A DNA stretch of 64,000 bases from Escherichia coli. GTDB lineage: Bacteria > Pseudomonadota > Gammaproteobacteria > Enterobacterales > Enterobacteriaceae. Positions within the stretch are counted from its first letter, which is position 1. Every line of letters starts with the position of its first letter. Location of the stretch: NCBI RefSeq assembly GCF_003334765.1, contig NZ_QOWT01000008.1; one strand, 5' to 3'. The notes under the pieces were generated by a model. It worked only from the letters and a program-made list of their open reading frames with translations, made no database searches and was not told where the DNA came from. Both the position numbers and the translations under genes were made by a program. This document shows, in pieces, positions 1 to 64,000 of the stretch.

Positions 1-357
1 TGGGATGTTGTGCGACAAAACGTTCTGCCGCCACCACCATCGCCGCCAGCGAGCCTTTCATATCTGCCGCACCGCGCCCGAATAACATGCCGTCACGAAT
101 GGTGGGTTCAAACGGGGGATTGATCCAACGATCGGCGTCGCCAGGCGGCACCACGTCGGTATGCCCGGCAAAGGCTAACGTTTCACCCTGCCCACGCCAT
201 GCCCAAAAATTCTGCGTATCGGCAAAGTCCATGCGTTCAACGGTAAAACCGATCGCCTGCAAACGTTCAATCAACAAAGCCTGGCATCCTGCATCATCAG
301 GACTCAGGGAAGGGCGGCGAATAAGCTGTTGTGTCAGCTCAATAACCGGGCACGACA
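1..357 (-). CDS. dapE: succinyl-diaminopimelate desuccinylase, N-terminal part (gene runs off window start)
   Basis: Reverse-strand ATG at 355-357 translates [22 protein letters not shown]..., recognised as DapE N-terminus; not in ORF track because truncated. Confidence 0.85.
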
Positions 358-361
358 TAGA

Positions 362-736
<375 letters not shown>

Positions 737-1044
737 TTATGAGAATAAATACTCATTTAAGGGTGAAAACATTTTGCCTGCAAATGATTATCAGGAAATA
801 TAACATTATCGAAGTATTCAAATTAACAACTATTAAATAATATTAAACATTTTTAACGTAAACATTAAGAATATTCATCTTGTTATCTGTCTGTATTTTA
901 ACCAGAATTAAATCAGTATTAGATGCCGTATGAATATCTCGAAATGTTGCTGTGTATCACATACAAATCATCACCGCAGGACCATAGTATTTACATAAGA
1001 TTTGTCCCCCGGAGGTAGTCATCGCAGCAATCGAGTAAATTAGC

Positions 1045-1073
1045 TTCACCACGGTATATTGTTTCCGTAGAAT
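1045..1073 (+). promoter_or_regulatory. candidate sigma70 promoter for ypfM (-35 TTCACC, 17-nt spacer, -10 TAGAAT)
   Basis: Hexamers read directly in the AT-rich yffB-ypfM intergenic region about 25 nt upstream of the ypfM ATG. Confidence 0.35.
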
Positions 1074-1097
1074 ACCCATAATTATAAGAGAGGTTGT

Positions 1098-1157
1098 TAT
1101 GATTGAACGTGAACTGGGGAACTGGAAAGACTTTATCGAAGTTATGCTTCGTAAGTA
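1098..1157 (+). CDS. ypfM: 19-aa small protein YpfM (MIERELGNWKDFIEVMLRK)
   Basis: ATG at 1098 preceded by AGAGAGG; below ORF-track size cutoff; sequence matches my recollection of YpfM. Confidence 0.6.
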
Positions 1158-1223
1158 ATTCCTGAGACAAAGTACAAACAGCAAGAACCCGCTGAGCAGG
1201 TTCTTAATCGGAAAGTTGAAAAA

Positions 1224-1252
1224 GGCGACACATTGGCATGTCGCCTTTTTTA
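1224..1252. terminator. bidirectional intrinsic terminator (GGCGACA...TGTCGCC hairpin flanked by A-run and T-run)
   Basis: Hairpin 1224-1245 plus T-tract 1246-1252; sits between ypfM (+) and the acrD stop (-). Confidence 0.6.
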
Positions 1253-1256
1253 TTGC

Positions 1257-4200
1257 TTATTCCGGGCGCGGCTTCAGCGGGAAGCGGCGGCGCACCAGCA
1301 CAAAGAACAGCGGCACGAAGTAAATAGCCAGAATAGTGGCCGAAATCATCCCGCCCATTACGCCAGTACCCACCGCATGCTGACCACCGGAACCGGCACC
1401 CGTGCTGGTTGCCATTGGCAATACGCCGAAGATAAATGCCAGCGAGGTCATCAGAATCGGGCGTAAACGCTGACGGCAGGCGTGGAGCGTCGCTTCAAAC
1501 AGGTCGTGGCCTTTTTGGTTCATCTCGTTAGCAAACTCGACGATCAGGATGGCGTTTTTCGCCGATAAACCAATGACCGTTAACAGGCCCACCTGGAAGT
1601 AAACGTCGTTTTCCAGCCCGCGCATCCAGGTTGCCAGCAGCGCGCCGATTACCCCCAGCGGCACGACCAGCATTACCGAGAACGGCACCGACCAGCTTTC
1701 ATACAACGCAGCCAGACACAGGAATACCACCAGCAAGGAAATGGCGTACAGCGCCGGAGCCTGCGCGCCGGAAAGCCGCTCCTGATACGACATCGCCGTC
1801 CACTCCAGACCAAAGCCGTTTGGCAGCTGCTTCACTAACGATTCCATAATATCCATCGCCGTACCGGTACTGACCCCCGGTGCGGCTTCCCCAACAATCT
1901 CAACCGCAGAATAACCGTTATAGCGTTCCAGACGCGGCGAGCCTGTTTCCCAGCGTGAGGTCGCGAAAGCAGAGAAGGGCACCATGCCGCCATCTTTATT
2001 TCGGACATACCAGAGATTGATGTCATCTGGCAGCATGCGATACGGCGCAGCTGCCTGCACATAGACTTTCTTCACGCGACCGCGATCCATAAAGTCATTC
2101 ACATAGCTCGAACCCCAGGCGGTTTGCAGTGTGTCGTTAATATCGTCGATAGCAACGCCCAGCGCCTGAGCTTTACGCTGGTCGATATCAATCTGCAACT
2201 GCGGACTGTCGTCGAGGCCGTTATGGCGCACACGGGTTAGCTCCGGGTTTTCCGCCGCCAGCGCCAGCAACTGATTACTTGCTGCCATCAGCGCATCGTG
2301 ACCCGCTCCAGCGTGGTCCTGCAACTCCATATCAAAACCTGCAGAACTACCAAGACCGCTAATTGCTGGCGGGCTGCTGGCGATAACGCGAGCTTCTTTA
2401 ATTTGGTTAAACGCCTTCGTTGCACGCTCGATAATGGCAAACGAGGTGCCGGTCTTACTGTCGCGTTCGCTCCAGTCTTTCAGGCGGATAAACATTCGCG
2501 CCACGTTTTGCCCGTTACCCCCAGGGCCAGAACCAACGGTGGCAAACACCGACATGATGTTGTCTTTTTCATGGGTGAAGTAGTATTTCTCGATTTGCTC
2601 AACGACTTTCAGGGTCTGTTGTTGCGTTGAACCGCTGGGCAACTGTACCGAGGTAGTAAACATGCCACGGTCTTCCAGCGGTAAGAACGACGTCGGCAAA
2701 CGCAGGAACAGGAACACCATGCCGCCAAGCAGCAGGACATAAATCACAATCCAGCGCAGGCTACGGTGGAGAATTTTCGCCACCCCTTTTTCGTAGCGTT
2801 CGGCGTTGCGGTTAAACATCTGGTTAAACCAGGCAAAAAAGCCTTTTTGCCCATGATGCTCACCTTTTTTCAGTGGCTTAAGTAGTGTGGCACACAGAGC
2901 CGGAGTGAGGATCATCGCTACCAGTACTGACAGCACCATCGCCGCAACAATGGTAATAGAGAACTGGCGATAGATGGCACCGGTGGTGCCGCCGAAGAAG
3001 GCCATTGGTACAAATACCGCCGAAAGAACCATCGCAATCCCGACCAGTGCCCCCTGGATCTGCCCCATCGATTTACGTGTGGCTTCGCGAGGAGTGAGTC
3101 CTTCCTCACTCATAATACGTTCGACGTTTTCCACCACCACGATGGCGTCATCCACCAGCAGACCGATCGCCAGCACCATCGCGAACATGGTTAAGGTGTT
3201 GACGCTGTAACCGAAGGCGTAAAGTACGGAGAAGGTTCCCATCAACACCACCGGCACGGCGATAGTGGGTATCAGCGTGGCGCGGAAGTTTTGCAGGAAC
3301 AGATACATAACGAGGAAAACCAGAGCGATAGCTTCCAGCAGCGTTTTCACCACGTCTTCAATGGAGGCTTTAACAAACGAGGTGGTTTCATACGCCACCT
3401 TGTATTCCAGTCCATGCGGGAAATACTGCGCCAGCTCGTCGAGACGATTGAGCACCAGCTCCGCTGTCGCCATTTCGTTAGCGCCGGAGGCCAGTTTTAC
3501 CCCCAGCCCGGAGGCTGGCTTACCATTGAAGCGGCTAAGATAATCGTATTTCTCCGCCCCCATTTCGACGGTGGCGACATCGCCCAGCCTTACCTCTGAG
3601 CCGTCCTGATTGACCCGCAAGGTGATATCGCGGAACTGTTCTGGTGTTTGCAGCAGTGACTGGGCGTTAATGGTGGCGTTGAGCGCCTGCTTATCGACGG
3701 AAGGTGTACCACCAAGTTGCCCAACCGCAATCTGCGCGTTCTGTGACTCAATGGCATCAGTGACATCTTTAGCCGTCATCTGGAAACTGTTGAGTTTCGC
3801 CGGGTCCAGCCAGATACGCATGGAATATTGCGAACCATAGGCATCGATATCCCCGACGCCATTCACGCGGCTTAACGGGTCCTGAATATTACTGGCAACA
3901 TAATCAGCAATATCCTGTTTATCCATCGAACCATCGGTAGAGACGAAGGCAATGGTCAGAATGTTGGTATCGCCGGTTTTACGCACCGTCACGCCCTGAT
4001 TTTGCACCGCCTGCGGTAACTTTCGCATGGCTGATTGCAGCTGGTTTTGTACTTGCTGCACGGCTTCGTCCGGATCGGTGCCTGCTTTAAAACTTAAAGT
4101 GACAGATGCCTGACCGGTGCCACTGCTCTGAGATGACATATACATGAGATTATCGAGGCCGGTCATATTTTGCTCGATAACCTGGGTCACGGTGTTTTCC

Positions 4201-4370
4201 AGCGTCTGGGCCGATGCGCCGGGATAGTTAGCGGTCACTCGCACATTCGGTGGCGCGAGATCGGGGTATTGTTCAACGGGCAATGAAAAAATCGCCAGGG
4301 TACCTGTCAGACACAACAGGATTGCCAGCACCCAGGCAAAAATGGGGCGATCAATAAAGAAATTCGCCAT
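1257..4370 (-). CDS. acrD: RND-family aminoglycoside efflux pump AcrD
   Basis: 1037-aa ORF, 12-TM RND transporter recognised as AcrD; ATG at 4368-4370. Confidence 0.96.
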
Positions 4371-4533
4371 TAAAAGAGGACCTCGTGTTTCTGCGTATCG
4401 TTGTAGGCTTGACTTGCTTCACTGTAGCGGCAAGGTACGAGCCAATCGTGGAGAAAAAAAGGAGTTAATGTAAATTATCATGCCCTTTTATACTGAACCT
4501 TAAGTGCAAGTATTCTTTGGTCAGTAGGAGGCA

Positions 4534-6234
4534 TTACATTAACTGACTTTCCTCACCCTCCGCAGAGCGAAAGCTAATACTCACTAACGTGCCGCCGCCG
4601 GAAGGTTGTGAAAAAGTCAGCGTCCCACCTAGCCGTTCCGCGCGTTCGCGCATGATATTCAGACCATAATGACCTTCGGGTTCTTTCGGTTCACCGATAC
4701 CAATCCCGTTATCACGGATATAAACCGTGTGATTGCCGTCCGGCGCGGTGACGCAACTGACGGCGATTTCGCTGGCGTTGGCGTGCTTCATCGCATTCAG
4801 CACCGCTTCGCGAATAATTTGCAACAAATGCACCTGCATTTGCGCATCCAGTGCCAGGGTTGGCAGACGGCAGTCGAGGGTCAGTTTGGCGCTGGTTTGA
4901 TTTTGTAACGTATCCAGCATTTCCCTCAATGCGGAGGGGAGATCCGCCTGCTGCAGCGTCAGGCGGAAAGTAGTCAACAGCTCGCGTAACTGCCGATAAG
5001 CATCATTCAACGCCTGGGAAAAATCGGCCATGATACTTTGTGCGGTGGCGTTATCTTCCGGTATCGAACGCTTCAGTAACGTCAACTGGATACGTAAGTA
5101 AGAAAGTACCTGAGCCAGCGAGTCGTGCAATTCGCGGGCGATGGTCGCACGTTCTTCCATCAACAATAATTGCTGAAAATGCTTCTGCGCCTGATTAAAG
5201 TACAAACCGCGTCCCAGCATCGACGAAACGCTGTTAAGCAGCGGTTCTGATGATGAAACGTGACTATTTTGCCAGTGCAGTTCGCCGTAAACCGTCTCTT
5301 GCATTGTCACCGGTAAAATCTGCATCGGCAATTCCGGGTTTGGTTGCCCTTCGCTAATCCGCCAGTTTTCACCGACATTTAACTCCAGATATTCAGCCGC
5401 TTCATTGTCGCGAACAATCTGCAAAATATGGCGGAAACAATGCACATCAATCTGGCTAGTGTTCAGCGCCTGCGAACACTGATACAACACCTCCAGACGA
5501 CGCTTGGCCTCGTGGAGATCGCGGGTCTTTTCTTCTACTGACGCTTCCAGCGAACGGTACAATTTATGCAGCTCGCTCGACATCTGGTTAAAGGTTTTTG
5601 CAAGCAGACCAAGCTCATTCGGCAGGTTGGTATCCAGCGGCGGCGAGTCGAACTGCCCGTGTTCAATACGCTGACTGGCGGTAACCAGCTGATTCAGCGG
5701 GGCAACCACCTGATGGCGTATGCGGCGCAAAGTAAAAAAGACCAGCGTGAAAATACCGATGCCGCCAGCCAGGGAAATCGCCACCACCAGCAGCATTTTG
5801 CGTTCAGCGTAGTGCTGTAAAGCCAGTACGAACAGGTCTATCTGATTAACATAATTATTAATATTGGCCTGATACCACGGCAAATCGCCCTTGCTGAGCC
5901 GATTATTCATCTCCAGCCAGTTGGCATTCAGATGCGCATAGCGAGTTTTTACTGCTTCTGGCACATACCAGACGTTGAGGTTGGTTAATACCGGTGAATG
6001 CAGTGCCTGCTGAAATAACTGGCGATGTGCATTGAGTTGTGGACTGCCACTTTGCAAGTCGTAGCCCAGGCGGTAACTCTGCATACGCAGCGATCCGGCA
6101 ATATTGATAGCCTCAGCGTCGCGCAAACTGCTCGCCAGAGTTAGCAGAGCGATACCCGTGGAAAGAATCGACAGCAGCACAATGTAAAAAAAGGCCCGGG
6201 CCAGACTGGCCGAGACGGGTCGTTTAACAATCAC
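4534..6234 (-). CDS. narQ: nitrate/nitrite sensor histidine kinase NarQ
   Basis: ORF-track protein minus 5 N-terminal residues; inferred GTG start at 6234 gives 566 aa beginning (M)IVKRPVSASLARAFF; C-terminal HATPase domain. Confidence 0.92.
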   Translation of the reverse strand: MIVKRPVSASLARAFFYIVLLSILSTGIALLTLASSLRDAEAINIAGSLRMQSYRLGYDLQSGSPQLNAHRQLFQQALHSPVLTNLNVWYVPEAVKTRYAHLNANWLEMNNRLSKGDLPWYQANINNYVNQIDLFVLALQHYAERKMLLVVAISLAGGIGIFTLVFFTLRRIRHQVVAPLNQLVTASQRIEHGQFDSPPLDTNLPNELGLLAKTFNQMSSELHKLYRSLEASVEEKTRDLHEAKRRLEVLYQCSQALNTSQIDVHCFRHILQIVRDNEAAEYLELNVGENWRISEGQPNPELPMQILPVTMQETVYGELHWQNSHVSSSEPLLNSVSSMLGRGLYFNQAQKHFQQLLLMEERATIARELHDSLAQVLSYLRIQLTLLKRSIPEDNATAQSIMADFSQALNDAYRQLRELLTTFRLTLQQADLPSALREMLDTLQNQTSAKLTLDCRLPTLALDAQMQVHLLQIIREAVLNAMKHANASEIAVSCVTAPDGNHTVYIRDNGIGIGEPKEPEGHYGLNIMRERAERLGGTLTFSQPSGGGTLVSISFRSAEGEESQLM

Positions 6235-6439
6235 ACGCGTCTTCTCCACAAAAAATCATTAATGTTCCAGTTCGCTGAAACGCAATTTAGTCAGTGATGG
6301 GATTATTTGATCTGCCACAGTTTATAGCGAAATAGTTACTTATTCTGGGCACATGAACATTGCCGATTCCCCTGTAAGTCGGGTAATAACAACACTCATA
6401 TAAAGAATAAGGTTTTTACAACCAAAAAAGAAGGTCGTT

Positions 6440-8419
6440 ATGAATCGTTTTATTATGGCCAACAGTCAGCAATGTCTGGGTTGTCATGCTTGTGAAATCG
6501 CCTGTGTCATGGCTCACAATGATGAGCAACATGTCCTGAGCCAACACCATTTTCATCCCCGAATTACGGTTATCAAACATCAACAGCAACGTAGTGCAGT
6601 GACCTGTCACCATTGTGAAGATGCGCCCTGCGCCCGTAGCTGCCCTAATGGCGCAATCAGCCACGTTGATGACAGCATTCAGGTCAATCAGCAAAAGTGT
6701 ATTGGCTGTAAATCCTGCGTGGTGGCCTGTCCTTTTGGTACGATGCAAATCGTCCTGACACCCGTCGCGGCAGGAAAAGTAAAAGCCACGGCGCATAAAT
6801 GCGACCTTTGTGCGGGGCGCGAAAACGGTCCTGCCTGTGTTGAGAATTGCCCGGCGGACGCGCTGCAACTGGTCACTGACGTCGCACTCTCCGGCATGGC
6901 GAAATCCCGCCGCTTGCGCACCGCGCGTCAGGAACATCAACCGTGGCATGCCAGTACCGCGGCGCAAGAAATGCCGGTAATGAGTAAAGTCGAACAAATG
7001 CAGGCAACGCCCGCGCGTGGCGAGCCGGATAAACTGGCGATTGAAGCGCGCAAAACCGGTTTTGATGAAATTTATCTGCCATTTCGCGCCGACCAGGCAC
7101 AACGGGAAGCCTCGCGCTGCCTTAAGTGCGGCGAGCACAGCGTTTGTGAATGGACCTGCCCGCTGCATAACCATATACCGCAGTGGATTGAACTGGTGAA
7201 AGCCGGAAACATCGACGCCGCCGTCGAGCTTTCTCACCAGACCAACACCCTGCCGGAAATTACCGGACGCGTTTGTCCGCAAGACCGTTTGTGTGAAGGT
7301 GCCTGTACTATTCGCGATGAGCACGGCGCGGTAACTATCGGCAACATTGAACGCTACATTTCAGATCAGGCGTTGGCGAAAGGTTGGCGTCCTGACTTAA
7401 GCCATGTCACCAAAGTGGACAAGCGGGTGGCGATTATCGGTGCAGGTCCGGCAGGGCTGGCCTGTGCGGATGTTCTGACCCGCAATGGCGTGGGGGTGAC
7501 GGTGTACGATCGCCATCCAGAAATCGGTGGCTTGCTCACTTTCGGCATTCCTTCTTTCAAACTGGATAAATCCCTGCTGGCACGCCGTCGGGAAATCTTC
7601 AGCGCGATGGGGATTCACTTCGAACTCAATTGTGAAGTGGGTAAAGATGTCTCTTTGGATTCGCTTTTGGAACAATACGACGCGGTCTTCGTTGGCGTAG
7701 GCACTTACCGTTCCATGAAAGCGGGTTTACCCAATGAAGATGCGCCGGGCGTTTATGACGCGCTGCCGTTCCTCATTGCCAACACTAAACAGGTGATGGG
7801 GCTCGAAGAGCTACCGGAAGAGCCGTTTATCAATACCGCCGGACTTAACGTCGTGGTACTGGGCGGCGGCGACACCGCGATGGACTGTGTGCGTACCGCA
7901 CTGCGCCACGGCGCGAGTAACGTCACCTGCGCTTATCGTCGTGATGAAGCTAACATGCCAGGCTCGAAGAAAGAAGTGAAGAACGCCCGCGAAGAGGGGG
8001 CCAACTTCGAATTTAACGTCCAGCCGGTGGCGCTTGAGCTGAATGAACAAGGTCACGTCTGCGGGATTCGTTTCCTGCGCACGCGTCTTGGAGAGCCGGA
8101 TGCCCAGGGGCGTCGGCGTCCAGTGCCGGTGGAAGGCAGTGAATTTGTCATGCCAGCCGACGCGGTGATTATGGCGTTTGGCTTCAATCCGCACGGGATG
8201 CCGTGGCTGGAGTCGCACGGTGTAACGGTAGACAAATGGGGCCGCATCATCGCGGATGTGGAAAGCCAGTACCGTTACCAGACCACCAATCCGAAAATCT
8301 TCGCTGGTGGTGACGCCGTGCGTGGTGCGGATCTGGTGGTTACCGCAATGGCAGAAGGACGTCATGCGGCACAGGGGATTATTGACTGGCTGGGGGTAAA
8401 ATCAGTCAAATCTCACTGA
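6440..8419 (+). CDS. aegA: Fe-S oxidoreductase AegA (ferredoxin-like N-terminus fused to GltD-like NAD(P)/FAD domain)
   Basis: 659 aa; four CxxCxxCxxxCP motifs and a VAIIGAGPAGLA dinucleotide-binding motif visible; AAGAAGG RBS before ATG 6440. Confidence 0.93.
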   Translation: MNRFIMANSQQCLGCHACEIACVMAHNDEQHVLSQHHFHPRITVIKHQQQRSAVTCHHCEDAPCARSCPNGAISHVDDSIQVNQQKCIGCKSCVVACPFGTMQIVLTPVAAGKVKATAHKCDLCAGRENGPACVENCPADALQLVTDVALSGMAKSRRLRTARQEHQPWHASTAAQEMPVMSKVEQMQATPARGEPDKLAIEARKTGFDEIYLPFRADQAQREASRCLKCGEHSVCEWTCPLHNHIPQWIELVKAGNIDAAVELSHQTNTLPEITGRVCPQDRLCEGACTIRDEHGAVTIGNIERYISDQALAKGWRPDLSHVTKVDKRVAIIGAGPAGLACADVLTRNGVGVTVYDRHPEIGGLLTFGIPSFKLDKSLLARRREIFSAMGIHFELNCEVGKDVSLDSLLEQYDAVFVGVGTYRSMKAGLPNEDAPGVYDALPFLIANTKQVMGLEELPEEPFINTAGLNVVVLGGGDTAMDCVRTALRHGASNVTCAYRRDEANMPGSKKEVKNAREEGANFEFNVQPVALELNEQGHVCGIRFLRTRLGEPDAQGRRRPVPVEGSEFVMPADAVIMAFGFNPHGMPWLESHGVTVDKWGRIIADVESQYRYQTTNPKIFAGGDAVRGADLVVTAMAEGRHAAQGIIDWLGVKSVKSH

Positions 8420-8486
8420 TAGCCTGCGCAGACAAACCCGACTTCACAGCGTAAGATAATTGTTCATTTCGCGCTGTGGAGTCGGT

Positions 8487-9062
8487 ATGACGCAACAAAT
8501 CACCCTCATTAAAGACAAAATTCTCTCCGATAACTATTTCACCCTGCACAACATTACTTACGATCTCACGCGCAAAGACGGCGAAGTTATCCGCCATAAA
8601 CGTGAAGTGTACGATCGCGGCAATGGTGCGACGATCCTCCTGTACAACACGAAGAAAAAGACCGTGGTTCTGATTCGTCAGTTCCGTGTCGCTACCTGGG
8701 TTAATGGCAATGAAAGCGGGCAGCTGATTGAAAGCTGCGCCGGGCTGCTGGATAACGACGAACCGGAAGTGTGTATTCGCAAAGAAGCGATTGAAGAGAC
8801 GGGCTATGAAGTGGGTGAAGTGCGCAAATTATTTGAACTGTATATGTCGCCAGGCGGTGTGACTGAGCTAATCCACTTTTTTATCGCCGAATACAGTGAC
8901 AATCAGCGCGCTAACGCCGGTGGCGGTGTCGAAGATGAAGATATTGAAGTGCTCGAGCTGCCGTTCAGCCAGGCGCTGGAGATGATCAAAACCGGCGAGA
9001 TACGTGACGGTAAGACGGTGTTATTGCTTAACTATTTGCAAACGTCACATTTAATGGACTGA
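8487..9062 (+). CDS. nudK: Nudix hydrolase NudK (GDP-mannose pyrophosphatase)
   Basis: Internal start [11 protein letters not shown] gives 191 aa; ORF-track start 8460 is an upstream extension. Confidence 0.9.
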
Positions 9063-9187
9063 AAAATAACAATAATATTTCGTTGTTTATTATTGGCTCA
9101 ATCCGACAAATCCGATTGAGCCGCGCTACCTGCGCAACGAAGATACGACTTGTGCTGTTTGTTTGAACTTCTGGGGTCGTACCGTCC

Positions 9188-10231
9188 ATGCGCTATCGCA
9201 TTTTCCTTCTCTTTTTTTTCGCTTTGTTGCCGACGTCTTTGGTGTGGGCGGCACCAGCGCAACGGGCGTTTTCCGACTGGCAGGTCACCTGTAATAACCA
9301 AAATTTCTGCGTGGCGCGTAATACGGGCGATCATAATGGACTGGTGATGACCCTGAGCCGCAGCGCCGGGGCGCATACCGATGCCGTTTTACGTATTGAG
9401 CGCGGCGGATTGAAGTCGCCGGAGGCGTCAGAAGGGGAGATAGCGCCACGGCTGCTGTTAGATGGCGAGCCGTTGGCGTTAAGTGGTGACAAGTGGCGGA
9501 TTTCACCATGGTTATTAGTAACCGATGATACGGCAACCATCACCGCGTTTTTGCAGATGATTCAGGAAGGGAAGGCAATCACCTTACGCGATGGCGATCA
9601 GACCATTTCTCTGAGTGGCTTAAAAGCAGCGTTGTTGTTTATTGATGCTCAGCAAAAGCGCGTTGGCAGTGAAACCGCGTGGATCAAGAAAGGGGACGAA
9701 CCGCCGCTCAGCGTACCGCCCGCGCCTGCGCTGAAAGAGGTCGCGGTGGTTAACCCAACGCCGACGCCACTCTCACTCGAAGAACGCAACGATTTGCTGG
9801 ATTATGGAAACTGGCGGATGAATGGTCTGCGCTGCTCGCTTGATCCATTGCGTCGTGAGGTGAATGTCACTGCGCTGACTGATGATAAAGCGCTGATGAT
9901 GATTAGCTGTGAGGCAGGGGCCTATAACACCATTGATTTGGCATGGATTGTGTCGCGTAAAAAGCCACTAGCTTCGCGCCCGGTTCGGTTGCGTTTGCCG
10001 TTCAACAACGGTCAGGAGACGAATGAACTGGAACTGATGAACGCAACATTTGATGAGAAATCGCGTGAACTGGTGACCTTAGCGAAAGGGCGCGGATTAA
10101 GCGATTGTGGCATTCAGGCGCGCTGGCGCTTTGACGGTCAGCGTTTTCGCCTGGTGCGTTACGCCGCAGAACCCACCTGCGATAACTGGCATGGGCCAGA
10201 CGCCTGGCCCACGTTGTGGATCACCCGTTAA
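9188..10231 (+). CDS. ypfG: uncharacterised exported protein YpfG (DUF1176-type)
   Basis: 347 aa with N-terminal signal peptide MRYRIFLLFFFALLPTSLVWAAP. Confidence 0.85.
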   Translation: MRYRIFLLFFFALLPTSLVWAAPAQRAFSDWQVTCNNQNFCVARNTGDHNGLVMTLSRSAGAHTDAVLRIERGGLKSPEASEGEIAPRLLLDGEPLALSGDKWRISPWLLVTDDTATITAFLQMIQEGKAITLRDGDQTISLSGLKAALLFIDAQQKRVGSETAWIKKGDEPPLSVPPAPALKEVAVVNPTPTPLSLEERNDLLDYGNWRMNGLRCSLDPLRREVNVTALTDDKALMMISCEAGAYNTIDLAWIVSRKKPLASRPVRLRLPFNNGQETNELELMNATFDEKSRELVTLAKGRGLSDCGIQARWRFDGQRFRLVRYAAEPTCDNWHGPDAWPTLWITR

Positions 10232-10235
10232 ACAA

Positions 10236-10325
10236 AATGGCGGGACATGTAGGCCGGATAAGACGCTGTAGGCCGGATAAGACGCGTCAGCGTCGCATCC
10301 GGCAATCAGCATCCGGCAATCACCA
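10236..10325. repeat. REP cluster (tandem GTAGGCCGGATAAGACGC units plus GCATCCGGCAATC units)
   Basis: Imperfect palindromic REP motifs read directly between convergent ypfG and tktB. Confidence 0.7.
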
Positions 10326-12329
10326 TCAGGCACCTTTCACTCCCAGCACCTTATGCGCTTTTGCCACAATATTCTCGGCGGTAAAGCCAAAGAACGGGAA
10401 CAGCTTATCCGCCGGAGCAGATTCCCCGTAACCCGTCATCCCGACAATTGCCCCTTTCAGACCAACATACTTGTACCAGTAATCGGCAATACCTGCTTCC
10501 ACCGCCACGCGAGCCGCAACGTTAGAAGGCAACACCGACTCCCGATATTCCTCATCCTGGGCGTCGAAAATATCGGTCGAGGGCAGGGAAACTACGCGTA
10601 CATTGCGACCTTCTCCTGCTAATTTCTCTGCCGCTTGCAGGGTAATTTCCATCTCTGAACCGGTGGCAATCAGAATAATATCTGGCTTACCGCCGCTGTC
10701 TTTCAGCACATAACCGCCACGAGCAATCTCTTTAACCTGATCCGGCGTACGTTCCACCTGGGCCAGATTCTGCCTTGAGAGGATCAGTGCCGTCGGTCCG
10801 TTGTGGCGCTCAACCGCCAGCTTCCAGCCCACCGCCGCTTCCACCTGATCGCACGGTCGCCAGGTGCTGAAATTTGGCGTTAAGCGCAGGCTGGCCAGTT
10901 GCTCAACAGCCTGGTGCGTCGGACCATCTTCGCCCAGGCCAATTGAGTCGTGGGTATAAACCATAATCTGCCGCGCTTTCATCAGTGCCGCCATCCGCGC
11001 GGCGTTACGGGCGTATTCAACAAACATCAGGAACGTCGCGGTATACGGCACAAAGCCGCCGTGGTGCGCGATGCCGTTGGCGATAGCGGTCATGCCAAAT
11101 TCACGCACCCCGTAGTGAATGTAGTTGCCCGCTGGATCTTCCTTCAGCGAAACAGAACCTTTCCAGATGGTCAGGTTGCTGGGAGCCAGATCCGCCGAAC
11201 CGCCGAGCAACTCAGGCAGCATCGGCCCGTAAGCGTTAAGCGTATTTTGCGAAGCCTTACGGGTAGCGATTTTCGCCGGATTTGCCTGTAACTCATTGAT
11301 ATATTTCTGAGTCGTTTTCTCCCAGTCCTTCGGTAAACCACCGCTCATCCGTCGGGTAAACTCTTCTGCCAGTTGCGGATGAGCCTTTTTATAGGCGGCA
11401 AACTTCTCATTCCAGCTCTGCTGCGCTTTTTCGCCTTTTTCACGGGCATCCCAGGCGTGATAAATCTCTTTAGGGATCTCAAATGGCGGATGGTGCCAGC
11501 CCAGTTTTTGCCGTGCCAGCGCCACTTCTTCTTCCCCCAGTGGTGCGCCGTGCGCCTCTTCCTTACCTGCTTTATTCGGCGAACCAAAGCCAATCACCGT
11601 ACGGCAGATAATCAGCGACGGCTTATCTTTCACGCTTTGCGCTTCAAGGATCGCTTCCTTCACCGCCTGCGGATCGTGACCGTCGATTTCATGGATCACA
11701 TGCCAGTGATAGGCTTCAAAACGTTTTGCCGTATCGTCGGTAAACCAGCCTTCTGTTTCACCGTCGATGGAAATACCGTTGTGATCGTAAAAACCAATCA
11801 GCTTGCCCAGTCCCAGCGTGCCTGCCAGCGAACAGACTTCGTGGGAAATACCTTCCATCAGGCAGCCGTCGCCCATAAACACATAGGTGAAGTGATCGAC
11901 GATCTCATGGTCTGGCTGGTTAAACTGCGCCGCCAGTGTACGCTCTGCTATCGCCAGCCCGACGGCGTTCGCCAAACCTTGTCCAAGCGGGCCGGTGGTG
12001 GTTTCAACGCCTGGCGTATAGCCAATCTCCGGGTGGCCTGGGGTTTTCGAATGCAACTGACGGAAGTTCTTCAGTTCTTCCAGCGGCAGGTCGTAACCGG
12101 TCAGATGTAGCAAACTGTAGAGCAGCATCGACGCGTGACCGTTGGAAAGAATAAAGCGGTCGCGATCATACCAGGTTGGGTCGGTAGGGTTATGTTTAAG
12201 AAAATCGTTCCACAGCACTTCGGCAATATCAGCCATGCCCATCGGCGCGCCGGGATGACCAGAGTTGGCTTTTTGTACCGCATCCATACTGAGTGCGCGA
12301 ATCGCATTGGCAAGGTCTTTTCGGGACAT
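10326..12329 (-). CDS. tktB: transketolase 2
   Basis: Internal start [21 protein letters not shown] gives 667 aa; ORF-track start 12392 is an extension. Confidence 0.95.
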
Positions 12330-12348
12330 ATAACACTCCGTGGCTGGT

Positions 12349-13299
12349 TTATAGTTTGGCGGCAAGAAGATCTTCCAGTTTGCGTTGATCAACGGCGAAC
12401 AGACGAATGCCTTCAGACAGTTTTTCTACCGCCATCGCATCCTGATTGTGCTCCCAACGGAACTCCGCTTCGCTCATGGGAGCTGGGCGTGGGAACGTCT
12501 GAGAAGGTGGGATTAATTTACGTACCACTGGCGAAACTTTTTCCTGCAGCTCCTTCAGTAAATTCGGTGCGATAGTCAGTCGATCGCAGCCGGTTAAGGC
12601 GAGGATTTGTTCGGTGCGACGGAAGCTCGCGCCCATCACAATGGTTTCATAGTGGTGTTGCTTATAGTAGTCGTAGATATTGCGCACCGATTTAACGCCC
12701 GGATCTTCTTCCACCACATACGGGTCCATCGGCTTGCGTGCCTGATACCAGTCATAAATACGCCCGACAAACGGCGAAATCAGAAAAACGCCTGCTTCCG
12801 CACAGGCCCGTGCCTGTGCAAAAGAAAACAGCAGCGTCAGGTTGCAGTTAATACCTTCTTTTTCCAGCTCTTCTGCCGCGCGAATTCCTTCCCAGGTCGA
12901 AGCCAGCTTGATCAGAATGCGTGATTTCTCAACGCCTTGTTGCTGATACAAGTCCACCAGATGGCGCGCCTTCTCAATACTCTTTTCTTTATCAAAAGAG
13001 AGGCGTGCATCAACTTCTGTTGACACGCGACCGGGTACGATTTTGAGGATTTCAGCACCGAAATTGACCGCCAGTTTGTCACACGCTGCGACCACCTGTT
13101 GTTCCTGGGTCTTGCCATTTTTTTTACCCCAGGCGATAGCATCGTCTATTAAATGCTCATATTGTGATAATCCGGCAGCTTTGAGTAACAGCGAAGGATT
13201 GGTGGTGGCATCCTGGGGATGATAATGGCGAATGGACTCAATATCGCCGCTGTCTGCCACGACAGTGGTGAACTGTTTGATGCCGTCTAACTCGTTCAT
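12349..13299 (-). CDS. talA: transaldolase A
   Basis: 316 aa recognised as TalA; 19-nt gap to tktB start, so a talA-tktB operon. Confidence 0.95.
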
Positions 13300-13587
13300 A
13301 GGAAATACTCCTTGAAAAGTAAAGTGTTAGATGAGTGCGTTAATTCACACTTCTGAGAAATTTCGCTAAACGCATCAAAAAAGCATAGCAGACAGGCATG
13401 GTATTGCTGGATTAAGCAGGTAACATCAGTGTTATAGGATTATTACCAAAACATTATATTAATGGTGAGAGTTTGGACTTGCTCAAAGTCTGTAGACTCC
13501 GGCAGGGTAATAATGTGCGCCACGTTGTGGGCAGGGGCTGTTGCCCACACACTTTATTTGTGAACGTTACGTGAAAGGAACAACCAA

Positions 13588-15867
13588 ATGGATGACCAGT
13601 TAAAACAAAGTGCACTTGATTTCCATGAATTTCCAGTTCCAGGGAAAATCCAGGTTTCTCCAACCAAGCCTCTGGCAACACAGCGCGATCTGGCGCTGGC
13701 CTACTCACCAGGCGTTGCCGCACCTTGTCTTGAAATCGAAAAAGACCCGTTAAAAGCCTACAAATATACCGCCCGCGGTAACCTGGTGGCGGTGATCTCT
13801 AACGGTACGGCGGTGCTGGGGTTAGGCAACATTGGCGCGCTGGCAGGCAAACCGGTGATGGAAGGCAAGGGCGTTCTGTTTAAGAAATTCGCCGGGATTG
13901 ATGTATTTGACATTGAAGTTGACGAACTCGACCCGGACAAATTTATTGAAGTTGTCGCCGCGCTCGAACCAACCTTCGGCGGCATCAACCTCGAAGACAT
14001 TAAAGCGCCAGAATGTTTCTATATTGAACAGAAACTGCGCGAGCGGATGAATATTCCGGTATTCCACGACGATCAGCACGGCACGGCAATTATCAGCACT
14101 GCCGCCATCCTCAACGGCTTGCGCGTGGTGGAGAAAAACATCTCCGACGTGCGGATGGTGGTTTCCGGCGCGGGTGCCGCAGCAATCGCCTGTATGAACC
14201 TGCTGGTAGCGCTGGGTCTGCAAAAACATAACATCGTGGTTTGCGATTCAAAAGGCGTTATCTATCAGGGCCGTGAGCCAAACATGGCGGAAACCAAAGC
14301 CGCATATGCGGTGGTGGATGACGGCAAACGTACCCTCGATGATGTGATTGAAGGCGCGGATATTTTCCTGGGCTGTTCCGGCCCGAAAGTGCTGACCCAG
14401 GAAATGGTGAAGAAAATGGCTCGTGCGCCAATGATCCTGGCGCTGGCGAACCCGGAACCGGAAATTCTGCCGCCGCTGGCGAAAGAAGTGCGTCCGGATG
14501 CCATCATTTGCACCGGTCGTTCTGACTATCCGAACCAGGTGAACAACGTCCTGTGCTTCCCGTTCATCTTCCGTGGCGCGCTGGACGTTGGCGCAACCGC
14601 CATCAACGAAGAGATGAAACTGGCGGCGGTACGTGCGATTGCAGAACTCGCCCATGCGGAACAGAGCGAAGTGGTGGCTTCAGCGTATGGCGATCAGGAT
14701 CTGAGCTTTGGTCCGGAATACATCATTCCAAAACCGTTTGATCCGCGCTTGATCGTTAAGATCGCTCCTGCGGTCGCTAAAGCCGCGATGGAGTCGGGCG
14801 TGGCGACTCGTCCGATTGCTGATTTCGACGTCTACATCGACAAGCTGACTGAGTTCGTTTACAAAACCAACCTGTTTATGAAGCCGATTTTCTCCCAGGC
14901 TCGCAAAGCGCCGAAGCGCGTTGTTCTGCCGGAAGGGGAAGAGGCGCGCGTTCTGCATGCCACTCAGGAACTGGTAACGCTGGGACTGGCGAAACCGATC
15001 CTTATCGGTCGTCCGAACGTGATCGAAATGCGCATTCAGAAACTGGGCTTGCAGATCAAAGCGGGCGTTGATTTTGAGATCGTCAATAACGAATCCGATC
15101 CGCGCTTTAAAGAGTACTGGACCGAATACTTCCAGATCATGAAGCGTCGCGGCGTCACTCAGGAACAGGCGCAGCGGGCGCTGATCAGTAACCCGACAGT
15201 GATCGGCGCGATCATGGTTCAGCGTGGGGAAGCCGATGCAATGATTTGCGGTACGGTGGGTGATTATCATGAACATTTTAGCGTGGTGAAAAATGTCTTT
15301 GGTTATCGCGATGGCGTTCACACCGCAGGTGCCATGAACGCGCTGCTGCTGCCGAGTGGTAACACCTTTATTGCCGATACATATGTTAATGATGAACCGG
15401 ATGCAGAAGAGCTGGCGGAGATCACCTTGATGGCGGCAGAAACTGTCCGTCGTTTTGGTATTGAGCCGCGCGTTGCTTTGTTGTCGCACTCCAACTTTGG
15501 TTCTTCTGACTGCCCGTCGTCGAGCAAAATGCGTCAGGCGCTGGAACTGGTCAGGGAACGTGCACCAGAACTGATGATTGATGGTGAAATGCACGGCGAT
15601 GCAGCGCTGGTGGAAGCGATTCGCAACGACCGTATGCCGGACAGCTCTTTGAAAGGTTCCGCCAATATTCTGGTGATGCCGAACATGGAAGCTGCCCGCA
15701 TTAGTTACAACTTACTGCGTGTTTCCAGCTCGGAAGGTGTGACTGTCGGCCCGGTGCTGATGGGTGTGGCGAAACCGGTTCACGTGTTAACGCCGATCGC
15801 ATCGGTGCGTCGTATCGTCAACATGGTGGCGCTGGCCGTGGTAGAAGCGCAAACCCAACCGCTGTAA
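13588..15867 (+). CDS. maeB: NADP-dependent malic enzyme (malic enzyme domain plus C-terminal PTA-like domain)
   Basis: 759 aa recognised as MaeB. Confidence 0.96.
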
Positions 15868-15883
15868 TTTTTTTAACTCTCAC

Positions 15884-15909
15884 GCTTACCCTGAATATTC
15901 AGGGTAAGC
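15884..15909. terminator. perfect 26-bp palindrome GCTTACCCTGAATATTCAGGGTAAGC; possible maeB terminator or protein-binding site
   Basis: Read directly 17 nt after the maeB stop; downstream U-tract is weak, so function is uncertain. Confidence 0.35.
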
Positions 15910-16158
15910 AGTTTAGCTGCAATATATTAGTAAAGCTTATTACTGAGTTTGCGAATAATAAAAAAAAGCAGTCTATATAATATCTCGATATTATTTTATT
16001 TATATTCATGCGTTGCATATGAAAGTTTATGCACCACAGCGAATATCTCTCCATTCTTAGTGATCTACCTCACCTTTTAAACGCGCTTGCCGAATTTTGT
16101 TATTTACTCTGACGAAAAATTGTCACGATACACGAAAGTTTTTCACAGGCGGCGACTC
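15910..16158 (+). promoter_or_regulatory. eut operon upstream control region (main promoter, EutR-responsive)
   Basis: AT-rich 250-bp region directly upstream of eutS; region-level call only, sites not mapped. Confidence 0.4.
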
Positions 16159-16494
16159 ATGGATAAAGAACGCATCATTCAGGAATTTGTGCCCGGCAAA
16201 CAGGTCACACTGGCGCATCTCATCGCGCATCCCGGTGAGGAACTGGCGAAGAAAATCGGCGTTCCGGATGCGGGCGCAATTGGCATTATGACGCTAACTC
16301 CCGGCGAAACGGCGATGATCGCCGGTGATTTAGCGCTGAAAGCCGCTGATGTGCATATCGGTTTTCTCGACCGATTCAGCGGTGCATTGGTGATTTATGG
16401 CTCGGTGGGCGCAGTAGAAGAAGCGTTATCACAAACCGTCAGCGGTTTAGGTCGCTTATTAAATTATACGCTTTGTGAAATGACCAAAAGTTAA
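16159..16494 (+). CDS. eutS: microcompartment shell protein EutS
   Basis: Internal ATG 16159 gives 111 aa starting [10 protein letters not shown]; ORF-track start is an extension. Confidence 0.93.
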
Positions 16495-16506
16495 TACGAG
16501 GCATTC

Positions 16507-16986
16507 ATGAAACGAATTGCGTTTGTGGGTAGCGTCGGGGCAGGAAAAACAACGTTATTTAATGCGTTGCAGGGGAATTATACCCTCGCCAGAAAAACAC
16601 AGGCCGTGGAATTTAATGATAAGGGCGATATTGATACGCCGGGTGAATATTTTAACCATCCCCGCTGGTATCACGCCTTAATTACCACGCTACAGGATGT
16701 AGACATGCTGATCTATGTCCATGGCGCAAATGACCCGGAAAGTCGGTTGCCTGCCGGGTTGCTGGATATTGGCGTCAGCAAACGGCAAATCGCCGTCATC
16801 AGTAAAACGGACATGCCAGATGCTGACGTCGCCGCAACGCGAAAGTTATTGCTTGAGACGGGCTTCGAAGAGCCGATTTTCGAGCTAAACAGCCACGACC
16901 CGCAAAGCGTGCAGCAACTGGTGGATTATCTGGCATCTCTCACCAAACAGGAGGAAGCAGGTGAAAAAACTCATCACAGCGAATGA
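16507..16986 (+). CDS. eutP: EutP, P-loop GTPase/ATPase-like protein
   Basis: 159 aa; Walker A GSVGAGKTTL. Confidence 0.93.
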   Translation: MKRIAFVGSVGAGKTTLFNALQGNYTLARKTQAVEFNDKGDIDTPGEYFNHPRWYHALITTLQDVDMLIYVHGANDPESRLPAGLLDIGVSKRQIAVISKTDMPDADVAATRKLLLETGFEEPIFELNSHDPQSVQQLVDYLASLTKQEEAGEKTHHSE

Positions 16987-17662
16987 TATTCGTGAAGCAC
17001 ACGCGCGCGGCGAACAGGCAATGTCCGTGGTTCTGCGCGCCAGCATTATTACCCCGGAAGCCCGTGAAGTGGCGGATCTACTGGGTTTTACCATCACCGA
17101 ATGTGATGAATCGATCCCGGTAACGGCGTCCGTGCCCGCCAGCGTGCCAGCCGACAAAACCGAAAGCCAGCGCATCCGCGAAACCATCATTGCCCAGCTG
17201 CCGGAAGGCCAGTTTACCGAAAGCCTGGTCGCACAGCTGATGGAAAAAGTGATGAAGGAAAAACAGTCGCTGGAGCAGGGCGCAATGCAGCCGAGCTTCA
17301 AATCGGTGACCGGCAAAGGCGGCATCAAAGTGATTGATGGCAGTAGCGTCAAGTTTGGTCGTTTCGACGGCGCAGAGCCGCATTGCGTGGGCTTGACTGA
17401 TCTTGTGACCGGAGACGACGGCAGCAGCATGGCCGCCGGTTTTATGCAGTGGGAGAACGCATTCTTCCCGTGGACCCTGAACTACGACGAAATCGACATG
17501 GTGCTGGAAGGGGAGCTGCATGTTCGCCACGAAGGCCAAACCATGATCGCCAAAGCAGGCGACGTGATGTTTATCCCGAAAGGCTCCAGCATCGAATTTG
17601 GTACGACATCCAGCGTGAAATTCCTGTATGTCGCCTGGCCGGCTAACTGGCAATCCCTATGA
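16961..17662 (+). CDS. eutQ: EutQ, cupin-fold protein
   Basis: 233 aa; overlaps eutP by 26 nt. Confidence 0.92.
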   Translation: MKKLITANDIREAHARGEQAMSVVLRASIITPEAREVADLLGFTITECDESIPVTASVPASVPADKTESQRIRETIIAQLPEGQFTESLVAQLMEKVMKEKQSLEQGAMQPSFKSVTGKGGIKVIDGSSVKFGRFDGAEPHCVGLTDLVTGDDGSSMAAGFMQWENAFFPWTLNYDEIDMVLEGELHVRHEGQTMIAKAGDVMFIPKGSSIEFGTTSSVKFLYVAWPANWQSL

Positions 17663-18462
17663 AAGATTTCATCACCGAAGCATGGCTAAGAGCGAACCAT
17701 ACGCTCAGCGAAGGCGCAGAGATCCATCTCCCTGCGGACAGTCGCCTGACGCCCTCTGCCCGGGAGTTGCTGGAAAGCCGCCATCTGCGCATCAAGTTTA
17801 TTGACGAGCAGGGCCGCCTGTTTGTTGACGATGAACAGCAGCAGCCGCAGCCCGTTCATGGGCTGACCAGTAGCGATGAACATCCGCAGGCGTGCTGCGA
17901 ACTGTGTCGCCAGCCGGTGGCAAAAAAGCCGGATACGCTGACTCACCTGTCGGCGGAAAAAATGGTCGCCAAAAGCGATCCGCGTCTGGGTTTTCGCGCG
18001 GTTCTCGACAGCACCATTGCGCTGGCAGTGTGGCTGCAAATTGAACTGGCGGAACCGTGGCAGCCGTGGCTGGCGGATATCCGTTCGCGTCTTGGCAACA
18101 TTATGCGCGCCGATGCGCTGGGGGAACCGCTGGGCTGCCAGGCGATTGTCGGGCTTTCTGACGAAGATCTGCATCGGCTTTCTCATCAGCCGCTGCGCTA
18201 TCTCGACCACGATCATCTGGTGCCGGAAGCCAGCCACGGGCGCGATGCTGCGTTGCTCAATCTGCTACGCACCAAAGTGCGGGAAACCGAAACCGTAGCG
18301 GCGCAGGTCTTTATCACCCGCAGCTTTGAAGTATTACGCCCGGACATTTTGCAGGCGCTGAACCGCCTTTCGAGCACGGTCTACGTGATGATGATCCTGA
18401 GCGTAACGAAGCAGCCGCTAACGGTGAAGCAGATCCAACAACGACTGGGGGAAACGCAATGA
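17659..18462 (+). CDS. eutT: EutT, cob(I)alamin adenosyltransferase
   Basis: 267 aa; 4-nt overlap with eutQ. Confidence 0.92.
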
Positions 18463-19475
18463 TTATTGAACGTTGTCGTGAACTGGCGTTGCGAGCGCCC
18501 GCCAGAGTGGTTTTTCCGGATGCGTTAGACCAACGTGTGCTGAAAGCCGCGCAATATTTACATCAACAAGGTCTGGCAACGCCCATTCTGGTCGCCAATC
18601 CGTTTGAACTTCGTCAGTTTGCGCTCAGTCACGGCGTGGCGATGGACGGGCTACAGGTGATTGATCCGCATGGCAACCTCGCAATGCGGGAAGAATTTGC
18701 TCATCGCTGGCTGGCCCGCGCGGGCGAAAAAACGCCGCCGGATGCGCTGGAAAAACTTACCGACCCTCTGATGTTCGCCGCAGCAATGGTCAGCGCCGGT
18801 AAAGCGGATGTCTGTATCGCGGGCAACCTCTCTTCCACGGCAAATGTGCTGCGTGCCGGATTACGCATTATCGGCTTGCAGCCAGGCTGTAAAACGCTCT
18901 CTTCCATTTTCCTGATGTTGCCACAGTACAGCGGCCCGGCGTTGGGCTTTGCCGATTGCAGCGTGGTGCCACAGCCGACGGCGGCGCAGCTGGCGGATAT
19001 CGCGCTTGCCAGTGCCGAAACCTGGCGCGCCATCACCGGAGAAGAGCCGCGCGTGGCGATGCTGTCGTTTTCCAGCAATGGTAGCGCCCGTCACCCCTGT
19101 GTTGCTAACGTCCAGCAGGCGACAGAAATCGTCCGTGAGCGCGCACCAAAGCTGGTGGTGGATGGCGAGTTACAGTTTGACGCCGCCTTCGTGCCGGAAG
19201 TGGCGGCGCAAAAAGCGCCTGCCAGCCCGCTACAGGGCAAGGCCAATGTGATGGTTTTTCCGTCGCTGGAAGCCGGAAATATTGGTTACAAAATCGCACA
19301 ACGACTCGGCGGATATCGTGCCGTCGGGCCACTGATACAAGGACTTGCCGCGCCGATGCACGATCTCTCTCGTGGTTGTAGCGTGCAGGAAATTATCGAG
19401 CTGGCGCTGGTGGCAGCTGTGCCGCGTCAGACAGAAGTGAACCGCGAAAGCAGTTTACAAACACTGGTTGAATGA
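18459..19475 (+). CDS. eutD: EutD, phosphotransacetylase
   Basis: 338 aa PTA-family protein; 4-nt overlap with eutT. Confidence 0.93.
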
Positions 19476-19513
19476 ACGGTCCCGTTCTGGACCCTGATAA
19501 AGAGGAAAGCACA

Positions 19514-19807
19514 ATGGAAGCATTAGGAATGATCGAAACCCGGGGCCTGGTTGCACTGATTGAGGCTTCTGACGCGATGGTGAAAGCTGCGCGCGTCAAG
19601 CTGGTTGGTGTTAAGCAGATTGGCGGCGGCCTGTGTACTGCCATGGTTCGTGGTGATGTTGCAGCCTGTAAAGCCGCGACCGATGCAGGTGCCGCAGCGG
19701 CACAGCGTATCGGCGAGCTGGTATCTGTACACGTTATCCCGCGTCCGCACGGCGACCTGGAAGAAGTCTTCCCGATCGGCCTGAAAGGCGATAGCAGCAA
19801 CCTGTAA
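19514..19807 (+). CDS. eutM: EutM, BMC-domain hexameric shell protein
   Basis: Internal ATG 19514 after AGAGGAAAG gives 97 aa starting [15 protein letters not shown]. Confidence 0.93.
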
Positions 19808-19913
19808 TCACCCTGTGTGACGTCGATTCGGGCGTCACGCTCTCTCCTTTTTCATTTTACCTTCTGCGGAGGGTAGGGGGAGCTTTTACCTGAAATACGC
19901 CACGGAGGCGGGT

Positions 19914-20201
19914 ATGAAACTGGCAGTCGTCACTGGACAAATTGTTTGTACCGTACGCCATCACGGACTGGCGCATGACAAATTGCTGATGGTGGAAATG
20001 ATTGATCCACAAGGTAATCCTGACGGGCAATGCGCCGTCGCCATCGACAATATTGGCGCGGGAACCGGGGAGTGGGTGTTACTGGTGAGTGGCAGTTCCG
20101 CCCGCCAGGCGCATAAAAGCGAAACGTCACCGGTCGATCTGTGCGTGATTGGCATTGTCGATGAGGTGGTGTCTGGCGGTCAGGTAATTTTCCACAAATA
20201 A
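19914..20201 (+). CDS. eutN: EutN, pentameric vertex shell protein
   Basis: 95 aa; GGAGG RBS upstream. Confidence 0.93.
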   Translation: MKLAVVTGQIVCTVRHHGLAHDKLLMVEMIDPQGNPDGQCAVAIDNIGAGTGEWVLLVSGSSARQAHKSETSPVDLCVIGIVDEVVSGGQVIFHK

Positions 20202-20212
20202 GGCAGAACATC

Positions 20213-21616
20213 ATGAATCAACAGGATATTGAACAGGTGGTGAAAGCGGTACTGCTGAAAATGCAAAGCAGTGACACGCCGTCCGCCGCCGTTCATGAGA
20301 TGGGCGTTTTCGCGTCCCTGGATGACGCCGTTGCGGCAGCCAAAGTCGCCCAGCAAGGGTTAAAAAGCGTGGCAATGCGCCAGTTAGCCATTGCTGCCAT
20401 TCGTGAAGCAGGCGAAAAACACGCCAGAGATTTAGCGGAACTTGCCGTCAGTGAAACCGGCATGGGGCGCGTTGAAGATAAATTTGCAAAAAACGTCGCT
20501 CAGGCGCGCGGCACACCAGGCGTTGAGTGCCTCTCTCCGCAAGTGCTGACTGGCGACAACGGCCTGACCCTAATTGAAAACGCACCCTGGGGCGTGGTGG
20601 CTTCGGTGACGCCTTCCACTAACCCGGCGGCAACCGTAATTAACAACGCCATCAGCCTGATTGCCGCGGGCAACAGCGTCATTTTTGCCCCGCATCCGGC
20701 GGCGAAAAAAGTCTCCCAGCGGGCGATTACGCTGCTCAACCAGGCGATTGTTGCCGCAGGTGGGCCGGAAAACTTACTGGTTACTGTGGCAAATCCGGAT
20801 ATCGAAACCGCGCAACGCTTGTTCAAGTTTCCGGGTATCGGCCTGCTGGTGGTAACCGGCGGCGAAGCGGTAGTAGAAGCGGCGCGTAAACACACCAATA
20901 AACGTCTGATTGCCGCAGGCGCTGGCAACCCGCCGGTAGTGGTGGATGAAACCGCCGACCTCGCCCGTGCCGCTCAGTCCATCGTCAAAGGCGCTTCTTT
21001 CGATAACAACATCATTTGTGCCGACGAAAAGGTACTGATTGTTGTTGATAGCGTAGCCGATGAACTGATGCGTCTGATGGAAGGCCAGCACGCGGTGAAA
21101 CTGACCGCAGAACAGGCGCAGCAGCTGCAACCGGTGTTGCTGAAAAATATCGACGAGCGCGGAAAAGGCACCGTCAGCCGTGACTGGGTTGGTCGCGACG
21201 CAGGCAAAATCGCGGCGGCAATCGGCCTTAAAGTTCCGCAAGAAACGCGCCTGCTGTTTGTGGAAACCACCGCAGAACATCCGTTTGCCGTGACTGAACT
21301 GATGATGCCGGTGTTGCCCGTCGTGCGCGTCGCCAACGTGGCGGATGCCATTGCGCTAGCGGTGAAACTGGAAGGCGGTTGCCACCACACGGCGGCAATG
21401 CACTCGCGCAACATCGAAAACATGAACCAGATGGCGAATGCTATTGATACCAGCATTTTCGTTAAGAACGGACCGTGCATTGCCGGGCTGGGGCTGGGCG
21501 GGGAAGGCTGGACCACCATGACCATCACCACGCCAACCGGTGAAGGGGTAACCAGCGCGCGTACGTTTGTCCGTCTGCGTCGCTGTGTATTAGTCGATGC
21601 GTTTCGCATTGTTTAA
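20213..21616 (+). CDS. eutE: EutE, CoA-acylating acetaldehyde dehydrogenase
   Basis: 467 aa aldehyde dehydrogenase family. Confidence 0.95.
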   Translation: MNQQDIEQVVKAVLLKMQSSDTPSAAVHEMGVFASLDDAVAAAKVAQQGLKSVAMRQLAIAAIREAGEKHARDLAELAVSETGMGRVEDKFAKNVAQARGTPGVECLSPQVLTGDNGLTLIENAPWGVVASVTPSTNPAATVINNAISLIAAGNSVIFAPHPAAKKVSQRAITLLNQAIVAAGGPENLLVTVANPDIETAQRLFKFPGIGLLVVTGGEAVVEAARKHTNKRLIAAGAGNPPVVVDETADLARAAQSIVKGASFDNNIICADEKVLIVVDSVADELMRLMEGQHAVKLTAEQAQQLQPVLLKNIDERGKGTVSRDWVGRDAGKIAAAIGLKVPQETRLLFVETTAEHPFAVTELMMPVLPVVRVANVADAIALAVKLEGGCHHTAAMHSRNIENMNQMANAIDTSIFVKNGPCIAGLGLGGEGWTTMTITTPTGEGVTSARTFVRLRRCVLVDAFRIV

Positions 21617-21626
21617 GGAGTAACAG

Positions 21627-22463
21627 ATGGCGCACGACGAACAATGGCTCACCCCACGTCTGCAAACGGCGGCAACGCTGTGTAACCAGACGCCCGCCGC
21701 GACGGAATCTCCGCTGTGGCTGGGGGTGGATCTGGGCACCTGCGATGTGGTGTCGATGGTTGTCGACCGCGACGGTCAGCCAGTGGCGGTATGCCTCGAC
21801 TGGGCCGATGTGGTTCGCGACGGCATCGTCTGGGATTTCTTCGGCGCTGTCACCATTGTTCGTCGCCATCTCGACACGCTCGAGCAGCAATTCGGTCGTC
21901 GTTTTAGCCATGCGGCGACTTCATTTCCTCCAGGTACGGACCCGCGTATTTCCATCAACGTGCTGGAATCTGCCGGACTGGAAGTGAGCCATGTGCTGGA
22001 TGAGCCAACCGCAGTTGCGGATCTGCTGCAACTGGACAACGCCGGTGTAGTGGATATCGGCGGCGGCACTACCGGCATTGCCATCGTGAAAAAGGGCAAG
22101 GTGACGTACTCGGCGGATGAAGCCACCGGCGGACATCACATCTCTCTGACTCTCGCCGGAAATCGCCGTATTTCGCTGGAAGAGGCGGAGCAGTACAAGC
22201 GCGGTCACGGTGAAGAGATTTGGCCTGCGGTGAAACCGGTGTACGAAAAAATGGCGGACATTGTCGCCCGGCATATTGAAGGGCAGGGCATTACTGATTT
22301 ATGGCTGGCGGGCGGCTCTTGTATGCAACCGGGCGTGGCGGAACTGTTTCGCAAACAATTCCCGGCGTTACAGGTGCATTTACCGCAGCACAGTTTGTTT
22401 ATGACCCCGCTGGCGATCGCCAGTAGTGGGCGAGAGAAAGCGGAGGGGCTATATGCAAAATGA
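21627..22463 (+). CDS. eutJ: EutJ, actin/Hsp70-fold chaperone-like ATPase
   Basis: 278 aa; DIGGGTTGIAIV motif. Confidence 0.92.
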   Translation: MAHDEQWLTPRLQTAATLCNQTPAATESPLWLGVDLGTCDVVSMVVDRDGQPVAVCLDWADVVRDGIVWDFFGAVTIVRRHLDTLEQQFGRRFSHAATSFPPGTDPRISINVLESAGLEVSHVLDEPTAVADLLQLDNAGVVDIGGGTTGIAIVKKGKVTYSADEATGGHHISLTLAGNRRISLEEAEQYKRGHGEEIWPAVKPVYEKMADIVARHIEGQGITDLWLAGGSCMQPGVAELFRKQFPALQVHLPQHSLFMTPLAIASSGREKAEGLYAK

Positions 22464-23640
22464 ATTGCAGACCGCGCTCTTTCAGGCGTTCGATACCCTG
22501 AATCTGCAACGGGTAAAAACATTTAGCGTTCCACCGGTGACGCTTTGCGGTCCGGGCTCGGTGAGCAGTTGCGGACAGCAAGCGCAAACGCGTGGGCTGA
22601 AACATCTGTTCGTGATGGCAGACAGCTTTTTGCATCAGGCAGGGATGACCGCCGGGCTGACGCGTAGCCTGACCGTTAAAGGTATCGCCATGACGCTCTG
22701 GCCATGTCCGGTGGGCGAACCGTGCATTACCGACGTGTGTGCAGCCGTGGCGCAGTTGCGTGAGTCAGGCTGTGATGGGGTGATCGCGTTTGGCGGCGGC
22801 TCGGTGCTGGATGCGGCGAAAGCCGTGACGTTGCTGGTGACGAACCCGGATAGCACGCTGGCAGAGATGTCAGAAACCAGCGTTCTGCAACCGCGCTTGC
22901 CGCTGATTGCCATTCCAACTACCGCCGGAACCGGCTCTGAAACCACCAATGTAACGGTGATTATCGACGCGGTGAGCGGGCGCAAGCAGGTGTTAGCCCA
23001 TGCCTCGCTGATGCCGGATGTGGCGATCCTCGACGCCGCATTGACCGAAGGTGTGCCGTCGCATGTCACGGCGATGACCGGCATTGATGCGTTAACCCAT
23101 GCCATTGAAGCATACAGCGCCCTGAACGCTACACCGTTTACCGACAGTCTGGCGATTGGTGCCATTGCGATGATTGGCAAATCGCTGCCGAAAGCGGTGG
23201 GCTACGGTCACGACCTTGCCGCGCGCGAGAGCATGTTGCTGGCTTCATGTATGGCGGGAATGGCGTTTTCCAGTGCGGGTCTTGGGTTGTGCCACGCGAT
23301 GGCGCATCAGCCGGGCGCGGCGCTGCATATTCCGCACGGTCTCGCGAACGCCATGTTGCTGCCAACGGTGATGGAATTTAACCGGATGGTTTGTCGTGAA
23401 CGCTTTAGTCAGATTGGTCGGGCACTGCGAACTAAAAAATCCGACGATCGTGACGCTATTAACGCGGTAAGTGAGCTGATTGCGGAAGTTGGGATTGGTA
23501 AACGACTGGGCGATGTTGGTGCGACATCTGCGCATTACGGCGCATGGGCGCAGGCCGCGCTGGAAGATATTTGTCTGCGCAGTAACCCGCGTACCGCCAG
23601 CCTGGAGCAGATTGTCGGCCTGTACGCAGCGGCGCAATAA
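22453..23640 (+). CDS. eutG: EutG, iron-containing alcohol dehydrogenase
   Basis: Internal ATG 22453 after GGAGGGG gives 395 aa starting MQNELQTALFQ; ORF-track start 22426 is GTG. Confidence 0.9.
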   Translation: MQNELQTALFQAFDTLNLQRVKTFSVPPVTLCGPGSVSSCGQQAQTRGLKHLFVMADSFLHQAGMTAGLTRSLTVKGIAMTLWPCPVGEPCITDVCAAVAQLRESGCDGVIAFGGGSVLDAAKAVTLLVTNPDSTLAEMSETSVLQPRLPLIAIPTTAGTGSETTNVTVIIDAVSGRKQVLAHASLMPDVAILDAALTEGVPSHVTAMTGIDALTHAIEAYSALNATPFTDSLAIGAIAMIGKSLPKAVGYGHDLAARESMLLASCMAGMAFSSAGLGLCHAMAHQPGAALHIPHGLANAMLLPTVMEFNRMVCRERFSQIGRALRTKKSDDRDAINAVSELIAEVGIGKRLGDVGATSAHYGAWAQAALEDICLRSNPRTASLEQIVGLYAAAQ

Positions 23641-23642
23641 AT

Positions 23643-23826
<184 letters not shown>

Positions 23827-23856
23827 ATAAATAACAACTAACAGGGAGTAAAGGCG

Positions 23857-25083
23857 ATGGGAATTAACGAAATCATCATGTACATCATGATGTTCTTTAT
23901 GCTGATAGCTGCCGTAGACAGGATCCTGTCGCAGTTCGGCGGTTCTGCTCGTTTCCTCGGTAAGTTCGGTAAAAGTATCGAAGGATCAGGCGGTCAGTTC
24001 GAAGAAGGCTTTATGGCAATGGGCGCACTGGGCCTGGCGATGGTCGGTATGACCGCGCTGGCACCGGTACTGGCTCACGTTCTCGGGCCGGTAATTATTC
24101 CGGTTTACGAAATGCTCGGCGCTAACCCATCGATGTTCGCCGGAACACTGCTGGCGTGCGATATGGGCGGCTTCTTCCTCGCCAAAGAGCTGGCGGGCGG
24201 CGACGTAGCCGCGTGGCTATACTCTGGGTTAATTCTCGGGTCGATGATGGGGCCAACGATTGTGTTTTCCATTCCGGTGGCGCTCGGCATTATCGAACCT
24301 TCTGACCGTCGTTATCTGGCGCTCGGCGTGCTGGCGGGCATTGTGACCATTCCGATTGGTTGTATCGCTGGTGGTCTGGTTGCTATGTACTCCGGTGTGC
24401 AGATCAACGGCCAGCCGGTGGAATTCACTTTCGCCCTGATCCTGATGAACATGATCCCGGTGATCATTGTTGCGATTCTGGTGGCGCTGGGGCTGAAATT
24501 CATCCCGGAAAAAATGATCAACGGCTTCCAGATCTTCGCCAAATTCCTCGTTGCATTGATCACCCTCGGTCTTGCCGCTGCGGTAGTGAAATTCCTGCTT
24601 GGCTGGGAACTGATCCCCGGTCTGGATCCTATCTTTATGGCCCCTGGCGATAAACCCGGTGAGGTGATGCGCGCCATTGAAGTTATCGGTTCTATCTCCT
24701 GCGTTCTGTTAGGGGCGTATCCGATGGTGCTGCTGCTGACTCGCTGGTTTGAAAAACCGCTGATGAGCGTCGGTAAAGTACTGAATATGAACAACATCGC
24801 GGCAGCCGGCATGGTGGCAACGCTTGCCAACAACATCCCGATGTTCGGCATGATGAAGCAGATGGATACCCGCGGCAAAGTCATCAACTGCGCCTTCGCC
24901 GTTTCCGCTGCTTTCGCCCTGGGCGACCACTTAGGCTTCGCCGCTGCCAACATGAACGCCATGATCTTCCCGATGATTGTCGGCAAGTTGATCGGCGGCG
25001 TAACGGCGATTGGCGTGGCGATGATGCTGGTGCCAAAAGAAGACGCGACCGCGACTAAAACCGAAGCGGAGGCACAATCGTGA
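23857..25083 (+). CDS. eutH: EutH, ethanolamine permease
   Basis: 408 aa polytopic membrane protein. Confidence 0.95.
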   Translation: MGINEIIMYIMMFFMLIAAVDRILSQFGGSARFLGKFGKSIEGSGGQFEEGFMAMGALGLAMVGMTALAPVLAHVLGPVIIPVYEMLGANPSMFAGTLLACDMGGFFLAKELAGGDVAAWLYSGLILGSMMGPTIVFSIPVALGIIEPSDRRYLALGVLAGIVTIPIGCIAGGLVAMYSGVQINGQPVEFTFALILMNMIPVIIVAILVALGLKFIPEKMINGFQIFAKFLVALITLGLAAAVVKFLLGWELIPGLDPIFMAPGDKPGEVMRAIEVIGSISCVLLGAYPMVLLLTRWFEKPLMSVGKVLNMNNIAAAGMVATLANNIPMFGMMKQMDTRGKVINCAFAVSAAFALGDHLGFAAANMNAMIFPMIVGKLIGGVTAIGVAMMLVPKEDATATKTEAEAQS

Positions 25084-26483
25084 ACACTCGCCAGCTATTG
25101 AGCGTCGGTATCGATATCGGCACCACCACCACCCAGGTGATTTTCTCCCGGCTGGAGCTGGTTAACCGTGCGGCGGTGTCGCAGGTGCCGCGCTACGAAT
25201 TCATTAAACGCGAAATTAGCTGGCAAAGTCCGGTGTTCTTTACCCCTGTCGATAAACAGGGCGGTTTAAAAGAAGCGGAACTGAAAACCTTAATACTCGA
25301 GCAATATCATGCTGCGGGTATTGAGCCGGAAAGCGTTGATTCTGGTGCCATCATCATCACCGGTGAAAGCGCGAAAACCCGCAATGCTCGCCCGGCGGTG
25401 ATGGCGCTCTCTCAGTCGCTGGGCGATTTTGTCGTTGCCAGCGCCGGGCCGCACCTCGAATCCGTGATCGCCGGTCACGGAGCCGGGGCACAAACCCTTT
25501 CTGAACAACGGCTGTGTCGGGTACTGAATATCGACATCGGCGGTGGCACCGCGAACTACGCCCTGTTCGATGCCGGAAAAATCAGCGGCACTGCCTGCCT
25601 CAACGTCGGTGGTCGCCTGCTGGAAACCGACAGCCACGGGCGCGTGGTTTACGCTCATAAACCGGGGCAGATGATTGTGGATGAGTGCTTCGGTGCAGGC
25701 ACCGACGCCCGTTCGCTGACCGGCGCGCAGCTGGTGCAGGTGACCCGGCGGATGGCAGAACTGATTGTCGAAGTGATTGACGGAACGCTCTCACCGCTCG
25801 CGCAGGCATTGATGCAAACCGGTTTGCTGCCCGCAGGTGTTACGCCCGAAATCATTACGCTTTCTGGCGGCGTGGGCGAATGTTATCGCCACCAGCCCGC
25901 CGACCCGTTCTGTTTTGCCGATATTGGCCCGCTGCTGGCAACTGCGCTGCATGACCATCCGCGCCTGCGTGAGATGAACGTACAGTTTCCGGCGCAAACC
26001 GTGCGCGCCACGGTGATTGGCGCGGGCGCGCATGCCCTTTCGCTCTCTGGCAGCACAATCTGGCTTGAGGGCGTACAACTGCCGCTGCGCAATTTGCCGG
26101 TGGCGATCCCGATTGATGAAACGGATCTGGTGGGGGCCTGGCAACAGGCGCTGATTCAGCTGGATCTTGATCCCAAAACTGACGCGTACGTGCTGGCGCT
26201 TCCCGCCTCGCTGCCTGTGCGTTACGCCGCGGTACTGACGGTCATCAACGCGTTGGTCGATTTCGTCGCGCGTTTTCCGAATCCGCATCCCCTGCTGGTG
26301 GTGGCCGGGCAGGACTTTGGTAAAGCTCTGGGCATGTTGTTGCGCCCACAGCTACAACAACTCCCGTTGGCAGTCATTGACGAAGTGATTGTCCGCGCGG
26401 GGGACTATATCGACATTGGTACGCCTCTTTTTGGCGGATCGGTTGTGCCGGTGACGGTGAAATCACTCGCATTTCCTTCCTGA
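25080..26483 (+). CDS. eutA: EutA, ethanolamine ammonia-lyase reactivase
   Basis: 467 aa; 4-nt overlap with eutH. Confidence 0.95.
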   Translation: MNTRQLLSVGIDIGTTTTQVIFSRLELVNRAAVSQVPRYEFIKREISWQSPVFFTPVDKQGGLKEAELKTLILEQYHAAGIEPESVDSGAIIITGESAKTRNARPAVMALSQSLGDFVVASAGPHLESVIAGHGAGAQTLSEQRLCRVLNIDIGGGTANYALFDAGKISGTACLNVGGRLLETDSHGRVVYAHKPGQMIVDECFGAGTDARSLTGAQLVQVTRRMAELIVEVIDGTLSPLAQALMQTGLLPAGVTPEIITLSGGVGECYRHQPADPFCFADIGPLLATALHDHPRLREMNVQFPAQTVRATVIGAGAHALSLSGSTIWLEGVQLPLRNLPVAIPIDETDLVGAWQQALIQLDLDPKTDAYVLALPASLPVRYAAVLTVINALVDFVARFPNPHPLLVVAGQDFGKALGMLLRPQLQQLPLAVIDEVIVRAGDYIDIGTPLFGGSVVPVTVKSLAFPS

Positions 26484-26494
26484 GGGAACGACTT

Positions 26495-27856
26495 ATGAAA
26501 CTAAAGACCACATTGTTCGGCAATGTATATCAGTTTAAGGATGTAAAAGAGGTGCTGGCTAAAGCCAACGAACTGCGTTCGGGGGATGTGCTGGCGGGCG
26601 TCGCAGCGGCAAGCTCACAGGAGCGCGTGGCGGCAAAGCAGGTGTTGTCGGAAATGACCGTAGCGGACATCCGCAATAATCCGGTGATTGCCTATGAAGA
26701 TGACTGCGTGACGCGGCTGATTCAGGACGATGTTAACGAAACGGCCTACAACCAGATTAAAAACTGGAGCATCAGCGAACTGCGTGAGTATGTGCTGAGC
26801 GATGAAACCAGCGTGGACGACATTGCCTTTACCCGCAAAGGGCTGACCTCGGAAGTGGTCGCGGCGGTAGCGAAGATTTGCTCCAACGCGGACCTGATCT
26901 ACGGCGCGAAGAAAATGCCGGTAATCAAAAAGGCCAATACCACCATCGGTATTCCGGGCACCTTTAGCGCCCGTTTGCAGCCAAATGACACCCGTGACGA
27001 CGTGCAAAGTATCGCCGCGCAAATCTACGAAGGGCTTTCCTTCGGGGTGGGCGATGCGGTGATCGGCGTTAACCCGGTGACTGACGACGTGGAAAACTTA
27101 AGCCGCGTGTTGGATACCATCTATGGCGTGATCGACAAATTCAACATCCCAACTCAGGGCTGTGTACTGGCGCACGTCACCACCCAGATCGAAGCGATCC
27201 GTCGTGGCGCACCGGGCGGGCTGATTTTCCAGAGTATCTGTGGCAGCGAAAAAGGGCTGAAAGAGTTTGGCGTGGAGCTGGCGATGCTCGACGAAGCGCG
27301 CGCAGTGGGCGCGGAGTTCAACCGTATCGCCGGGGAAAACTGCCTCTACTTCGAAACCGGACAAGGCTCTGCGCTATCCGCTGGCGCTAACTTCGGCGCA
27401 GACCAGGTAACGATGGAAGCACGTAACTACGGGCTGGCGCGTCATTACGATCCGTTTATCGTCAACACCGTGGTCGGCTTTATTGGGCCGGAGTATCTCT
27501 ACAACGACCGCCAGATTATCCGTGCTGGCTTAGAAGATCACTTTATGGGCAAGCTGAGCGGCATCTCTATGGGCTGTGACTGCTGTTATACCAACCACGC
27601 TGACGCTGACCAGAACCTCAACGAAAACCTGATGATCCTGCTCGCCACCGCAGGCTGCAACTACATCATGGGGATGCCGCTGGGTGATGACATCATGCTC
27701 AACTACCAGACCACCGCATTCCACGATACCGCCACTGTGCGTCAGTTACTCAACCTGCGCCCGTCACCGGAGTTTGAACGCTGGCTGGAAAGCATGGGCA
27801 TTATGGCAAACGGTCGCCTGACCAAACGGGCGGGCGATCCGTCACTGTTCTTCTGA
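26495..27856 (+). CDS. eutB: EutB, ethanolamine ammonia-lyase large subunit
   Basis: 453 aa; GAGGGAA RBS; only 11 nt after eutA. Confidence 0.97.
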   Translation: MKLKTTLFGNVYQFKDVKEVLAKANELRSGDVLAGVAAASSQERVAAKQVLSEMTVADIRNNPVIAYEDDCVTRLIQDDVNETAYNQIKNWSISELREYVLSDETSVDDIAFTRKGLTSEVVAAVAKICSNADLIYGAKKMPVIKKANTTIGIPGTFSARLQPNDTRDDVQSIAAQIYEGLSFGVGDAVIGVNPVTDDVENLSRVLDTIYGVIDKFNIPTQGCVLAHVTTQIEAIRRGAPGGLIFQSICGSEKGLKEFGVELAMLDEARAVGAEFNRIAGENCLYFETGQGSALSAGANFGADQVTMEARNYGLARHYDPFIVNTVVGFIGPEYLYNDRQIIRAGLEDHFMGKLSGISMGCDCCYTNHADADQNLNENLMILLATAGCNYIMGMPLGDDIMLNYQTTAFHDTATVRQLLNLRPSPEFERWLESMGIMANGRLTKRAGDPSLFF

Positions 27857-27876
27857 TGACGCGGAGATAACATATC

Positions 27877-28764
27877 ATGGATCAAAAACAGATTGAAGAA
27901 ATTGTACGCAGCGTGATGGCGTCAATGGGACAAGCGGCCCCCGCGCCGTCAGAAGCAAAGTGCGCCACCACCAACTGTGCGGCACCGGTGACCTCGGAAA
28001 GCTGTGCGCTGGATTTAGGTTCCGCTGAAGCAAAAGCGTGGATTGGTGTTGAAAATCCGCATCGCGCAGACGTATTAACAGAACTGCGCCGCAGCACCGT
28101 GGCCCGCGTTTGTACCGGTCGTGCCGGTCCGCGTCCACGTACGCAGGCGCTGCTGCGTTTCCTGGCCGATCACTCTCGTTCGAAAGATACCGTACTGAAA
28201 GAAGTGCCGGAAGAGTGGGTGAAAGCGCAGGGCTTGCTGGAAGTACGCTCTGAAATTAGCGACAAAAATCTCTACCTGACTCGCCCGGATATGGGCCGCC
28301 GCCTGTGTGCAGAAGCTGTTGAAGCGCTGAAAGCGCAGTGTGTTGCCAATCCGGACGTACAGGTCGTTATTTCTGATGGCCTGTCAACTGATGCGATCAC
28401 CGTGAACTACGAAGAGATCCTGCCACCGCTGATGGCGGGCCTGAAACAGGCCGGGCTGAAAGTCGGTACACCATTCTTTGTTCGTTATGGTCGCGTGAAG
28501 ATTGAAGATCAGATCGGTGAGATCCTCGGCGCGAAAGTAGTGATCCTGCTGGTGGGCGAACGTCCGGGGTTGGGTCAGTCAGAAAGCCTCTCCTGCTACG
28601 CCGTTTACTCGCCGCGTATGGCGACCACCGTTGAGGCCGATCGCACCTGTATCTCTAACATTCACCAGGGCGGCACGCCGCCGGTTGAAGCCGCAGCCGT
28701 CATTGTGGATTTGGCGAAACGTATGCTGGAGCAGAAAGCATCCGGCATCAACATGACCCGATAA
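27877..28764 (+). CDS. eutC: EutC, ethanolamine ammonia-lyase small subunit
   Basis: 295 aa. Confidence 0.96.
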
Positions 28765-28773
28765 GGAGGCATC

Positions 28774-29433
28774 ATGCCAGCTTTAGATTTGATTCGACCG
28801 TCTGTCACCGCTATGCGGGTGATTGCCTCCGTTAACGCCGATTTTGCGCGTGAACTGAAATTGCCGCCGCATATTCGTAGCCTCGGTCTGATTTCTGCCG
28901 ACTCCGATGACGTCACCTACATTGCCGCTGATGAAGCGACCAAGCAGGCGATGGTGGAAGTGGTGTATGGCCGCTCGCTATATGCGGGCGCTGCACACGG
29001 CCCGTCACCGACTGCCGGTGAAGTGCTGATTATGCTTGGTGGGCCAAACCCGGCGGAAGTGCGTGCAGGTCTGGATGCGATGATTGCGCATATTGAAAAT
29101 GGCGCAGCTTTCCAGTGGGCTAATGACGCGCAAGATACGGCATTCCTGGCACATGTAGTTTCGCGTACCGGTTCTTATCTCTCATCAACCGCCGGGATCA
29201 CGCTTGGCGATCCGATGGCGTATCTGGTGGCACCGCCGCTGGAAGCGACCTATGGCATTGATGCAGCCCTGAAGTCTGCCGACGTACAGCTGGCGACCTA
29301 TGTCCCGCCACCGTCTGAAACCAACTACTCGGCAGCATTTTTAACCGGTAGCCAGGCAGCGTGTAAAGCAGCCTGTAACGCCTTTACCGATGCAGTGCTG
29401 GAAATCGCGCGTAATCCAATCCAGCGTGCGTAA
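28774..29433 (+). CDS. eutL: EutL, tandem-BMC-domain shell protein
   Basis: 219 aa. Confidence 0.95.
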
Positions 29434-29445
29434 CGGAGGTTGCCG

Positions 29446-29946
29446 ATGATCAATGCACTGGGATTGCTGGAAGTGGACGGCATGGTCGCCGCGATAGATG
29501 CAGCGGATGCCATGCTCAAAGCAGCTAACGTTCGTCTGCTCAGTCACGAAGTGCTTGACCCTGGTCGCTTAACGCTGGTGGTGGAAGGCGATCTGGCGGC
29601 GTGTCGTGCGGCGCTGGACGCAGGTTGTGCTGCCGCGATGCGTACCGGGCGTGTCATCAGCCGCAAGGAGATCGGTCGGCCAGACGATGACACCCAGTGG
29701 CTGGTTACTGGCTTTAACCGCCAGCCGAAGCAACCCGTAAGGGAACCCGACGCGCCAGTTATCGTCGCGGAATCTGCTGACGAGTTGTTGGCGCTGTTAA
29801 CATCAGTACGTCAGGGAATGACGGCAGGAGAAGTGGCTGCCCACTTTGGCTGGCCGCTGGAAAAAGCCAGAAATGCGCTCGAACAGCTCTTTTCTGCCGG
29901 GACGTTACGTAAACGCAGTAGTCGTTATCGTCTCAAGCCCCATTAA
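29446..29946 (+). CDS. eutK: EutK, BMC shell protein with C-terminal helix-turn-helix-like extension
   Basis: ATG 29446 after GGAGG gives 166 aa starting MINALGLLEV; ORF-track start 29440 is TTG. Confidence 0.9.
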   Translation: MINALGLLEVDGMVAAIDAADAMLKAANVRLLSHEVLDPGRLTLVVEGDLAACRAALDAGCAAAMRTGRVISRKEIGRPDDDTQWLVTGFNRQPKQPVREPDAPVIVAESADELLALLTSVRQGMTAGEVAAHFGWPLEKARNALEQLFSAGTLRKRSSRYRLKPH

Positions 29947-29991
29947 CCTGTCGGAGGTGCCGGGTGTCCTACAACACCCGGCATTAACATC

Positions 29992-31044
29992 ATGAAAAAG
30001 ACCCGTACAGCCAATTTGCACCATCTTTATCATGAACCCTTACCCGAAAACCTGAAGCTCACGCCGAAGGTCGAAGTGGATAATGTTCATCAACGACAGA
30101 CAACGGATGTCTATGAACATGCTTTAACGATTACCGCCTGGCAGCAGATTTACGATCAGCTGCATCCGGGCAAGTTTCATGGTGAATTTACGGAAATTCT
30201 ACTCGATGATATTCAGGTTTTTCGTGAATACACCGGTCTGGCGCTGCGTCAGTCGTGCCTGGTCTGGCCGAACTCGTTCTGGTTTGGCATTCCGGCGACG
30301 CGCGGTGAGCAGGGATTTATCGGTTCGCAATGTCTGGGAAGCGCGGAAATCGCCACCCGCCCTGGTGGCACTGAATTTGAACTGAGCACGCCGGATGATT
30401 ACACGATCCTGGGCGTGGTGCTTTCTGAAGATGTCATCACCCGGCAGGCTAACTTTTTGCATAACCCGGATCGGGTATTACATATGTTGCGTAACCAGTC
30501 GGCGCTGGAAGTGAAAGAGCAGCATAAAGCCGCGCTGTGGGGCTTTGTCCAACAGGCGCTGGCGACGTTTTGCGAGAATCCGGAAAATCTCCATCAGCCT
30601 GCAGTGCGAAAAGTGCTGGGGGATAATTTGCTAATGGCGATGGGGGCCATGCTGGAAGAAGCGCAACCAATGGTGACGGCGGAAAGCATCAGTCATCAGA
30701 GTTACCGTCGATTGCTTTCCCGCGCCCGTGAATATGTGCTGGAAAACATGTCCGAACCGGTGACGGTGCTGGATTTGTGTAATCAACTGCATGTCAGCCG
30801 CCGCACGCTACAAAACGCGTTTCACGCTATTTTAGGCATTGGCCCGAACGCGTGGCTGAAACGCATTCGCCTGAACGCCGTACGCCGCGAACTGATAAGT
30901 CCGTGGTCGCAAAGTATGACGGTAAAAGACGCCGCCATGCAGTGGGGATTCTGGCATCTGGGGCAATTTGCCACGGATTACCAGCAGCTGTTTTCCGAGA
31001 AGCCGTCACTGACGCTGCATCAGCGGATGCGGGAGTGGGGGTGA
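29992..31044 (+). CDS. eutR: EutR, AraC-family activator of the eut operon
   Basis: 350 aa; C-terminal AraC-type HTH. Confidence 0.93.
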
Positions 31045-31049
31045 GGGAG

Positions 31050-31952
<903 letters not shown>

Positions 31953-32822
31953 TTATCGCTTTTTCGAATGTGCTTTCTGGTTGTCGAACCAGTGGAAATA
32001 ACTGATCACGCCTTCAGCAATCGCTGTGGCGATTTTCTGACGAAACGCCGCCGTGCCTAACAGCCGTTCTTCTTCCGGGTTGGTGATAAACGAGGTTTCC
32101 ACCAGCACCGAAGGAACCGACGGTGATTTCAACACCACAAATGCCGCTTGTTCGGTGTTGCGGCTGTGCAGTTTATGCACCGGCTTAATCTTCTTCAGAA
32201 TATGCGAGCCGAGCGTCAGACTATTTTTAATGGTATCTGTTTGCACCAGATCAAACAGCACTTGTTGCAATAGGTGATCCTTGTCAGTCGCCTTTTTACC
32301 GGCAACTTCATCGGCGCGGTTTTCGCGTTCAGACAGGTATTTCGCCATTGCGCTACTTGCCCCACGGTTAGAGAGGGCAAATACCGAAGCACCGGCAGCT
32401 TTCGGGTTGGTAAAGCCATCGGCATGAATTGACATAAACAGATCTGCGCCATGTTTATGGGCGATTTCAACGCGATCGTAAAGTGGGATAAACGTATCGC
32501 CAGAACGCGTTAAACGCGCATCAATCCCATGATTACGCAAAATGGAACGGACGTTTTTAGCAATCGCCAGCACCACATGTTTTTCTTTCGAACCGTTGCG
32601 TCCGATCGCTCCGGTATCAATTCCGCCGTGACCTGGATCGAGAACAACGACACGTTTGCCGCCAGATTTTTTGGCTTTCGGCTTGCTGTGTCCGTTGCTG
32701 GTTTTTAAAAGTTCGTCTTTGGCGATGGCTTGCGACATTCCTGACAACGTCAGGGCAGCCAAACCGGCTTTCAGCACCTGGCGGCGCGAAGTGAGTGTTT
32801 TTAGTGGTTTAAAAGTGCTCAT
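31953..32822 (-). CDS. amiA: N-acetylmuramoyl-L-alanine amidase AmiA (Tat-exported)
   Basis: 289 aa; twin-arginine signal TSRRQVLKAG; 3-nt gap to hemF. Confidence 0.95.
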   Translation of the reverse strand: MSTFKPLKTLTSRRQVLKAGLAALTLSGMSQAIAKDELLKTSNGHSKPKAKKSGGKRVVVLDPGHGGIDTGAIGRNGSKEKHVVLAIAKNVRSILRNHGIDARLTRSGDTFIPLYDRVEIAHKHGADLFMSIHADGFTNPKAAGASVFALSNRGASSAMAKYLSERENRADEVAGKKATDKDHLLQQVLFDLVQTDTIKNSLTLGSHILKKIKPVHKLHSRNTEQAAFVVLKSPSVPSVLVETSFITNPEEERLLGTAAFRQKIATAIAEGVISYFHWFDNQKAHSKKR

Positions 32823-33035
32823 ACGGCCTGAGTTGTAATAATAAAGTTCCAGATGTTATATCGTATCGCGTAATCCGTTACGACGGTTTGCTGTTGAGAA
32901 TTGTTTTACTTTTCATTTCAATAGTTGACAACTCCCCATTATGCCACTTTTTCAACCGATTTTCGTCAGATATTGGCTAATTCGACCGTTCACGCCATAA
33001 TCAGCCTTTTAACCCGCAAAAAGGTAACGAATACC

Positions 33036-33461
33036 ATGGAGATACGCGTATTTCGCCAGGAAGATTTCGAAGAGGTCATCACCCTTTGGGAGCGTTGCGA
33101 CTTGCTGCGTCCGTGGAACGATCCGGAAATGGACATCGAGCGTAAGATGAACCATGACGTCAGTTTGTTTTTGGTCGCTGAGGTAAACGGTGACGTGGTC
33201 GGAACGGTGATGGGCGGTTATGACGGGCATCGCGGGTCTGCTTATTATCTTGGCGTGCATCCAGAGTTTCGTGGGCGTGGGATTGCCAATGCGTTGCTTA
33301 ATCGGCTGGAGAAAAAGCTGATTGCTCGTGGCTGCCCGAAAATTCAGATCAATGTGCCGGAAGATAACGACATGGTGCTCGGAATGTATGAACGCCTGGG
33401 ATATGAACACGCCGACGTGCTGAGTCTGGGTAAGCGTTTGATTGAAGATGAAGAGTACTGA
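33036..33461 (+). CDS. ypeA: GNAT acetyltransferase YpeA
   Basis: Internal ATG 33036 gives 141 aa starting [13 protein letters not shown]; ORF-track start is an extension. Confidence 0.88.
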
Positions 33462-33897
33462 GTTTCATCCTGTCCATTATGATGCGCACGGTCGCCTGCG
33501 TTTACCCTTGCTCTTCTGGCTTGTGCTATTGCTTCAGGCGCGAACCTGGGTGCTGTTTGTCATTGCCGGTGCGTCGCGCGAGCAGGGTACTGCGCTGCTA
33601 AATCTGTTTTATCCCGATCACGATAATTTCTGGCTGGGGCTGATTCCTGGCATTCCGGCGGTGCTGGCGTTTTTGTTGAGCGGTCGGCGGGCTACGTTTC
33701 CTCGCACCTGGCGTGTACTCTATTTTCTGTTGCTGTTGGCGCAGGTGGTTTTACTTTGCTGGCAACCGTGGCTGTGGCTGAACGGTGAATCCGTTAGCGG
33801 TATCGGTCTGGCGCTGGTAGTGGCGGATATTGTGGCGTTAATCTGGCTGCTGACCAATCGACGTTTACGCGCTTGTTTTAATGAAGTAAAAGAATAA
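33448..33897 (+). CDS. yfeZ: inner-membrane protein YfeZ
   Basis: About 149 aa, hydrophobic; overlaps ypeA 3' end; exact start (33442 or 33448) uncertain. Confidence 0.8.
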
Positions 33898-33957
33898 CGG
33901 CACTTTTTGGTGAATTTGCACTCCAAGCAACGTTATTGAATAACCAAAGGAAGTGAC

Positions 33958-34533
33958 ATGAAATCGCTGCGTTTAATGTTATGCGCTATGCCATTGATGC
34001 TGACCGGCTGTTCCACGATGTCGTCAGTTAACTGGTCTGCCGCTAACCCGTGGAACTGGTTTGGGTCGTCCACCAAAGTGAGCGAGCAGGGCGTGGGTGA
34101 ATTAACGGCGTCCACACCACTGCAAGAACAAGCCATTGCCGATGCGCTTGATGGCGATTATCGCCTGCGCAGCGGAATGAAAACCGCGAACGGCAACGTG
34201 GTGCGCTTTTTTGAAGTGATGAAGGGCGACAACGTGGCGATGGTGATTAACGGCGATCAAGGCACGATCAGTCGCATTGACGTGCTGGATAGCGATATTC
34301 CTGCTGACACCGGTGTTAAAATCGGTACACCGTTTAGCGACCTTTACAGCAAAGCATTTGGCAATTGCCAAAAAGCTGATGGTGATGATAATCGTGCCGT
34401 CGAATGTAAAGCCGAAGGCAGTCAACATATTAGCTACCAGTTCAGCGGGGAATGGCGTGGTCCTGAAGGGTTAATGCCTTCGGACGATACCCTGAAAAAC
34501 TGGAAAGTCAGTAAAATTATCTGGCGGCGTTAA
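33958..34533 (+). CDS. yfeY: lipoprotein YfeY
   Basis: 191 aa; lipobox LTGC after a signal peptide. Confidence 0.85.
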   Translation: MKSLRLMLCAMPLMLTGCSTMSSVNWSAANPWNWFGSSTKVSEQGVGELTASTPLQEQAIADALDGDYRLRSGMKTANGNVVRFFEVMKGDNVAMVINGDQGTISRIDVLDSDIPADTGVKIGTPFSDLYSKAFGNCQKADGDDNRAVECKAEGSQHISYQFSGEWRGPEGLMPSDDTLKNWKVSKIIWRR

Positions 34534-34544
34534 TTTGCGTCTGA

Positions 34545-35528
<984 letters not shown>

Positions 35529-35610
35529 GCGTTTCTGATTCATTGATTAAAGGCCAGGCAGTAACATTACTGACTGGCCTCAGATTGTTGACCAAGTGCG
35601 CGTTGTACAC

Positions 35611-35708
35611 GCCGGATGCGGCGTGAACGCCTTATCCGGCCTACGAAATCGTGCTAATTCAATATATTGTGGGCTCCACGTAGGCCTGATAAGCGTAGCG
35701 CATCAGGC
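35611..35708. repeat. BIME (two inverted REP palindromes around a spacer)
   Basis: GCCGGATGCGGCGTGAACGCCTTATCCGGCCTAC ... GTAGGCCTGATAAGCGTAGCGCATCAGGC; same element type recurs inverted at 46542-46639. Confidence 0.75.
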
Positions 35709-35767
35709 AGTTTTGCGTTTGTCAGCACTCTCAGACCAGCCAGTAACATTACTGACTGGCCTTTTTA

Positions 35768-37072
35768 TTACTTCTGCTTTAACGCCGCATACACCTGATC
35801 AACTACCCAACCATAAGTTGCAATCGGCAACTGACCGCTTTCGAACATATTGGGATTCTTTTGCGGATCGGCAACCGGCGAATGTGGCTTGTTGCTTAAC
35901 ATCACAATCGTCATATGATTCACCGGATCGATAACGGTCACCGTTCCGGTCCAGCCAGTGTGACCGTAGGTTTGCGGGCTTGCCAGCGTGCCAAACGTCG
36001 GCGTCATGGTGGCATTACCATTCACGCGCCAGCCGAGGCCAAAAGTGGCATCTTCCTTAGAGCTGGTGGTGAACATCTTCACCGTTTCCGCATTGAACAG
36101 CTGCACATCACCATAGCCCCCGCCGTTCAGCATCGTTTGCATTAACACCGCAATATCGCCGGTATTGGAAAACAAACCTGCGTGCCCGGAAACGCCGCCC
36201 ATCGAATAAAAGGCTTTTTCATCGTGCACCTGACCCCAGAGAGTGGAGGTGCGGATATTCGGGAAATGGATCACGCCATCGCGGGTATTGCCGTTCAATT
36301 CCGTGGCGGCAATTTGTTGCGGTTTAAAGCCTTTCAGCAGCGGGTTAAATACCGTATGTGTCAGGCCGAGCGGGCGATAAATCGACTCTTCAACATAGCG
36401 GTCAAGCGGCTGACCGGTAACCGACTCGACGATAAATCCAAGCAGCATATAATCGACATCGCTGTAGATATGTTTGCTGCCGGGCTGATATTCCAGCGGC
36501 GTGCGCTTGATCATCTCCAGCGTCTGGCCTTTATCCTGGGAATATAACGCGCCCGCGACCGCTTTATTCGGGTATTGCGGATCTGCCGGGAAACCGCCGC
36601 TGTGATGCAGCAGGTCAGAAATCCGCAGGGTGTTTTTGCCTTTAATGGTGTCATTTGGACTATCGGCAAACCCCGGAATATATTTCGCAATCCGATCGTC
36701 AGGATGCAGTTTGCCTTCGCTCATCAGCTTTTGCAGGGCGAAGTTCGTGGCGTACATTTTGGTGTTTGAGGCCAGGTCATACAGCGTCCCGGTGGTGGCT
36801 TTGACAGGCTGTTCCATCAACACGCTGCCATCGTACTTTTTCGCCGCTCCCCAGGCTTTGCGATACACAATCTGATTATCTTTAATGATCAGCAGGTTTA
36901 CGCTGGGATAACCGACATCAACTTGCTGGCTAATCCAGCGATCCATCTGGTTAAGCCGTTCGACGTTAAACCCTGCTTTCTCTGGCGAGCTTTCTGTCAG
37001 AACAGGGTATTTTGCGGCGCTGACGCTACAACTAACAGCCAGCAGAGAAAGATAGAGCATTGTCCGTTTCAT
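35768..37072 (-). CDS. yfeW: penicillin-binding protein 4B (class C beta-lactamase-like DD-peptidase)
   Basis: Internal start MKRTMLYLSLLAVSCSVSA gives 434 aa with signal peptide; start choice moderately certain. Confidence 0.85.
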   Translation of the reverse strand: MKRTMLYLSLLAVSCSVSAAKYPVLTESSPEKAGFNVERLNQMDRWISQQVDVGYPSVNLLIIKDNQIVYRKAWGAAKKYDGSVLMEQPVKATTGTLYDLASNTKMYATNFALQKLMSEGKLHPDDRIAKYIPGFADSPNDTIKGKNTLRISDLLHHSGGFPADPQYPNKAVAGALYSQDKGQTLEMIKRTPLEYQPGSKHIYSDVDYMLLGFIVESVTGQPLDRYVEESIYRPLGLTHTVFNPLLKGFKPQQIAATELNGNTRDGVIHFPNIRTSTLWGQVHDEKAFYSMGGVSGHAGLFSNTGDIAVLMQTMLNGGGYGDVQLFNAETVKMFTTSSKEDATFGLGWRVNGNATMTPTFGTLASPQTYGHTGWTGTVTVIDPVNHMTIVMLSNKPHSPVADPQKNPNMFESGQLPIATYGWVVDQVYAALKQK

Positions 37073-37076
37073 GATA

Positions 37077-38501
<1,425 letters not shown>

Positions 38502-38504
38502 GGG

Positions 38505-39401
38505 TTATTCCTTGTCTAAAACCTGACGAATAAAGCCGCCGTGTTGATCCAGGCGTTTTTTAGCTTCTGCGGCATCGAGATTTTTCAGCACCATCACAAT
38601 GGCCGTTTTACAGTTGCGCTCGCAAGCAATTAACGCCGCTTCCGCTTGCTCTGCGCTACATCCGGTGGCGTTTTTAACAATATTGACCTGTCGCACATGC
38701 AGTTTTTCGTTGGTGGCGACCACATCGACCATCAGGTTGCCGAACACTTTGCCGGATTTAATCATCAGCCCGGTGGAAAGCATATTGAGCACCAGTTTCT
38801 GCGCTGTACCTGCTTTCATCCGCGAAGAACCGGTAACAACTTCGGCACCTACAATCGGTGTAATGGCAAACTCAGCGGTGGTTGAAACGGCGCTCCCCGG
38901 ATTACAGGAAATTCCCACTGTGCGGCAGCCGAGCTGGCGTGCGTATTCCAGTCCGGCAATCACATACGGCGTGCGACCGCTGGCAGCAATGCCAACCACC
39001 ACATCCTGTGCCGTTAAATTAATATTTTTCAGATCATTAACACCGCCTTCCCGGCTATCTTCCGCGCCTTCCACCGCGTGCTGAATGGCATATTCGCCGC
39101 CAGCAATCAAACCAACCACCAGACCCGGTTTCACGCCGTAGGTGGGCGGACATTCGCTGGCATCCAGAATCCCCAGACGACCGGATGTTCCCGCACCGAG
39201 GTAAATCAGACGCCCGCCGCCGCTTACCTGGGCGTGGATAACATCGATCGCCGCGGCGATATCCGGCAGTACGCGCTCAACGGCAAGCGGTACGGTTTTA
39301 TCTTCATCGTTGATAATCCGGCACATTTCCAGCGTCGATACGCGGTCAATTTCAGCCGAGGCGGTGTTCGAGCCTTCAGTAATCATCTTTTCAAATTGCA
39401 T
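38505..39401 (-). CDS. murQ: N-acetylmuramic acid 6-phosphate etherase (SIS domain)
   Basis: 298 aa. Confidence 0.95.
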
Positions 39402-39564
39402 CGGTGGTGACCTTACTATTTACGATCAAATAATTGCAGATGTATGGAATCATATATCCCGAATTGACAGGCTTAAAGGAATCATTGAGTCTACACTCGC
39501 AGAGTGTGAAGAGCGTCATAAGAACTTAAGCGGAATTTATGCTGCCAGCCCAGGAGAGTGGAAG
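39402..39564. promoter_or_regulatory. divergent murQ/murR control region
   Basis: AT-rich 163-bp intergenic region between divergent genes; contains palindrome ACACTC-GCA-GAGTGT at 39493-39507. Confidence 0.4.
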
Positions 39565-40422
39565 ATGTTGTACCTGACGAAAATAAGCAATGCGGGGAGT
39601 GAATTCACCGAAAACGAGCAAAAAATCGCTGACTTTCTGCAGGCCAACGTGAGTGAGCTGCAATCCGTTTCTTCACGGCAGATGGCGAAACAGCTCGGCA
39701 TTAGCCAGTCGAGCATAGTGAAATTTGCCCAAAAACTCGGCGCGCAAGGATTTACTGAATTGCGTATGGCGTTAATAGGCGAATACAGTGCCAGCCGGGA
39801 GAAAACGAATGCCACGGCACTGCACCTGCACAGTTCGATTACCAGTGATGATTCGCTGGAAGTGATCGCGCGCAAACTGAATCGCGAAAAAGAGCTGGCG
39901 CTGGAGCAAACCTGCGCGTTGCTCGATTACGCGCGGCTGCAAAAAATCATTGAGGTCATCAGTAAAGCACCGTTTATCCAGATAACGGGCCTGGGCGGAT
40001 CGGCGCTGGTGGGGCGCGATCTGTCGTTCAAACTGATGAAAATTGGCTATCGCGTGGCCTGCGAAGCCGACACGCACGTACAAGCCACCGTTTCCCAGGC
40101 GTTGAAAAAAGGCGATGTACAAATCGCTATCTCTTACAGCGGCAGTAAAAAAGAGATTGTCTTGTGCGCAGAAGCGGCACGAAAGCAGGGGGCAACGGTG
40201 ATTGCCATTACTTCTCTGACTGACTCTCCGCTGCGGCGGCTGGCGCATTTCACCCTCGATACCGTTTCCGGAGAAACCGAATGGCGTAGCTCGTCGATGT
40301 CTACCCGCACGGCGCAAAATTCTGTTACCGATTTACTGTTTGTTGGCCTTGTGCAACTCAATGATGTGGAGTCATTGAAAATGATTCAGCGCAGCAGTGA
40401 GCTAACACAACGCCTGAAATGA
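39565..40422 (+). CDS. murR: RpiR-family repressor MurR (HTH plus SIS domain)
   Basis: Internal ATG 39565 after GGAGAG gives 285 aa starting [14 protein letters not shown]. Confidence 0.9.
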
Positions 40423-40550
40423 TGCATAAAGCAGCGACTGGATTGAGATTTTCCTGAATTAGTGAGCTGATCCGCAGCAATATTTTGTTTATCCTGTATT
40501 TTCAGAGGGAATGGAGTGTAACGCTCTGTATTAACAAGGAGAGCATTAAA

Positions 40551-41342
40551 ATGGGTAAACTCACGGGCAAGACAGCACTGATTACGGGCGCATTGCAGGG
40601 AATTGGCGAAGGAATTGCCAGAACTTTTGCACGTCATGGCGCGAACCTAATCTTGCTGGATATCTCCCCTGAGATCGAAAAGCTGGCGGACGAACTGTGT
40701 GGTCGTGGTCATCGCTGTACGGCGGTTGTCGCCGATGTGCGTGACCCGGCGTCGGTAGCCGCAGCTATCAAACGCGCGAAGGAAAAAGAAGGGCGCATTG
40801 ATATCCTGGTGAATAACGCAGGCGTTTGTCGTCTGGGCAGTTTCCTCGATATGAGCGATGACGATCGCGATTTCCATATTGACATCAATATTAAAGGCGT
40901 ATGGAACGTCACGAAGGCGGTGCTGCCGGAGATGATTGCCCGCAAAGATGGTCGCATTGTGATGATGTCTTCAGTCACTGGTGATATGGTGGCCGATCCT
41001 GGCGAAACGGCGTACGCCTTAACGAAAGCGGCGATTGTTGGCCTGACAAAATCGCTGGCGGTGGAGTACGCGCAGTCTGGTATTCGCGTTAACGCCATTT
41101 GCCCGGGATACGTGCGCACACCAATGGCGGAAAGCATTGCCCGCCAGTCGAACCCGGAAGATCCAGAGTCGGTGCTGACTGAAATGGCGAAAGCAATCCC
41201 GATGCGTCGCCTCGCCGATCCGCTGGAAGTCGGCGAACTGGCGGCCTTCCTCGCATCGGATGAATCCAGCTATTTAACTGGTACACAGAATGTGATTGAT
41301 GGCGGCAGCACACTGCCGGAGACGGTTAGCGTCGGTATCTGA
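40551..41342 (+). CDS. ucpA: short-chain dehydrogenase/reductase UcpA
   Basis: ATG 40551 after AAGGAGAG gives 263 aa; TGALQGIGEGIA Rossmann motif. Confidence 0.88.
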   Translation: MGKLTGKTALITGALQGIGEGIARTFARHGANLILLDISPEIEKLADELCGRGHRCTAVVADVRDPASVAAAIKRAKEKEGRIDILVNNAGVCRLGSFLDMSDDDRDFHIDINIKGVWNVTKAVLPEMIARKDGRIVMMSSVTGDMVADPGETAYALTKAAIVGLTKSLAVEYAQSGIRVNAICPGYVRTPMAESIARQSNPEDPESVLTEMAKAIPMRRLADPLEVGELAAFLASDESSYLTGTQNVIDGGSTLPETVSVGI

Positions 41343-41378
41343 TTCACCTCTGTTTCCTCCCTGCATTTGTGGGGAGGA

Positions 41379-41645
41379 TTTCGTCTTGAACTAAGTTCAC
41401 CAGGCTATTTTATTTGTCATTTTGGCCCCGGGCAGTGCTCGAAATCCTCACGTACTATGTGTACGCTCCGGTTTCTCCGCGCTGTTCGTGTCCAAACTGA
41501 CTGCAACAATTACGCCTGTTGAACCAAGTTCTTATTCCCTTTTCAACTTCCAAATCACCAAACGGTATATAAAACCGTTACTCCTTTCACGTCCGTTATA
41601 AATATGATGGCTATTAGAAAGTCATTAAATTTATAAGGGTGCGCA
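41379..41645 (+). promoter_or_regulatory. cysP upstream control region (expected CysB-dependent promoter)
   Basis: Region-level call from position upstream of cysPUWAM; contains IR AACGGT-N7-ACCGTT at 41559-41577. Confidence 0.4.
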
Positions 41646-42662
41646 ATGGCCGTTAACTTACTGAAAAAGAACTCACTCGCGCTGGTCGCTTCTCTGCTGC
41701 TGGCGGGCCATGTACAGGCAACGGAACTGCTGAACAGTTCTTATGACGTCTCCCGCGAGCTGTTTGCCGCCCTGAATCCGCCGTTTGAGCAACAATGGGC
41801 AAAAGATAACGGCGGCGACAAACTGACGATAAAACAATCTCATGCCGGGTCATCAAAACAGGCGCTGGCGATTTTACAGGGCTTAAAAGCCGACGTTGTC
41901 ACTTATAACCAGGTGACCGACGTACAAATCCTGCACGATAAAGGCAAGCTGATCCCGGCCGACTGGCAGTCGCGCCTGCCGAATAATAGCTCGCCGTTCT
42001 ACTCCACCATGGGCTTCCTGGTGCGTAAGGGTAACCCGAAGAATATCCACGATTGGAACGACCTGGTGCGCTCCGACGTGAAGCTGATTTTCCCGAACCC
42101 GAAAACGTCGGGTAACGCGCGTTATACCTATCTGGCGGCATGGGGCGCAGCGGATAAAGCTGACGGTGGTGACAAAGGCAAAACCGAACAGTTTATGACC
42201 CAGTTCCTGAAAAACGTTGAAGTGTTCGATACTGGCGGTCGTGGCGCGACCACCACTTTTGCCGAGCGCGGCCTGGGCGATGTGCTGATTAGCTTCGAAT
42301 CGGAAGTGAACAACATCCGTAAACAGTATGAAGCGCAGGGCTTTGAAGTGGTGATTCCGAAAACCAACATTCTGGCGGAATTCCCGGTGGCGTGGGTTGA
42401 TAAAAACGTGCAGGCCAACGGTACGGAAAAAGCCGCCAAAGCCTATCTGAACTGGCTCTATAGCCCGCAGGCGCAAACCATCATCACCGACTATTACTAC
42501 CGCGTGAATAACCCGGAGGTGATGGACAAACTGAAAGACAAATTCCCGCAGACCGAGCTGTTCCGCGTGGAAGACAAATTTGGCTCCTGGCCGGAAGTGA
42601 TGAAAACCCACTTCACCAGCGGCGGCGAGTTAGACAAGCTGTTAGCGGCGGGGCGTAACTGA
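41646..42662 (+). CDS. cysP: thiosulfate/sulfate periplasmic binding protein
   Basis: 338 aa with signal peptide. Confidence 0.96.
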
Positions 42663-43495
42663 TGTTTGCTGTCTCCTCCAGACGCGTGCTGCCGGGCTTT
42701 ACCTTAAGCCTCGGCACCAGTCTGCTGTTTGTGTGCCTGATTTTGCTGCTGCCGCTCTCCGCGCTGGTGATGCAACTGGCCCAGATGAGCTGGGCGCAGT
42801 ACTGGGAGGTGATCACCAACCCGCAGGTGGTCGCGGCCTACAAAGTAACGCTGCTGTCGGCGTTTGTGGCATCGATTTTTAACGGCGTTTTCGGTCTGCT
42901 GATGGCGTGGATCCTAACCCGCTATCGCTTCCCAGGCCGCACGCTGCTTGATGCGCTGATGGATTTACCCTTTGCGCTGCCAACGGCTGTCGCCGGTTTA
43001 ACGCTGGCCTCGCTCTTTTCCGTAAACGGTTTTTACGGTGAATGGCTGGCGAAGTTTGATATCAAAGTCACCTATACATGGCTGGGGATTGCGGTGGCTA
43101 TGGCCTTTACCAGCATTCCGTTTGTGGTGCGTACCGTGCAGCCGGTGCTGGAAGAGTTAGGCCCGGAATATGAAGAAGCGGCGGAAACGCTTGGTGCAAC
43201 GCGCTGGCAGAGTTTCTGCAAAGTGGTGCTGCCGGAGCTTTCTCCGGCGCTGGTGGCGGGCGTGGCGCTGTCGTTTACCCGTAGTCTTGGTGAATTTGGC
43301 GCGGTGATTTTTATCGCCGGAAATATCGCGTGGAAGACGGAAGTGACGTCGCTGATGATTTTTGTGCGCTTACAGGAGTTTGATTACCCGGCAGCGAGCG
43401 CGATTGCTTCGGTGATCCTCGCGGCATCTCTGCTGCTGCTGTTCTCAATTAACACTCTGCAAAGTCGCTTTGGTCGGCGTGTGGTAGGTCATTAA
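42662..43495 (+). CDS. cysU: sulfate/thiosulfate ABC permease CysU (CysT)
   Basis: 277 aa; 1-nt overlap with cysP. Confidence 0.96.
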   Translation: MFAVSSRRVLPGFTLSLGTSLLFVCLILLLPLSALVMQLAQMSWAQYWEVITNPQVVAAYKVTLLSAFVASIFNGVFGLLMAWILTRYRFPGRTLLDALMDLPFALPTAVAGLTLASLFSVNGFYGEWLAKFDIKVTYTWLGIAVAMAFTSIPFVVRTVQPVLEELGPEYEEAAETLGATRWQSFCKVVLPELSPALVAGVALSFTRSLGEFGAVIFIAGNIAWKTEVTSLMIFVRLQEFDYPAASAIASVILAASLLLLFSINTLQSRFGRRVVGH

Positions 43496-44370
43496 TGGCG
43501 GAAGTTACCCAATTGAAGCGTTATGACGCGCGCCCGATTAACTGGGGCAAATGGTTTCTGATTGGCATCGGGATGCTGGTTTCGGCGTTCATCCTGCTGG
43601 TGCCGATGATTTACATCTTCGTGCAGGCATTCAGCAAGGGGCTGATGCCGGTTTTACAGAATCTGGCCGATCCGGACATGCTGCACGCCATCTGGCTGAC
43701 GGTGATGATCGCGCTGATTGCCGTACCGGTAAACCTGGTGTTCGGCATTCTGCTGGCCTGGCTGGTGACGCGCTTTAACTTCCCTGGACGCCAGTTACTG
43801 CTGACGCTACTGGACATTCCGTTTGCCGTATCGCCGGTGGTTGCCGGTCTGGTGTATTTGCTGTTCTACGGCTCTAACGGCCCGCTCGGCGGTTGGCTCG
43901 ACGAGCATAACCTGCAAATTATGTTCTCCTGGCCGGGAATGGTGCTGGTCACCATCTTCGTGACGTGTCCGTTTGTGGTGCGCGAACTGGTGCCGGTGAT
44001 GTTAAGCCAGGGCAGCCAGGAAGACGAAGCGGCGATTTTGCTTGGCGCGTCCGGCTGGCAGATGTTCCGTCGCGTCACATTACCGAACATCCGCTGGGCG
44101 CTGCTTTATGGCGTGGTGTTGACCAACGCCCGCGCAATTGGCGAGTTTGGCGCGGTGTCGGTGGTTTCCGGCTCGATTCGCGGCGAAACCCTGTCGCTGC
44201 CGTTACAGATTGAATTGCTGGAGCAGGACTACAACACCGTCGGCTCCTTTACCGCTGCGGCGCTGTTAACGCTGATGGCGATTATCACCCTGTTTTTAAA
44301 AAGTATGTTGCAGTGGCGCCTGGAGAATCAGGAAAAACGCGCACAGCAGGAGGAACATCATGAGCATTGA
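43495..44370 (+). CDS. cysW: sulfate/thiosulfate ABC permease CysW
   Basis: 291 aa; 1-nt overlap with cysU. Confidence 0.96.
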
Positions 44371-45457
44371 GATTGCCAATATTAAGAAGTCGTTTGGTCG
44401 CACCCAGGTGCTGAACGATATCTCACTGGATATTCCTTCAGGTCAGATGGTCGCGTTGCTGGGGCCGTCCGGTTCCGGGAAAACCACGCTGCTGCGCATT
44501 ATCGCCGGGCTGGAGCATCAAACCAGCGGGCATATTCGCTTCCACGGCACCGACGTGAGCCGCCTGCACGCACGTGATCGTAAAGTCGGTTTCGTGTTCC
44601 AGCATTACGCGCTGTTCCGCCATATGACGGTGTTCGACAATATCGCTTTTGGCCTGACGGTGCTGCCGCGTCGCGAGCGCCCGAATGCCGCAGCCATCAA
44701 AGCGAAAGTGACAAAATTGCTGGAAATGGTCCAGCTTGCCCATCTGGCGGATCGTTATCCGGCGCAGCTTTCCGGCGGCCAGAAACAGCGCGTGGCGCTG
44801 GCGCGCGCGCTGGCTGTGGAACCGCAAATTCTGCTGCTTGATGAACCGTTTGGCGCGCTGGATGCGCAGGTGCGTAAAGAGCTGCGTCGCTGGCTGCGTC
44901 AACTCCATGAAGAACTAAAATTCACCAGCGTTTTTGTGACCCACGATCAGGAAGAAGCGACCGAAGTAGCTGATCGTGTAGTTGTGATGAGCCAGGGCAA
45001 TATTGAACAGGCTGACGCGCCGGATCAGGTATGGCGCGAACCGGCGACCCGTTTTGTGCTCGAATTTATGGGCGAAGTGAACCGCCTGCAGGGAACCATT
45101 CGCGGCGGGCAGTTCCATGTTGGCGCGCATCGCTGGCCGCTGGGCTACACACCTGCGTATCAGGGGCCGGTGGATCTCTTCCTGCGCCCTTGGGAAGTGG
45201 ATATCAGCCGCCGTACCAGCCTCGATTCGCCGCTGCCGGTACAGGTACTGGAAGCCAGCCCGAAAGGTCACTACACCCAATTAGTGGTGCAGCCGCTGGG
45301 GTGGTACAACGAACCGCTGACGGTCGTGATGCATGGCGACGATGCCCCGCAGCGTGGCGAGCGTTTATTCGTTGGTCTGCAACATGCGCGGCTGTATAAC
45401 GGCGACGAGCGTATCGAAACCCGCGATGAGGAACTTGCTCTCGCACAAAGCGCCTGA
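44360..45457 (+). CDS. cysA: sulfate/thiosulfate ABC ATPase CysA
   Basis: 365 aa; Walker [10 protein letters not shown] and signature [15 protein letters not shown]. Confidence 0.96.
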
Positions 45458-45478
45458 TAGGTTGAGTGAATGTTAAAC

Positions 45479-45511
45479 GCCCGGAGGCGCTTCCCGCGAT
45501 CCGGGCTTTTT
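45479..45511 (+). terminator. candidate hairpin plus T-tract after cysA (possible attenuator before cysM)
   Basis: GCCCGGA...TCCGGGC stem followed by TTTTT. Confidence 0.45.
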
Positions 45512-45531
45512 AATGGCAAGGTTTGTAACCT

Positions 45532-45567
45532 GTAGACCTGATAAGACGCGCAAGCGTCGCATCAGGC
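45532..45567. repeat. REP element
   Basis: GTAGACCTGATAAGACGCGCAAGCGTCGCATCAGGC palindrome. Confidence 0.7.
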
Positions 45568-45590
45568 AACACCACGTATGGATAGAGATC

Positions 45591-46502
45591 GTGAGTACAT
45601 TAGAACAAACAATAGGCAATACGCCTCTGGTGAAGTTGCAGCGAATGGGGCCGGATAACGGCAGTGAAGTGTGGTTAAAACTGGAAGGCAATAACCCGGC
45701 AGGTTCGGTGAAAGATCGTGCGGCACTTTCGATGATCGTCGAGGCGGAAAAGCGCGGGGAAATTAAACCGGGTGATGTCTTAATCGAAGCCACCAGTGGT
45801 AACACCGGCATTGCGCTGGCAATGATTGCCGCGCTGAAAGGCTATCGCATGAAATTGCTGATGCCCGACAACATGAGCCAGGAACGCCGTGCGGCGATGC
45901 GTGCTTATGGTGCGGAACTGATTCTTGTCACCAAAGAGCAGGGCATGGAAGGTGCGCGCGATCTGGCGCTGGAGATGGCGAATCGTGGCGAAGGAAAGCT
46001 GCTCGATCAGTTCAATAATCCCGATAACCCTTATGCGCATTACACCACCACTGGGCCGGAAATCTGGCAGCAAACCGGCGGGCGCATCACTCATTTTGTC
46101 TCCAGCATGGGGACGACCGGCACTATCACCGGCGTCTCACGCTTTATGCGCGAACAATCCAAACCGGTGACCATTGTCGGCCTGCAACCGGAAGAGGGCA
46201 GCAGCATTCCCGGCATTCGCCGCTGGCCTACGGAATATCTGCCGGGGATTTTCAACGCTTCTCTGGTGGATGAGGTGCTGGATATTCATCAGCGCGATGC
46301 GGAAAACACCATGCGCGAACTGGCGGTGCGGGAAGGAATATTCTGTGGCGTCAGCTCCGGCGGCGCGGTTGCCGGAGCACTGCGGGTGGCAAAAGCTAAC
46401 CCTGACGCGGTGGTGGTGGCGATCATCTGCGATCGTGGCGATCGCTACCTTTCTACCGGGGTGTTTGGGGAAGAGCATTTTAGCCAGGGGGCGGGGATTT
46501 AA
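45591..46502 (+). CDS. cysM: cysteine synthase B (O-acetylserine sulfhydrylase B)
   Basis: GTG start 45591 gives 303 aa starting (M)STLEQTIGNTPLVKLQRM; PLP lysine motif SVKDR. Confidence 0.92.
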   Translation: MSTLEQTIGNTPLVKLQRMGPDNGSEVWLKLEGNNPAGSVKDRAALSMIVEAEKRGEIKPGDVLIEATSGNTGIALAMIAALKGYRMKLLMPDNMSQERRAAMRAYGAELILVTKEQGMEGARDLALEMANRGEGKLLDQFNNPDNPYAHYTTTGPEIWQQTGGRITHFVSSMGTTGTITGVSRFMREQSKPVTIVGLQPEEGSSIPGIRRWPTEYLPGIFNASLVDEVLDIHQRDAENTMRELAVREGIFCGVSSGGAVAGALRVAKANPDAVVVAIICDRGDRYLSTGVFGEEHFSQGAGI

Positions 46503-46541
46503 GGATTAATAGCATCGGAGACTGATGACAAACGCAAAACT

Positions 46542-46639
<98 letters not shown>

Positions 46640-46690
46640 ATAAACAAAGCGCACTTTTTTAACAGTTGTTGCTGCCGACAAATGCAGTAT

Positions 46691-47425
46691 TTAATTTTCG
46701 TGAGGAAACGCCGTAAGGTCATCAATCATTTTTTGAAGTATTGGTGAGTCCTGACCGTCACCCCATTGAAGAATTTTTGCGGTAAGCTGATGACGCGCTA
46801 GTGCATTGAGTCCCATCTTTTTAAGTTTATGGGAGATTTTACCCATGACTTTAATCTGACCGAATGCAGTTGCGTAGGTAATCATATTGCTCTGGATAGT
46901 GCTCATTTCATCGACTAGTAATTGCGCACGAACATCCTCTTCAAGAATACTGTCCATAGCGATGTATTTCATACCCCACATAGTTTCAATTAACATTTGA
47001 GGGAAATCAGCACAGTCCAGATCCGGCTCTTTACGGAGGCTATTTTCAAGAACGTTTAGAGCATCAGCACCTTCATCGCTGCCAAAAGGAGATTCTTCAT
47101 CCCAGCAACACATATAAAGTGGATCAGTAAAATGGCACTGGAAGTTTGGGTGTGACGTTTTAACATGTAACCCAATTTCTTCATCATCAAAATAGTAGCG
47201 ATCCATGAAGTTAAACTTTGGATCTTCTTGATAGCCTTTCTTCATTTTTGCGGCAATCAATTTACTGGCTTCTTTCAGACACTGTTCTTCATTATCGAAC
47301 TCTTTTGTCTGGAATTTACCAATACTACCTACCTTGCCATAGTTGACAGCTAAACTATCCCCTTCGTAATCTATCCACCAAAATTTATTCGATTTTTCAT
47401 CGTGATAAATAAAGCGTTTTTTCAT
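46691..47425 (-). CDS. yfeS: WGR-domain protein YfeS (function unknown)
   Basis: 244 aa; N-terminal WGR-like region (KFWWIDYEGDSLAVNYGKVGSIGK...KGY); coding sequence visibly AT-rich. Confidence 0.85.
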   Translation of the reverse strand: MKKRFIYHDEKSNKFWWIDYEGDSLAVNYGKVGSIGKFQTKEFDNEEQCLKEASKLIAAKMKKGYQEDPKFNFMDRYYFDDEEIGLHVKTSHPNFQCHFTDPLYMCCWDEESPFGSDEGADALNVLENSLRKEPDLDCADFPQMLIETMWGMKYIAMDSILEEDVRAQLLVDEMSTIQSNMITYATAFGQIKVMGKISHKLKKMGLNALARHQLTAKILQWGDGQDSPILQKMIDDLTAFPHEN

Positions 47426-47457
47426 GTTACCTCCTGTAAATGCCTTCCCAAAGCGGA

Positions 47458-47832
47458 TTAATTTCCTTCCGCAGGCACCGTTTTATCCGTCTGCGCAATT
47501 AACGCATGTAAAAAAGGCTGTGCGTTCTCATCGCTCTTACCGGGGATCTTCACAATATACGGCTTCCCAGTAATCGATGACGACGAAGCAACCTTATCAA
47601 TAAACTGCTCGGCAGTGTCAATGCGGTTACGGGTATTGCCGAGCTTCAGACGCAGATGAGAAACCGCTTCATAGCAGGTATGTTCATCACCGTTGCGCAC
47701 AAATATCAAATCCTTTTTCTGTGCTAATCCCTCCAGCATGGCGTTGATGCGGGCTTCTTCATGGGCAGTTAACTTCGCGTAAACGGGGAGTGTCATTAGT
47801 AGTGTAATGACCAGACAAATGATTTTCTTCAT
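47458..47832 (-). CDS. yfeK: small exported protein YfeK (function unknown)
   Basis: 124 aa; signal peptide [19 protein letters not shown]; 32 nt upstream of yfeS on the same strand. Confidence 0.8.
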
Positions 47833-47857
47833 TGAATTACCTTATCCTTGTTTTGTG

Positions 47858-47900
<43 letters not shown>

Positions 47901-47936
47901 TTACGATGAGGATCATCGGCAAGGAGAAAAAATTAA

Positions 47937-62497: not shown

Positions 62498-62656
62498 GTG
62501 AAAGATATTTTATTTTCTTCCGGCGTTGGTTTTGGTATTGGTGCTTTGTTTACAATCGTGCGCTTGCCTATTCCTGTACCAAATGTATTACCGGGTATAT
62601 TATCCATTGTGTTTATGTATGTCGGATATCTGGTGGTGAAATACTTTATGCCATGA
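62498..62656 (+). CDS. candidate 52-aa hydrophobic small protein (unverified)
   Basis: GTG start with weak AAGG upstream; translation VKDILFSSGVGFGIGALFTIVRLPIPVPNVLPGILSIVFMYVGYLVVKYFMP; below ORF-track cutoff; AT-rich with rare codons. Confidence 0.2.
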   Translation: MKDILFSSGVGFGIGALFTIVRLPIPVPNVLPGILSIVFMYVGYLVVKYFMP

Positions 62657-62696
62657 TAATTTAATACGATGTATTTATTATATGGAGCACTTAATT

Positions 62697-63581
62697 ATGG
62701 AACGCGTATACAGAACAGATCTTAAGTTGCTCCGTTATTTTCTTGCCGTAGCGGAAGAGTTGCATTTTGGCCGCGCAGCAGCGCGTTTAAATATGTCTCA
62801 GCCTCCGCTCAGCATTCATATTAAAGAGCTGGAAAATCAACTCGGCACGCAGCTTTTTATTCGCCATTCGCGCAGCGTCGTACTGACACACGCGGGCAAA
62901 ATCTTGATGGAAGAATCGCGTCGATTGCTGGTGAATGCTAATAATGTATTGGCTCGGATTGAACAAATAGGTCGGGGAGAAGCAGGGCGGATTGAACTCG
63001 GCGTAGTGGGAACGGCAATGTGGGGACGGATGCGCCCGGTTATGCGGCGATTCCTCAGGGAAAATCCTAACGTTGACGTTCTTTTTCGCGAAAAGATGCC
63101 CGCGATGCAAATGGCCTTGCTGGAACGCCGCGAACTTGATGCCGGGATCTGGCGAATGGCGACAGAACCACCGACTGGTTTTACCAGCTTACGGTTGCAT
63201 GAATCGGCGTTTCTGGTGGCGATGCCTGAAGAGCATCATCTCTCATCATTTTCCACCGTCCCGCTGGAAGCGCTACGTGACGAGTATTTTGTTACAATGC
63301 CGCCCGTTTACACTGACTGGGATTTTTTGCAGCGAGTTTGCCAGCAGGTGGGATTTTCACCGGTTGTTATTCGCGAAGTTAATGAACCGCAAACGGTACT
63401 CGCTATGGTCAGTATGGGCATTGGTATCACATTGATAGCGGACAGCTACGCACAAATGAACTGGCCAGGTGTCATTTTCCGTCCGCTCAAACAGCGCATC
63501 CCTGCAGATTTATATATTGTTTATGAAACACAGCAGGTGACGCCCGCGATGGTTAAGCTGTTGGCTGCATTGACACAGTAG
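62697..63581 (+). CDS. xapR: LysR-family activator XapR
   Basis: Internal ATG 62697 gives 294 aa starting MERVYRTDLKLLRYF. Confidence 0.9.
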   Translation: MERVYRTDLKLLRYFLAVAEELHFGRAAARLNMSQPPLSIHIKELENQLGTQLFIRHSRSVVLTHAGKILMEESRRLLVNANNVLARIEQIGRGEAGRIELGVVGTAMWGRMRPVMRRFLRENPNVDVLFREKMPAMQMALLERRELDAGIWRMATEPPTGFTSLRLHESAFLVAMPEEHHLSSFSTVPLEALRDEYFVTMPPVYTDWDFLQRVCQQVGFSPVVIREVNEPQTVLAMVSMGIGITLIADSYAQMNWPGVIFRPLKQRIPADLYIVYETQQVTPAMVKLLAALTQ

Positions 63582-63646
63582 GTGAGGAGACAGGAATTGC
63601 CGGAAATAGTAGTCTGCTAAGTGAAGCGCATCAGGCAATTTCGCAA

Positions 63647-63707
63647 ATCGCAGATAGCAAAAAAGCGCCTTTAGGGCGCTTTTTTACATTGGTGGGTCGT
63701 GCAGGAT
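63647..63707. repeat. 61-bp direct repeat, copy 1: terminator hairpin plus 3'-terminal 18 nt of tRNA-Lys (copy 2 at 63803-63863 runs into intact lysV)
   Basis: ATCGCAGATAG(C/T)AAAAAAGCGCCTTTAGGGCGCTTTTTTACATTGGTGGGTCGTGCAGGAT occurs twice, 156-bp period, one mismatch. Confidence 0.8.
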
Positions 63708-63845
63708 GACTCGCTTCGCTCGCCCTTCGGGCCGTCGCCGCGAGCGGCTCCGTTGTTTCGCTGCGCTCAACTCAAACCTGCTGCAGGTTCGAATCTTTGA
63801 GTATCGCAGATAGTAAAAAAGCGCCTTTAGGGCGCTTTTTTACAT

Positions 63846-63921
63846 TGGTGGGTCGTGCAGGATTCGAACCTGCGACCAATTGATTAAAAGTCAACTGCTC
63901 TACCAACTGAGCTAACGACCC
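63846..63921 (-). tRNA. lysV: tRNA-Lys (anticodon UUU)
   Basis: Reverse complement gives a 76-nt tRNA with anticodon loop CTTTTAA and CCA end. Confidence 0.95.
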
Positions 63922-63925
63922 GAAG

Positions 63926-64000
63926 TGGTGGGTGATGACGGGATCGAACCGCCGACCCCCTCCTTGTAAGGGAGGTGCTCTCCCAGCTGAGCTAATCACC
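63926..64000 (-). tRNA. valY: tRNA-Val (anticodon UAC), lacking only its 5'-terminal nucleotide at the window edge
   Basis: Reverse complement gives GGTGATTAGCTCAGCTGGGAGAGCACCTCCCTTACAAGGAGG...CACCCACCA; which val gene of the cluster is assigned by position. Confidence 0.9.

Follow-up and report, generated by a model that had tools for sequence, protein, structure and literature searches.

A conserved small gene of the xap cassette, xapX, encodes a predicted membrane hairpin protein in Escherichia coli

The 52-codon open reading frame between xapB and xapR of Escherichia coli is, with a confidence close to certainty, a genuine protein-coding gene, xapX, which encodes a two-helix membrane hairpin and has given the XapX family its name. 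For the best explanation as a whole, a real xapX gene together with the mode of expression and the role proposed below, we estimate a probability of roughly 0.85. The gene itself is already known, as namesake of a curated protein family and as a gene that is routinely called by PGAP. Added here are the selection statistics, the conserved adjacency to xapB, the recurrence beside NupC and deo genes, the repeated loss and the GC3 pattern, which together give a testable lead.

Results

The xapB-xapR spacer contains a single long open reading frame

The window analyzed is a stretch of 64,000 nucleotides of E. coli DNA that contains the K-12 segment verbatim, in reverse-complement orientation. The features of the xap region are listed in Table 1; on the K-12 chromosome xapX corresponds approximately to complement(2522518..2522676) of NC_000913.3. 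The spacer between the end of xapB and the ATG of xapR is 251 nt long and contains xapX as its only long open reading frame, the stop codon of which lies 40 nt upstream of the xapR ATG. The original prediction had placed a GTG-initiated reading frame of 52 codons at 62498-62656 in this spacer, directly downstream of a permease gene, and all of these details proved to be exact. The permease gene is xapB, whose orthologues match the Pfam family Nuc_H_symport (PF03825).

Table 1. Features of the xap region. Positions refer to the window; all features are on the plus strand.
Feature	Position	Strand	Basis or remark
xapA, xanthosine phosphorylase, first gene of the cassette	60296..61129	+	ORF; annotated as xapA in an identical strain and in K-12
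xapB, xanthosine:H+ symporter (MFS, nucleoside:H+ symporter family)	61189..62445	+	directly 5′ of xapX
Stem-loop, 9 bp (6 G-C), 5-nt loop, followed by TTTT	62454..62480	+	between xapB stop and xapX ribosome-binding site; pattern scan
xapX Shine-Dalgarno core, AAGG	62487..62490	+	7 nt 5′ of the GTG
xapX, 52 codons, GTG start, TGA stop, XapX/DUF1427 family	62498..62656	+	ORF, family model, conservation, AlphaFold2
XapX helix 1, codons 2-20, hydrophobic; near-invariant G11, G15, F18	62501..62557	+	AlphaFold2, family alignment
XapX turn, codons 21-30, V-R-L-P-I-P-V-P-N-V	62558..62587	+	signature (K/R)LP(I/V)P(A/V)P
XapX helix 2, codons 31-50, Gly-rich, hydrophobic; invariant G43	62588..62647	+	AlphaFold2, family alignment
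Candidate xapR sigma-70 promoter, ATGATA, 17-nt spacer, TATTAT (9/12)	62653..62681	+	pattern match; overlaps the xapX stop
xapR Shine-Dalgarno sequence, GGAG	62684..62687	+	sequence
xapR, LysR-type activator of xapAB	62697..63581	+	ATG at 62697; annotated in K-12

The encoded peptide, MKDILFSSGVGFGIGALFTIVRLPIPVPNVLPGILSIVFMYVGYLVVKYFMP, has a GRAVY value of 1.31 and only four charged residues (K2, D3, R22 and K48), and AlphaFold2 predicts two helices in it; this agrees with the hydrophobic peptide with one or two transmembrane helices that had been predicted. The AT-richness noted for this stretch was likewise found: xapX has a GC content of 0.38 and a GC3 of 0.34, compared with a GC3 of 0.55 for xapB and 0.51 for xapR. 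In 5000 dinucleotide-preserving shuffles of the spacer, a reading frame of at least 52 codons arose 566 times on the plus strand and 723 times on either strand (11-14%). The mere presence of a reading frame of this length in the spacer is not beyond chance, while its conservation exceeds chance.

xapX is under purifying selection

Between K-12 and an E. coli lineage that is 92.5% identical, xapX shows seven differences, all of them synonymous and at third codon positions, and both lineages share one RefSeq protein accession for XapX. The 52 nt of spacer just upstream of the gene carry six differences in the same comparison. In a cryptic-clade Escherichia all 10 differences in xapX are synonymous as well, and two further alleles have one conservative amino acid change each. 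In the comparison with Salmonella the dN/dS of xapX is 0.076; the corresponding values for Enterobacter, Citrobacter and Chimaeribacter are 0.12, 0.21 and 0.056, and the overall span across five genera is 0.00-0.21. In the same comparisons xapA, xapB and xapR have values of 0.02-0.13, and by these estimates the dN/dS of xapX is like that of its neighbours.

In the nucleotide alignment the variable columns show a three-nucleotide periodicity, with 19, 13 and 44 of them at codon positions 1, 2 and 3, respectively. The block of the reading frame is conserved, whereas the spacers on either side of it are essentially unalignable. The gene has 52 codons in all ten genera compared, and either GTG or ATG serves as its start codon, at one and the same position. 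A purine run resembling a Shine-Dalgarno sequence is found 4-9 nt upstream of the start in 10 of 10 genera, and its GG is invariant across six taxa despite the diverging spacer around it. The excess of synonymous changes and the conservation of frame, length and Shine-Dalgarno sequence argue that xapX is under purifying selection as a translated type of gene. Conservation of the reading frame and the synonymous substitution pattern across Enterobacterales had been proposed as a check of the original prediction, and its outcome is clearly positive.

These data bear on the reading that xapX is a frame that arose by chance in AT-rich DNA, promoter or spacer, 5′ of xapR. Besides the frequency of such frames in shuffled spacers and the base composition, this reading could draw on the K-12 reference record, which has no feature here, on a peak of RNA polymerase binding that PMC8743547 reports for the spacer and on the fact that we found no report of xapX by ribosome profiling. 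The last point concerns one supplementary file of the study of Stringer (2021), in which there is no initiation site at 25224xx-25227xx; the xap genes are not induced without xanthosine or in standard media and therefore this absence says little. Against a chance frame stand the 17 of 17 synonymous substitutions in two Escherichia lineages, the retention of frame and length in ten genera with scrambled flanking spacers, the score of 64 bits obtained with the curated model of a protein family and the homologues across bacterial phyla (see below). As far as sequence evidence goes, the chance reading is already refuted, and we regard it as extremely improbable.

XapX is the namesake of a curated protein family

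The sole NCBIfam match of XapX is TIGR03510, "XapX domain-containing protein," with 64.2 bits (curated whole-protein cutoff: 27.8 bits) and an E-value of 5.8e-18; residues 4-50 align with positions 2-48 of the 49 positions of the model. This family is named after the xap locus, and xapX is its namesake member. At exactly the position of xapX, RefSeq carries a CDS of 159 nt predicted by PGAP as "DUF1427 family protein" (WP_000651752.1). Among 5426 complete E. coli genomes, 4078 (about three quarters) carry the reading frame, and its presence rises and falls with that of xapB (4076 genomes) and xapR (4088 genomes). An annotated CDS was found at 39 of 40 evenly sampled matches, including genomes of the K-12 lineage such as W3110-P. 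The curated MG1655 record, NC_000913.3, contains no feature between xapR and xapB. The description of the reading frame as unannotated therefore applies to this MG1655 record only and not to the thousands of RefSeq E. coli genomes in which the CDS is annotated.

A Pfam-A scan of the E. coli protein gave no match even at E ≤ 10, while many distant homologues carry a precomputed match to PF07235 (DUF1427). The link of E. coli XapX to PF07235 is thus indirect, via these homologues and the PGAP product name. DUF1427 was first described from plant-associated Proteobacteria in a domain census from 2005, in which a plant-associated role was guessed (PMC554113); this guess is outdated. In our literature search a table of genes in a paper on Citrobacter koseri was the only place with the name XapX, the 2005 census was the only one with DUF1427/PF07235, and no experimental work on XapX was found.

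XapX and its relatives share a hairpin layout with two helices

AlphaFold2 modelling of XapX on the family alignment gave a mean pLDDT of 72.8 and predicts a hairpin consisting of a helix, a proline-rich turn and a second helix, the turn being a loop of lower confidence. The prolines of the turn, P24, P26 and P28, are near-invariant in an alignment of 40 family members. Members of TIGR03510 from Vibrio, Bacillaceae, Clostridia and cyanobacteria have the same size and the same layout of helix, LPIPAP turn and helix as XapX.

An exhaustive profile search returned 77 representative clusters (50% identity), all with lengths of 21-106 amino acids, and at least 2459 XapX-family clusters (90% identity) across bacteria were obtained with a word-indexed profile search. 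The best 120 of these at least 2459 clusters are nearly all stand-alone proteins of 49-77 amino acids, and no domain fusion occurs among these 120 best matches listed. The taxa among the matches listed include Enterobacterales, Vibrio, Bacillaceae, Clostridia, cyanobacteria and others; family members are also found in Haloarcula and Geobacillus viruses. Searches of the PDB by sequence with the family profile and by structure with Foldseek gave no match to XapX, and neither did searches of PHROGs and PADLOC. A tblastn search of a plasmid collection with a family member was likewise without a match.

Its size and hydrophobicity make XapX resemble small membrane toxins, so that it might be the toxin of a module of the type I toxin-antitoxin kind. 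However, it is encoded in sense orientation in a catabolic cassette, with an ordinary Shine-Dalgarno sequence, and it has two helices with a conserved proline-rich turn rather than a single helix. The defence-system library of PADLOC contains no match, the opposite strand has stops in every frame in Salmonella and Citrobacter, and the gene is a single-copy part of the core cassette in ~4070 E. coli genomes. A toxin is accordingly a highly improbable identity for XapX.

xapX accompanies nucleoside transporter and catabolic genes

The gene order xapA-xapB-xapX is kept in ten genera, with xapX on the same strand as xapB and separated from it by 34-107 nt. The complete order xapA-xapB-xapX-xapR is found in Escherichia, Salmonella, Enterobacter, Citrobacter, Pseudocitrobacter, Phytobacter, Entomohabitans and Chimaeribacter, and in Chimaeribacter the cassette has different chromosomal neighbours. 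In Pragia and Limnobaculum (Budviciaceae) xapX still lies 3′ of xapB, and the distance of ~880 nt to xapR is filled by deoC. This deoC is bona fide (220 bits), and only 20 nt lie between its start and the stop codon of xapX; a scan of the xapX-deoC junction in both genera revealed no terminator-like site on that strand. Since deoC stands here between xapX and xapR, xapX tracks xapB and the catabolic genes and not the xapR promoter.

Homologues are also found beside another type of nucleoside transporter. In Vibrio scophthalmi a XapX homologue (41% identical, 68 bits) is located between nupC and deoC-deoA-deoB-deoD, and in an uncultured Enterobacterales genome a member with 47% identity lies between nupC/yjdM and deoB. 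NupC is a transporter of the CNT family and structurally unrelated to XapB, which belongs to the MFS. The V. scophthalmi locus is like the xap locus in that the family member lies 3′ of a nucleoside transporter gene and 5′ of catabolic genes, and its adjacency to deoC is the same as in Pragia. It differs in that the transporter is a CNT and not an MFS protein, in the strong terminator after nupC and in having no xapR. Altogether, four different arrangements occur in gamma-proteobacteria (xapB-X-xapR, xapB-X-deoC, nupC-X-deoCABD and nupC-yjdM-X-deoB), and in each of them the small protein is encoded beside a nucleoside transporter and catabolic genes.

More distant members have other neighbours, among them an overlapping gene for FMN reductase, a gene for a CsoR-like metal-sensing repressor and a phosphoribosyltransferase-like gene. 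A Thermoanaerobacter member adjoins genes of redox metabolism (CoA-disulfide reductase and PfpI), and another member of the family is located in a phage-like cluster beside phage replication genes. Because these distant members are without nucleoside neighbours, the nucleoside link is a property of a subfamily, and the family as a whole is not nucleoside-specific.

xapX was lost at least twice

In Klebsiella huaxiensis, Citrobacter freundii and Lelliottia the genes xapA-xapB-xapR stand in the same synteny with a xapB-xapR spacer of 67-100 nt, and no remnant of xapX was detected in these three spacers. In a tree of XapB the clusters without xapX nest inside clades that bear it, which indicates at least two independent losses. 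The retention of xapA, xapB and xapR after these losses shows that XapX is not obligatory for the xanthosine system.

xapX may be expressed as the distal gene of the xapAB transcript

The stem-loop between the xapB stop codon and the xapX ribosome-binding site has a folding energy of −15.2 kcal/mol and a z-score against shuffled sequences of −1.7 in K-12 and −3.5 in Enterobacter. Two E. coli lineages differ at four positions of the stem, and all four changes keep the pairing (G-U to A-U, G-C to G-U and twice U-A to U-G). Comparable hairpins, mostly with U-tracts, are found in Salmonella, Enterobacter and Phytobacter; the hairpin is weaker in Citrobacter, is without a U-tract in Chimaeribacter and is not present in Entomohabitans. 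The structure is probably a leaky, terminator-like element. Only 21 nt separate it from the GTG of xapX, and no promoter fits into this distance.

As regards the usual criteria for an operon, xapX lies on the same strand as its upstream genes with short gaps, has no promoter of its own and is conserved in its adjacency to xapB. In the proposed mode of expression xapX would come third, in distal position, on the xanthosine-inducible transcript of xapA and xapB; it would be reached from the xapA promoter by read-through of the weak stem-loop terminator and be translated from its own ribosome-binding site. Read-through of a leaky terminator would also mean that XapX is made in smaller amounts than XapB. 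We consider this expression at a lower level from the xapAB transcript to be slightly better than an even bet. The supplements of the Cappable-seq and SMRT-Cappable-seq studies contain nothing for the xapB-xapX-xapR region.

In V. scophthalmi a strong terminator separates nupC from the XapX homologue, and gaps of ~260 nt flank the latter. The Vibrio homologue is therefore probably a transcription unit of its own, and the strong terminator after nupC argues against co-transcription with the transporter as a general rule.

The 3′ part of xapX might also carry the xapR promoter

It had been suggested that the reading frame could equally be a non-coding part of the xapR promoter region. Equal odds are not supported, given the dN/dS of 0.00-0.21, a TIGR03510 score of more than twice the cutoff and homologues with 40% identity in Vibrio, Firmicutes and phages. 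A weaker form of the suggestion stands, in which the 3′ part of xapX may also carry a promoter, as indicated by the 40 nt gap to xapR and the GC3 pattern. In the account of Seeger (1995) as cited in PMC7205307, xapR is constitutive and not autoregulated. With a distance of only 40 nt between the xapX stop and the xapR ATG, a promoter of its own for xapR would have to extend into the coding sequence of xapX. The candidate sigma-70 promoter at the xapX stop (Table 1) is a weak match, since the number of such matches equals that expected from shuffled sequences and the implied transcription start falls on or after the xapR Shine-Dalgarno sequence.

Another sigma-70 match (10/12) was seen at 62374-62403 in the 3′ end of xapB; here, too, matches are as numerous as expected from shuffled sequences, and a transcript starting from it must pass the hairpin.

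The RNA polymerase peak in the xapB-xapR spacer, which would fit a xapR promoter within xapX, was obtained by gSELEX with the RpoN holoenzyme (PMC8743547). A sigma-54 promoter behind this peak was considered and rejected, as there is no credible −24/−12 element: with a GG-N10-GC core matching TGGCACG-N4-TTGCW as criterion, the best score was 8/12, the GG and GC cores were not intact, and this score is reached at ~1% of the window positions. The peak would lie near window position 62632 if the offset between the genome versions is 1978.

The GC3 of xapX is below that of xapB in 10 of 10 genera. It is lowest (0.30-0.40 vs. 0.48-0.63) where the distance to xapR is only 39-52 nt, and it comes closest to that of xapB where xapR is set apart by deoC or by a longer spacer. 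That the AT-rich 3′ part of xapX doubles as promoter DNA for xapR is a possibility to which we give somewhat less than even odds. The promoter idea may hold in addition to the coding function of xapX and not instead of it.

The reading frame could also act mainly in cis, as a leader or upstream open reading frame, the translation of which sets the level of xapR while the peptide itself is irrelevant. The short distance between the xapX stop and the xapR start, the terminator-like hairpin that precedes xapX and the AT-rich sequence with a GC3 that is depressed where xapR is close would fit such a leader. However, the amino acids are under purifying selection, the matching protein family occurs far from any xapR, and the peptide is conserved in Pragia and Limnobaculum despite a whole deoC gene before xapR. 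In addition, xapR is expressed in Klebsiella, C. freundii and Lelliottia, which have no xapX. We consider a cis-acting leader very unlikely.

Discussion

The preferred reading of xapX is that of a gene for a small membrane protein in a catabolic cassette. In the proposed mechanism XapX would reside in the membrane, bind XapB and tune the activity or the stability of the nucleoside permease, being itself non-essential. Such an accessory role is suggested by the gamma-proteobacterial relatives, which are likewise encoded beside nucleoside transporter and catabolic genes, there the unrelated NupC and the deo genes. That XapX assists nucleoside uptake in this way, as a small and non-essential factor which tunes XapB, is a tentative proposal by analogy, with a probability well short of one half.

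In E. coli several small inner-membrane proteins are known to bind a transporter and to tune it, such as AcrZ for AcrB, MgtS for MgtA and PitA, KdpF for KdpABC and SgrT for PtsG. Proteins of the AcrZ and MgtS kind have about 50 residues or fewer, are hydrophobic and are encoded beside, or co-regulated with, the transporter. Basal transport does not require them, and MgtS acts on different transporter folds. XapX can be likened to this class by its size, its hydrophobicity and its transporter neighbour, the connection of XapX to a transporter being one of genomic association. Most proteins of the class have a single helix, whereas XapX has two predicted helices with a conserved proline-rich turn. 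There is also no sequence relationship between XapX and this class, TIGR03510 being the only NCBIfam model matched and the PDB and Foldseek searches giving no match.

The main rival is that XapX is real but unrelated to XapB or nucleosides and acts as a general membrane hairpin that simply travels with the xap cassette; it might, for example, form an oligomeric pore, serve in membrane stress or interact with lipids. Family members in non-nucleoside contexts (FMN reductase, metal-sensing repressor, Thermoanaerobacter, phage-like cluster and viruses) speak for this rival, as does the loss of xapX on at least two occasions with retention of xapABR. The same is true for the neighbouring transporters, which belong to two unrelated folds; this argues against a binding partner that is specific for one fold. 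On the other hand, all four gamma-proteobacterial arrangements involve nucleoside genes, which is hard to explain by hitch-hiking alone, and within the cassette xapX is under strong purifying selection across Enterobacterales families. A general membrane role unrelated to nucleosides is in our view rather unlikely. The leader, the chance reading frame and the toxin are minor alternatives with poor support.

A bolder version of the accessory role is that the XapX-family hairpins are dedicated partners of nucleoside transporters, of XapB as well as of NupC, and form a new class of small-protein regulators, with xapX doubling as the promoter of xapR. We judge this version to be unlikely. If it were true, the founding member of a new class of transport regulators would be unannotated in the E. 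coli K-12 reference.

As to annotation, the most-used E. coli reference, NC_000913.3, is without a gene that is conserved and under purifying selection, and this calls for a correction. Models of the xap genetic switch that are limited to xapA, xapB and xapR (e.g., PMC7205307) omit one gene product. For the family, which is a widespread group of small membrane proteins without a studied member, xapX offers an accessible representative in K-12, located in a simple inducible operon.

Gene order around xapX and XapX-family genes

The Budviciaceae (Limnobaculum and Pragia) carry a xapA-xapB-xapX-deoC-xapR cassette, in which an extra deoC lies between the 52-codon gene xapX and xapR. In Vibrio scophthalmi, nupC is followed by a terminator, the XapX homologue and deoCABD, and the locus of an uncultured Enterobacterales MAG reads nupC, yjdM, XapX homologue, AT-rich gap and deoB.

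XapX-family ORFs were also found among the genomes of phages and archaeal viruses. The one in Geobacillus virus E3 lies where no feature is annotated, and those of the Haloarcula viruses HCTV-1 and HCTV-16 adjoin the gene for the clamp-loader large subunit.

Positions of the features and loci discussed
Feature	Sequence	Position	Remark
Sigma-70 promoter-like match	window	62374-62403	within the xapB 3′ end; 10 of 12 consensus positions
xapX	window	62498-62656	
xap region	window	60296-63581	
Direct repeat, 61 nt, first copy	window	63647-63707	downstream of xapR
Direct repeat, 61 nt, second copy	window	63803-63863	downstream of xapR
lysV (tRNA-Lys)	window	63846-63921	minus strand
xap cassette, extra deoC	Limnobaculum, Pragia (L026-L028)	about 6144-6950	
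nupC to deoCABD	Vibrio scophthalmi (L035-L037)	4473-10729	
nupC to deoB	Enterobacterales MAG (L031)	3702-8541	
XapX-family ORF	Geobacillus virus E3 (KP144388.1 / NC_029073.1)	75919-76077	without annotated feature

Base composition and a promoter-like match

The GC3 of xapX and its orthologues is lower than that of the adjacent xapB in all ten genera examined, and this gap is largest in the genera in which xapR follows 39-52 nt behind xapX. The promoter-like match precedes the start of xapX by approximately 95 nt and consists of GTGATA, an 18-nt spacer and TATAAT. Constitutive transcription of xapX-xapR could begin from it, but the number of such matches in this region equals the shuffle expectation.

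A direct repeat at lysV

The two copies of the repeat downstream of xapR are 98% identical and lie 156 nt apart. The second copy spans the 3′ end of lysV together with the adjoining hairpin and T-run, and the first is a partial duplicate. The distance between xapR and lysV is 265 bp in K-12, whereas it is 109 bp in strain 720632. The repeat looks like an attachment-site-type scar at a tRNA gene.

Absence and divergence of the xap cluster in E. coli

About a quarter of the complete E. coli genomes (~1340 of 5426) gave no megablast match to xapB, xapX or xapR. In strain FDAARGOS_944, an IS1 element takes the place of xapA and xapB as well as the 5′ part of xapX.

Divergence of the xap region between E. 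coli lineages is unusually high: dS between K-12 and FUJ80154 is about 0.15-0.25, and at the xapB 3′ end ~1500 E. coli genomes show only 90-95% identity. It has been reported previously that the xap cluster underwent repeated horizontal transfer (PMC2395238), and the divergence observed here fits such a history.

Follow-up and report, generated by a model that had tools for sequence, protein, structure and literature searches.

A strain-variable tRNA-linked repeat of the RtT type at the end of the lysV operon in Escherichia coli

Organization of the lysV operon end

The DNA analysed in this work is a stretch of 64,000 nucleotides from Escherichia coli (hereafter the window), at one end of which a tRNA-Val gene and the tRNA-Lys(UUU) gene lysV are followed, on the minus strand, by a terminator, a 95-nt segment and a second, partial copy of the operon end. 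The features present in this region are listed below.

63926 to the end of the window: tRNA-Val (tRNA search).
63846..63921, minus strand: tRNA-Lys(UUU), lysV (ARAGORN; Rfam tRNA, 79.2 bits; RefSeq tRNA-Lys annotation).
63803..63863, minus strand: inner 61-nt copy, consisting in the sense order of the 18-nt lysV 3' end, AAUG, T1 and CUAUCUGCGAU.
63813..63843, minus strand: terminator T1, a bidirectional intrinsic terminator (A6-GCGCC / GGCGC-U6; inverted repeat).
63783..63795, minus strand: inverted lysV T-arm 13-mer GCAGGTTCGAATC (sense strand GAUUCGAACCUGC), 13/13 complementary to 63861-63873.
63708..63802, minus strand: 95-nt core of the tRNA-linked repeat, referred to as a spacer in the initial annotation (Rfam RtT alignment, minimum free energy (MFE) fold and alignment of units).
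63690..63815, minus strand: match to RtT RNA, RF00391 model positions 1-130 (Rfam).
63690..63707, minus strand: orphan tail, equal to the 18 terminal nt of tRNA-Lys (AUCCUGCACGACCCACCA); a 3' end of this kind defines the tRNA-linked repeats.
63684..63770, minus strand: TTG-initiated ORF of 28 codons (MSAAKQRSRSRRRPEGRAKRVILHDPPM; ORF list), judged not to be a gene.
63657..63687, minus strand: terminator T2, a copy of T1 in register at -156 nt.
63647..63707, minus strand: outer 61-nt copy, made up of the orphan tail, T2 and 11 nt.

Comparison of the window with itself revealed a 61-nt direct repeat (63647-63707 and 63803-63863; start-to-start distance 156), the two copies of which are 98% identical and differ solely by a C at 63658 versus a T at 63814. 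The repeat comprises the 18 nt at the 3' end of tRNA-Lys, then the terminator of lysV and a further 11 nt. The orphan tail (63690-63707) matches the 3' end of lysV (63846-63863) at 18/18 positions, with the CCA included; the upstream 61-nt copy is devoid of a tRNA body, whereas the downstream copy runs on into the intact tRNA-Lys(UUU). For this 18-mer, allowing up to 3 mismatches, 0.03 occurrences are expected in a 64-kb window and two were found, both of them exact, hence their presence by chance is ruled out. The initial annotation of this DNA had described a 61-bp repeat with one mismatch and its copies 156 bp apart, an intact tRNA downstream and an orphan copy upstream, and a 95-bp spacer carrying a T-arm fragment in the opposite orientation; all of these elements were confirmed by the self-comparison, ARAGORN and the repeat search, and the T-arm fragment proved to be an exact 13-mer (63783-63795) that belongs to the first hairpin of the core.

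The region downstream of lysV can be described as 1.39 copies of a 156-nt tandem unit, which begins, also on the minus strand, 44 nt beyond the CCA of lysV. The inner 61-nt copy is the normal end of the valU/lysV operon. The post-terminator sequence GCTATCTGCGAT is found also in strains and species that lack the extra unit and, as both it and the terminator are retained even at such zero-unit loci, the 61-nt repeat simply represents the ordinary operon end. The two terminators were identified from their inverted repeats together with the published work on the lysV terminator; a simple consensus terminator scanner reported neither T1 nor T2, probably because the A/T arms lengthen the stem and leave no T-run behind it. 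T2 faces the convergent gene xapR, the ORF of which ends at 63581 on the plus strand, and it can terminate xapR as well. In strains with another cassette at this place, homology to the window begins at about 63644.

Assignment to the tRNA-linked repeat family

In the Rfam search, this region matched RtT RNA (RF00391) over the full model with a score of 47.3 bits against a gathering score of 45, a margin of just 2.3 bits, with the outer stem of the model being mostly unpaired in the lysV copy; E-values of 5e-8 and 4.7e-6 were obtained in the local and whole-window scans, respectively. A feature named "RtT sRNA" is annotated by PGAP between xapR and tRNA-Lys in many of the RefSeq E. coli genomes (our E. 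coli search set comprised 5,426 complete genomes), and an equivalent RtT ncRNA feature was present in 3 E. coli RefSeq records that were inspected. The RefSeq record for MG1655 (NC_000913.3, 2521329-2521592) contains no feature between lysV and xapR, a gap that is likely to lead to this element being rediscovered.

The tRNA-linked repeats (TLRs), which go back to an observation by Egan and Landy (1978), are defined by an 18-19-nt 3' end that is identical to that of the upstream tRNA or rRNA; K-12 contains 22 copies of them at ten loci (after Rudd, 1999), and some of the units follow 5S rRNA genes (Stenum et al., 2021, PMC8144298). A viable strain from which all 22 TLRs are deleted has also been constructed (supplementary strain table, PMC8144298). 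Its genotype, the elements of which sum to 22, includes delta(rlV), of approximately 96 nt, at 2519426-25[19]521 in older MG1655 coordinates, where the end coordinate as printed has an evident typo (PMC8144298). Based upon its position beside lysV at 2.519 Mb, we infer that the element in the window is rlV. Thus, the duplication, which the initial annotation did not recognise as known, belongs to a family that has been known since 1978, is represented in Rfam and is annotated by PGAP, and the lysV copy itself is individually catalogued (PMC8144298).

Similar to the K-12 TLRs, the lysV unit immediately follows a tRNA gene, with which it shares both operon and orientation, and its 3'-terminal 18 nt are the same as the 3' end of its tRNA. 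It also contains the core sequence ...CGGCCCGAAGGGCGAGCGAAGCGAGUC that is common to the other Lys TLRs. In view of its duplicated terminators, it corresponds to a terminal subtype of these repeats, of which the lysQ unit and the TLRs of the rRNA operons are other examples. We are therefore highly confident that the feature beside lysV is real and that it is an ordinary, already catalogued member of the TLR/RtT family, which forms a tandem unit of variable copy number at the operon end.

Copy number among E. coli strains and other species

The number of units downstream of lysV differs among E. coli strains in an exact 156-nt register: UPEC 536 and O157 contain none, the window and C11 contain one, and two are found in PSJ-22. 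In a query with unique anchors of 60 evenly spaced genomes, 37 were informative (plus-orientation records only), 18 of which had one unit and 19 had none. Within this 37-genome sample, loci flanked by xap had one unit in 14 cases and none in 14, while those with the FlxA-like flank had one unit in 4 cases and none in 5. As 0 and 1 units both occur with either flank, the presence of the unit is independent of the neighbouring cassette. In a second evenly spaced sample (n=60), two units were present in 2 genomes and one unit in 23, about 30 genomes had none, and 5 were ambiguous. Based upon these samples of 37 and 60 genomes, scored by per-row spans, about half of the sampled E. coli genomes are without a lysV unit and many of them also lack the unit at lysQ; apparently, some 38% of the sampled genomes have no unit at either of these sites. 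State counts of 4,176, 1,356 and 1,359, which were obtained using a cutoff of at least 80% query coverage, were rejected, as they are inflated by a strand-dependent joining of pieces: minus-strand one-unit loci show 100% coverage in 299 nt, and a two-unit lysQ locus can likewise exceed 80% coverage.

The initial annotation had left the choice between the scar of a lost element and a local duplication. The latter option is borne out in the form of a tandem unit whose number varies among strains; rather than all related genomes being identical, single, duplicated and triplicated states were observed, in exact units and with no islands.

Several other sequence differences were noted at these loci. 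In PSJ-22, the outer unit (extracted piece 1809-1903) differs from the first at 3 positions, all in hairpin 1 (GAACCUGCAGCAGGUUU against GAAGCUGCCGCAGGUUC): a C to G change that breaks a stem pair, a change in the loop, and one that converts a G-U into a G-C pair. As the two cores differ at three positions, the two-unit allele is not a fresh duplication. Position 63814 (T on the plus strand; A in the RNA, immediately after the U-run of T1) is a variant of T1 in the K-12 lineage (UUUUUUAC); a G at this position (UUUUUUGC) is present in C11, PSJ-22, UPEC 536, O157 and both of the lysQ terminators. Upstream of lysV, in the valU-valX-valY region that extends past the end of the window, the number of annotated tandem tRNA-Val genes also varies among E. 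coli (2, 3 or 4), which suggests the same dynamics of unequal recombination among the near-identical Val genes.

The Val-Lys junction was also scanned in one genome per species, which provided loci from many enterobacterial genera. For 57 Val-Val-Val-Lys operon ends from other species, these being the ones with enough downstream sequence, 25 had no unit, 27 had one, four had two and a single locus had three, where some of the loci scored as zero may hold units that have decayed and whose tail is no longer perfect. Some of the zero-unit loci start like a unit and lack a perfect tail, which suggests that they are decayed units.

Related repeats at other loci

The closest relative of the lysV unit is located at the lysQ end of the lysT operon (K-12, 0.78 Mb), which is near-identical to the lysV end over approximately 230 nt. 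The two modules share the tRNA-Lys, T1, the 95-nt core, the 18-nt tail and T2; however, the homology past the U-run of T2 extends for 5 nt at lysQ versus 11 nt at lysV, and the length of the repeat is accordingly about 55 nt in the former and 61 nt in the latter. At the K-12 lysQ end (extracted piece 1354-1560), the unit is polymorphic as well, with 0, 1 or 2 units being found among E. coli.

Elsewhere in K-12, RF00391 matched 4 units at tyrT-tyrV and 5 in the lysT operon (one per tRNA-Lys gene), and orphan cognate tails are present after argV, argZ and argQ. The internal Lys units, which are found between the tRNA genes of the lysT operon, are shorter than the lysV unit and without terminators, and they have the common 3' core AACGGCCCGAAGGGCGAGCGAAGCGAGUC followed by the tail. 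In the Arg, Tyr and internal Lys units, the shared core is preceded, on its 5' side, by a segment that is complementary to the tail specific to the locus: GGGAGGAU pairs with AUCCUCCC in the Arg units, GGGGAAGGAU with AUCCUUCCCC in the Tyr units, and GUGAAGGAU with AUCCUGCAC, with one mismatch, in the internal Lys units. In contrast, the lysV/lysQ type has no such tail pairing and contains instead the hairpin ACUCAAAGAUUCGAACCUGCAGCAGGUUUGAGU, of which the inverted T-arm is a part. Tyr and Arg units, as well as many Lys units, possess an outer stem in which the tail takes part, and this stem is disrupted in E. coli units of the lysV/lysQ type. Since the flanks match the cognate tRNA in Arg, Lys and Tyr units, the ends of the TLRs, on either side of the core, follow the tRNA next to which they lie. 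It was also observed that, in the K-12 Arg units (serV-argVYZQ) and likewise in many of the Lys units from other genera, the sequence flanking the core on its 5' side complements the cognate tail almost perfectly, and that the Tyr units (tyrTV) contain T-arm fragments of their own tRNA in both inverted and direct orientations; Arg units carry the inverted piece only.

The RtT RNA, or rttR, of the tyrT-tyrV operon was reportedly described by Bosl and Kersten in 1991. In comparison to the tyrT RtT, the lysV unit is collinear across the whole 130-position model, and the tandem units at both loci end in their cognate tail. However, the tandem unit is 178 nt in length at tyrT versus 156 nt at lysV, the tyrT copies score 133-138 bits with RF00391 in contrast to 47 bits for lysV, the tail and the T-arm-derived parts of the lysV unit are Lys-specific, and it is only for tyrT that the rtT RNA has been detected experimentally. 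The rrA, rrB and rrF units of rrnA, rrnB and rrnD show the same layout as that seen at lysV (a stable-RNA gene, T1, a TLR with an 18-nt tail, T2), but their core differs from the lysV core and the rrnB unit has no RF00391 match at E<0.01. As the rrnB TLR is missed by the RtT model, RF00391 covers a part of the TLR family and not all of it.

Structure of the core

The lysV unit folds as two hairpin domains (MFE z = -2.6). In an alignment of 35 distinct Lys-type units, the consensus determined with RNAalifold contains several hairpins, and 90.2% of the cells were paired on the stated structure versus 31-51% when the partners were slid. Five pairs had changed on both sides (alignment columns 37-51, 40-47, 61-73, 62-72 and 77-85), examples of which are C-G/U-A at 62-72 and A-U/G-C/C-G at 40-47, and the covariation score observed was reached by 0/500 shuffles. 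The G-U pairs count as standard only if the tRNA-sense strand is read. The inner hairpins of RtT are retained in the lysV-type units, with compensatory changes. These compensatory changes support the existence of a structured RNA core and indicate that the TLR family is not free-drifting junk.

The outer helix of the Rfam type is 72% paired across the Lys-type units and it is unpaired in the E. coli/Citrobacter/Kluyvera type. In the alternative fold that was obtained with RNAalifold, GCAGG pairs with the CCUGC of the tail; as the columns of GCAGG and CCUGC are invariant, covariation cannot choose between these outer-stem folds. In the sense direction, the unit consists of GCAGG-UUUGA-[~65-nt structured core]-UCAU-CCUGC-ACGACCCACCA, which in our model may be read as a T-arm and the 3' strand of an acceptor stem, with the T-loop split by the core and an inverted T-arm placed ahead. 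In a separate prediction for the read-through RNA (63647-63921, minus strand), lysV is paired through its 5' acceptor strand to the orphan tail rather than to its own 3' end, with T1 and the core enclosed. Such an alternative pairing between the acceptor strand and the orphan tail, if it forms as predicted, could disturb the processing of the read-through RNA.

Expression, processing and turnover

No sigma-70-like promoter site was found in the segment 63400-64000, and hence the lysV unit would be transcribed only when the polymerase reads past T1. The full-length valU transcript is approximately 438 nt long, i.e. it ends at T1, and with a Northern probe on the lysV terminator this species alone was seen for valU (Agrawal, Mohanty and Kushner, 2014, PMC4176162). 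Given that only the ~438-nt species was seen, read-through of T1 at lysV may be negligible. The same work shows that the lysV terminator is removed by RNase P through cleavage 2-3 nt past the CCA, and that lysQ has an identical terminator; the repeat is unmentioned in it (PMC4176162). In the rRNA operons, TLR RNAs arise by read-through of T1 and are processed near the repeat (PMC8144298). A read-through RNA from lysV is predicted to carry a second copy of the context ...ACCCACCA-AUG-terminator that is cut after lysV by RNase P (or RNase E). As the tail-AAUG-terminator context is duplicated, the same cleavage would free the unit in the form of an RNA of about 125 nt with a tRNA-like end. The initial annotation had surmised that the duplication might supply alternative termination or processing sites, and a duplicated terminator and duplicated processing signals are indeed present in the sequence.

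Judging from the structure of the alleles, units are probably gained and lost by homologous unequal crossing-over, or by replication slippage, between the 61-nt copies, and gene conversion with the near-identical lysQ module perhaps contributes to this. Turnover of this kind would yield exact 0-, 1- and 2-unit alleles and, in other genera, 3-unit alleles. The lysV unit is dispensable.

Alternative explanations for the repeat

The arrangement at lysV resembles the attL/attR repeats of integrated elements in that it involves a direct tRNA 3'-end repeat that starts within the T-loop and lies beside a strain-variable block. The T-loop is the target position of one class of tRNA-targeting integrases, and it could be envisaged that an element entered the T-loop/3' end of lysV, duplicated it as attL/attR and then lost its integrase and cargo, with the 95-nt segment being its remnant; the fact that direct tRNA 3'-end repeats flank a non-tRNA segment, and that the variable cassette (xapRBA-yfeN or a FlxA-like gene) starts only 3-4 nt outside the outer repeat, is in accordance with such a site-specific integration scar. 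However, the 95-nt spacer is itself a TLR core, homologous to the cores at other tRNA loci where each is joined to its own cognate tail, units are found between the tRNA genes of the lysT operon where the terminator is not duplicated, and units also occur after 5S rRNA genes (PMC8144298). Further, the alleles differ by exact 156-nt units, no sampled genome has cargo between the repeats, and the presence of the unit is unrelated to the neighbouring cassette. No integrase gene, integrase remnant or foreign cargo was detected between the repeats (95 nt; ORFs of 28-35 codons), no integrase was present at the neighbouring positions in the records compared, where xapR or the FlxA-like gene is found, no attP match was identified in 50,697 phage records, and no additional orphan end of tRNA-Lys that might delimit the xap block is present in the 64-kb window. 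The integration scar offered in the initial annotation is, therefore, very improbable, and the spacer is best regarded as a member of the TLR family. It is similarly hard to credit that the repeat arose only recently as a neutral duplication in this strain alone, or that it is an artefact of assembly; the single mismatch between the 61-nt copies agrees with either of these, but the same arrangement is present in thousands of complete genomes, at lysQ and in many genera, the units of a two-unit strain differ at three positions, and the likelihood of this explanation is next to nil.

Two other proposals ascribe a product of its own to the unit. A structured RtT-like RNA, made by read-through and freed by the enzymes of tRNA processing, could act in trans similar to RrA, RrB and RrF, which bind Hfq and CsrA; the compensatory changes and strand-specific G-U pairs seen across many genera, the retention of the unit at the lysV operon end in 32 of the 57 species, and the precedent of the rRNA-operon TLRs are all in its favour. 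Nevertheless, the lysV unit is missing from about half, and the lysQ unit from many, of the sampled E. coli genomes, a strain without any of the 22 TLRs has been built (PMC8144298), and the valU transcript mostly stops at T1 (PMC4176162). Moreover, binding to Hfq and CsrA has been shown in vitro or predicted for the rRNA units rrA/rrB/rrF only, the 19 tRNA-operon TLRs scored <0.01 as CsrA binders, and the stringent-response phenotype formerly claimed for rtT RNA has been retracted (PMC8144298). The covariation could also reflect selection for propagation or processing, and we consider a trans-acting function unlikely. The 28-codon ORF (63684-63770, minus strand) could, on the other hand, encode an arginine-rich, tpr-like "protamine-like" peptide, given that its reading frame across the core is also the one used by the tpr annotated in the tyrT repeat, and that both contain R-R-P-E-G-R. 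However, its start codon is TTG and no ribosome-binding site is evident, the pattern of conservation is that of paired RNA helices, and indels of 2, 3 and 4 nt occur inside the ORF across genera, so that the frame is not kept; it was on account of these frame-breaking indels across species that the tpr-like ORF was rejected as a coding sequence, and a small protein gene at this site is extremely improbable. The architecture of TLRs may also be a record of their origin or of mimicry, in which case the core would be the relic of a small element that inserted into the T-loop region of a tRNA and copied its 3' end, or else the RNA would be a selected mimic of the 3' half of tRNA, serving as a decoy or buffer for RNase P, RNase T/PH or the CCA-adding enzyme; both of these suggestions are, in our view, rather doubtful.

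Significance of the variable units

The present work adds the observation that, at both lysV and lysQ, the unit is naturally polymorphic, in its presence or absence as well as in its copy number. Although these units are missing from about half of the sampled E. coli genomes, their core shows compensatory changes across genera. Outside of the three rRNA-operon TLRs, for which binding to Hfq and CsrA in vitro is described, no function has been reported for any TLR (PMC8144298), and the natural strains with 0, 1 and 2 units are available for tests of function. Partial tRNA 3'-end repeats, when considered alone, are an unreliable sign of integrase activity, and TLRs constitute a systematic false positive in the Enterobacterales for the heuristic that is based upon tRNA-end repeats.

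Neighbouring gene block and other features of the window

The gene block beside lysV is strain-variable. In the K-12 type, it consists of yfeN-xapA-xapB-(DUF1427 ORF)-xapR, and in O157:H7, a B strain and C11 a single FlxA-like gene abutting yfeR replaces the xap block. The switch between cassettes occurs after ...GCTATCTGCGATTTG, at a distance of 3-4 nt beyond the outer repeat; the segment considered was 58000-63644, and nowhere in the window was a repeat, integrase or tRNA fragment found to bound the xap block. Of the strains with the FlxA-like neighbour, C11 has one unit, whereas O157 and B have none. Lastly, two matches that are unrelated to the lysV repeat were reported by the whole-window Rfam scan, viz. 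naRNA4/CssrE at 23695-23776 on the plus strand (71.8 bits; gathering score 59.5) and ES036/CssrF at 46563-46605 on the minus strand (40.9 bits; gathering score 37.6).
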